Below, in pieces: positions 1 through 64,000 of a DNA stretch of 64,000 nucleotides; the first letter of the stretch is position 1; the number at the start of each line of letters is the position of its first letter. The notes below the pieces were generated by a model. The model saw only the letters and a list, made by a program, of their open reading frames with translations. It was not told where the DNA came from and made no database searches. Both the position numbers and the translations under genes were made by a program. Source of the stretch: Octopus vulgaris (lineage: Eukaryota); assembly GCA_951406725.2 (NCBI GenBank), contig OX597830.1:39122001-39186000 (forward strand), read 5' to 3'.

Positions 1-26
1 TCTTACACAACAATTTATTCAGTACA

Positions 27-120
27 TATGCAATTCATATCTACAGAATCTTTAAATTTAGATGTTTATTCTATGCAATTCATATCTATGGAATCTTTAA
101 ATTTAGACGTTTACGCTATG
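27..120. repeat. Tandem duplication, 2 x 45 bp
   Basis: ATGCAATTCATATCTA..GAATCTTTAAATTTAGA.GTTTA starts at 28 and again at 73 with few mismatches. Confidence 0.85.
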
Positions 121-265
121 GGCTAATAAAAGGAGATATGTACAGAGGGAGATATCCCGCTTGTTTATGGAACCTATTCATGTAAAATTATCTACAATTT
201 ATGCGAATGTGTGTGTATATATCTCCATGTGCGTATGTGTGTGTACTTTGCTGAATGTCATGAGT

Positions 266-488
266 TTAACCCTTGAACATTATAGATTTCTCTGTGAAAT
301 GTAACACATATATTCACATTGTTTTGAATTATTCATGAAATATCTCATAGTTTTGAGATTTCAATGATATGATTGTTTATCTTAAGAAGTTGTAGGGGAG
401 GTTTGGGAGGTTAGATCTGGTCGGTTTGAACATAAAAAAAGCAGAATGTTTTGGCCGGGTGTGGCTTGTTTGAATGCTAAATGGTTAA
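266..488. mobile_element. piggyBac-type non-autonomous element (MITE), degenerate
   Basis: Left end TTAA-CCCTTGAACATT, right end AATGCTAAATGG-TTAA: imperfect TIRs flanked by TTAA, about 220 bp, no ORF. Confidence 0.6.
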
Positions 489-2344
489 TGTTATATATAC
501 TGCTCGTCGAAATGAGAACCAATTACTGGTGCGGCTTTCCTGTATATATTTGTGCTTTATGTGACGAAAGTTGTACGTTTAATTTTGATAGATGCCTCCA
601 GACTATAATGCCTTAAGTATGTTCATCTATGTCTATAAAATTTTGAAATTTTCCCTTTAAAAATGCACACGTACATACAAAAGTTTAGAGAAAAAGTGTA
701 TTATTACGCATGTAAATATTTCAGATAAGATTTACATTTTAAAAAAGAATTTATTAAAACTATAAAGCTTTTTGTTTGTGAAATCTCTCTCATTTGGAAA
801 CAATACATAAACTGAATATTATTATATTCCCATGGTCGTTTAGCTAGCTTTACATGATACTTCATTAACTTTCTTCGGTGTCGTAATATCGATTAGTATC
901 ACTGGAACGAGATAATTAAATAACAGATATGTGTTGTTAGATAATTAATTTGATGATATTATCAACTGGAATATAAAGAGGGAATTAATTTCATTTGTGT
1001 CATTCCTGTAGATTAACGATAACAACTTCAATACAGCAGGAACTCTTGACGAAATTACAGAGCAAAAATTATCTTAACCAAGTGGGAATTAATAACAAAA
1101 GCATTCTGTAAAATAATAACAAATTGTACAAAAATAACTTCTCAAGAAAGTCTTTAGTTATAAATCTTTCTAGCATATATTTCGGAATTGTACATGTGTT
1201 GAAATTGAAACAATTCTATTATGGAAGTGTCACCTTCTCTATTCAAGAAGCACACAGAAAATTATTACTTTCACTTCAGTTTACGCTTTTAATTCCATCA
1301 TATGTTATAACGTTGTATAAGTTTCGTATTGTAGTCACTAACATAATTCCACTGTATTCAGAGAATTGCCTTGTAATATATACAGTATTTATTTGAATCA
1401 TATACACATCGAACATATTTCCTATTCATAGTTGAAGTCACTTTTCAATATATTATAACATTAAGGAAAAGGCATGAACGCCATAAAAGCTCATTTATTT
1501 ACTTTACGACTTTCAAAGTAACACTTCCAGAAATGGATACACTAAATTGATTTCTTAAAAAAAAATTCAATTTAATTCATTTCCCATCTCAGAAATATAA
1601 AACCGCAGGTTAATTTACCTCGCTATTAAACTTAAAAGTGTCCTAATTGTTACACGATTTCACATATAAAAACGCCAGGTTCAGGTAAAACTAAAGGACA
1701 GACACGTAGACTAGAGGAGAAAATGCGAGAGCTAGCTGCACAACATTATGTTTGAGCTATCTAATTATCAGTGTGCCTGGTCTTCAGGGATATAGTACGA
1801 GAAGTTTAGTATTCTTTAGAACCGTTTCAGCGCTTATTGGGCAAGCCGTTGGGCGAGTTCTCAGATGCAACGTCTTTTATCACATATTTACTACATCAAG
1901 AGCTACCTCAGACTACAGAAAATAATAAAAACTCTATTCTTCTTTAATTAAACTTCTGTGAGATAATTATTTTGTCTATTAGTCAGCTTAGTTATTTGAC
2001 GCCCAGTTATACCGTCACCGCGATAGTGGTTGCCCTAGACACATATTGTCGCTGCTAATCTTGCCCATTTAGAATACATTTGGTGTTGCTTTTTTAGAAA
2101 GGGGCACGGTTACTTTGGTTATGTCTGTACAAAATACTGAAAACTAAGACCATATAATGCAAGCCGTTTGGATTTTCGGCATTATTAATGTCACTGGAGT
2201 AGAAAACAGCATATTCTGCTCTTGAGTCCTTCAGCTCAAAATCTTTATGTACAGATGTCACCAGGTGAGAGGATTAGCTGTTAATGTGTCACACTGCATG
2301 ATTTATGATATTAATATTCCACTCTATCATTCTCTCCCTCACAC

Positions 2345-2351
<7 letters not shown>

Positions 2352-2386
<35 letters not shown>
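2352..2386. repeat. (CA)n microsatellite
   Basis: Direct reading. Confidence 0.95.
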
Positions 2387-2389
<3 letters not shown>

Positions 2390-5300
2390 GCACTAACACA
2401 CAAATTCTCTTTGCATTATAAATTAAATGTTTACCATGGAACAATTCGGTTTTCATTCCTCGACGTTAGCTAAAATATGCATGTGTACGCCGCATAGTCG
2501 TCTCAATCCATTATATTCTTTTCTTGCAAACCTTTTATTTATTCCGATGTTTTTAATACTGTATAGTTACAGCAGAAAGTTTTGATGTAGAAATCAACCG
2601 AATTTCTTACCTCACTCGTCTACTGACCACAGCTTTCCGTTCTAATGCTTTAGAATATACAACAAAAATGGATAAAATAATGGTTCGCAACAAACAATTG
2701 CATTCTAAAGTTCCAGAAAGAAACAAGGGAAATTCCTCTTTTCACAGGTCAGTCCAAAATAATATAATCCTTCACTTCCTTGCATTTTCCCACTTCTTGA
2801 AATATCTTTAGCAGATGCCTCTCCTTAACCCTTCAAATTTAACTCATTACTTTGAAAGCTATATCTCTTTAATTAAGACGCATTAAGTTCAACAAATACC
2901 AGTAATATTCTGTATTACGTTTTAAACAATGAACTTCTTCACAATAATTAAACTGTCATTTTGTTAAAAAAGATAACAGTATTTGGGTGGATAGTGTCAA
3001 GTAAGATCGATTCCTAACTGGAGCTATTTCGCTAATGCTCTTTTGAAATGTTTTAATAAGTATCATAAAAATTTCTATTCACATTATTTATATACAGCAA
3101 TCTGAATGTGTCTACGTAAACAATGCATACAAATAGAATTCTCTCATAGTAAAGTGACACATTGAATACCTATCAGTGTTTTGTTTGGAGCCCATACATA
3201 GTGAGGTTGATCACGCTGAGATCCACTTTACTTTTAATGTGTCTAGATTTAAATAAAATAAGTACCAATTATATTGCGGATCGATTGAATAGACTATATT
3301 TATTCCTGAAATGCCACCTAGCACACGTTTAAAAGAAATCAATAATAACAAATAAAACTTTCTCCGAGTTTTTCTAACGATACAGTTAATTTAGTGCTGA
3401 CTAGGTTCATAGACGAAAATAAAACTGAAATGATAATATTTGGCAATCATTATCTATTTCGCACATTTAACTTTCAGACCCGACTCTCAAAAGCGATGTT
3501 AAGCACATTTCTAAGTAGCACTTTCTTAAATGTTTTACCAAAAGCTATATATATATATATATCGTATATCATACATAGATAGAGAGAGAGGTGCATGGAT
3601 GGATAGATAGAATAGATTAATAGATATAGATATAGATAGATATACACACACATGAATGCATACATACGCATATGCATACACATATACATGCATACAGATA
3701 GACAGACAGACAGATAGACAGACAAACTTGAGTGTTTCTATGTATAAGATTCTCTTTTGCCGCATTAGGACAGTAATCAAAAAGAGATTACCGAAAATTA
3801 CAGAGAGCTTCTGGCATTATTGAAATCAGCAGACAGAAATGGAATATTCCTTTTGCGCTATTTTCAACGAAGAACTATTTAAATGGATTATTTAGGTATT
3901 TTAAAATCTGTCAATGATATGTATGGGTGATGAATATAAATGGATGTCGTTCGCTGTTATAAACACCTTACCTATATATAATTGTCACATAATTTGCTTA
4001 TATAATGACAGTCTATAAACGCATTGTTAATTTTGTATAGACTTTTGAATTATAAACAGGAGTTGCAATTTCCCAATGATTACTCTGGAAAGAAATTGTT
4101 TAATATTAATTAATATTATCTAACAGTAATTTGCTGTAATCCTGAAATGCAACAAAGGATGTCTTCGGCTCAAATCATAGGGAATTATTGTATATCCCTA
4201 AGCTTGGCATGGGCTTATACATATTTATGTCGGAAACCACTTACCAAATCTAATATTTCACTGATAGTTATTTTATTGATGCCAGGAGCGTATAAGATAA
4301 ACGCATAGGAAAGGAAGTGTGTGATTAATATTCCCATTGAATTATTTCTAAGGGGTGATGCTCTAAGGGTAACTTAAGCAGGCTTTAAGTGTTTAATTTT
4401 CCTTTTCAATAATTAGAATTTATATCCCATTTAAAACGCCTCCAAGTTCATCCTTTTGACAACGATGAATGCGTGAGAGAATCATTAATTTTCGCAAAGC
4501 ACGTATAAATTTTCCTCCCAGTGAAGATGCTTTCTTGCGCACACAACACATGGTCTCCTCATAATCACTTCGGTTGAGATTCGAAACTGAGATGTGATGT
4601 ATGTTCTTGTTCTTTTATGCATGTTAGCTATCGCCGCTCTGCTACTTGTTTACCCACCAAAGAAGACTGGCGTTGGAAATCTTATGTTCATAAATAAAAG
4701 AAATATTCCGCTATGCTCTTCGATTAAGGGTCAGAAACGTTGGGCACAGAATCATAAAATCATGAGTTCAATTCCTGAGACGGACAGTGCGTGTGTTCAT
4801 AAGCAAGGGGCTTCATTAAAAGTTGCAGCAATCTATTTGCTGGAAATGTGTACAACCCTAGTTCTGGCGCAGTATTTTCTCTCTCTTCACTTATGACATT
4901 CTCCATGCTTCGCTGAGTCAAGAGTAGGAGTGCCAAGGAGGTGTCTGTATCTTCCCATAGACACCTAAAGCCATTACCAAAAACATGGTAAATGCTATTA
5001 GATTTTACTCGCATGATCGTTGCATTTATTGTTAATTAAAAACCTTCATAGTACGATTTTATCAACGCTGAACATAAGCCTCTGTTTTCTTTACAATCCA
5101 TCCCTATTTGCCTAGCTTTATGATATCAACAGAAATGTTTTCCTCCAAGACATTTGCTAGGAATGCACTTCTGCCTTTACATTGGGTACTGGATAAATTG
5201 TCAAGAAACTAGCGCATGTTTAAGTGATGGAAAGCGGTAACAGTCCAAAGACTGTCTGTTTCATGCTCAAACGCCACAAATTGCGGTTTCTGAAGTATTT

Positions 5301-5625
5301 CAAATCTGTGAATAACAGCGTGAAGACAATCAGTGTCATATAACATCAAATCATCTTCGACAACATTGCCTTACCTGAATCCTTGATGACTGGTTTACTT
5401 TGGAGTAAACCGAAAGCAGACAGAATCAGTGAAGTCAGAACAACGCTTCACTTTCAAAATTGTATGGCCATACCTAGAGATGACGCCAAAGGATGCGTAT
5501 GGAAATAATTTTCCTGCCAATAAGAATAAAATACATCGCAGGAGATTAAGTGACCAGCCTCATGGCATATATATATGTAAATGTATGTGTGTGTGTGTGC
5601 GCGCGCTTGTGTGTGTTTGTGTATT

Positions 5626-5677
<52 letters not shown>

Positions 5678-5941
5678 GACATATATATATATATATAGGC
5701 TTTACTTTCATACATACCGGCTTAATATAATTCGTCCTTATTCGAAAGACACCTGTTGCTATATCCTGTTATTTGTATTTGTGGAAATATTTTTCTGTTT
5801 TTTCCGTCCTTGTTTTCGTATACATTCGCTGCTTTCTTCCAAGGAATGTAATGCTCTTAGCTTATTTTTTCCTTGGGGCTGGCCTATTGGAGTAATCTTG
5901 AGTATAACCAGCCGAAATTACAAAGATAATCTGGAACTCGA

Positions 5942-5971
5942 CTGAGGATAGGAAACTCCGAATGATCCGTC
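5942..5971 (+). ncRNA. Degenerate hammerhead-like motif in a repeat end (about 5720-6065) that runs into (TA)n
   Basis: CUGAGGA-UA-GGA(AAC)UCC-GAAU-GAUCC-GUC; GAAA is altered and stem I is poor. Confidence 0.3.
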
Positions 5972-6064
5972 CTTGTTTTCCTTGTATCGTCAGTCTGGAT
6001 ATCTTGTTGTCCCTTTTTGTTTCACCTAACTGTCAGGATGTTTTACGTTCTTGTCCCATTTTTG

Positions 6065-6121
<57 letters not shown>

Positions 6122-6154
6122 ATAATGCATGAGGGAAATGGAATCTTTATTCAT

Positions 6155-6258
6155 GACAATGATCGTTTCTACCCCTTTTGCATCGGTCCCTCGCGGGAGG
6201 GATACTGCGCAGTTGGTTGTGTTGCATCCTCCGGTGCAGATGAATCTCACCAGTTGTC
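6155..6258 (-). ncRNA. Degenerate hammerhead-like motif with a long branched stem II
   Basis: Minus strand: GACAA-CUGGUGA-[about 75 nt with UGCA..UGCA and UCCCUC/GAGGGA stems]-GAAAC-GAUC-AUUGUC, then AAUAAA and a TG/TA tract. A6 is G and the cleavage register is unclear. Confidence 0.3.
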
Positions 6259-6535
6259 TTGCTATATATCACTAAATATATTCAGTTTCGCTTGACATGT
6301 TGTTGTTGCCAGTAGGTTGTTGGCTATAATGACAGCGAGTCCGGGTTATAATTGGTTATTGGTTCTGGCTATAGGTCATAGTGAATACATGACAGAGTAA
6401 ACCAACAAAAGACAAAAAAATGACAAAAGACAAAAAATTGTGCTGAGACACCGCACGTGTTAAAAATATCGTCTGGCATGCTTTCATCATATGGAACTAC
6501 TAGTAGCACATAAAAACATATAATGTTTATTAAAA

Positions 6536-6573
6536 TAGATAGATAATTAGATAGATAAATAGATAGATAGATG

Positions 6574-6619
<46 letters not shown>

Positions 6620-6620
6620 G

Positions 6621-6689
<69 letters not shown>
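6536..6689. repeat. (TAGA)n microsatellite
   Basis: Direct reading; source of the YLSI-repeat ORFs. Confidence 0.95.
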
Positions 6690-8209
6690 CACATACACAC
6701 ACACACATATATATATATATCTATATATATACTATATATATATATATATACATATTTACATGTATATATGATGCGTGGGAAATTTGACTGACGACTATTG
6801 GTTCTGCCAACGAAGTTTTTCTTTGGAGTAAGCGATAGAGAGAAAGAGAATATACATACACACACATATATATATATATATTTATATATATACACACATA
6901 CATACGTACGTATATATATATATATATATATGTGATGACTATATGTATTATAATATAAATATACTATATATAATATAAATATTATATATAAACATAAATT
7001 GTATGTAGTATATATATATAAATATATAAATCATCTATTTCGCATTATATATGTCCCTACACACTTTTGACTAAGTCATTCTAAAATGTCATTTACTTCC
7101 TATGAGAAGACGTTGTAGAACACGAAAGCAAACTCTAAGTACAATAGGATACCTACTAGATTTGGTTCGTTTTTCAACCAATTTTACGTCAATCAAATCG
7201 TTATGGCCCAGAGATAAATTATTAACAGGACAACATAACATTTCCTTTAATGTAAAATATAAAACTTCATAGTTACTCTCCGTCGATACTTCCAGGTACT
7301 TAAAGTAGAGAATATATGTTATATGCAATGCCCAGGTGTCTTTTTCTTCTATTTTGTTTATCTTTTTAAAGCCCTCACCTTGTCAGTATAATTTAGATGA
7401 AAGTAAGTTTAGAGTAAACTGCTGACTTGTCAGATATGCCGCTCAATTTCAAGCCAACTTCTACTGCTGCTCTGTGTTACAACCTTATGAAAGCCGTGAA
7501 CGTAGCAAAGATCTATTCCCCTTTCACATGAAAATGTAATAAAGCTTTGCCAAACTGAAAACCTAATCTACGATGTTATTTGGATAATATTTTATTAGTA
7601 AACATTTCAGAGAAACAAGTTTACATCCTTCTCAGCTTTCCCAGTTATAGTTTCAGAGGATTTATGTCGATAATGTTCTAAGAGAAAAAGCAACAACCTT
7701 TAAAATCTTTTATAATTCTTCTTTAAGAATTTACTTAGAAGAACATGACCTACTATAAAAAAAGTTGTCACATTCAGTCTACGCTAAATTACACCCAATT
7801 ATTTGAAATTATAAATAATGCGTTACGTTTTGTATAATCTGACATATTTACTAACTAGGTGGTGAAATCTAAAACATTCGTCTTTTGCAGGAAATCTCTA
7901 ACTTGAGGTTAAGTAGCAATATATAAGCGTGTGGGGAGGGGGTGCACGCGCACGTATATATGTTTACCTCTGTGTGCATTGTTTATTTCTACAGAGGGAT
8001 TTCTGATAGAGGCACAAGTCCTCAAAATTTTACATGTGAAAAACACGGTATCTCTACTTCTCTGGTCGACCACATTCACGTTTAAGAAAACAACACCAGG
8101 TTTGTTTTCTTTTTTCGTTGCATTTCAAGTCGGAGTTCGAGTGGTGAACCAATCCCAGCACTAATCGTACATGTATATTACATTACGTCATTAGACGGAA
8201 TTATTTCCT

Positions 8210-8340
8210 TAGACCTTTCCTTTTCTATAATTCTGACGAAGAGCTCCTTTCTAAACGTTAAATCCTCCTTCTATACTTGTTCCACGTCCTCACGTTGTTG
8301 TTTTTTCTCTTTGTTCCTGTTTGGATTAACTATATATATA
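8210..8340 (+). mobile_element. PLE-type terminal remnant with decayed HHR (CUGACGA at 8233); same family as 24565-24770
   Basis: CTGACGAAGAGCTCC..AAACGTTAAATCCTCCTTC..TGTTCCACGTCCTC..GGATTAAC then (TA)n matches the reverse complement of 24565-24710. Confidence 0.55.
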
Positions 8341-8444
8341 TGATTGATTCTAGTTCCAGCTCATGAGCTGTGGCCATGCTGGGGCACCGCCATTTATATT
8401 ATATATATATATATATATTTATTTATTTATTTATTTATATAATT

Positions 8445-8600
8445 CTTCCTACTACAAGGTCACCTGGTACTTATTTTATCGACACCCAAAATCATGGAAG
8501 GCAAAGACGAGCTTGGCGAAATTTGAACTCAGAACATAAAGTCGGAAGAAATGCCGCTAAATGTTTTGTCTTGGCGTGCTGACGCTTCTGCCCGCTTGCT
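8445..8600 (-). mobile_element. SINE family B fragment
   Basis: CTGGTACTTATTTTATCGAC..GGCAAAG.CGA..TGGCG.AATTTGAACTCAGAAC shared with 60528-61115. Confidence 0.7.
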
Positions 8601-10250
8601 ATAATGATGAGTATTATTGTTGTTGTTGATGTCATTAATATTAATACTATTATCATTATTGTTATTAGTATTATTACTTCGTGTGTGTATAAAATCTTCC
8701 AATTATTTGTCAAACATTTCAAATCACCAAGGGATTTATAATCTGGAATTGATGAGAAAAGTTTGGGGAAGACTAAATAGTGTTACTACAATTCACAGAA
8801 ATTTTGTAATTGAAGTCTAGACAAGAATATTGTGCATAACTCCCTGTAGTTACATATAAAAAGCATGATGGAGTGAAATACAAAAGCGAAGAAACATTCC
8901 CACAACTTGCCTCTCGCTCTATGTTTCCTGCCGCAGTGAAATAATTTTACTGCGGCTGACAGAAGACTAATATTGATTTCCCTCAACGAATAATTATTTC
9001 TAGTTAATGATATGTTCTTTGAATTGAATGTGTGAACATTAACTTTACTAATATTTATCAGCGGATGGCTTCTCTTAATTATTTCATCTCTAAGCAAAAT
9101 TATTTTTCCTACGTTAACCAGTGTATAATCATAAGTTTTTGCATGTTGACTATTTTATAACTACTTTGGCAGGTACATTGAGATTTATGCTTTCCTGAGA
9201 AACTCATAAATAGAACAAAATAATTGTGGAGATGTCACTCGTAATAGCTGACAGAATGTATGTGTTTTCCGATCCTGCTCGTCTTCTGTTCAGAAATGAA
9301 ACGGACATCCGCAAAGCATATATTATTACTTACCCTAATCGGTCATGTTAAAATTTTGAGAAAGTAGCAATTTTAAAAAAAATTATTATTATTATCTTTT
9401 TTTTTTCCATATTTCACTTCAGAAAATTTCAACATCAGGCAGAGAGAGAAAAAGGCTGCAGTAGAGGGAGATAGAAAAAGAGTAATACTCATGGAGAGGG
9501 ATAGAGGTGATATGTACGAGATGGAAGAGGATGTAATCAAGGAGGTAGATAGTGAAATAGTGATATTCAGATATATAGAAGGGAAGAATAGTGAATTGAG
9601 TGATGGTTAAGTCGCAATGTTTTAATTTACGGTTTCTCACTCTCTCCTATTGACTGCTTAAGTAGTTTTAATAAGAATTGGTGTCTAACATGTATGAAAA
9701 TGTTTGGAGCAAACCTTGGGGTATGCTTCATTCCAGTAATGTTTTTTAACGGATGTATACAGCCGATTGAAAATTATAAACCTTCTGTACGCTGTCACTG
9801 AAATACATTCACAGATAGGAGAGAAACCTTTCGTCTGAATATATAGTATCTTCGATGTTCGAAACGTAGACTTATTAAGACAGTAAAACAGTTGTTTCTA
9901 CGTGTATTTTTATGATGAGGGGAAAATTAAAAAAAAAAACATTCAAAGAAGCACTTCCTTTTAACCAACTTTTTGAGGCACATCTGTAGTGAATTATAAT
10001 TCTCGGCTTAACATTGTATGTATATCATATCTTCTTTCTTCTTCACTTCCTTTATATTCGAATTTTATAAGCTCTCAATCAATGTTTGAAATAATATAGT
10101 TTCATAAGCGAATATCTCTTTTAATCTCTTAATTCGACGCCTGTTGATGATAATTAAGTTGACGTATTTTTAAATATACTGAGAGTGATGTGTAATATTT
10201 TCAATTTACCTATAAAGTCATATTAAGAGTCTATCCAAGAATCATATTCC

Positions 10251-10252
<2 letters not shown>

Positions 10253-10317
<65 letters not shown>
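10253..10317. repeat. (TG)n microsatellite
   Basis: Direct reading. Confidence 0.95.
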
Positions 10318-10319
<2 letters not shown>

Positions 10320-11785
10320 CGCGTGTGTGTGTATGCGAATCAAACTATATATACAACCCACATCTTCAGACATAAAGTTCGATGCAACAGTATTATTGTT
10401 TGAATTCCTAAGATGTTTTATAGTGGATTCAGTATCGAAAGAGCACAGTTTAATAGTTTCAAAAGCGTTTAATAGTTTCAAATGCGTACGAAATGTTTAA
10501 AGAGAATATCGTATATAAGATATTCTTCAAATTTCAGGTGAGATAAAAGCACAGCAATCTGAAGAAACTGATGAATCTCGACAGGTTCTTGTAGTTGGCT
10601 AACCCCACACAAAATGTTCTGGCTGCGCATGTGAATAAAGTGTTGACAGACAACGCTGATCGAATCGAATCAAGGCATAGATGCATGGGAATATCCAATT
10701 CAGGATCAATAACAAACAAAGTGAAGGCGGAGAGCGTGCAGAATTTTTACAGAACAGGACACATTCTTAGCAGCATTTCGTCTCACATAAAGTTCTCAGT
10801 TCAAATATCACCGAAGTTGACTTTGCTTTGCATCCTTTCGGAATCGATAACATAATTACCAGTTGAGAACTGGAGTCGATGTAATCGAACCGACTTACAC
10901 TCTCCCTTGGAATTGCTAGCCTTTCGCCAAAATTTTAAGCCAATCACAATTAAGATGAAACGGAGATCACGCATACTGCACTACGACTCGTTTGGAAGCA
11001 CGAATCACAAGAAATACTAATTGGTTGATGGCCTTCTTTCCTTCCCATGATCATCCTAGTGGCTATGGCAGCATCTCCCAAATATCTACTGGAAAAATGA
11101 TCAAATATTAAAAAAATATTATAGTGTCGAAACATGATCTGTAAAAGGAGTAAGACTATGCAATTCAGATGACGATATCAAGTTCCCATGGATACACGAG
11201 TGTCCTGAATTTCTCAAAAATGTGCTTCTGGAGAATGGTCTAAAAGAATGGCAATATACAACTAAAATACAATCCGGTATTACAAAAGACATAATTGAGA
11301 GATGGTAGGTATATGGCTGATTGTTGTTTTTTTTAATATATTCTGTACTTCTTTAAAACCCAAGGACTGAACGACTAATTATCGGATGGTCTTCCACCAC
11401 TAATTCAAGAGCCCCACGTATTTGTGCTTGTCTACTTCATGGATTGCCATAAAAAGGTAGCAGAGAAAACACCAATATCGATATCTCTTTGCATTTGTAT
11501 ATGGTCGTGAAATTATTTGCGAAGCGTCATAGAATGGTTACTTAAAGATTTAAAACATCAGATGATTTTACATTCTACTAGGATACAACATTCTAGTTAA
11601 GTGGATTATGCACTTTGTAGTAGCTACATGAACGAAATATAGAATACAAATAACTTATATACCAACCAGTTATAAACTTGATTGTAAATGTTCCCCTCTT
11701 GATCTCTGGATCTGCAAAAACTAATCAAATGTGTCCTAATTCTAATTATCATGTCCTGATTTTCCTAAATACGGCTAAAAAAGCA

Positions 11786-11789
11786 TATA

Positions 11790-11868
<79 letters not shown>
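11786..11868. repeat. (TA)n microsatellite
   Basis: Direct reading. Confidence 0.95.
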
Positions 11869-11871
<3 letters not shown>

Positions 11872-13747
11872 CAAGTATGTTGTTTATTTTTATTTAAGGC
11901 ATTATGGTTTGATGTGAGAAGTTTTATTATGTTTAGCGGTTCATAAGATGACGCAAATTTTCCCTCATTTGGTTCGTTTAAAGTATTTTTGTTATAACTG
12001 TAACACAAAACATCTCTAATATATATATATATATTTTTTTTATATAGAAGTCTAGACCAACAATTGTGTAAAGGAAATTATTGAGAGCTTCTTAGTTCCA
12101 TGTTTTTTCAAAGACATTAATAGATTAACTGGAGAAAGTTGGCTTCGTATAAGAATCAAAACATTGTCGCAATCTCGATTCACCGAGTGTATTATTTACT
12201 GAATTAAATTATAAGGAATGTTTTATTTATTTATTTATTTATTTATTTATTATACGAAATCTAGATTTAATATCAGGCCTCCTGTAGAGGTGTACATAAA
12301 TTGGCATTTTATTCGAAATACATTTGATGATAAAAAGATAAAAAGAAAGTAAGAAATATGAAAGCAAGTTCAGATAATGTTTCAGGAAAACATTTACCTT
12401 GTTAAACCGTAAATGTTCGAGACATCCTTCACTGAATTTATACTAACTGAACTCTGTCCATGTACCACATGCATTGAAAAAGTGTATCACTTCGATTGAA
12501 TGAAATTAATCTTAGCATGTGACTGAAATCTATTCAAGGCAAGAAAAGAAAGTGTATGTTGTCCCTCAACCTCCTAGAAATAGCTGCCAAATATTTCTCA
12601 AATCATGATGTATCATCTTTCAGATTGTGGAACACGGCGTATAGTTTTAGTTTTACATACACTATTGTTTCTTCTTGTGTGTGAAGGAAAGGGATATTCT
12701 CATGAATGTTTCTTGTTCTCGAATACTATGTGTTTAGTGACTGCAAACCTACGCCATTTGCAAGAAAAGCAAGTGTATTTAGGAGACAGCGGAGGGTGAG
12801 TTTATGGAAAGAAAGGACTGGGCGGAGTGTTAAGTATATGGCCTGGGCAATGAATCACATTACCGGCAATGAAAAGGAGAAAGATGAGTTATTCGAGTGT
12901 GCTTCAGAAAAAATTTAAAGAAACCAGGAAGCTGCATAACTCACAGATCATTTTCCATTTTAGTAGCTGTAAAAGTTGGCAGAGGCAGAGAGAGAGAGGA
13001 AAGAACACATCAGTGAACTCTAGGTTAGGATATGGTGGTGAGTGGCTTCGTCCCTAATACTGAATTAAGCATCAGGATTGTGAATAACAATTTTACGTTC
13101 AAAATCAACTCACAATAACTATTCCTGTAGTAAGTGGTGTATTTGACACAACAACGAAAATTCTACCCAAAAAACTTAAAGAAATTGGCATTGAAACTTG
13201 TATTGTCAACCTTTTGGAAAGTATTATCCTATATTCTGCGAGACCCCTATGAAAATCTTTTGATATTTGAGAAAAAGTGTGGCCAATCTTCACGATAAAA
13301 TAACTGCTAATTAATTAGAATGCATTAGCGAAAACAAAAATATTAATTCAACTAAATTTTAACAAGCTTTAAAACATTTATTTCGATTTTTCATTCCTTA
13401 CTTGATAAATTATTCTATATATCGTATTTATTTTGATTTCTACGTGACTAAACACTAGTGGCAATCTATCCGGTATAATAAATGCGAGATTAATGTGATA
13501 TCTTCTACAAGCTCATTAAAATGAGTGCGTGAAATGTCTTCCATTGTTTAATTCAAAACCTCGTCACATTTCAGTTCGTTAGGGAGTTAGCTTCATTAAC
13601 TAATATTGTTACATAGTTTCACCACTCCAGCGTATTCTTCTGCATTGCTCTTAACAATGTTAAATATCTGTTCATTTCTCTCCCCGTTCAACAGCATTTC
13701 ATTATACTTTCACAATGACCATGTTCTTGTGTAATGACCGACATATA

Positions 13748-14167
13748 GGCGCAGGAGTGGCTGTGTGGTAAGTAGCTTGCTAACCGACCACATGGTTCCG
13801 AGTTCAGTCCCACTGCGTGGCATCTTGGGCAAGTGTCTTCTGCTATAGCCCCGGGCCGACCAATGCCTTGTGAGTGGATTTGGTAGACGGAAACTGAAAG
13901 AAGCCTGTCGTATATATGTATATATATGTATATATGTATGTGTGTGTGTGTGTTTGTGTCTCTGTTCCCCTAGCATTGCTTGACAACCGATGGTGGTATG
14001 TTTACGTCCCCGTCACTTAGCGGTTCGGCAAAAAGAGACCGATAGAATAAGTACTGGGCTTACAAAAAGAATAAGTCCCGGGGTCGAGTTGCTCGACTAA
14101 ACGCGGTGCTCCAGCATGGCCGCAGTCAAATGACTGAAACAAGTAAAAGAGTAAAAGAGTAAAGAGT
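13748..14167 (+). mobile_element. tRNA-derived SINE family A, full length
   Basis: Head GGCGCAGGAGTGGCTGTGTGGTAAG (A-box-like) and GAGTTCAGTCCC (B-box-like), CORE-like CTTGGGCAAG, internal TA/TG tract, (AAAAGAGT)n tail. Near-identical copies at 47254, 54416 and 54896. Confidence 0.9.
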
Positions 14168-14969
14168 ATACAATATTACCATTGATTGCTAGGATATTTT
14201 TATCATGTGCACAGAATATTATATACAAGCATTCATAACACTTTTCAGACCTTCTGAGATTGGAAGCGGAAAGGGAAATTGTTATTCTTCAGACACTGAC
14301 CAAACTAGATTACTTGCAACAGAGTGAACGCCGCTAAAATCACCCAGAAACCAGGTGGATAAACAAGCAAATATTCTATGTTACCCTTCTTTTACATTGA
14401 TTTATAATTAACAATGCAAGCACCAGTGACATATAACTCTTTACCTGATATTTTAAGTGTAAAGATAAATTACTTCTATTTATTTTTATTCAAGATAGAT
14501 TTATACTATTCCCGGTAGCACACAACGCTCACACCAAAAATGGATCTCTGAGGTCGTCTATAACATCTACTGACAATAGCAGCAAACTGTAACTCAAATC
14601 ATACATAAAGTTTAAAAAATTGATTGCTAATATAACTCATAATTTTGATTTTGTATGGTCGATGTAAACAGAGGTTAACGCTTACGGTAGGACAAATTTT
14701 GAACATAAGCATGTTCGATTAAGATTTATGTGACTGTAAGCAACATCAGCAACTCAATGCTGAACGTAGGTAGGGGAGGGAGAAGAAGAGGAATTACACT
14801 TTTGAAATTGTGAATAGAAATGAAATTTCCTTTTCACATAAAACAATTTTTAAAATAGAATGTTCTTGAATCTTAAAGTTTTCGTTTAGTGTCCGATTTA
14901 ATTTGAAACTTTTGATAAATTTAACCAATCGGAAGCCTCCATTATTGATATATAGAGAGGCACGCTTAC

Positions 14970-14988
14970 CTGTTTCCAACAACAACAT
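14970..14988 (-). other. Possible first coding micro-exon (MLLLET-G, phase 1) after a unique, less AT-rich stretch (about 14990-15600)
   Basis: Minus strand ATG TTG TTG TTG GAA ACA G|GTAAGC is a strong donor match. No downstream exon was identified. Confidence 0.2.
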
Positions 14989-17900
14989 CACTTCTCGGGA
15001 CTCTCTTGTTTCAGTCCCAATGCCAGACTGGTGTTTGTACTTGATGAAACGAATGTGTTTTAGAAAATAGATTTAGTTTAAAGTCGACCTTCTTTTAGAA
15101 CTTGCTCCGTTTCTCTATTCCTGAGTCAAGGAACTCATTACTATCTTTTTCTGTAAGTAATAGAACGGGGTATGAGCTACAGTACAACTGTTGAATATAA
15201 CGATTTATGTGCCCGAAATCTGTGAAGCGACCTACTCCACAACCAATAAAAGATATGATCCTGGAACATTGTTGGAACTGATGAAACAGTGTTCTCGGAC
15301 TGATAGTATAACCAAAGAAAGTATAACTCGAACAGTGGGCTTTAGGCTGTGAATGCTGAGAGACACGACAGGTATTTCTATACTCTACACCTCGTGGCAA
15401 TTCTGACAAGACGAAATATGCAAGAAGTGTGAAATATTCGTGTATGTCTCAAATGAGAAAATATATGGCACCGTGAACCTAGTAATTCTACGACTTGTAC
15501 GTTTGTGAGTTCATATTCCGAAATAAAATTTGCGACGCCTTTAAAACATTGTTTGAATGCATTGCACAAGGTCTTTGTTGATTCATTTTGTTTCCGTCAT
15601 TTCTGAAATTTCCATTACTCTTTTTCATTTATTTTTCATCTTTAAAGATGTCTCGTGATGTTTCGATTATCTATTATTAAAATAAAACTTTCAAGGTTTC
15701 GTAATGCTTTGATATTCTTTTCATTTATGTATGGAAATTATAGTTTCATATATGTAAAAACAAATGAAGCGTCTGATTGATTAAAATTAGCAAACATTTC
15801 AAACTTCAAAGGTGTATAGCATTTTCATTATTAATTCAGATAAAACAATCGTATAATTTTCATTATTATTATACATAATTACATCAATGTAGAAAATTAG
15901 AGACAAATCGGACGCTGAAAATGAAATGGATAAGATCCCATTTTTTTCTAATGAAATCTACGATTGATATAAATATTTCTAACAATTCTGCCAATCAAAA
16001 GCTGCAGCTTATCTTTAAGCTATGAATGTTGTGTACATCAAAATTAGAAGATAAAAATGTATTATTTATAGCAAAACCTTGAATTTCATAAAATTAATTT
16101 CTAAAGGACAATGACTTAAAATAACGGATGAAATACTGAATGAAACGCAAGTAATCATTTACTTGTGGATTTAAGCGTGTGTAACTCTTTTTGTTATATT
16201 TTGAATATTTTATCATTTCAACAAAAAATAACAAAAGTATGAAAAGTTAATCTCTTTCAGTTAACTTCCAAGGACACGATGAAGAGGCTTGTTGACTTTT
16301 TAAGGAGAATAATGAAGGAAAATGCAGGCTTTAATCTAAAATAAATATAAAGACATTTAAATAAACATCGTCGTTTTATTTTTTTTTAAACTATTTAAAA
16401 ACCGTTATTGATGTGATTATAAAATTAAATCTTAAGACGGTGTCGTGAATTCTGTAAATGTCAAGCAATGTTGAACTTCTGATAATTTCGAAACAAATGA
16501 ATACATCAGTAACAAAAAGGAAAATTAAACGTTTGTATTTGTGAATTTAAAATTAATTTAGAGGATTTCATTACGTTATTGGAATGATAATGTATAAAAT
16601 TAAAGTTTGAGTATCAGAAAATATATAAGAAAATACGATACCAAAAATGTATAAAGTATTGTTTTAGTAAAAAAAAATTACATTTTTTTCTTTAATAATA
16701 ACGATTTCTGGGAAAATCAATGAAACACCTGGTTTAATTACCGAAGAAATGTTATTTGTAAAGTCAGAAATGTTTTTAAAATAATTAACACAATGAAAAG
16801 TAAGATAACAAAAACATATTTATTTCAATGGTACACAATTCAGAATAACTATGTCCACATCATCATCATCGGTTAACGTCCGCCTTCTACGCAGGGGAGG
16901 TTGGGATGGTTCTATATTTATAAAACTTCTTATAGAGAATTATACATGCCAATTGAATCAACAATACATGTTAAGCCTTTACATTCTAAGTTCCAGTTTT
17001 GTCAGTGTTTACAACTACCAGCCATAGCAATGGGTCACGTAACGAAAGTGTACTAATGAGTAGCTCGACCAGGTTTTCATACCAGCTTCAAATGATACAT
17101 TTCTCAACACTCGTCCTTGTACATGAATGACATCCTAATGAAAGCAGATAAAGGAAGAGAAAATTCTTTTTCACCTAACAGAATAAATGTAATCCAGAAT
17201 CAATATATTCAGTTCGCTTTTCAGCACATTTCCCACTCTTCTACCTGCACATTAAAAGCTTTCTAAAATAGCCAAGGAGGAGGCATCCTGTATACAGTTG
17301 TTCAACATGCTCGAAAGCGCATCCAAATGTGCCTCATATTCTACCCCACTGTGTCTAAGAAATAAAGGCAACCTATAGCATAAGGTGTAATATAATTATT
17401 GAAACTGAAATACTTTTATCACAGATTTGATGGATAAGCTGTGGTCGGGAACTAACTGACCACAAGGTATTTGTTTTTGAACGGAAGTGCTAATCTCAAA
17501 TATTCTATAGGACCCTAAAAACCATTTGTATTCATTTTACAGACTGGCATCCTCCTTCAGAGGGACGAAACTAAATACACCTCCACTACCATTTTATTCG
17601 TTTCCTTGCTGTTATATCTCAAGATAAACAAGTGCTTTTATACTGGCATAGCAAATCTTTATAGACAAATATATGTATAGCGAGATTAATCGTAAGCAGA
17701 AAAGAAAGCAAATTTCGATCTGTAAATATTCAAAAACGTAATAGAACACAACTAAATGCATCACGTTATTTATTTACTTAATTATTCAGCAAATTCTTCC
17801 TCTATATTTCAGAATAATAGTGTTTGTTTTGCTTTATAAGCAAAATGTAAGATGTTTTCGGGTTAAGAAAACTTGCTTCATTCACAGTTTTTCACTGATA

Positions 17901-20079
17901 TTTGTTTTCTCGAAATCGGAGGAACCACATGTAAAGCCAAATTTGATGATGTTTGCTCATATAATTTAGCTAAATGGTTTACACGGTACTTTATCTCACG
18001 CCCCACAAACTTTGCAATCCACCGCCAATCAAGTAAGAAAATGTCGCAGATGACAAAGTGGATAGAGTATTATTATCCTACCTGTTGAAAGATTGTGAAA
18101 GATTGTCAACTATTATCAAGACACATCTTCTTCATCTTTTCGAAAGTGTGAAATCAAAATTTCACGTTGCTTTCTATTCCACTGAAATCAAAACAATGGC
18201 CCTAGTAACGCAAGATAGACACTTTAAGAAAGTAATTGATACTTATTATTCAAAATATTTCCCAAAAGTTATATATTTCATATTGATAATGTTATTAACT
18301 GAAACGGCAGAAAAACACCTGGTAAATGCACAAATATTCTTTACATTTAGCATCGAATTCCATATGCTCTAACAGTGATAAAAGTGAACATTATTATGTT
18401 AATATTTTTCGCAAAGATATTGCCGGTGGATGCTAAATAATTTTAAATGGTGTCCATTTAAATGGCGCTGTGATCTCAGCTTGAGTTGAACAAACGCTTT
18501 TATATGTTACAAATTCGGTTGTTCGTTATGAGAAAAATGAAGTTTATAACACCAAAGTCGTATATATGAATTGATTTCAACCAAATATATTTATAAAATG
18601 CATCATCTAGTACCTAAAATATCTGCTAAATTGATGTTTTTTTTAAGCATAAAACAAACGAATATCCATTTCTATCCGGAAGTGTTAATAATGCCTATAG
18701 GTTGATTATCTTTTCTTTCGACCTTAAATGAAAATATAATCTGATTTCAAAGATAACACGTAATTTAGAATATAATTTAGATAAAGCACATGGAAATAGA
18801 TAAAGATGTGTTACTGCTTTTAAAAACCTGGCGTAAATTTAAATGTGTGAAATAGATAATGAAGGAATAATGAGATTATTTTATTACAACACGCTTTTGC
18901 TGCAAGTTTATACACTAAATTAAATTTTTAAGAACAGCTCATTGTTATTATCGATTTAATTTCTCTAAGTGAAACATCAAAATTGAAGAAATAGATTAAA
19001 ATTGAACCTGCATATAAGTGAACGTAATTAAAACTTCATAAATAAAGAGCATATAATCAAGGAAATCGATATTGAAGACTAGACTATTAGCCGTACTTAT
19101 AACACTTAGCTCGAGGAAACGTCAGATTTAAGAGGATATCAATTTCTGCCGGTGTATCAATTTCTGTTCTTGTAGTCTACCGACTGTTCTATTTTTCTTG
19201 AAATAGTTGAAAGAACCTGAAAAACGTTGGGTTAAATTCATACCACTTTTGTGCACATATCCATTTTTCTTTCTTTTAAAGATCATATTATTATTTAGAT
19301 AATATGTTTGATTCAATTTAATATTTCCCCTTATATAACACGTTAAAGTTTGGAAAACTTCGCTTGTTTACTGTGTTTTTGTATGACTGCACAGCGTATG
19401 CGTTGTCTTTAAGAGGAGCATAAGGATGTTGTTATGGGGTTATAATTACATCAGTACCCAGATACCAATCAAGCATCAGTACAAGACATTGCATAGAACC
19501 ATACACTTTTGTACAACTACACTGATAAATATGTTCTTATTGATTTCGCCGATGAAAGCAGTGCTATCAGAGAAAACTTTATAGAAATTTCATTAGCTTA
19601 TATAACAACATGATCACTAACTTACAGGAGAATTACACAATTGCAGGAAACCTTACAATATATTGAATTAAAGCATAATACCACCAGATATAATACTCAA
19701 GTTCACCAGATGGCGTCTCTGAACTGTTCGTTCTCTAAACAAATCTATTTTGTTGATGGCAACGAGTGTAAGTATTTCACGTTTACACTTGTGAATTTAA
19801 CATCATTATATCGGTCAGGTGAGTCCTAAGCTTTGCTGATGACATCATAATAGCACCAAAACGTATCCGAGCTCATTTTCCGTTCTCTTTGAAATATTTA
19901 AAATTTGATTTATGTTGCATATTCCAAGTTGCAAATATTGTATGAACGTGTTAATGATTACGTATGCTAATACTAACTTAGTTACTGGTTTATTTTCTTG
20001 TTTCTAGTGAATGAAATACTTGTGATTTCAGTAACGTTGTGCTTTTCGTGACAGTTATATATATATATATATATATACC

Positions 20080-22500
20080 AGAATAAGCACATAAATGCGA
20101 AACAAAGGGGGGAAAATAGTACACCAGTGCCAGAGGTAGAGTAATATGCTTTATTAAAAAGCAGCAAAAATATCACAGAAACTGTTACTCAGAGTTTCAC
20201 GCTGCCGTTCGTCTGACAGTTTTGTTTAGAACGGAGGAAAATAAAGTTATATTCAGAAATATAATTACTTTGATAGATACACATTTGAAAATGGTTCTGT
20301 TTCATTGGTCCATTCAACTAACGGTCTTTTCAATAACCGGTTGCACGAAATGATAAATTGCGGTTTGAAATCAAATTATTATAAAAATTTTAGAAAACCT
20401 TAGATCGGAAATAGCTTATAAAGAAGGAAAAGGACCTGAATTCCGAGGGTAAATAATTAGTTGTAAAATTAATAATAAATTTAATGATATTTATCCGTTT
20501 AAAAAAATTCATGCTAGAATACACACACACACATAAGCACATACACACGCACACACACACACACACACATATTTATATATATATATATATATATAGCAAT
20601 GCATACACAAACCAAGCAATCTATAATATACGTATATAGACTAAACATACAGACGTAGGTATATAGCTACATATATATACAGACATATATAAGCAAAACA
20701 TAAATATATACAAATGTATATATATGTGTGCACGTGCACAAACCTCCTGGTGTATGCTTATGCAACTTACTTGTTACAGGCGAAAGAAAGAAAAGGAAAA
20801 AAGAATCAGAGAATAACGAGTGGGCGAGAAAAGAAAAGGGGAAAAGATAAAAGGAAAAATAAGCAGAACATTAGAGAGAGAGGGTGGAAATAGATAGATG
20901 TAGAGAGAGAGTGTGAAATGATTGGCGTTACTATAAGTATCTAAGGATTTAAATGCAGTCCCATCTTCAGCTGCACAAATAAATTAATAGGATTTTAACC
21001 AGTCGTATATATTAATATAATTTTACTCAAATACTTTCACAGAGCAAGAAGATGGAAGAAATTCATGTTGTCGCTATTGTAGCTAAGAATAGTCTACACT
21101 TTCAAGAATTACATTAAACCCATTGGGATCATAGTTTGTAAAGGACTGTAATTCTTTTATAAATCATTTATCTCTTTATCAACAACCAAATCTAAGACTA
21201 GAAGAATGTGTCTATTTTGAATAAAGGGCACGAGTGAGTTGACAGCTCATGGCTTGGTATGGTCAAAAATATTGTCATATGTATCCCTTTGCCTCAAGGA
21301 GAAAATAAGACATTAGAAGTAGTCAATTGGATATAAAGTAACTGTCTATAAAAAGAAGCTGGGTAGTGGAAGACATTAAATCATGATGTTAATTACCGGT
21401 TAAAAGGGCAAGACACTAAGAAACCTAGGATGTTATTACATAGGAAATTTTATCTTGGGGAATTATGGGTGGTTGTTTATAAACAATATTGTTATGTTGT
21501 ATAAAAATAAAATTGAAGATTTTCAAAAATGATATCATAGCCTAGATAAGTAATATGTATGTATTTATCAATAATAAACATTAAAAAGGAAACATTGCAT
21601 ACAATCAGTTTAATATTCATTCATGTACTTGTTTAATTACTTATTGTGATTTCTATAAAGAGTTCTCAGGGCATTCAATTGTGGAATAACTGGGAAGACA
21701 AACATGCTATCTATATATTAATTTAAGCCATGAATCAGAAAAAAATTAAGATATCTACATATTTATATATGTGCACAAATGTACACATACACATACACAA
21801 ATGTTTATACGTATATATGGATATATTATAATCATCTTGCACCGACTGAAAAATGCGTATTTTACAACAGCAACAATTTATAGGAAATAAGAGGTTAATA
21901 GGTAAGGCTATCAAAATAAGAAAACGAAATGATAAAAATTTATAGAAAATAATAAGAAATACATATAACCTACATTTAAAGAGGGAGGAGATAAAGGTAA
22001 TCCGAAAAGAGGGGGTAATAAGTATGAGCGTAACGAGGGCACTGTAAGGTATTCAGACCGAAGAGATCTTATAAGGTGTAATGTTACAGGTACTATTATA
22101 TATATGATTTTATAGTTTCTAGGGGGTATATAATTTAGACGAAAAGAGACTTACATAAAATCACTACAAATATACATAATATGATTAGTAGAGAAGAACG
22201 TCATAGAAAAGAAAATAGCGTAATCACCAATATATGATGAAGTCAAAATAAGTAGGCAGGAATTATTATGGGATAGTGTTACATATAGCACACTACATAC
22301 CAGAACATATAGCTTATAACATATGCAATACAATTTAATATAAGATAACATAATATCCCATGATTCTATTATATTTAATACCAGAGCGTAAGTTTATAAC
22401 GGGTACGACACCAAAATTAATTTCCACCATCAAAGTTTAAGTATGGCGCCTATAATCGTTAGTTTCGCGAAATACTTAAATGTACGTTTGACGCTATGCA
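20080..22500 (-). mobile_element. Old PLE-like remnant, left arm of a 4-kb imperfect palindrome
   Basis: 20148-20944 matches the reverse complement of 23388-24092, and 21056-21205 matches that of 22517-22666. HHR motif near the 3' end; terminates at (TA)n 20056-20076. Confidence 0.6.
20179..20222 (-). ncRNA. Type-I hammerhead ribozyme motif with one core change (CAGACGA)
   Basis: AAACUGU-CAGACGA-ACG(GCAG)CGU-GAA-ACUC(U)GAGU-A|ACAGUUU: 7-bp stem I, 3-bp stem II, near-palindromic stem III, GUA site. Confidence 0.7.
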
Positions 22501-22516
22501 CGCATGATACCCTTAA

Positions 22517-22672
22517 TCTTTTAGACTTAGATTTAGTGGTGGATAAAGAGATAAATGATTTAGAAATAAATTACAATCTTTCACAACCTATGACCCCAAT
22601 GGGTTTCATGTGATTCTTAAAAGTGTAGTCTATTCTTAGCTACAATAGCGATAACATGAATTTCTTATTTTG

Positions 22673-22736
<64 letters not shown>

Positions 22737-22809
22737 AATATATACACATATATATACATATACATATATATATTTATATCTATATATATATATGTATATG
22801 TAAATATAC

Positions 22810-22849
<40 letters not shown>

Positions 22850-22903
22850 ATGTATATGTATATGTATATATAGATATACACATACACACACATACATATA
22901 CAT

Positions 22904-22946
<43 letters not shown>

Positions 22947-24091
22947 CATATCTTCACTCCGCGATAAATATATAGATCACATCTAGATAAATGTATGCAT
23001 CCATCAGAACATATATACCTTATGATGTATATTTATCTTGATATGAAGATATGTGTATGTATGTATATGAATGAATGTGTGTGTATGTGTATATGTATGT
23101 ATATATATATATATATAAATATATATATGTATATGTATATATGTATATATATACATATATATATGTGTGTTTATATATACACACATATATATATGTGTAT
23201 ATGTATGTATATTTATATATATATGGGGGTAGGTATTTGCGTACATATTTATTTGTATATTTTTATGCGTCACTAAATATATGTGTACTTGTATGTACGT
23301 TTGTATTTATGTAGATATGCATGTCGTTTTATGTGTGTGTTTTTATATGTGTGCGTTTTGCAAGCTGAACGGAGTGCCAATCTTTCGTTAGATACTTATT
23401 GGAACGCCAATCATTTCACACTCTCTCAGCCTCTATCTATTTTCCCTATCTCTATCTAATTTTCTGTTTCGTTTCTTTTTATTTCTTTTTCTTCTTTCCC
23501 CCACGAGTTTTTATCTGATTCTTTTTTTCTTTTCTTTCTTTCGCCTGTGACAAGTAAGTTGCATAAGCGTATAGTGAGGTTTTGTGCTCGTGCGTGTGTG
23601 TACGTGCATACGTATGTATGCATTTGATGTATGTAGCCGTGTACCTACGTCTGTATGTTTAGTCTATATACGTATATTGGAGATTGTTTGGTATGTGCAT
23701 GTATTGCTATATGGATATGTATTTTAGCATGATTTTTTTTAAAACGATATATCTTTTAATTTATTATTATTTGTACAACTAATTATTTACCGTCGGTATT
23801 CTGGTATTTTTCCTTCTTCATAAACTATTTTCGTTTTAAGGTTTTCATCGATTTTTATAATAATATAATTCTAAACCGCAATTTGTTATTTTATGCAACA
23901 GGTTATTGAAAAGATCGTTAGTTGAAAGGACCGATGAAACAGAACCATTTTCCAATGTATATCTATCAAAGTAATTGCATTTCTGCATATAACTTTATCT
24001 TGCTCCATTCTAAACAAAACAGTCCGATAAACGGGAACGTGAAACTCTGAATAACAGTTTTTGTGTTATTTTTGCTGCTTTAAATAAAGTG

Positions 24092-24092
<1 letters not shown>
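22517..24092 (+). mobile_element. Inverted, 5'-truncated partner copy (right arm) interrupted by TA/TG expansions
   Basis: Reverse-complement homology to 20148-20944 and 21056-21205, roughly 80% by eye. Confidence 0.65.
24017..24060 (+). ncRNA. Decayed copy of the 20179 hammerhead
   Basis: AAACAGU-CCGAUAA-ACG(GGAA)CGU-GAAACUCUGAAUA-ACAGUUU. Confidence 0.55.
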
Positions 24093-24155
<63 letters not shown>

Positions 24156-24422
24156 ATCAATAACAAAGTCATTTGATCCGTGTAGGAGAGGTGCAGCCAA
24201 ATGGTAGGTATCCTTAGAGGTAAAAAAATCCAATGGAGAGGTAGTAGTGTCCGTCGAGGAAAGGTAAGAGTTGATAGTGGTAGAATATAGGATTAAAGGG
24301 AGACCACGTGAGCGCGTGATATATAACGGGAAAGTTTACGAAAATAAACAAAAGACGAAGGTATGTGAAGTACAAACAAACAAATGTATTAGTATAGCGC
24401 TCAGGAATAGAAATAGAAAAAG

Positions 24423-24460
24423 TATTTTACGTTTCGAGCCTACGCTCTTCGACAGAAAGA
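24423..24460 (-). ncRNA. Minimal hammerhead-like motif with CUGUCGA core
   Basis: UCUUU-CUGUCGA-A-GAGC(GUAG)GCUC-GAAAC-GUA-AAAUA; second copy at 28882-28920. Confidence 0.5.
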
Positions 24461-24564
24461 TACACAGAAAAAAACAAGGAGAGAAACAAGGAGAGAAAAA
24501 ATGCGTGTAGGAGATAACAATCTACCATGGCGTAAACTTTCCCGTTATATATATATATATATAT

Positions 24565-24770
24565 ATAAAGTTAATCTAAACAAGAAAACACAGAAAAACA
24601 CAGCCACGCGAGGACGTGGAACAAATAAAGTATTATTGGACGCTCAGGAAAGAAGGGAAGAAGGAGGGTTTAACGTTTCGAGCGGAGCTCTTTGTCGGAA
24701 ACATAGAAGGAAAGATCCCGAGAAGGGAAGACAAAGGAAAAAAATCGCTGGCGGTACTCACGAGGTTACG
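24565..24770 (-). mobile_element. PLE-type terminal remnant with minimal HHR-like motif (24669-24701)
   Basis: UUU-CCGACAA-A-GAGC(UCC)GCUC-GAAAC-GUU-AAA; abuts (TA)n at 24547-24566; homologous to 8210-8340. Confidence 0.55.
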
Positions 24771-25483
24771 AACGAAAATAATTATATTCAGATAATTTCT
24801 CGTTCTTATGTTACCGCATTAGAACACCGCTCTCTGGTTCTGCAAGGCATGAGAAAAAACTTATCTAGAGGTAGGCAGTATAATTTTGCCGCGCTTTTTA
24901 CTGTCTAGGTAAACTATAATGACTACTCCTTAATACGAGGTGAGTTAGTCCGTGCTGTGAGCCGATGAAACCGGGAGGTTTGAGTTTGCGGTAAGTCGAA
25001 GTGTGAGGTGCTGGAAGCCTATGTGAACGGTTTATTGTAGTAGTAGTCGGTGCCATGCGGTCGATGTGTGTGATAGTGAAGGCCAAAATTTGTGGAACAG
25101 TTGACACAGCACTTGGTGTCGAATGTGAAACTGGCTTTGATAGTTAACGTAAATTGTGAACTTGGTAACGTAAAGAAATCGGAATAGTGCAGTGAATTCG
25201 GAAGTGACAGCAGAGTCCAGTCGAAAAAAAGATTAAAACAATAAATAGAAAATAAATCCTAACAGGAATAAAAGAAAACCCCCCTAAAGAAATCTACACA
25301 TTTCAGAATTAAACGAAAGAAGTCTGTAAAAAGAATTGTCTATTTATTCCATAATTTTTTATTGGTCCTTTAATTAACGTTATTTTATTTTGATTATACT
25401 CAACCGTTTTGTTTGTTGTTTTCAATACTCCCGACTACTTTAAAAACTGTTTCTTCCGCTTTAAGCAAGTTGGTTTGCTGAGC

Positions 25484-25830
25484 TCACTTATGCAGTCTTC
25501 TGAGCTTGCGGACATAGACTGTTGGGAGACTGTTGGTGTTATCAGGAGATCTAGTGCATCGTAACAATACTTCTATGTGTGCTTGTGTGTGTATGTACGT
25601 GTGTTTGTGCGAGTGTGTGTATATGTTAGTGTGTGTATAGAGAAGCGTGTATGTATATAAATATATATGTGTGTATATATATATGTGCGTGTATATGTGT
25701 CTGTGTGTGTGTATATATACACGTATTTATGTGTGTGTGTGTGTGTTCGCCTACGCGGTCTTCTGAGATAGCGGACACACTGTTGGAGGCTGTTGGTGGT
25801 ATCAGGAGGTCGAGTGCAGCGTAACAATAC
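25484..25830. repeat. Diverged direct duplication of about 85 bp (25484-25570 and 25746-25830), each copy followed by a TG/TA tract
   Basis: GTCTTCTGAG..GCGGACA..CTGTTGG..CTGTTGGTG.TATCAGGAG.TC.AGTGCA.CGTAACAATAC occurs twice. Confidence 0.8.
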
Positions 25831-26014
25831 ATATGTGTGTGTGTGTGTGTGCGTGTCAATTTGTGTGTATATATGTATGTGTGTGCGTATATAATAGAGT
25901 ATGAACATACATGTGTGTATGTGAGTGTGTGTATATATGTCCGTGTGCCTGGGTCTGCGTATGTGTATGTATGTGTACATGTATGTGTATATATATATAT
26001 ATGTGTGTGTGTAA

Positions 26015-26078
<64 letters not shown>

Positions 26079-26079
<1 letters not shown>

Positions 26080-26333
26080 GACGCGTGGTTTAGTGGTTAG
26101 GGCATTTGGCTCACGATTGTATAGTCGTGAGTTCGATTCCCTTGATGCGTTGTGTCCTTGGGCAAGACACTTTATTTCACGTTGCTCCAGTCCACTCAAC
26201 TGGCAAAAATGAGGTGTACCTGTATTTCAAAGGACCGGCCTTGTCACACTTTGCATCACGCTGAATCTCCCTGAGAACTACGTTAGGGGTACGCGTGTCT
26301 GTGGATCGCTCAATTTCACGAGCAGGTTGCTCC
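26079..26333 (+). mobile_element. tRNA-derived CORE-type SINE (family C)
   Basis: A-box TGGTTTAGTGG, B-box GAGTTCGATTCC, CORE-like TGTGTCCTTGGGCAAGACACTTTATTTC; inserted in (TG)n. Confidence 0.8.
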
Positions 26334-28591
26334 TTATATGTGTGTATATATATGTGTGTGTAGATGTGTGTACACGTATATGTGTGTAAATCTGTGTGTG
26401 TGTATATATATGTGTGTGTGTGTGTTTATATGTATATGTGCATATATGTGTGTGTACACGTGTGTGCGCGTGTATATATGTGCGAATCTAGTGCGCATCA
26501 GTCTAAGATTAAGCAAAACTTCAAAGAAAATTGAATAATTGACTACCAGCTTGATGCACTTAGAATTCTTACATCCAGTTGTGATTCATTAATTATTTGT
26601 GTGTCCAGGAGATTCCCAATGTCTTCTGAGGAGACACTTTGTATCTTTCGACGAGATTTTCATGACTTAGTGAAGGAAATCAAGATGACGGTAGGAACAT
26701 ATTGTGTCTTCGTTCTTGTGTATGTTTTGATGCCAAAGTTTTACTAAAACGTGGATAAATCAATTAACGTGTAAATATTGTTACGATCCTGGAGAACAAT
26801 GGATTGTTTCATAGTTATTGAAGAAATCACCATAATGGCTGCCTTGATATTTGCCATCCCTCTTCGTAACGCAATATCAATGCATCTGCTATCTTATACA
26901 TTCAAACCAAAATACTTAAAGCCTCGTAAATATCGCGACTTCTACTCCAATAGCGTCTTCATATTTTGACATACTTGGCTAGAATGACATTCCTGGATTT
27001 TTATGTTTATTTTAGAACAAATTGCTTGAGATGAAAATGTGAGACATTCACAAAATCTCGTGTTGTGATGACTTAGCAACTGGCATGCTATCATACTATA
27101 TTCGCCACCCACTACGTTTTTGGGTAGATATATTGTGCTTCACATGGAACTTATATTCGTAGAATATATTAGAGTTGATAAAGTAATTGATTGTTTGTCA
27201 ATAAGTTACGATTTCACATTCATTATTACACTTTCACTTTCTTCTTCCGATTTAGTTAAGTGGAAGGAATGACTTGCTTACAATCAAGGAATAGCTTGCT
27301 GTATTCAGAATTCCTTTTCCTTGAAATATGTTATATTGAAATACCCCACTTTGAAACCAGAGCCATGCACAGCCTTTCATGAGCAGTTTTGTAAAATCAG
27401 AGCCATTTACTATATAATTTACAGAAGCCAGTTAATGCAAGAACGTATAATCACTGGAAGTTGTGAGTAATGGAAGTTAAGTAAATCAAGAATCTAGAAT
27501 CGAACTTGTCTTTTTATACCAACAATCTAACGCTTTACCGCATGATACACAGCATTCGTTATTTAATAACTATTATTAGTATTAATATATTACATTGATT
27601 TCAGGATTGCTAATTGAATCGGTGACTAAAATTTCACTTCATTGTATGAATTAAATATAAACATGGAGAATACAGATATAAAAAACTATTTTACTCCTGA
27701 ATTGTGTCGGCAATAACATGCGTCTTCCACTAAATATGAAACGCTCTAAATGAAAACAAAAATACCACTTATATCGATCATTTTATTTTCTCTTTACATT
27801 ATAAGCTATGAAGCTTGAAAGTCTATTTTCTTCAAAAATCATATTATTTTCTTTCCAATTTACGTCCGTATTTAGGAACACTAAGAATTATTCTATGCCA
27901 TTAGCTGTAAAATTGTTTGCCATATTCATTAACTTCTTTTCATTTGTTTTCTTTTTTTATAAATTTTAAACATTAAGGTAAGACCTTCAGAGTAAACATC
28001 AATTTTTAACGATCAACATCTTCTTTGCTAAATGAGTTTAAGTACGGAGCAAAATTTCATTGATCACTTTCCAATATTTATTTCTTACCACACTATCGAC
28101 GTATAAATGAGGTGGTGTGGCGCTTATATTTTCTTTATATTTTCCTCAAAAGCAATACTAGTCAATCAGTTGGGAATTGAGTTCAAACAGGAATTGACAA
28201 CGACTTGCAAACGTTATATGCTTACTTCATATTCTCCGATGTTTACAGAAGATTTTAATATATTGCTTTAATACAAACAGCTGACTTCATTAGAATGAAG
28301 AATATTGTTTACTTAATCGACCTGAGGGCTTTTATTTCTATTAATTTATAGACACTGGAGTGATAAAGTGCAAAGTCAAATCCTGGTGGATTCGAATGGA
28401 TCAGGATGGCGAGAAAAGTTAAACACTCATTTACACATAGTGCAGTGCTGTACAATTTATCATTATATTTACATAAAGCGATATATATGTATATATATAT
28501 ATATGTTATATAGATAGATACACACACACATATATATATATACATAATTATAAACATATACATATATATATATATATTTATTATATAGAAG

Positions 28592-28644
28592 GAGCTTCTA
28601 CAGGACTAGAACTGTTTCATTCAAGAGAAATCTTCAGGAAGCTC
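28592..28644 (-). ncRNA. Type-I hammerhead ribozyme with canonical core
   Basis: GAGCUUC-CUGAAGA-U-UUC(UCUU)GAA-U-GAA-ACAG(UUCUAGUC)CUGU-A|GAAGCUC: 7-bp stem I, 4-bp stem III, GUA site; U-U at the base of stem II. Confidence 0.8.
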
Positions 28645-28645
28645 A

Positions 28646-28698
28646 GGGCTTCCTGAAGATTTCTCTTGAATGAAACAGTTCTAGTCCTGTAGAACTCC
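28646..28698 (+). ncRNA. Mirror copy of the hammerhead; stem I weakened by a 1-nt deletion
   Basis: GGGCUUC-CUGAAGA..GAAACAG..CUGUA|GAACUCC; predicted cut after 28691. Confidence 0.7.
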
Positions 28699-28782
28699 TT
28701 CTATATAATAAATTAATTTTACTCTGCTATGTATTGAGTACCTTATTTACTGTGGTTAACCCCGAATCAACCCGGGACCTAC

Positions 28783-28813
<31 letters not shown>

Positions 28814-28881
28814 CAAAAGACGAAGACGGGTGTGTAAACAACAAACAGATGTATTAGTTTAACGCTCGGGAAGTGAGAAAG

Positions 28882-28920
28882 TCTTTTACGTTTCGAGCTT
28901 ACGCTCTTCGACAGAAAAGA
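28882..28920 (-). ncRNA. Minimal hammerhead-like motif with CUGUCGA core (second copy)
   Basis: UCUUUU-CUGUCGA-A-GAGC(GUAA)GCUC-GAAAC-GUA-AAAGA; the tail runs to (TA)n at 28790-28812. Confidence 0.5.
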
Positions 28921-28927
28921 ACACACA

Positions 28928-28970
<43 letters not shown>

Positions 28971-28971
28971 A

Positions 28972-29002
<31 letters not shown>

Positions 29003-29051
29003 CACACAAACACATATGCATATAAACACGCACATCTAAGGTGATATAAAT

Positions 29052-29229
29052 TTGGTTGGTTGGTTTGTTGGTTGGTTGGTTTGTTGGTTGGTTGGTTGGT
29101 TGGTTGGCTGGTTGGCTGGTTGGTTGGTTAGTTGGTTGGTTGGTTGGTTGGTTGGTTGGTTGGTTGGTTGGTTGGTTGGCTGGTTGGTTGGTTGGTTGGT
29201 TGGTTGGTTGATTGGTCTGTTGGTTGGTT
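29052..29229. repeat. (TGGT)n microsatellite
   Basis: Direct reading; gives the NQPT/WLVG ORFs. Confidence 0.95.
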
Positions 29230-29594
29230 CGTATGTCGATTTCTCCAGTTGCATTTTATATAGTATAGAAAGAGTGAAAGACGGAGCAAAAGAGATATAC
29301 AAATTGACTTAATGTTGCTTTAAAGCATTATATACTTCTCTTTTGAAAATGAGTATAATATTAAAACTTTTGCAGTAAGTTTTATTATAATTGACAGCAT
29401 CACATTCCCTGATCCTACCCATAGTGGAAAAGGTATGAATAAAGGCTTCACCTCGTAATGGGTAACACTCAACTTTATATTACACATATGAATATATACC
29501 TATAAGTGTGTATGCATATATACTTATATATAAGATATATATGTACGTATCTATATGAATACTACATGTATATTCATACTCATGCATATAAATA

Positions 29595-29647
<53 letters not shown>

Positions 29648-29686
29648 AAAAAAGGTTTGAAAATGCAATTTAAACGATGTTTATTT

Positions 29687-29727
29687 ACTTAACCGGTTTC
29701 ACTCTTTGGTAAAAGATTGTCAAAAGT
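29687..29727 (-). ncRNA. Hammerhead-like motif with UUGACAA core (left arm)
   Basis: Exact reverse complement of 31919-31959. Confidence 0.55.
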
Positions 29728-30509
29728 TACATTTAAGGAAACATTGAATAATATGGGTTCAAAAAAGCTTTTTACATAATTGTCACATTGAATATTATTC
29801 ATTCAAAAAAGTTTTTTACATAATTGTCACATTGGATATTATGAATTCAAAAATGTTTTTTTATACATAATTGTCACATTACATGTATAAATATAGTGTT
29901 TGGTAACAGAGAAGTTCAATAGTGTGATGAGAATATTTGGGAAAATTTGGCAGAAAAGGATAAAACAAATATATTATTGGGAATTGGTTGCGTTAATTAT
30001 TGGTTGTCGCAAATTGTCACATTACATGTATATATATACAATCTTTGGTATATATATACAGCGTTTTGACAGCAAAAATTAAAATGGATTTTTTGTACAT
30101 CTCAGAATATTTTAAGTATGTTTTTACTGACCTGTCAGTATTAGCAGAAAGGCTGAACTGAGAGAACAGAAGAAGTAGCCAATGTGGTGTATACTTCCCC
30201 TTTATGCATGAATGATTTTGGGGTTATCAGGAGGTTAGTATGCGGGTGTGGATAGATGTGTCCGTGCCTGCTGGTCAGATAGCGTCTGTTTGTCACACAC
30301 ATATATATACACACAAACACACACACACACAACACACACACACACACACATAGTATACAAACACACACCACATACAAACAACACACACACACACAGAACA
30401 CACACACCCACACACAACGCACCCACATATATCACATATACACACAGCACACAAATATAACATGTATCTATATATAACATACACAGATATATAACACACA
30501 TACACATAC

Positions 30510-30543
<34 letters not shown>

Positions 30544-31091
30544 ACACACGCACACATACATACATAATATAAATATCACACAAATACACCTAGCATATAT
30601 ATACACACATACAATACACACATACAGCATGTAAGTAATATACATACACAATATATGCATGCAATATACATACGCAATACATACATATAATATATATATA
30701 TATAGACAATGCATATACATATATACACATATACATATAAATAGTGTTTACATACACATACATAGATGTACCACATATACACACAACACACATACATACA
30801 ATGCATACACATACACGTACGCATACATATAATATATATATACACACACACACATAACATACATACACACACAATGCATACATATATATACACGCAATGC
30901 ATATACATGTATTCATGCATATATAGCACACCTACAATATACATATATACAGTGCACACATACACACAAATATATACACTTAATTGTACACGTACATATA
31001 CAATACACATACATACAATATACATATACACAATGCGCATGCAAATAATGTACATGTTTATACACACATAAACATGCAAATAAATATACAC

Positions 31092-31132
<41 letters not shown>

Positions 31133-31918
31133 GTGTGTGTATGTGTGTTATATATCTGTGTATGTTATATATAGATACATGTTATATTTGTGTGCTGTGT
31201 GTATATGTGATATATGTGGGTGCGTTGTGTGTGGGTGTGTGTGTTCTGTGTGTGTGTGTGTTGTTTGTATGTGGTGTGTTTTTGTATACTATGTGTGTGT
31301 GTGTGTGTGTTGTTGTGTGTGTGTGTGTTTGTGTGTATATATATGTGTGTGACAAACAGACGCTATCTGACCAGCAGGCACGGACACATCTATTCACACC
31401 CGCATACTAACCTCCTGATAACCCCAAAATCATTCATGCATAAAGGGGAAGTATACACCACATTGGCTACTTCTTCTGTTCTCTCAGTTCAGCCTTTCTG
31501 CTAATACTGACAGGTCAGTAAAAACATACTTAAAATATTCTGAGATGTACAAAAAATCCATTTTAATTTTTGCTGTCAAAACGCTGTATATATATACCAA
31601 AGATTGTATATATATACATGTAATGTGACAATTTGCGACAACCAATAATTAACGCAACCAATTCCCAATAATATATTTGTTTTATCCTTTTCTGCCAAAT
31701 TTTCCCAAATATTCTCATCACACTATTGAACTTCTCTGTTACCAAACACTATATTTATACATGTAATGTGACAATTATGTATAAAAAAACATTTTTGAAT
31801 TCATAATATCCAATGTGACAATTATGTAAAAAACTTTTTTGAATGCATAATATTCAATGTGACAATTATGTAAAAAACTTTTTTTGAACCCATATTATTC
31901 AATGTTTCCTTAAATGTA

Positions 31919-31959
31919 ACTTTTGACAATCTTTTACCAAAGAGTGAAACCGGTTAAGT
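31919..31959 (+). ncRNA. Hammerhead-like motif with UUGACAA core (right arm)
   Basis: ACUU-UUGACAA-UCUUU(UACC)AAAGA-GU-GAAAC-CG-GUU|AAGU; palindromic stem III AACCGGUU; TATATA about 42 nt downstream. Confidence 0.55.
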
Positions 31960-32420
31960 AAATAAACATCGTTTAAATTGCATTTTCAAACCTTTTTTCT
32001 TATATAATCCCACTCGTGCGATACCCCACAACTCAACTTTTTTATATATATATATATATATATACAGCCGGGTCGGCCAACTTCCTTTCGTTGGCGGCCT
32101 CCTACAAGTGAACACGCTTTTTTCCTGCGTTCTTGAATTTTTCCTCGTCTAGGCCAAAAAAGGCCCTCATTGTTTGTTTCCTTGTTTATTTTTATTTCTT
32201 GTACTGTATTTTTTTGTAATTGTATTTTTATTTTGTATTTGTTTTTTTTTATTTTGTAAATTTATTTGTATCGTTTTTACGTCCTGTTTTTGTCACATTT
32301 TTTTCTTTCCTTGTTTTTACCCCCCTGCAAAGGAATTTTATTTAATTCTTTCGCATGAAGGGTTAGTTCGACGAGTCGTGTTCTGTCCTTACCTTCGAAA
32401 CACGCATGGAGTTGAATTAG

Positions 32421-32465
32421 GGACAGCTGATGAAGGGGAATTTTCCTTGATTGATTGTCTTGTAC
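32421..32465 (+). ncRNA. Half-hammerhead: CUGAUGA plus stem II, lacking GAAA
   Basis: GGACAG-CUGAUGA-AGGGGA(AUU)UUCCUU-GAUUGAUU-GUC-UUGUAC within a T-rich repeat starting at (TA)n 32044-32063. Confidence 0.3.
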
Positions 32466-33685
32466 TCTGTTTTTTTTCGTTGTTAAAAAAGGTCCATTTC
32501 CATGTTTGTTTTTACGATCCACCCACACAGCGATTGTTAGCGGTTACTACAATAGCAACTTTTACTGTTTACAAACTTAGACCAGATTCTATTCTGAAAT
32601 ATAACTATATATAACTCATATTTTTCATAGTTAAGCAATATTTGTTTTCTATCAATCCTTTGAGACTGTGCGTCTATTGAACAAACTATATATATGCGTT
32701 ATATATTTCCTCTACACTAGTTGATTCAATATTTTAACAATCTATTCGTTACTTTAATGTTTTATGAGTCCTTCCTTTTATGTTAGAAATAAAATTTAAG
32801 AAAACTTTATTGCATAAGCTTATATATTATTTATGAATAATAATATATATTTACATAATTTTATATATCAAAATATTAAATCAAAAATTATTTATCTCAC
32901 AAGCAGCATGAACAACAGTCCTTTTTAGTTGCTAGAATTAATAACCAAATTTCCCTCAAATCATAGGCTAGTGTCATAAAACAGTACGGTGTTCATTAGA
33001 TAATATCTAATATTTGATTCCCTGCCTTTTTACAACATTCTGGGACAAAGAAACCGAACTCTTATGGCATATTTGAATGACTTACAAAAGAGGAAAACCG
33101 AGTATACCGTCGGAATGCTTGCAAATATATCTTCTCTGATAATGGTAATCAAAGACCATATACAGTTGTTAAACCATACCATCATGACATACAAATGGTT
33201 GCAGCTACATTGAATATACGTATTCTCTATCAGAACTGATATGCAGCTAAATACCAATAACTACAGCAATAATTTATATTCTACTGTTATTCTTTCGTTA
33301 ACTTTCTGCTTTAGCCTGTATTAAGTATGTTTTGCAGTCGCACTTCCTCTTGTCATCTTAGCGAATTAGCCCATAAGCCAAAATACTTGTAATCGCTACT
33401 ATGGACACCTATTTGTATTTTCACACCAAGAAAACAATATTATTTATTTTCAAGCAGCAAAAACAAGAAGTTCATACAAGGCATCAGAATAATTTAAAAT
33501 TTTTATTTCAGTGTTAGTAGATATACTATCTAGAAGATGTTTATATATATATATATATGTGTGTGTGTGAGTGTGTGTGAGTGTGTGTGTGTGTGAGTGT
33601 GTGTGTGTGTGTATTGATAGAAATGGTAAGACAACAAAAGAATGAAAGAGACTTCGATATTATGTAAATAGAGGAATTTATCTGA

Positions 33686-33838
33686 AAATATAATTTGTGA
33701 CAATTATTCGGTAGCCACGAAAAATCTCCGAGTTTCAGATGCCGGGGAGGAAACCCATGCCGCCATCTTTTCACTTATCCGGACATCGAAACTCGGAGTT
33801 TTATCATGGCTACCGAATAATTGCCACATATTGTATTT
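33686..33838. repeat. Imperfect inverted repeat (about 60-bp arms) containing a decayed HHR (33722-33779, minus)
   Basis: GTGACAATTATTCGGTAGCCA..CTCCGAGTTTC pairs with GAAACTCGGAG..TGGCTACCGAATAATTGCCAC. Combining the arms gives GAUAA-GUGAAAA-GAUG..CAUC-GAAACUCGGAGUU|UUAUC. Confidence 0.7.
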
Positions 33839-33840
33839 AC

Positions 33841-33871
<31 letters not shown>

Positions 33872-33949
33872 TATGTAAATATGTAAATATATATATACAA
33901 AATATGGGGTGTTTAGGTACGCTAGGAAAGTGCCGTTACGATTATAGGA

Positions 33950-34010
33950 CTAATAGGACTAGTAATAATATTGATATTAGCACCAACGGCAATATTACCA
34001 TTACTAAAAA

Positions 34011-34054
<44 letters not shown>

Positions 34055-34411
34055 ACACTCCTACCACAAACGCTACTATTAATAGTTGCAATAATAACGT
34101 CACTAATATCACCTGACTACCACTGCTAATACTAACATTACTACTATTAATGCTACGACTGACGCTGCTGCTGGTACTACTACCACTACTATTACTACTA
34201 CTACTACTAATAATAATAATAATAATAATTATTATTATTATTGTTGTTGTTGTTATTATTATTATTATTATTATTATCATAGTGATACCGACAACGATAA
34301 TGATGATAATAATAATGATAATGGTAAAGCTAGTGTTGATATTGATACTAGAAATGACAATATCACGAACGATTCATCTAATACTACTATCGCCACTATC
34401 AAACACTACCA

Positions 34412-34452
<41 letters not shown>
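33950..34452. repeat. Compound (ACT)n/(AAT)n/(ATT)n/(CT)n microsatellite block
   Basis: Direct reading. Confidence 0.9.
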
Positions 34453-34455
<3 letters not shown>

Positions 34456-34815
34456 ATTAACCATCGTAGAACTGATAGCTGCAACTGCAGATCTGGGACA
34501 GACTGCCCGCTGCAAGCCCATTGCAGAAGATTCAACGATGTATACCAATGCACCGTTCACAACATAGTAAATAACTCCGATAGCTACTACATTGGATAAA
34601 CCAAATTTCAAGGAAGATGTTATGCACATTTAAACTCGTTTAGATATAAAGAGAATGGCAATTCCACATCACTAGCCTGCCACGTACATCATGTGATTAA
34701 TGGGAAGATACAATATACACTTTCCTGGGCTATAATAGACTCTGGTATCCCAAATCAGGACCAGCAGTGCTTAATAAATACAACGAAGCCTTCGCAACGT
34801 GAAATTCCTTCATAA
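34453..34815 (+). pseudogene. Degenerate GIY-YIG endonuclease of a Penelope-like retroelement (Naiad-like)
   Basis: Reads SCNCRSGTDCPLQAHCRRFNDVYQCTV..YYIG*TKFQGRCYAHLNSFRYKENGNSTSLACHV..YTLSWAII: CxCx5C linker, VY..YIG, R..H..SF, STSL, W motifs; one in-frame stop. Confidence 0.8.
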
Positions 34816-36392
34816 ATCTAAATGCAAATTCAATCACCACCAATAACATCCTCTATGATCATTAACCCATACCCCTATGTATCTCTTCTATCAACCTTAC
34901 TTCATCACTTTATAAGATAAATATTAATTCTTTAATTTATTTTTAGACCATAACCAAATAAATCCCCTAATATTTAATTCTAACGCTTACTCCTAAATAA
35001 TTTAATATTCAACTAGTTTCTCTATGAATGACTACCTACACACCCATAGGATCATTGCTAAAATTAATTCTACAGCCACTAACCTTAGCCAGAACGGACA
35101 CAAGCTCTTACTACTGCATTTCCTCCCGAACCCCTGTAGGCTAGAAGAATACCACTGGGCCTTACAATTCTCTTTAAATTCCTTTCATTTCACTTTATTT
35201 TGTTAATTTTGTTCTTTTACATTATCTTCTTTTACCTCCTCCTCCTCCTCTGTTATCTTCCTGGCTACTTTTATACACTATATTCTTAGACACTACTTTT
35301 TATATATCTTGCGTTATCCTTAACTTCCTCCCTCACTCTCTCTACCTCTCTATTTATTTAGAAAGTGGTGTTGGTCTGTTATTTGATAAAATGAGAAGGA
35401 TGTAAAAATGTTAGTGTGATGGAAATGCAGTGGCATAGTGAGTGTGATTGATATCAGGGAATGGGAGAACATGATTGTATAAGCCACAAATAGGGAGTAG
35501 CAGTAGGATGATAACGTTAATACAGCTGCCATTCATGGATATACATGCAACACTCCATTCATACTTTCATAAATATATAGATATATGTATACACACACTC
35601 ACACACATGCACACATGTATATACACAAAACTATCTTTTAAAACGCCAAGAAATGCAAATAAAGGTGGGTATGAGCTACACGTAGCTTTAAAGAGAGAGG
35701 GGTAGGTGCTTTTCTGATGTCTATCACAAAGAAGCATGCACATACATATGTATACATGCATACATACATATGTCTATTATACACCATTTTAAATTCGTGA
35801 TTACCTGTGTGTATGTTTGTAAATGCATGTGTGTGTTTGTGTGAGTGCGCGCGCACGCGCGCGATGTCCTGAAACTGTCTGTGTCTCTGCCTCTCTAGGG
35901 TCTTCTCTGTTGCTATCACATAGTGTGAATTTTATTAAATTGCCTCGAAATTTTCAAATTTGGTATGTTGAAATAATATTTTGACTTTGTTATTTATTTG
36001 TTCCAGAAAAATGAAGAAAAATGCTACTGAGATTTAAAGTTCAATCAAGTTTACCTAATCAGAAAACAGGATTTCTAAGGTGGCATTTTCTGCCTGATAG
36101 TTGTCTATCACAAAATGAAAGCAATATCACTACGAGAAAGAATTTTTTATTAAACAAACGAGAGCTAGGCATTGCGACGACCATGTTAATAACTTTTAAT
36201 GAATAAAATCATTTTAAACGGTCGAATAGACATGTAAATAATTTCAAAAGGAAAAAGAACCTCATCGAAGATTTTTTGAGAAAATTTGCACAAATCTGTC
36301 TGATTAAGAGACTTATCTATCTGGAAGGCATAGTCTTACATGGAGTAAACAAAAATTTATACATGACATTCTATTTTAATGCTAATACGCAC

Positions 36393-36466
<74 letters not shown>

Positions 36467-38188
36467 ATAGATATATATATATATGTAAAGATAAACATTC
36501 GTACATGCTACGACGAATTCTACGGTTGGCTATCGAGCTTGTAACGTTATGTTCTTTCTTATATGTCTTGAGTTTGTTGCACTGATGAACATAGAATGCA
36601 TATTCTGCATTAATTGCGAAATCACAGGTGATATGTAACTAAATTTTTTTTTGAAATGATTTGCTTTGAAGTTTTGCATTCGGTAAAATTTTGTTTATTT
36701 TAGTAGTTTTGACCGCATTGGACCCTCTTAGCGTGTGGTATCTACGAATAATAGTACCCTCAATATAATATAAATAAATATTTTCAAAGTGGAAAAATTC
36801 ACGGATTTTTTCTCTTACGAGGTTTTTCACGCTAACTACTGATAATTTCTTGTAAAGATTTTATCCTCAATTGTTAATATATATATATATGACTTGTAAC
36901 ACTATAATATAACACACCTATATTAATTGGAGAATCATTTCGTTAGAAAAAAACATGGAAGTCAAGTTAACTACAACATAGGGTTGTTGTTCGTTTCCTC
37001 TTTATTTTTTTAAATTTTCTGCTTCAATTTCATTTCACCAATTGAGAATTCCTCATGTATTTGCATTTTTCTATATAAAGGCGCGTGTAGGTCATTGCTC
37101 CAGCTGCTAGCAACAAGTGGCACACGACCGCTTAGAAGAGATGGAGAATAATGCGGTCCTGGATGTCTCGTGTTTTGGAAAGAGACGGAGTGTTCACCAG
37201 CAACACATCATTACCCATAGATCTTCCCGAATTATCCGTGAATTAGGTCTTCACTATTCATATAAATATGATGAAAAGAAACTTTTATAACTGGTGGTAG
37301 AATTTTGAAGTCTCAGGTACCTAACAGTTTCAACATTTTATATTTGTAAATCGTCCGACATCCTTGTGCCCGAAATATCTCTATCAATGACATGTTTACC
37401 ACAGAGAACTTTTTATTTTTGTTTATTTTTGCTATTATTTTGGTCAGCTGAGTTCGTAACACAGTTAAACTTACCGTTTGAAGTTATTTTACATAACATT
37501 TGACACAAATTTTATCGGGGTGATTATCTCATACTGAAAACTTTGAACGATTCACATCTGAAAGGAAGAGATAAAATCAAACTTCATTTGTATTTCATTA
37601 AACAAAGACAGCTAATTTTCTTTTATGAGATAATACTAGCCTTCCTGAAGCATAGCAACGATACTATTTCTAATGAAATCTAACTTCTGAAAAATCTCTT
37701 ATAATCAAATTACTTTATAATGTAATTAAGCGAGGGAGACAGGAAGAGGATGTGAGAGAAAAAAATCATCCTTTACTTTATAAATACTGCTTCTTCCTTT
37801 TATTTCTGGATAATTTAATTATCAGTAGGAAGCAATTACAAAATGCCATGGAAATTAACTTGGAAATTGGTGACCTGATGCAAGAAAGATATGTTGTTAG
37901 TCCCAGGAAGTAAGGAAATGGTATTTTGACATTAATAATATTTGTATTATTGATTTATTTTGCGAATTTCTCTTTCAATATTAACATAGTATATTGTTGT
38001 ATTTTATGATAATGTTTCTGTAAAACATTCATAATTGTATATAGGTGTGTGCATAAGTTGGGGTATGTGTGTGCAAAATGGGCACTGCATGATCCCGTTG
38101 TATACAAACGACGTTTGCTTCGCAGTCACAAAATCCTATGTTCAGTCACACTACGTGGCACTTTGCCCGGGCGTGTTTCACATTAGTC

Positions 38189-38233
38189 TAAAGACGGCCT
38201 ATGCCTTAAGGTTTAAGGCATAGGCCGTCTTTA
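38189..38233. repeat. Perfect 21-bp hairpin with 3-nt loop, inside a decayed family-A-like SINE head
   Basis: TAAAGACGGCCTATGCCTTAA-GGT-TTAAGGCATAGGCCGTCTTTA. Confidence 0.95.
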
Positions 38234-39427
38234 AGGTTTAAAGTGAGCAATTAGAACTCGTGTGCCTGTCTATTGCATAGATTACCTATAACCCACAGCA
38301 CTAGAATTGTTGCACACTGCGTGATGCTAATTCTGCATTATGTTACATTTAAGGTGCACATGCACATGCAATAGTCAACAGGTTGCACACTAATTCAATG
38401 AATAAATGGATCACTTAGGTGTTCGTTAGCGAAACTGGCGGACATGCATTTACCCGTCTCTGCATCTACGTTAAGACAGATGACTGACTAGAATATAAGA
38501 GGGACAGATTACAATAGAGAAATAACTAAATTATTGGTGAGCATCTTGCTGTTTCGACGATGCCTATTCAAATGTTTAAGCAACTGAGCGAGACACTCGT
38601 TAAATTGACGTCTAATTGGTTGGTTATCTCATAAATTCCTTTAACATAATCATGAAATCGTAAACCAGGATATTATGTCACAAAGGAGAAGCTTTGCATT
38701 TCAGGCACATTGGATTCACACAGAAGACAAGTTGCTCTTTCGCATGAATAACACGTTTGTGTAATAGAATTTTGTTTTTATATCATCTAATTTCTTTATT
38801 AAATCTAGTAACAATATTAGACAGCCAAAATAACAGCCGTGGATATTACGGACTTAAAATTTGACTTCTAATATGCGTGGATATATCTATAGCATCACTT
38901 TTTTGTAAATTAAACAAAACTAATAATCGAAATATTGTAAAAGACGCCAAGTTTGTATCCAGTTTCATTCACAATGGTCGGAATGAACCGAAGTAGATAA
39001 AAGCTAAATGGTTTCTCCATGGCACCACGCAGTAAGATCGAACCCGATACCTTATGAGAGAAAAGCCAATTTTTTTTTAAGTACTCGTGATATGCTTGAG
39101 CTCACATAGTGTTACAATATAAAATATGACATAAATTTTTATAATTCAATATTATTTTGTTTCAGTGCGTAGTGACTGGGGTTTATTTTGATAATTTTGT
39201 TTGGGAAAGTCGTATTATTCTCCATGATATATGGAAGTCCTGTCAGGTGCGTGAGAGATTGATGCCCGATCCAGATATACTGCGATCAATACCTGACTGG
39301 GTATAAGTGTGAACATCGCAAAAAGAGTCCAAAGACGAGTTGGTGGTATTACTTTGTGTACATTTTGCATATTATAATTAGACAAAATTGAGTGAACTTT
39401 ATTTCATATCTAATAATGATTTCAAAT

Positions 39428-39595
39428 TTTGGCACAAGGTCGGGCAACTTTGGGGAAGGGAATATATCAATTATATCGACCCCAGTACTCAACTGGTACT
39501 TTTTGTATCGACCCCGACGATGAAAGGCAAAGTCGATTTCGGCAGAATTTGAACGTAAAGTCTGACGAAATTCTCCTAAACATTTTGCCCGTCGC
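39428..39595 (-). mobile_element. SINE family B fragment
   Basis: ATCGACCCCAGTACTCAACTGGTACT..ATCGACCCCG..GATGAAAGGCAAAGTCG shared with the family. Confidence 0.75.
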
Positions 39596-41389
39596 TTTAT
39601 ATTACAGATTTAATAATACAGAAGAATTGAGTGACATTTCCATACTTGAACAGGTAACGTAGTGCATTCATGTCTATTGTTGGTAGTGTTCAATCTCATT
39701 TCAATCCCAAACAGATTCATTACCAAAGTCGTTATTTCAGTGGCTAACTCGTCCTTTTAGAAATGCTGTGTATCAGTTTATATTATCCAATATGCCCTTG
39801 AGAGGGCAATGTTTCATTTTGTGGAGATTTGGTTGTTATTTCTAGCATGTGAAGTAACCACGAATCGGAAATACGTTCAGTGCAGTGGATATCTCATCTC
39901 ATTCATTGTTCATTTAATGCATATGTATTTTCTTATTCCACAGACAGTGTTTGAACTCAGTACTGCAAGCTACCTAAGCACACGCGATTTACATAAAGTT
40001 TCCCCTTATAAGTTATTAAATCAAATACTGCCGAAATACAACACTGCAGTTGATATATGAATATTTGACTGCTAGACTGATACACGAACCATCATACGCC
40101 CAATTTCTATTCTCCTTATAAAACTTAATGTATGGTTTAAAATAATTAAAGTTTTTCTCAGAACGTGGACGAAAGCACTGGAGCCGAGTCCTTTGCAAAC
40201 GTTAATAGAAATATTATCAATTAGCAAATTCCAATAACTTAAAAAAGAATGTTCTTTCAGCCTTTCAGCCTTTCACACTTCATTACTTCTTTATTTACCC
40301 TTAGCCCCACTTGAGTAGCTTAATAAAATAATGATATATTAGTTCTTGCCAAGAAAATGTATTCGAGGTCAGTAAATAAAGAAAAGTTAATAAGTGTTCT
40401 GGACACCAGTTAAATAGTGCAGTAAGAAAGCATAATAGCAGTTATAGAATTTATATCTAATATTCGCACTGAAACTTATTCACTGGTGCAACTATGACAT
40501 TTCGGCTGACCATAATATTTGCCAATCAAACTACGCTAAACTACCATCAAACATAGGCTGTATTATTATAAAGATTTCAGATCTTAGTTAATAGAAAATT
40601 TCTTAGTTCAGCATGATTGTGATAAAACCTTGAATAATCACCAAATTTATTATGAAAACACTTGGCTTGCGAGAACCTAATCAACTATATAAACACATAC
40701 AAAGCTGTTTATGCCAACCGCATAACCGAGTAGCATTGACAAAGTCACACTCTTAGATACCTACAATGATTATTTATTAAACAAATATATTGGAATAGCA
40801 TAGAAAACGTGCTCCATCAAGAGAAGCTTTCCAATCGTGGCTTGAACATAAAAGCTAATCTCGCCCTATTTGCAGACTGGATTTAGTCATTAAATACACT
40901 ATCCATTGCTATTTATTTGCAATACATCCCACAGTATTTGAAGGTGTTGTAGTGGCAGCAAATATTAAATACATTATAACGAAACTTATATAAACGATAT
41001 GGGTTTCTTGTGTATATTTGTAGAGGGGAAAAAGGAAACAATATATATACTTGTATAAAATTATTGATATATAAAGTCAATTGCTGTTTTGTACGAGCAA
41101 AATACCTTTGCATATCGAATAGATTTTTTAATACAAATTTTTATTAACCCAAGAGATAATATTAATCTTAGAATAAATTTTGTATAAATCATGTAAAACA
41201 GCTGACAAAATAATATTGGGATGTAAGGGACGTACAAACATCTGATATGAAACCAATGCGGATGTATCTTGAGCCATCTTGAATATTAATTATATACATT
41301 TGCAATAATTTCTATGAAATGTTAAATCAAAGTATTTAAACGTTAACATTAGTTGTTTCCTTAAAGTGACAAACTGACAAATTTGTTAA

Positions 41390-41745
41390 CACGTCGAACA
41401 AATATGCTTAACGGCATTTCGACCACCGTGGCCGACTTTGCTTTTCAGGGTCGATAAAATAAATGCTGGGTCGGTCTAATCGATTTAGACCCTGGCCCCG
41501 AATTTGCCAAAACTTGAAACCTATACTCCTTATTTCCTTCATGAGGTTAACTGGTAGAATATTGACCGTGCCGGTTTTTCGTCCGATTTTACGTTCTGCG
41601 TTCAAATTCCGCTGAGGTCGACTTTGTCTTCATCATTCCTTGGTCGCCAAAATAAGTAGCAGTTAAGCACTGGGGTCGATGTAATCGATTTAGTTCCTCC
41701 CCTGAAATTGTTGGCCTTGCGTCACAGTCTGAAATCATTATTACT
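41390..41745 (+). mobile_element. Two adjacent SINE family B fragments
   Basis: CGACTTTG..GGGTCGATAAAATAA at about 41430, and GTTCAAATTCCGCTGAGGTCGACTTTG..GCACTGGGGTCGATGTAATCGA at about 41600. Confidence 0.7.
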
Positions 41746-42032
41746 TGTTTCGTCACACTTCCAGCGGATATTCTTTTCAAACTTGCTTCTCAGAAAGTTA
41801 AATATTAACTTAATCATATTTTTATGACTAATGAAATCCTAGAAAAGAAGGAAATGCGTGGTTGTCATTGAACTTTTCTATTCACCCTTTATGTCTATTA
41901 TCGACTTCAGTAATTTGGTTACATGACATGTTTAGCCACATCAGGATAAATACATGCGGCTGCGAATCACTCAGGCAACACATTTAAGTTAATAACAAAT
42001 ATATTAAACACATTCACACACCAACGCGTATA

Positions 42033-42078
<46 letters not shown>

Positions 42079-42130
42079 TACATTATATATATATATATAT
42101 ATATATATACATACATATATACGTATATGC

Positions 42131-42161
<31 letters not shown>

Positions 42162-42169
42162 TATGTATA

Positions 42170-42236
<67 letters not shown>

Positions 42237-43552
42237 TATATATATACATGCATACACGTTAAGCATTTTCTTAGATTGGTTCATGAATTTTACACAATTT
42301 AGTAACACCCCCTCTATATGTATTTGATAGGTCTGTCACTTCTTCAGCTTTAGAGGTGAAGAGATCTGTGTATAAACATACAAAGGTATACACACATTTG
42401 CTTGTGAACACAGGCATACGCCCACAAAAACACACATAAAGGAGAGAATGAGTTAGATTAAGAAAGAGGGAGAAAGAGAGAGAGAGTGAATGAGTGAGAC
42501 ATGTATTTACAAGCATAAAGGTTCACAGTAATTGCTATTTTAATTGATATTTTAGAAAACATGTCTATAAATTAGTGATATTATATAATGTTCCTTTTAA
42601 GATATCTACGATAACTTGCAGGAAGTCTCAATTTAGCATTATAACAAGACTTTATACAAGATACCATTACGTAAAGTGTAATAAATCACTTGTTAACATG
42701 TTACAGGCAGTTTTCACTAATAGGTGAACTTCAAAGAAAATAGATCGATATTCAAAGATGAGAAAGATCGGAAAAGCTAGTTACACGCCCATTTTGAGAA
42801 TCAATAAAGGTATGTTGGATTTAAGTGTCAAAGGTCTGAATGCATTGATGCTGTACAGAATAGAAGTAGCAATACTGTTGCGTCAGAAAAAAAAAGTTGG
42901 TTCTCTTTATAACTTCATAGCATAATAATCAAATATGGTGAATAGCATTGTTTGATGACAACGGAATCTTTCAGAACATGAAGTGTTTGTGACAGAAGCT
43001 GCCAATTTGATACGTACATTTGTTCTCGGTAGCAGACAACTATATCATTGAGTAAATAAAGACATAAAAGCGATTCAAGGTTTTTATTATGAAGATTCCT
43101 TCATTATTTAGAAAAGTGGTATTTTTACTTCTATTTTCTTTCGTTTTTTATATTTTATTTTGGACTGTCTTTCTTTACCGTTTCATTGCTAAGATTACTG
43201 CACTGACAATGAAACAGCAGATATTTCCATTATCGAACTTTTTGGCATATGATGCTATACACAAAACCTCAATACAAATAACGCATTACTCAAGTGCGAT
43301 TATTATATACATACATACTTGCACCTATATTTGTAAATGTATGTATATGTGTACATAAACAGATAGATAGAGAGATAGATATGGTAGCTTATTTACATAG
43401 ATATGTACATATACATCTCTATATATACATGCGTTTATATATGTATATACATATATACAGTGGATATACGTATGTGTATGTAAATATGTATAATGTATAT
43501 ATATATATATATCATATATGTATATATAAGATATACATGTATATATATACAG

Positions 43553-43640
<88 letters not shown>

Positions 43641-45218
43641 CACACATATATATATAATAAGATGAGGACAAATATCCATCAAATGTAAATAATGTAAATA
43701 ATGTACCCTCGTCATTGCTCATATTTTTTTATTCCTTTTCTATCTGAACATCGAACCTCTGCTCTCACTCGGTCCCATCGCTGCAACACTTGTTCTATTA
43801 TCCAAAGTATTATTACCTAGTCTGGTCTTAGCCATTCCTTGCCGGTCATTCATCGTTACATCGACACCAATAGGAACATTATTACAGGAAATGTAGACTT
43901 CGTGGCTTCTTGTAATTTAAATATACCAGCGGCAGTTTGAAAGACCGTTTTATAGAGATCTTTCCAACAAACAAATTTAGATCTCTTCGACTTGTAGGTC
44001 TTTATTTCAATGCTTCTCGTCATACCTACTTATACCTCACTGCCTGCCCTGTCGTTTAGCAAATTCGTTTAAGGGTTTTCTCTTTGTGCCGGGAAGAATC
44101 CCTAATTATCTCCTCACATGTAGCTCGCCTAAGTCGTATAAATATTTCTTACTACTACTGAGGACTCTAACAAACCTACACGCTGGTAATCGTCTTCGTT
44201 TACATTTACACCCAACCTAATTTTCTACACACACATCTATACACATTACATATTTTATCACACACCATCAGAACTTAATCACACGTTCTGTACAACATTC
44301 TGCTCACCTGAACATTCTCACACAACATGCCTACAAACATTGTTCTAAACTTTTATCACACTTTTTACCAGCGCACGTATGTACACATTCATACAGAGCA
44401 TACACGCGCACTTTATCTCTGTTGACTCGAGAACAGATACACATATTTACAAACACAGATGCGCACACAGACACACACACAGACAAAGATACACACACTC
44501 ACAGAAACATACTCACAGAAACACACGCACACGTTCATACTGAATACTGACACATTATCTCCTTTGGCAGAAAAACAATTTCCTGGCTGAACTATCCTGA
44601 TTCGTTCTATTGATATTCGTCCCTTCATTTTAACCATTTATTATGTGGCATCATTGTTATGCGTTGCTTCCGCAGAGGTTTACTCTTTGATTTTTCTTTC
44701 CTGACGAATGACAACTGCCTGAACAGTTCTATTTTGTTTCTTCCTGACATTGTTATATTAATAACATTATTGTGCTCTTATTCTGATGTGTTTTGTTTAT
44801 TTTCCCCCCTTAAATTTGTATGGATGGATGGCACTTATTTTTGTTCGTCCCACTTTTCTTGTTACTTTTTGTTCGTTTATCAAGAATATCAAGAACGTAT
44901 ACAACCATTTACAAAGTCCTAAGAATTGTCTTCCTCTCTTAATATATTGACATGCAACACATGAAATTTGAGGTCCCATATTTGGGGTCATGCACAAATA
45001 CTTGTTCATCAATTTTATGTCAAAAAATATGTTTAATTTCCGGTGTATTTAGATACAACACCGCACACATTTTAAATTGTTCTAGATTATTTTTGAATGC
45101 TTCTGTTTTGACATTAATATTCGTACAGACATAAGTTCTTGTTTAACACGTGTGTGTGAGTGTATGTGCGTGTGTGCCTGCGTGCATGCGTGCGTGCGTG
45201 TGTGTGTGTGTATGTGTG

Positions 45219-45333
45219 GAGTGAGAGTGAGAGAGAAACTGTGAGAGGAAAATGTGAGGGAGACTGACAAACAAAAATGTGAGTTTTTATTTCTGCATAT
45301 GTGTGCGTGTACTTGTGTGTGTGTGGATGTGTG

Positions 45334-45393
<60 letters not shown>

Positions 45394-45486
45394 TGTGTGA
45401 AGTGAGAGTCAGAGAGAAACCGGGAGAGGAAAATATGAGAGAGACTGACTGACAAACAAAAAAGTGAGTTTTATTTTTGTATACAT
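45219..45486. repeat. Diverged tandem duplication: about 82-bp unique core twice, separated by (TG)n
   Basis: AGTGAGAGT.AGAGAGAAAC.G.GAGAGGAAAAT.TGAG.GAGACTGACAAACAAAAA.GTGAGTTTT at 45219 and 45400. Confidence 0.8.
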
Positions 45487-47253
45487 GTGTGTGGGTGTGT
45501 GTGTGTGTGCCTGTGCTTCCTTTTAACTGCATTTTCTTTACTAATTCAAGTTATATTGCCATCTTTGAGAAATCATCTGCCGTCCTTAGAGTTAACAGTC
45601 ATCAATGATTAATTTTTAGTTTTTTGCAATGTGTAACTTGTTTTCTTTGTCTTTCTTTCTCTCTCTTTTAGATTTCCAATCTTGCTGCAGATGCTGGAAT
45701 TATTTTCTTTACACTCTTCGTAAAAAGGGTGATATATCATGACCTATTTATTATACTACTTGACAAAAAATTATAATAAATTGATTTACAACCACCACCA
45801 GGAGAAACGATTCACCTTTTAATGACCAATTTTGATGCAAAAATGCAGAAGAGACAACAGGTGGAATTTTAATTAAAATAAATTATATTTTCCAGCATTT
45901 TATGAAATAGTTTGACACCAATTCTGTCTAATGTTCACAGCGACTGAGCTTTAGCCTTCAAACTCTTGTAGTCGGATGATGCTTATTTCTTGCTGCTGTC
46001 ATATGGCTAGCTTACTCCGTAAATTATAGTCTATAAGCTCATTTATATGGCAACAGCCGGATGTAACGGAAAGTAATAAGCGTACTGATACGTCAGCTAG
46101 TGACACGATCACATGATACTTTAGCCGTCGCATAAGTGTTGCTGCAGAAGTAATGCCTTGTACAAGTTGAACCAAATAAACACTTTTGTACCAATCGAAG
46201 CCTCTGATGATATGACGCTCCGAAGATTTCATCGTAATTATGAACCCCTTTCGTTGAAGAAGGAAAATGGCTTCATGCCAAAGTATTATTCTTGTAAACA
46301 ACCATTACACTAAATTCCCATTATAGTCAGGCTTAGAACTGTATTTTATTATTCTGGCATTCATCTACGATGTGGTAGTATCAATAAAATTTTAACTCAT
46401 TTAAAGGACTTGCAACATTTTTTCCACAAAAACAAATGAAAGTACTTATGACTGTATTTTCTAATGCATATATCTTACACCATACTGCATATAGACAAAC
46501 ATTCTTTTCGATGTGTTGCATGATATTTCTATACTGATTTTTCACTTCTTGGTTTTCATTAAAAATGTATTTTCTCTCATATAAGAAAGTTCTGTAATAT
46601 ACACTCTTTTCATTATCCTTTAATCTACTAATATTTATAGCCATTACGTATGCGAAATATTCTGTTATCTGGCAAATGTTTGAATGAACTTAGTCCTGGT
46701 CATTGTTTATATTTACAGAAATAAATGTCTGAATCATTGCAAGATATGTCTTTTGTTTCTATTTTATTCATAGTCATGTAATTTCTATTATCTGAAGATA
46801 ATATTACAGGCCGAGATAACATCCGCGAGCGTTCTACATTATTATCGTTTTGCGATCAGTTAAAATCCTATTTCTTGTCTCTCCTATCACGGAGGCCTTC
46901 AAAGTTCTTAATTTGCATTTAATCGCATATTTTTTTTTAATTCGTTAACTTTTAGTCGCCGAGCATTCTAAAGCATTTGATGTTCTGTCAGACACTATAA
47001 AATATATTTAATATTTAATATTTAATTTAAAATTCTGCTTTATGTGCCGTTGGTTAGAAAAGCATTAACTTTCATTCCTTAGTTTCTGTTAATGCTATGA
47101 TAAGCCAATGTCATCATTTTAACGAAATATTTTTTTTAATATTTTTCCATGAAGAAAGAAAAATTAACATAGTGTTTATATTGAACAATGGCTAGTAAAT
47201 GTGGTACAGCAACAAGCAAAACTTAGAACGGTACTTAAATATATTCTGTTGTA

Positions 47254-47626
47254 TACTCTTTTACTTGTTTCAGTCATTTGACTGCGGCCATGCTAGAGCA
47301 CCGCCTTTAGTCGAGCAAATCGACCCGGGACTTATTCTTTGTAAGCCCAGTACTTATTCTATCGGTCTCTTTTGCCAAACCGCTAAGTGACGGGGACGTA
47401 AACACACCAGCATCGGTTGTCAAGCAATGCTAGGGGGAAAACACACATATATATATATACATATATACGACAGGCTTCTTTCAGTTTCCGTCTACCAAAT
47501 CCACTCACAAGGCATTGGTCGGCCCGGAGCTATAGCAGAAGACACTTGCCCAAGATGCCACGCAGTAGGACTGAACCCGGAACTATGTGGTTGGTTAGCA
47601 AGCTACTTACCACACAGCCACTCCTG
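47254..47626 (-). mobile_element. SINE family A, near full length
   Basis: Reverse complement of 13748-14167 at high identity. Confidence 0.9.
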
Positions 47627-47673
47627 TTTCTGTACACATCAATCTTCTCGGGTAAGGGCATGATTAAGACATG

Positions 47674-48410
47674 TTCTACTAGTAGTGAAATTCTCTATGG
47701 CTCTTCCCCCAGAATTTTCTAATCGTATAATAGACTCCCACATCGTTAGACGACGTATGAGGATTTGGCAATTTCTTGCTGAACAACCATACCGATGATT
47801 TGATTATTGTGATCAAATGTCTGAGTAAAGATAGGCTCACTCCCTCCATCAAATCGACATTAGCTGTACAGGTGAACTGGGTGCCACATGTGAGATGAAT
47901 AAATGAGCGCAGATCAAGGTGAAATGAAGTGCTTTGCTCAAGAACACAGCGCAACGCCCGATCTGAGAATCGAAGCCACAATCTCGCAATTTTGACTTCA
48001 ACACCCTACTCACTAAGCCAATGCGCCTTTACTCAGACACACATACAGACACATATATATGTATTCTAAGTAATGATCTGCTAGAATTGTTTCTGTACCA
48101 ATTCTGTTTCCAATGCCAGTTCAAGCAAAATTTCTAAGTGAAAACTAATGCAGTATTTGTGATTTTAAGCATCAGAGTGACACTACTAGAATTTCAATAT
48201 TCGTGAGGAATCCGATAATGTAGAGAGCCTAAAGGTCGGGTTGGGAGCTGTACTGGAAATATCCTGCTATTCTACTATGAGTGAAATTCTCTTTGGTTCT
48301 TCCCCAGAATTTTCTAATTGTATCATAGACTCTCTCATCGTCAGACGACGTATGAGGGTTTGGCAATTTCTTGTCAAACAACCATACAGATGATTTGTTT
48401 ATTGTGACCA
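47674..48410. repeat. Direct repeat of about 140 bp (47674-47815 and 48270-48410)
   Basis: AGTGAAATTCTCT.TGG.TCTTCCCCAGAATTTTCTAAT..AGACGACGTATGAGG.TTTGGCAATTTCTTG occurs twice; the ORF track shows the shared peptide KSSVWLF.KKLPNPHTSS. Confidence 0.85.
47816..48028 (-). mobile_element. Older CORE-type SINE (family C-related)
   Basis: Minus-strand head GGCGCATTGGCTTAGTGAGTAGGG..TTCGATTC and CORE-like TGTGTTCTTGAGCAAAGCACTTCATTTC. Confidence 0.65.
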
Positions 48411-48970
48411 TGAACAGATGATTTGTTTATTGTGATTTATATACGGTCCCTTCCAGGACAGTATATAAATATACATATAATATAATAATGCGAAAACTAA
48501 TTTCTGTGTGTCTGTGTGTCACACTTAGATCCCCCTCTCTCACTATTCAATGACACTCCTACTATTCCTCAATATGGAGTGAGAGTACTAGTCGGCATAG
48601 AGGCGGTGAGGGCGGTGGCGAAAACAGAGAGGGAGAGAGAAAGAAAAAGAGAGGCAGAGAAAGAGAGACAAAGAAATTTAGGGAGAGTTGATGATGTTTT
48701 ATTAAAAGCAGTAGTGTTAGTTGTGGCAGTGGGAGCAATAATAACATTGAGAGAAAGAGTGGGTATGTGAGCGAAAAAGGGGGATCATGTACAACTTTGT
48801 TAACCCTGTCATTTTGACAGAAATTCCTGTCGCCAACAAACTGAACATTATCATTTTTGTTTTATTTTTTTTTGCTTTCTTTAATACATATATATAAATA
48901 TACATACACACACACACATATATGTTATAGGTAGATAGATAGATAGGTAGAGAGAGAGAGATATATACTC

Positions 48971-49122
<152 letters not shown>

Positions 49123-49168
49123 AATACACTTTACTGAAATTAAGTTTCCTCAAAATTAAACATATCTA

Positions 49169-49592
49169 ATTATTTGGGAAAATGCGAACAAGAAAAATAA
49201 TATGAAGATTATAAATCTGGAAAAGTATTACACCTGGAAAAGTTCAGGACAACATATATATCACATCTGGTAAATTAAAGAAAAAGACAATTTTTACTTA
49301 AAATATTGCAGCAAAGGATAAAATTTCAAATAAAATATTTAGATTTAGAATATATTAGCTTTTATTAAAACTAAAAATCTTATTACAAGTTATTACTTAT
49401 TACTTCTATTAAAAACTAAAAAATAACTCAATTAAAATATTTTATCCTTAATTGCAGTATTTTCTTATTCTATACGTTAACATATGTAATAACTTGTCCT
49501 GAACATTTCCAAGTGTAAAAACTTGTCCTGTGCTTTTCCAGATGTATAATCTTAAGAATATTATTTCTCTTGCTCGCATTTTCCCATGTAAT
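49169..49592. mobile_element. Foldback/MITE-like element with long imperfect TIRs
   Basis: TGGGAAAATGCGAACAAGAAAAATAAT..TCTGGAAAAG..GTTCAGGACAA pairs with TTGTCCTGAAC..CTTTTCCAGA..ATTATTTCTCTTGCTCGCATTTTCCCA. Confidence 0.7.
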
Positions 49593-51732
49593 CCATGTTT
49601 TTTTTCCAGGCTATGCTATTATGCTAATTAATAACGTATCAAATGTGTCAATTAGCGGTCTCGCTCGTAATTTCTTCCTTACTTAAATGATGCCGGTGAC
49701 ATATATCAAATGTCCCCTTGAACTATATTCATAAAAAAGTATAGAACTATGTTATCACCCTCAAATTTGAGAAACACTCATAATTTCTTTCTTTTAAAAC
49801 TTCATTACATGTGATTGATATCATGAAATTCCTCGAATTGAACTCTGTCATTTAAGCTTAATTAAGACATAGTTTGTTTTTAAAATAAAAAAAAGTTAAT
49901 TATACTTAAATCGACTTTTTTGCCTTATTTTTTTTGTTCATGATATATTACATAACAACTATTTTGGTACAAATTTTTGTTGCATATCTTCAAAATCAGG
50001 AAATACTTCACGCTTTCTTCTCTCATTGAAGCTATGATAAATATATTTTGCTTTGTGGGAGTTCCACACTGCTTCCCTCTTTTGAGTTTCCTGCCTTGTT
50101 ATAAATACATACACACACACACACACTCACACATATATGTATATAGTGAGAGGGAGAGAGACAGACAGACAGACGGAGACAGGCAGACAGGAAGAGGAGG
50201 AAGGAGACAAAGGATGAAGGAGAGGGAGACTTAAAGGAAGAGAAGAGCAGCATACATGCATATATACACGTAGATGTGTGCGTTTGCATATCGACGAAGA
50301 AATGAAATAGAAATGTACTAAATATTGGTTGGTCAGTTTATTCGTATGCTCCAAGTTGAGACTTCACTATTTTGTCTCCGAGGTTTCTTTTATATTTCTC
50401 AACATAAAGAACGTGACATTAAAAATCGAAGAAACGCTTCAGTGATACCCGGTTTCAATTACAAACGTACCCACATATACATACATATATATACATTCTT
50501 ACGTTCAATTATATATATGTGTGTGTGTGTGTATTCATATATATATATATATATAAATCTACATACAGATATACATACGTACGTACAATCATACATACAA
50601 GCACTCATACATACACACGTATAGTTGTTGTCGACGTCGTATTTTAGATTATCATCAACATTATATAAGTAATTACTTATTATGGATCATTGGAACTGCA
50701 GGTCTGCTATTACTTCTTTTGACACATTTTGAACTCATCCAAATATTTCTTTTATTCGCAACAATGCTTTCAAGCGCACACAATAATGTCTTATACAACC
50801 AGGACCAACATCAAACGTGAGTAGCTCATGTTTTGGTGCAGGTTTCTTACAACGAGACAAATGTTTCTGAAATCACTTCCGAGTTTGTCATTCTTCCAGT
50901 TGACGGTATTGATGGTCCTCATTGAGTGTGAAATGCATTTACCGTTCTGTCGAGACAAGACGCCTTGAAATGACAGCTAGTGTGTATCAAAATTAATTGC
51001 CTAAGGGGAGAAAAGCTTTCCACAGCAAATAAGCCATAAATATAGCCCTTATAAATGGTCCGTTATGCCCCAAGCATATTTGGAATAATCTAAATGGTTA
51101 TTTCTTTTCTGAAAAAGTAATTCAAACGAAAACAGATGTGTTATAGAGAGACCCCTTCAAAACATAGATGTGTGATGAAAAATGTCTTCTCTCTTACATA
51201 TTAACAACTTGATAGATTAACTGACTCGCAGTCTTTCAGTCTGGTCGTCCATATGGTAAACAGCTTGTAAGATAAAATACTATTCAAATATAAGTATATT
51301 TCAATATTTCATTTATCAGGAAAAGAGAAAACAAGAAAAGAAAATGGATCAAAGTCCTTCCCGAATCATAGACTCATAAGTTCCATTTCCGGTTGCTGTT
51401 GCTATTTAATCTATATCCAGTTTATATACATGACAATTTCATTTCTACAGAGATTAGCTGGAGTTGTGATACTTGTGTGTATTTAGTATTTGATTCAAGA
51501 ATTACATTTACTGCAAGAATATAGTGTTTTCGGAGTTTGTAATGAATCAGCCGTTCCAACTTTAATGTCGTTTTTAACTTACATTTTTCTTGGCAAGAAA
51601 AGAGTTAATACTCGAACGGAAAAGCCACAGTGAAAATGGGAATTGAAAAATCAGAAGTCTTCGTCAACACAGGTAATCTCACAATCGTGTCAAAACACTA
51701 TGGACATGGCAGAATTCTCCAAAGTAATCTTC

Positions 51733-51888
51733 AATGATGATGATAATGACGACGACGACCATGATCACGATGACGACAACGATGATGGCGCAAAGAAGGA
51801 GAAGAAGAAGAAGAAGAAGAAGAAGAAGAAAGAAGAAGAAGAAGAAGAAGAAGAAGAAGAAAGAAGAAGAAGAAGAAGAAGAAGAAAG
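51733..51888. repeat. (GAT/GAC)n plus (GAA)n trinucleotide repeats
   Basis: Direct reading. Confidence 0.9.
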
Positions 51889-51973
51889 TATATATAAATA
51901 TTATTTCATGGATTATTTTAGGTATATAATACAGTGTTCATATATACAGAGAGTATACATATGTATATATATG

Positions 51974-52030
<57 letters not shown>

Positions 52031-52248
52031 AGAGAGAAAGAATGAGAGAGAGAAAGAGGGAGCGCAGGAGAGGAGGAATCATCTATTTTTCGTTTAAGTA
52101 ATCTTTGACTGAATCAGTTTTTGTTTTCTCATTTTCGTTATTGTATTACTTTTCAACAGTTTATATTAATTCTCATATAAGATTTTCTGTCTCTTCGTGT
52201 GTTTGTGTAAGTGTGCGTAGGAGCGTGTGCGTTTTTCTGCATTCGAAG

Positions 52249-52304
<56 letters not shown>

Positions 52305-52327
52305 GTATGTATTTATATATATATGTA

Positions 52328-52933
52328 TATTAATAAATTTTAGGGTAGCCAAAAAATGTCTAGAAAAATTCTCCGCTACCAGTGGTCTATCGAGAAGGAA
52401 AATAGTCAATCGACTATATAATATATATTTACACACATAAGAGATGGCCATAATAGGACATCTGACTCACTAGAAAGAGCAGTTAAACTCTAAATTTTTC
52501 CCTTCTCGCTAGACCACTGGTAGCGGAGAATTTTTCTAGAATATTTTTGCTACCCTAAAATTTATTAATTAATGATAAGATTTTTGGGCTAATTGTGAAA
52601 TTAAATCGGCAGTTATATTTACTGCTGAAAAACTGCGCGAGAGTGGTGGATTTTGAAAATTTATAGCATATAGACTCGAGGCATGGCCCTTATCGCCTCG
52701 TGCCTATGTGCTAGCCTTGGCTTCCTGCTGAAGATGGCAACGCCAATTGTAAATTAAAATAATTTCATTTCATTTACAAAAAGTTGCCGAAACTATGCAT
52801 AGTCCAGGAAAGATAGGGTAAACGTTTTTATTTCTCTTTCCATTTCAGAATTACAACTATTAGTGGTTTGGAGTTTAACTACTCTTTCTAGTGAGTGAGA
52901 TGTCCTATTATGACCATCTCTTATGTGTTTAAA

Positions 52934-52938
<5 letters not shown>
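52328..52938 (+). mobile_element. PLE-type pseudo-LTR (about 52495-52938) preceded by two inverted fragments of itself
   Basis: 52328-52402 is the reverse complement of 52495-52569, and 52430-52494 is the reverse complement of 52867-52930. Contains an HHR; flanked by (TA)n on both sides. Confidence 0.75.
52722..52810 (+). ncRNA. Type-I hammerhead ribozyme with canonical core and extended stem II
   Basis: UUCCUG-CUGAAGA-U-GGCAAC..UUGUAAAU..AUUUACAA..GUUGCC-GAA-ACUAU(GC)AUAGU-C|CAGGAA: 6-bp stem I, 6+8-bp stem II, palindromic stem III ACUAUGCAUAGU, GUC site (cut after 52804). Confidence 0.9.
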
Positions 52939-52989
<51 letters not shown>

Positions 52990-53028
52990 TAAAAAATAGA
53001 GTTAACGCAGGTTTAAACAAGTATTTTT

Positions 53029-53114
53029 ACTTTCGACACATGTTTCGAAAATTTCACTGATACTATTCAAAAGAATAAATGGTATAAACAATGCAATCTT
53101 CTCTTCGGGAAAGT
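53029..53114 (-). ncRNA. Type-I hammerhead ribozyme with CCGAAGA core and extended stem II
   Basis: ACUUUC-CCGAAGA-GAAGAUUGCAUUG..CAGUGAAAUUUUC-GAA-ACA(UG)UGU-C|GAAAGU: 6-bp stem I, about 12-bp stem II with G-U pairs, GUC site. Confidence 0.8.
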
Positions 53115-53314
53115 GAAAGAAACGAAACTCGTCAATACGACATTTTAGCAAAAAATGATGGATTTGTATAGCGACAGACAGAACGCTATTAATATTGTTT
53201 AAAAAACGTTATATGATATAACGTCATAAGTAGCTAACAGAAAGAGTAGGGATATTAATAGTGAATGTTAAATATAAAGGAAATTAAAGTTTAAATTATA
53301 TATAATGATAGAGA

Positions 53315-53854
53315 CTACTTATATGCACTAAATGTATGTTTCTGCCAATGCTTACATATGTATGCTCGTTCTATAACCGTGTTTACTAGAGTATTTTTAG
53401 AAAAAATACTGAAAAATAGTTCAGAATTGCAGAGAAGACAGAATTTCTTGCCTTTGTCATATGGTATCGAAATTGAGAGGATCAACCATTCTAAATGAAA
53501 TTGTTCATTGTGGTCTTTTAAATCCCAAATCAGTTTGCTGAGACCGGAACTATTCCGTTTATTTCTATCCCTAAATATTGAGTAATGGATAGAAATTCTT
53601 TTAGATAACTCTAACGATGTGCTTCCAATGTAAAATCGTACTTTATTACGAGTACTGATTATACACTGGTATATAGAATTTTTAATCTTAGAGTTACTTG
53701 ACATAAATTTAATTCTATTGGAATTGACTTCAGATACAATAACCTTGTTATTAATATTTCTAGAGGGTTGGATGGTATTAGCTAAATTAATGTTAGTATT
53801 AGTAAATGTATTAATATTTAACAGTTTGTTATTATGAGAAGATATAATTTGCAA
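53315..53854 (-). pseudogene. C-terminal GIY-YIG endonuclease domain of a PLE ORF (Naiad-like); frame open, RT portion missing
   Basis: (SNTKNLL)QIISSHNNK..NSIYQC..FYIGST..KRISIH..F..LSKLIWDLK..EWLI..PYDKGKKFCLLCNSE..LVN..E..CKH: GIY-YIG motifs plus the CxxC/N/E/CxH tail. No ATG start (TTG in the track). Confidence 0.88.
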
Positions 53855-53951
53855 GAGATTTTTTGTGTTTGAAATTTGTGAGATTTTTGCTTCCCTGGTA
53901 ACTATTTATTTATTTTTCCGTGTTAATTGTTAACAAGGTAAAAATACACTC

Positions 53952-54017
<66 letters not shown>

Positions 54018-54273
54018 GATCAAGTTAAATACAATTGTCAGAGTGCTTTCGTGTATACTTCGATTTAAGGAAAGATCGTGACATTTGAAGTTTATTATGA
54101 AAGGGAAAAAAATATATATACAGACATATCCGAATCGAATTTCGCTATATTTATCTCTAATATTCTGCTGTCTTCTTCCCTTCCCCCATCTCTGTCTATC
54201 GATCTTTCTATCCCTCTTTCTCACTGTCAATGGCATTGTTTATCTTAGGTCGATATCCTACACATACACAAAC

Positions 54274-54327
<54 letters not shown>

Positions 54328-54415
54328 TATATATATATATACATACATATATATATATATGTATGTATGTATGTATGTATTTCTGTATATGTGTATATAT
54401 ATATATATATATCTA

Positions 54416-54856
54416 TCTTTTACTCTTTTACTTGTTTCAGTCATTTGACTGCGGCCATGCTGGAGCACCGCCTTTAGTCGAGCAAATCGACCCAGGGACT
54501 TATTCTTTGTAAGCCCAGTACTTATTCTATCGGTCTCTTTTGCCGAACCGCTAAGTGACGGGACGTAAACACACCAGCATCGGTTGTCAAGCAATGCTAG
54601 GGGGACAAACACAGACACACAAATATATACACACACACTTATATATATATACAAGCAATGCTAGGGAGACAAACACACACACACATACATATATATATAC
54701 ATATATACGAGAGGCTTCTTTCAGTCTTTCAGTTTCCGTCTACCAAATCCACTCACAAGGCATTGGTCGGCGCGGGGCTATAGCAGAAGACACTTGCCCA
54801 AGATGCCACGCAGTGGGACTGAACCCGGAACCATGTGGTTGGGTAGCACTCCTGCG

Positions 54857-54858
<2 letters not shown>
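54416..54858 (-). mobile_element. SINE family A with an internal duplication and a small head deletion
   Basis: Reverse complement of the family sequence; CAAGCAATGCTAGGG occurs twice (54588 and 54652). Confidence 0.9.
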
Positions 54859-54894
<36 letters not shown>

Positions 54895-54895
54895 T

Positions 54896-55305
54896 GGAGT
54901 GGCTGTGTGGTAAATTAGCTTGCTAACCAACCACATGGTTCCGGGTTCAGTCCCACTGCGTGGCGCCTTGGGCAAGTGTCTTCTGCTATAGCCCCGGGCC
55001 GACCAATGCCTTGTGAGTGGATTTGGTAGACGGAAACTGAAAGAAGCCTGTCGTATATATGTATATATATATGTATGTGTGTGTGTGTTTGTGTGTCTGT
55101 GTTTGTCTCCCTAGCATTGCTTGGTAACCGATGCTGGTGTGTTTACGTCCCCGTCACTTAGCGGTTCGGCAAAAGAGACCGATAGAATAAGTACTGGGCT
55201 TACAAAGAATAAGTCTCGGGGTCGATTTCCTCGACTAAAGGCGGTGCTCCAGCATGACCGCAGTCAAATGACTGAAACAATAAAAGAGTAAAAGAGTAAA
55301 AGAGT
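54896..55305 (+). mobile_element. SINE family A, head-to-head with the previous copy
   Basis: GGAGTGGCTGTGTGGTAA..(AAAAGAGT)n; high identity to 13748-14167. Confidence 0.9.
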
Positions 55306-55369
55306 ATATATATACATAGATAGATATAGATATAGATATATAGATATAGATATATATATATATAATTTA

Positions 55370-55735
55370 TTCATTTGTTTCGGAGACTGAACTGGACAAA
55401 CCATCTTGAAAAGTTTGGTTGAAATTTGCCCCAATACTTCCATTTTAGTTTTAGTCAGCTGCCTATTCTCTCGCTCAACTTTCTTGCCCAAACGCTATCT
55501 TACGGAGACCTAAACAAAACACCATTGCTTGTCAAGCGGTTGAGGATGGGACACAAAGACACTCATAAACACATTTATTACAATTATATACGACACATAG
55601 ATTCCGTCTAAGAAATTCACTCACAAGATACTGTTCGGCTAGAGTCTGTTGCAGAATATACTTGAGCGTACTGCCAAGTATTGAGACAGTACTCAAAACC
55701 ACATGGTTGCAGATCGAACTTCTTAACAACACAGT
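55370..55735 (-). mobile_element. Older, diverged relative of SINE family A
   Basis: Residual TTGTCAAGC, TATACGAC, TTCCGTCTA..AAATTCACTCACAAG and AACCACATGGTTG blocks in the family order. Confidence 0.55.
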
Positions 55736-56554
55736 AAATATACATACACTATTCAACTTTCGATATTTAATTTCTCTAAAATTATTCTCTAATCTTTTCC
55801 ATAAATTCTTTCGATATACCATTCCATAGATGTTTTAGTTTTAGCACTGAACATTGTAAGCAAAATATCCCCTAATTTTCATATATTTATTTGCTATCTT
55901 TATAATTGTTATACTTATATTGTCGTATTAACGCCCTATTAATATCTAATTTTTACTGATTTAACTAGTTTCTATTAATTATCTCCTTCTATATTTCTGA
56001 CATATTTACATCAACATTCTATTATAAAGTTTATCTACCACTAACCATTTAAGCGGACTCTTATACATTTTCTTCTAATTTATAAAAAAGACGAAATAAG
56101 TGTTAACGGTCAAATATAACTTGCAGTCTCCTGTATTTAAAAATTCCGTACCCGCTTATTTAGATTTCCAAACCAACTTGCTTCTTACTTCTCATTTACA
56201 CTAATGTATAGAGAAGAGAGAAAGTTATATATATTTCTATTTTATATATATTGTCATCTAACCGTTACCAGTTAGTCGTGTTTAAAATAGACATGATTCC
56301 TACAACATCTACACATTAAAAATTAGTAAGAAAACAATACACATGTAATTCTTAAATCCACCTTTTTTCTTTAAGTTCTTATTGTCACTTATTGTACTAC
56401 TAATGAGTATTCTTTGACAATTCCGATTATTAAATTGAATTTATTGTCTAGCGAATTGAATTAATATTTTATCCCATATCTAAACTCCTCCCCTTATGAA
56501 AAATATGATTGAATTTTAACTTACTTCTATAACTTAAATCATATACTTAATATA

Positions 56555-56610
<56 letters not shown>

Positions 56611-56639
56611 TGTATATATAACACCCACATACAAAAACC

Positions 56640-57140
56640 CCCATGATTTTCTTGATTATTTTTGTACACTATATTCTTAGACACTATATTTTTATATACC
56701 TTATTTTATCCTTAACGCCATCCTCAGTTTCCTCCCTCACTCCCTCTACGTTTCACTCTATGTATTTTTTCCTTTTTTTACCACTTAATAGCCACCTCCG
56801 CTACCATTCTGTTATTGAACGTTGATATGTTCTCGTCTATTTCTGGATATTTACATTATCAGGACTTTAACCTACATGGATTTATATAGGATTGCACCTA
56901 AGGACTTACGAACTTGCTTCTACACGATCGAAAACTGAAACTGTGAAATTTATGCCTCTTTTTCTTCCTTTTCTTCATCAACTTATTCATTTTCTCTTGT
57001 CCTCGTTTCGTCATTTCATTTACCCTATTTTTCTCCGATGACAGAACATTCCATACTCTGGTATATCCCAGAAACAGCTGTATATGGCTTGAGATGTTTG
57101 CCTTCCTTTAATATTTGTTGTACTCTTTGACAATTATATT
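56640..57140 (+). mobile_element. PLE 3' remnant related to 35270-35350, with decayed HHR (57035-57082)
   Basis: TACACTATATTCTTAGACACTA..TTATCCTTAAC..TTCCTCCCTCACTC is shared with the region downstream of the 34453 GIY-YIG. CCGAUGA..CCA(UACUC)UGG..GAAACAGCUGUA (palindrome ACAGCUGU), then (TA)n. Confidence 0.6.
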
Positions 57141-57154
57141 ATATATGTGTGTAC

Positions 57155-57214
<60 letters not shown>

Positions 57215-57224
57215 GTATATATGA

Positions 57225-57263
<39 letters not shown>

Positions 57264-57665
57264 GTACTCACACACACACAAACTCTTTCAATTCAGTCTT
57301 AGCAATGAGGATGATGTTTGTACTTTACCTTTGAAATGATAAAATATTGAAAATTCAAATATTTTCTGCAGTTAAGGAGGGTGATGGAAGTGTGCGCTTC
57401 AGTGACATATATAAATATCGGTGTATAATCATCATTACAATATGATTGCTATCATTTACACTCTCTCACAATTTGTAAGGTGAACGGTTAAAGATTAGTT
57501 TTTGACAATCTAAAAGGATTCATATTTTCTGAGGAATGTTTTCAAAAAGAATTTTTCACTAAGTCACTCGTTAGATTCCCTGTTATCTGCAAGGATCACA
57601 TTACCTCTATGAACTAAAACTGTAGCCAGATGGCTGAAACAGGTCAAAGAATAACAGAATATATA

Positions 57666-58536
57666 CAGTCTGTGTTGTGTAAATTGTTGCCATTTTATAT
57701 TTTTAATTCCGTGCATGCGCATTGTTTGTTTTTGATTTTGTCAACTACACAGTGCAGTAGTGTCAGTCGGGCACCGTCTGTAAGAAACACAGCACAATCA
57801 TGCAATCCACTCTGCCAGAAGTTCAGTGACGACGTGCTGCACTGCTTGACATTCACACCGGAAGCTCCTATACGAATAGTTCAGAGTGTGTGTTTGGGTG
57901 TCAATCTGCGGACAGTACAAACTGAAGATATGTACCGAGAGTCATAAAATTCAAACATCCAGTCAACTTCATGGTGTTTGGAGTGATTACGACTGATGGT
58001 TACGTTATGCCTCCATTCAATTTCCCACCCGGCCTCAGACTCAACACAGAGACCTACATCAAGTATCTGGAGGAGGTAGTGCTGCCTTGGGTTCACAGGG
58101 TGGTTACTGGTAGACCTTATGTCGGGCAACAAGACTGCACCATGCCACACTAGCCGGAGAACGGAGTCATGGCTGTCAGACTATTTCTGTCATGACATCT
58201 CACCTAACATCTGGCCACACAACTCCCCAGACTGCAATTCCCTTGGTTATTATGCGTGGGGCTCTGTTGGACGGGAGACCAACAAAACTCCTTGTAACAC
58301 CAAAAAATAACTAAAGGCAAGAATTATGGCAGTATTCACCGTCCAGAAGAGTTGCAGGAGATTCCAAAGTCGTCTGGAGGACGTGACTGAAGCCAATGCT
58401 AATTCTATTGAATAAATTTACTCTTTAGCATTTCAAGATATTTTTATGTAATTTTGGTAAATATATCTGTTAAAATGAGATATCTGTATTATTTTCATTT
58501 TTACGTAATTTAGACGAGTTTATTCACTGCACCCTG
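57666..58536 (+). mobile_element. Internally deleted Tc1/mariner-superfamily transposon, DD37D (maT-like)
   Basis: TA|CAG.. and ..CACCCTG|TA ends with degenerate TIRs; internal transposase remnant. Confidence 0.8.
57947..58400 (+). pseudogene. Transposase catalytic-domain fragment, frameshifted
   Basis: KFKHPVNFMVFGVITTDG..YIKYLEEVVLPW..QQD/frameshift/APCHTSRRTESWL..WPHNSPDCNSLGYYAWG. After restoring a 2-nt deletion there are 37 residues between the second D and the third catalytic position (now G). Confidence 0.85.
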
Positions 58537-58860
58537 TATATGACATTAAGTATCTTATGTGATATGCAGTTATATGATATATACATTCTATGCATGATAT
58601 GTGTATCTGTTTATGTATGTTTGTGTAATAAAATATTTTAGGTATGGTATATTTAATAAAATAGTTTATGTATTATATACGAGTGTGCATCTGTGTATAC
58701 ATATGTGTATACCTGTGTATTTACATATTGCTATATATATATTTTTTTATATCTATATATATCTATATATGTATGTGTGTATATATGTATATATATATAT
58801 GTGTGTGTGTGTGTGTATGTAGGTAGGTAGCTAGGTACATATATATGTATATGTATGTGC

Positions 58861-58898
<38 letters not shown>

Positions 58899-59822
58899 TT
58901 CATTCTAAAATTTTATTACTATTTTAGTGTATGTATTCCAAAGAGTGTACAAACTAAGTCTGCAAGTGTGGGTGTTTTTGTGTGCGATACTAAATTTATT
59001 ACTTTCCATATGAAAAGGCCTGCTATATACACGGAGATGCAAAAAGACGACGTCTGAATTCGATAAAAATAAAAATAAAAGCATTGAACAACACAAACTA
59101 AAGTTATTACTAGCACCAAATTTTCTGTGAAGTTCCGTCCAAATGAATGACGTGAATAGCGTACATAAAAATATATTAATATTTACTCACGAAAAAGCAT
59201 AGCGCTTCTAACTTACACGAAGGAATTGTATGACAACAAATCGATACATTCTGATAGTTTATCTTCGATGACCATCTAAGACAACAACCGCCATTTTACA
59301 TTCATCGCTCACCAACGATTTTAATCTCCTGAAATGCTGACAGAAAGAAAGAGTCGCTTTCTTTAGCAGTGTAAGCATTTCATTCATATTGGGGAAAAAT
59401 AATGTAGAAGCTATAAAATTCAGCTACTGTTTATTCAGCTTTGTAGGCTGTTGTGCCGTTTGGAGCAGACAAGATGTCGCCTGACAAGTGGAGTTTAGGG
59501 TGCTTATCTTGACTTGCATCCACTGCTTTGATATTTATGATCATATTTTCAGTCATATTAGTGATCTTTACACAGTTATCATAGAAATTATTGAGTCCAT
59601 AACTCCATGCTTGCCACGGTGAGTTGGTTACTCAACACATTTGGACTAACCCTTTTGATGTCATTAAGTACACATAAAACTGTAGTCAAAGTAAGTCTTT
59701 TTCATTTTAGCCAGCGTAGTTCGGTCTCTGTAAGTAGTACATTTGGGCGCGCAAATGCCCCTCTCTCTTACTTTTCGTCAACTCATATTTTGTAATAAAG
59801 TTGGTAGGGATGTATCGTAGAA

Positions 59823-59831
59823 AGATAGATG

Positions 59832-59884
<53 letters not shown>
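59823..59884. repeat. (TAGA)n microsatellite
   Basis: Direct reading. Confidence 0.9.
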
Positions 59885-60149
59885 GTGCGTCCGCGTGCAT
59901 TTATGTAGATCTGTCTTTTATGGGCAGTCGTGTCTCTTTGTCTCTCTATGTAAACAGTTGGTTAAGAGACTGTATTTTTTTCCATTTAATATTCAGTTAC
60001 GTTGTACGAAAACAGAGATGGATGAAATAAGTATTAGACTAGAGTAAGCACTAGAGACAATATGACACACTCGTATTGCACTAATAGTAGTCGCACATGA
60101 ACACGGAAGTCCAATTATTTAATTGAATGAAAAAGAATTTGGCTAAAAA

Positions 60150-60345
60150 TTATCTTTTCTACGGTAAGTACAAAGCCTGAAATTTCGGAGGCCCTTAATG
60201 TACAGCATGTACTTATTTTATCGATCCTGTTGGGATAAAATACTAAGTCATCCTCGACGGCTTTTGCATTCAGAAAGTAAAAACAGACGAAATGCCGCTA
60301 AACATTTTGTTCCGGCTTCCTAACGATACTGCCAGTTCACCGCTT
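60150..60345 (-). mobile_element. SINE family B, diverged
   Basis: GTACTTATTTTATCGA..CAGACGAAATGCCGCTAA..CTAACGAT.CTGCCAG.TCACCGC. Confidence 0.6.
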
Positions 60346-60527
60346 TAATTTGAGTAGAAATTATGGAGATAGAGTCTGTAAATCATATTCACTCTATTAG
60401 CTGGTGCTTAATTTACCGACAGCACAAAGAAAAAAGGACAGGAAATCCCACTGAGATTCGATCTCGGTACGTAAAGGCACGTAATACTTTACTGATCCTC
60501 CACGTACACAACATTCCAGAATGTGTA

Positions 60528-61115
60528 TTATTCTTTGCTACTCTAGGCACAAGGCGCGAAATATTTTTGCGGTGGGGGTGCAGTTAATTAGATTGACCCC
60601 AGTACGCAACTGCTACTTAATTCATCAAACCTGAAATGATGAAAGGCAAAGTCGACCTCGACGGAATTTGAACTCAGAACGTAGCGGCAGACAAAATACC
60701 TATTTCTTTACTACCCACAAGGGGCATAACACAGAGAGGACAAACAAGGACAGACAAACAGATTAAATCGATTATATCGACCCCAGTGTATAACTGGAAC
60801 TTATTTAATCGATCCCGAAAGGATGAACGGCAAAGTCGACCTCGGCGGAATTTGAACTCAGAACGTAGCGTCAGACGAAATACCTATTTCTTTACTACCC
60901 ACAAGGGGATAAACACAGAGAGGACAAACAAGGACAGACAAACGGATTAAGTCGATTATATCAACCCCAGTGCGTAACTGGTATTCATTTAATCGACCCC
61001 GAAAAGATGAAAGGCACAGTCGACCTCGACGGAATTTGAACTCAGAACGTAGCGGCAGACAACATACCGCTTGGCATTTCGCCCGGCGTGCTAAACATTC
61101 TGCCAGCTCGCGGCC
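60528..61115 (-). mobile_element. tRNA-derived SINE family B with internal 184-bp tandem triplication
   Basis: Head GCGAGCTGGCAGAA..GAGTTCAAATTCC. Central GTCGACTTTGCCTTTCATCCTTTCGGGGTCGAT..GTACCAG resembles the Nin/Deu-type SINE domain. GTCGACCTC recurs at 60651, 60835 and 61019. Confidence 0.88.
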
Positions 61116-62067
61116 GTACAAATGTATATTATCACAGTGGTACATGGGTAGCGATTTGTGTGTAGGGTACATAAGATTTTATCGACCCATATATTACACT
61201 AGTACTTATTTCAACATCCATGGAAGTGAGAAATGCAAATCCTGGATGTGTAGTCAGCTATATGAACCCTAGTACTTAACTCTTTCTTTATTTTATCTAA
61301 TTTTTGAAGAATAACTTACAGGAACTTGCATCAGTGGTATTCGAAATCGGAACGTTATAGGGAATAACTATACACAACATGACATTTAGTTCGCTGCACC
61401 GATTGATTCACCCAATCCACCACCATGTATTAATCCAGAATATAAGTTTAGAAATAAGATATATACTGTTTAGTTTTTTTGTTGGTTTTTGTTTTTGTTA
61501 ATTTTAGTTCTTGTTTTACATTTTGAGATTATTTTCTAGTTGGCCTGACATTTCCCCAAGAATTGAAAAACAAACCATCAAAGACTGGAGTTTTCTAACT
61601 CTAGTATACGCTATCAATGTTTATTATAGTTATACCTAATGGATCTTATATTACTTATATTACTTAAATATGAAAATTCCCCAGCTGGAGGTGTTTTTAG
61701 TTTATTTTTTTCTTTCTAAGAAATATCTATTTTGAAATGTTTATTACTTGAAAGTTCACGTTGAAAAGCGTATGAATTTAAGAAAAATGCAGGGAAACTT
61801 TAATGGAATTTATCAGAAAATATCAATATAATTTACAGGATGGTCTATGAAAGCTATACTTATTTACTACACTAAAATATAAATCAAAACTATACGAGTT
61901 AGTAGCGTGTGTGCACCAGTCTGTCTTTAAATCACTTGTTCGAATGTTTTAAGCGGATGTTGCATATGACCACTAACTTTAAAACTATTGGGAACACCAG
62001 TTACAAACAATGTTATCAATATTTAAAACTGGCAAGATGGCTGATAGATGCTAAACAATAAGATCCC

Positions 62068-62287
62068 TACGTGGGGATGCTGAAAAGTTCTCATTTTTGG
62101 GTAAAAGAAATAGAGGAGGATCAGTTAATTATGATTTTATTCAACATATTTCCCTCTCAGATTCACATAGTTATTGTAACAGTCCTTCTGTGTTTCTTAG
62201 TCCTGTAACAAAACTCACAAGTTTGGGCCTCCAACCAGGCCATTCGCGATATTCTTAAAGCCAGGAAATTTTCGTAATCAATTCGTA
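62068..62287. mobile_element. mariner-type MITE, degenerate
   Basis: TA|CGTGGGGATGCTGAAAAGTTC.. and ..AAAGCCAGGAAATTTTCGTAATCAATTCG|TA: imperfect TIRs with TA flanks. Confidence 0.55.
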
Positions 62288-63254
62288 CATGATATATAGA
62301 TCCTAGCGTCAAATATAGAATATATCTAAAAACCCTGTTTCAAAATAAAATAATAATTATATGTGTAATAGTTGCTATACGATAAGAAGTAAGGATCTGG
62401 AGGAACAAGACAGCGGGTTAGTTGGTTGTTGCTGTTCAGTGCCAGATCAGAGGTTATTAAGCAGTTCTATGATTACTGAAACTTCCACTGAGTTTAATCT
62501 GTATTTTTAGAAATATGTAGTACTTCATTCTATATCTAAGGCAGTGGGGTAAGATTTGAAAGATATCTTTTCTATTTCAGGCAGATTGAGTTACAACTTA
62601 CAAACTCATCCTTTTTAGGATTTCGCTTTGTTATTCTTACCAGGTCCATGTTACCCCCGACCCAGTAGACCTATGAGGTTACACATTCTGGTCTTGACAA
62701 TCCCGCTTTTAGTATATTTAGGAATATATTGTCCAGAAAGTATGGTGTGACTTTTTTTTAATTACGAAGTTTGGCTACTATTTTATCAGGTTATTTAGGT
62801 TTAGTTTCTGATTCTTATTCGGAACCATTTCTTTTGCCTATGATTTTAAAGAATTACTTCGAGTAAACTATAACCCACCCGACTTCGTATGTTCTGCTGA
62901 ACCATAAAAAAAAATTAGTAGTTCTCCTTCATGAAATGAAACCAATAGTCTTGCAATGAAAACCGTTAACATCGCTTCAAATGATGGGACACTTATAATA
63001 ATATTTTGTGACTAAAGATACAAACCGGTTAGCATGAAGTCTACTATAGCTTTCAGCTTACTTAAAACAATTTGTGAAACAATGAATTGTTGATCAATTA
63101 AGTTCTGAAATGGAAGCCCAAGTACGATAAACCATGAGCAACTTCCAAAGTTTGAGCGACACCCTAAGGGAAAACAATGGACTCGGTAATGATGATGCAA
63201 TTATAAGGACGCTGTTTAGGAAGCGAATATTCAAAGTATAGGTATTAGATAAGG

Positions 63255-63255
<1 letters not shown>

Positions 63256-63318
<63 letters not shown>
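63256..63318. repeat. (ATT)n microsatellite
   Basis: Direct reading. Confidence 0.95.
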
Positions 63319-63326
63319 GGTAGAGC

Positions 63327-63655
63327 GGCGAGCTGGCAGAAACGTTAGCACGCCCGGCGAAATGCTTAGCGGAATTTCGTCTTCCGTTACGTTCTGAAAT
63401 CAAATTCCGTCTACTTTGACTTTCATCATTTCAGGGGTGATAAATTAAGTACTAGTTACGCACTGGGGTCGATGTCATCGACATAATCACTTTGTCTGTC
63501 CTTGTTTGTCCCCCTTATGGACAATAAAGAAATAAGAATCGTGAGCCCGCCGACCGAAATACTTAGCGGCATTTCAACCATCTTTATGTTCTGAGTTCAT
63601 ATGCCGCCAAGGTTGACTTTGCCTTTCACCCTTTCGAGGTTGGTGTAATCGACAA
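63327..63655 (+). mobile_element. SINE family B, dimeric
   Basis: GGCGAGCTGGCAGAAACGTTAGCACGCC head; a second partial unit starts at about 63536. Confidence 0.8.
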
Positions 63656-63710
63656 ACCACTTTCATCATATATATATATATATATATATCTATATCTATC
63701 TATATCTATA

Positions 63711-63756
<46 letters not shown>

Positions 63757-63778
63757 CATACATACATACATACATACA

Positions 63779-63811
<33 letters not shown>

Positions 63812-64000
63812 GTCTATTATAGTATTCTTGGTAAATGTGTGTAGTATATTTCGACCTCTACATCCGATGTGAGATATCAGTCATGCCTGTTTTATTCCGA
63901 TTTTAAACAGCCCTTGTAATTTTCGTCAATTAATTGAATGCATAATATCAATTGATTGAAGCATTGAATTCACTTTATTGAACATGTGATATTATGCCGT

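Follow-up and report, generated by a model that had tools for sequence, protein, structure and literature searches.

We read the motif described here, with a probability of about 0.78, as the single type I hammerhead ribozyme of a ~470-nt non-LTR retrozyme, on the + strand of a 64,000-nt stretch of octopus DNA (the window). In this reading the element is likely copied by a Penelope-like element (PLE) and inserts into (TA)n, and its ribozyme has a predicted cleavage site after C52804, a palindromic stem III and a long stem II that would present the sequence GCCA for a clasp.

The hammerhead at C52804

The type I hammerhead consensus is complete in the window copy: C3 U4 G5 A6 N7 G8 A9, G12 A13 A14, the A15.1-U16.1 pair and H17, position 17 being C in 120/121 family copies. 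Sequence inspection located all core elements on the + strand. The 5′ strand of stem I, UUCCUG (52722-52727), pairs with CAGGAA (52805-52810), with double changes at 5/6 pairs. It is followed, by motif match, by the catalytic core CUGAAGA (52728-52734) with one extra U (52735) and, beyond the stem II arm (52736-52788), by GAAA (52789-52792), the palindromic stem III ACUAUGCAUAGU (52792-52803, also identified by its conservation) and C17 (52804). The stem II arm is 53 nt long, or 54 counting the extra U, and ranges from 45 to 74 nt in 121 copies. It comprises a proximal helix GGCAAC/GUUGCC (52736-52741/52783-52788), assigned from the fold and by anchored counting, and a distal AU-rich helix UUGUAAAU/AUUUACAA (52747-52754/52772-52779), assigned from the fold and from covariation. 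The loop 2 strand GCCA (52742-52745) and the loop 1 strand UGGC (52718-52721) are predicted pseudoknot partners, on the grounds of covariation and a tree. Downstream of C17, positions 52805-52818 hold the 3′ strand of stem I, the 3′ side of loop 1 and the 3′ strand of a stem I extension; 52805 is the predicted 5′ end of the cleaved monomer. The extension, CCUU/AGGG (52715-52718/52815-52818), gives loop 1 the form of an internal loop; its pairs 52715-52717/52816-52818 are formed in 94% of cells, with only one-sided changes. The original prediction named neither this extension nor the dispersed repeat that holds the motif. The upstream hairpin (52664-52713), an arm of the branched monomer fold, has 18 pairs, of which 8 show double changes, and 84% of its cells are paired. 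The ribozyme itself consists of three helices with an open stem I, an arrangement backed by covariation.

The minimum free energy (MFE) fold of 52650-52830 is the hammerhead plus the upstream hairpin, at -50.5 kcal/mol (z -3.38), and none of 200 shuffles was equally stable. A strict hammerhead descriptor matched the window twice, at the 52804 motif and on the - strand at 53108, and found no match in 60 simulated windows. The original prediction had called this a textbook hammerhead from its CUGAAGA/GAAA/GUC core and stems I-III, all of which are indeed there as a full-consensus type I ribozyme; the 53-nt stem II arm and the upstream hairpin that it described both form in the MFE fold. Rfam gave no hammerhead at the gathering score in the whole window, and at E<=10 over 52300-53300 its matches were hairpins that hit the inverted repeat by chance, with no hammerhead family among them. 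Rfam misses these motifs, and descriptors with a short loop 2 would miss them too, so that current counts of animal hammerheads and retrozymes are likely too low.

The conservation of these parts might reflect past selection on source elements, the window copy being a dead relic with a non-working ribozyme. The copy does differ by 6-8% from its nearest scored relatives, holds a single hammerhead and carries private changes, one of which, a G-G, breaks a long-range helix of the monomer. However, the core is intact, as are stems I-III and the two strands of the clasp; the MFE fold is that of a hammerhead, and the argument concerns mobility, whose loss is in fact likely, rather than the identity of the motif. 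We consider a non-working ribozyme very improbable. With its one hammerhead this aged copy could cut a read-through transcript, but it could not release a unit-length monomer alone; this and the private changes indicate that it is probably immobile, although possibly still cleaving. As far as the window goes, it may indeed be the likeliest active ribozyme, as the original prediction had it, but against this stand the divergence of this copy and the near-identical units of the young subfamilies. Taken by its sequence, the 52804 motif is a real, full-consensus type I hammerhead with predicted cleavage.

The retrozyme family and the adjoining Penelope-like element

The genome searched comprises 2.8 Gb in 227 contigs. 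A DNA search with the window unit gave 2487 candidates, the best of the 40 scored being 92-94% identical. A 16-mer spanning the core and stem III of the window copy has 744 exact matches genome-wide (reversed control, 1) and a variant 16-mer has 246 (control, 0), together about a thousand, a number that counts ribozyme-bearing units and not insertions. Natural monomers measured from cut to cut at 5 loci are 457-486 nt long, with one hammerhead per unit. In the young subfamilies the units are 474 nt and stand at ~474-nt spacing in arrays, the longest with about five of them. No coding frame was found in the retrozyme unit, which thus lacks the RT and GIY-YIG ORF of an autonomous PLE. There are many dispersed copies, and no LTR pair with an internal region was found. 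Non-coding units that each carry a single type I hammerhead are what PMC7229834 and 10.64898/2026.07.22.740005 describe as non-LTR retrozymes. The hammerhead is accordingly classed, from sequence, as the single ribozyme of a ~470-nt non-coding retrozyme monomer, a known class of element.

The insertion in the window begins after a (TA)n/(TATG)n microsatellite (52255-52328), recognized as its left flank by sequence and by a family-wide bias. Repeat alignment places next to it, on the - strand, an inverted 5′-truncated piece with the monomer 3′ end, a linker and a ~75-nt tail (52329-52494), and then, on the + strand, a direct, near-full, non-coding monomer (52494-52935) of the 457-486-nt family unit. 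The right flank is a (TA)n microsatellite (52940-52985) common to this insertion and to an adjoining PLE fragment. We compared this anatomy with that of 81 loci chosen by similarity or by stem III pattern, so that the following proportions are not genome-wide estimates: (TA)n lies at one end or both in 76/81 loci and at both ends in 50/81 (control windows, 189/1620), an inverted piece occurs in 29/81 and a same-strand tandem piece in 44/81. Outer 3′ ends fall at two fixed places, 60 of 110 at the unit end and 43 at the tail end, with 7 elsewhere. Target-site duplications are unreadable at the family loci, masked by the (TA)n context. PLE insertions are described as having partial tandems, inverted 5′-truncated copies, a tail and a microsatellite target (PMC8557442), and the anatomy of the family matches both this description and the adjoining autonomous element, the family tail being ~100 nt long versus 30-40 nt for the PLEs of that paper.

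Two younger subfamilies, F and G, are ~70% identical to the window copy and hold near-identical dimers and multimers (subfamily G arrays at loci L213-L218 and L224-L227, subfamily F at L183 and L202). Units of the same insertion, counting both arms, often show 0-2 differences in 280 nt, and several arrays stand at least 16 differences from their closest counterpart in the 16 other arrays sampled; some arrays hold units 6-19 differences apart. As judged from these counts, within-array homogeneity fits one template per insertion and is no proof of a circle. Identical 280-nt stretches occur at different loci in subfamily G, and we therefore infer recent activity of this subfamily. Positions 10.1-11.1 at the base of stem II are A-A in 13/13 copies of subfamily E and 36/37 of subfamily G, which may lower the activity of both. 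Family-like contigs (>=80%) occur in 4/4 contig sets whose RNA origin is a guess (17, 50, 43 and 36 contigs), and one contig junction steps back 480 nt, which is as compatible with a tandem as with a circle. At two further loci (L061, L062) a truncated retrozyme copy is enclosed, together with an AT-rich minisatellite, in a tandem unit of ~1.5 kb, a case of passive amplification.

The adjoining element (52986-53960, - strand) is a 5′-truncated copy of a young autonomous Hydra-type PLE with a C-terminal GIY-YIG frame (53315-53905). Its Pfam GIY-YIG match has an E of 0.0083 and lies below the cut-off. The search for this element gave 16,659 candidates, the 150 scored having 92-97% protein identity; intact 778-aa frames with RT and C-terminal GIY-YIG occur elsewhere, in full copies (L126-L129). 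Read against PMC8557442, the 778-aa frame carries Hydra-clade marks (a C-terminal GIY-YIG, DKT, and CxxC and CxH around E and N), and the element is <3 kb with a (TA)n target. The CxCX5C linker motif was not found in this frame, which has RW followed by L instead of RWK. A second Hydra-type remnant in the window is a decayed GIY-YIG fragment with a CxCX5C-like linker (34534-34752, + strand). Elsewhere in the window a large inverted repeat (29640-32006), 99% perfect, surrounds a simple-repeat spacer, with arms at 29761-30334 and 31311-31884 plus flanking segments. The adjoining Hydra-type element ends in TA in the same two ways as the retrozyme and carries its own long-arm hammerhead on the - strand (core 53108-53102, C17 at 53035). 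In this hammerhead position 4 is C, the stem II arm is 55 nt long and stem III is nearly palindromic. The element represents a candidate helper lineage.

Similarity between the retrozyme and this element is local. A whole-monomer alignment against the 3′ region of the neighbour did not rise above shuffles; the two share 69% identity over 65 nt (E 0.019), and a 16-nt match in the tail motif was significant in 1/4 comparisons (0/500 shuffles). An ORF-bearing PLE with the terminal repeat of the retrozyme was not found among Hydra-type relatives, 30 GIY-YIG loci and flanking ORFs, at the top-scoring loci. The 30 GIY-YIG loci examined are Neptune-like, and Neptune-like elements likewise end in (TA)n. 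In most 3′ regions of these Neptune-like families (L134-L163, 781-aa frames) the descriptor gave no standard hammerhead. A helper is inferred because of the target and the anatomy, and the Hydra-type element is the most likely candidate.

The same anatomy, being equal to that of the autonomous neighbour, could also mean that an undiscovered autonomous PLE has left these units as its solo terminal repeats or 3′ ends, amplified from linear multimeric transcripts with no circular stage. An origin of retrozymes from pLTRs has been reported (10.64898/2026.07.22.740005), and homogeneous arrays would also fit a homogeneous source multimer. We find this improbable, given that 457-486-nt units stand head to tail without an intervening ORF, that no family copy is joined to a PLE frame among the fetched loci, and that covariation spans the whole monomer, with long-range helices that suit a closed fold. 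The preferred reading remains that of a non-coding retrozyme copied by a separate helper.

The original prediction had also suggested that the long stem II may be part of an undescribed module. This was not supported: long arms occur here in several sequence-distinct families, including the autonomous neighbour. In the fetched flanks, other such families carry long-arm hammerheads (53-60 nt) beside short-arm ones. One is a (TA)n-inserted repeat with a 582-nt unit, a 60-nt stem II arm and a ACGUACGU stem III (L095, 522 and 1104, - strand), which has a short downstream motif in common with the retrozyme family. Another, with 1637 candidates, has a 45-55-nt stem II arm and an ACGCGU stem III, with inverted pieces and a tail in (TA)n (L002, 1231, + strand; L164-L178). 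Further long-arm hammerheads, with arms of 53-59 nt (L142, 455 (+)/208 (-); L007, 2149 (+); L025, 2525 (-)), include one head-to-head pair; another belongs to a related Hydra-type element and lies in its 3′ region. A more canonical retrozyme is represented by a 480-nt trimer with one short-stem-II hammerhead per unit (L043, 118, 598 and 1078, + strand).

Covariation and a proposed clasp between loops 1 and 2

Covariation was measured in an alignment of 40 copies of subfamilies A-E. Pairing is kept in 89.4% of cells, with double changes at 18/41 pairs, and the covariation score is 0.236 compared to 0.035-0.091 in slid registers; the 40 copies being related, these figures count cells and not events. 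Distal stem II shows double changes at 4/6 pairs. Proximal stem II was misaligned by MAFFT and was hence counted by anchoring, which revealed the versions GGCAA/UUGCC, GACA/UGUC, GACG/CGUC, GCAG/CUGC and GGUGU/ACACC. Over the seven subfamilies, covariation is seen in stems I, II and III, in distal stem II and in the upstream hairpin. Three versions of stem III occur, each perfectly palindromic, and a U-G intermediate besides; the apparent invariance of this stem is inflated by the selection of copies by similarity or stem III pattern. The outer helix of the upstream hairpin is rewritten in subfamily G with its pairing kept.

The alignment that had been proposed as a check of the motif bore it out, stem II and the upstream hairpin both being conserved among copies with compensatory changes. 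Some details turned out to be particular to the window copy. The extra U after A9 is present in it, but an unpaired U heads the arm in just 16/121 copies; likewise the six-pair GGCAAC/GUUGCC helix exists in the window copy, but its sixth pair was found in 1/72 copies, the window's own.

The structure extends beyond the ribozyme. The consensus of 12 whole units has 80 pairs in several arms, 19 of them with double changes, and circular folds of natural monomers gave z values of -3.0 to -5.4 in 5/5 cases (25 shuffles each). The retrozyme monomer is thus predicted by modelling to fold as a compact, self-paired circle. Covariation over the whole monomer indicates that the upstream hairpin is real, yet one arm of a structured monomer, and not the separate undescribed module that had been suggested. 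Its U-G wobble, formerly offered as evidence for the strand, makes a weak argument: over the whole hairpin G-U and A-C are balanced at 50 each, and the U-G at 52669/52708 occurs in 8/40 aligned copies, namely the window copy and 7 of a distant subfamily. Two roles considered for the downstream pyrimidine tract were rejected. For a co-evolving anti-stem-I switch, cognate pairs should be preferred, and across five subfamilies they are not; for a 3′ splice acceptor conserved as a trait of the family, its AG is changed to UG in subfamilies D, F and G.

The UGGC just 5′ of stem I and the internal-loop GCCA of stem II hardly vary in subfamilies A-E, and their pairing was proposed before subfamilies F and G were sampled. 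We counted it in 121 copies, one per insertion. NGGN and NCCN are in place in 108 copies and the motifs are absent in 13. Within the 108, the core-proximal pair is formed in 100 (C-G 50, U-A 42, U-G 8), the remainder comprising 6 with C-A, of which subfamily E accounts for four, and 2 with other combinations. The outer pair is formed in 85 (U-A 48, A-U 35, U-G 2); mismatches there are U-U in 14, which represent subfamily F, and others in 9, and subfamily C shows outer-pair mismatches as well. On a tree of 97 distinct sequences, built with the eight clasp positions masked, UGGC:GCCA prevails in subfamilies A-E, subfamily F is mixed (UGGC:GCCU, UGGU:GCCU and UGGU:ACCU) and subfamily G has AGGU:ACCU. 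Therefore both variable pairs have been compensated around an unchanged GG:CC, the compensations amounting to two events in one lineage. The internal loop of stem II places GCCA 4-5 bp from the core. From these sequence patterns, the UGGC:GCCA helix is likely a 4-bp clasp between helices I and II.

The same four pairs might instead form, in the same element, an off-switch hairpin that sequesters the 5′ part of the core and stops re-cleavage of the monomer or circle. In pseudoknot-free MFE folds of natural circular monomers this very helix does form around the 5′ core in several copies, and the 3′-nucleotide spacing between the motifs is constant at 12-13 nt outside the core, with each side variable. 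An off-switch nevertheless appears unlikely to us. All four pairs are compatible with formed stems I and II, the AGGU of subfamily G is without a partner in stem I, and the distances to the core, 6-7 and 5-7 nt, suit contacts between helices I and II. Moreover, in ribozymes that are active, the same pairing of GCCR with YGGC has been interpreted as a pseudoknot (PMC7936874). We retain the clasp as the likely function of the pairing. A long arm need not imply a clasp, because the other long-arm hammerheads found here, that of the Hydra-type neighbour included, appear by eye to be without GG/CC complementarity of this kind.

We hold it somewhat more probable than the contrary that these features make up a distinct type I architecture, in which two internal loops are clasped by a 4-bp pseudoknot that mirrors the GCCR/YGGC of HDV-like hammerheads. 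It would have been rewired stepwise, from UGGC:GCCA via U-U and U-G to AGGU:ACCU, together with the loss of the G10.1-C11.1 pair, subfamilies that are still active would preserve the record of these steps, and the long-arm type would be common in the Penelope elements and retrozymes of this genome. Literature searches, which took in few subscription journals, returned no cephalopod retrozyme and no long-stem-II type I hammerhead with such a clasp; the supplements of PMC7229834 and 10.64898/2026.07.22.740005 may bear on this. The covarying internal-loop clasp would be the new point, the retrozyme class itself being already known.

Proposed mechanism and relation to known systems

Transcripts of tandem copies would be cleaved once per unit, giving ~470-nt monomers, which are probably ligated into compact, branched circles by analogy with the retrozymes of coral, mussel and axolotl. 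In the ribozyme, the long stem II would expose GCCA in its internal loop, within 4-5 bp of the core, for pairing with the internal loop of stem I, and the resulting pseudoknot would keep helices I and II parallel. This clasp may take the place of the non-Watson-Crick contact that usually joins the loops, and the distal helix, variable and AU-rich, would then be no more than a cap. Stem III, with 4 bp and a UGCA loop, would permit cleavage of the monomer, while its palindrome would also allow a dimeric form. A (TA)n-targeting Penelope-like RT/endonuclease, most likely Hydra-type, would then copy the RNA past unit length, with copying started by endonuclease priming in (TA)n.

The clasp would explain the purpose of the long stem II. 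Seven subfamilies, with mismatched intermediates and a compensated end point, would constitute a natural mutational series for the rebuilding of a tertiary contact. The young subfamily G, alongside a young and intact Penelope-like ORF, makes the dependence of the retrozyme on the PLE testable.

Like the metazoan non-LTR retrozymes of PMC7229834 and 10.64898/2026.07.22.740005, the octopus family is built of non-coding units, low in GC and a few hundred nt long, that each hold a single type I hammerhead, found as dispersed monomers and short tandems with a compact predicted circular fold and co-existing PLEs. The circles tested in metazoan retrozymes are 170-400 nt, compared to an octopus unit of 457-486 nt whose circles are predicted. 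Metazoan retrozymes, as described there, have a short stem II hairpin, whereas the octopus family has a 45-74-nt arm with an internal loop; the family also differs in its predicted Watson-Crick clasp, in its use of (TA)n as target and in having inverted 5′ pieces and 3′ ends at two fixed places.

With the hammerheads of PLE pLTRs (PMC4209133, PMC8557442) the family shares the type I fold, a frequent extra nucleotide following A9 and a helix III that is palindromic, the last two being usual in PLE hammerheads (PMC4209133), and its insertions share (TA)n targets and tandem or inverted copies with a tail (PMC8557442). Unlike those PLE hammerheads, the octopus ribozyme belongs to a retrozyme without an ORF and has a stable 4-bp stem III. 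File S2 of PMC8557442 gives animal Hydra-clade hammerheads, an octopus entry included, a loop 2 of 3-10 nt; in the portion of that source consulted, the sole long arms are those of two spike-moss PLE-X1 elements.

Pseudoknots that replace the non-canonical contact of stem I with stem II were predicted in ~40% of representatives and confirmed with compensatory mutants, and their disruption strongly lowers cleavage in the hammerheads tested (PMC3088659). The octopus clasp resembles these in that a Watson-Crick stem I-II pairing would replace the non-canonical loop contact. The examples in the available text of that paper are mostly microbial or of type II/III, and none there joins two internal loops in an animal retrozyme.

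The closest parallel is provided by HDV-like hammerheads of type III from toad, termite and dipterans (PMC7936874), which are active, cleave at 0.05 and 0.96 per min and carry a GCCR/YGGC pseudoknot. In these ribozymes an internal loop and a capping hairpin lengthen helix I, and GCCR lies in the loop. The octopus hammerhead is alike in having one helix lengthened by an internal loop and a cap, and GCCR/YGGC pairing predicted between helices. However, it is of type I, with GCCR in helix II and YGGC in helix I, the reverse of the HDV-like arrangement. Its two loops are both internal, one of its lineages has AGGU:ACCU, and its host is a genomic retrozyme.
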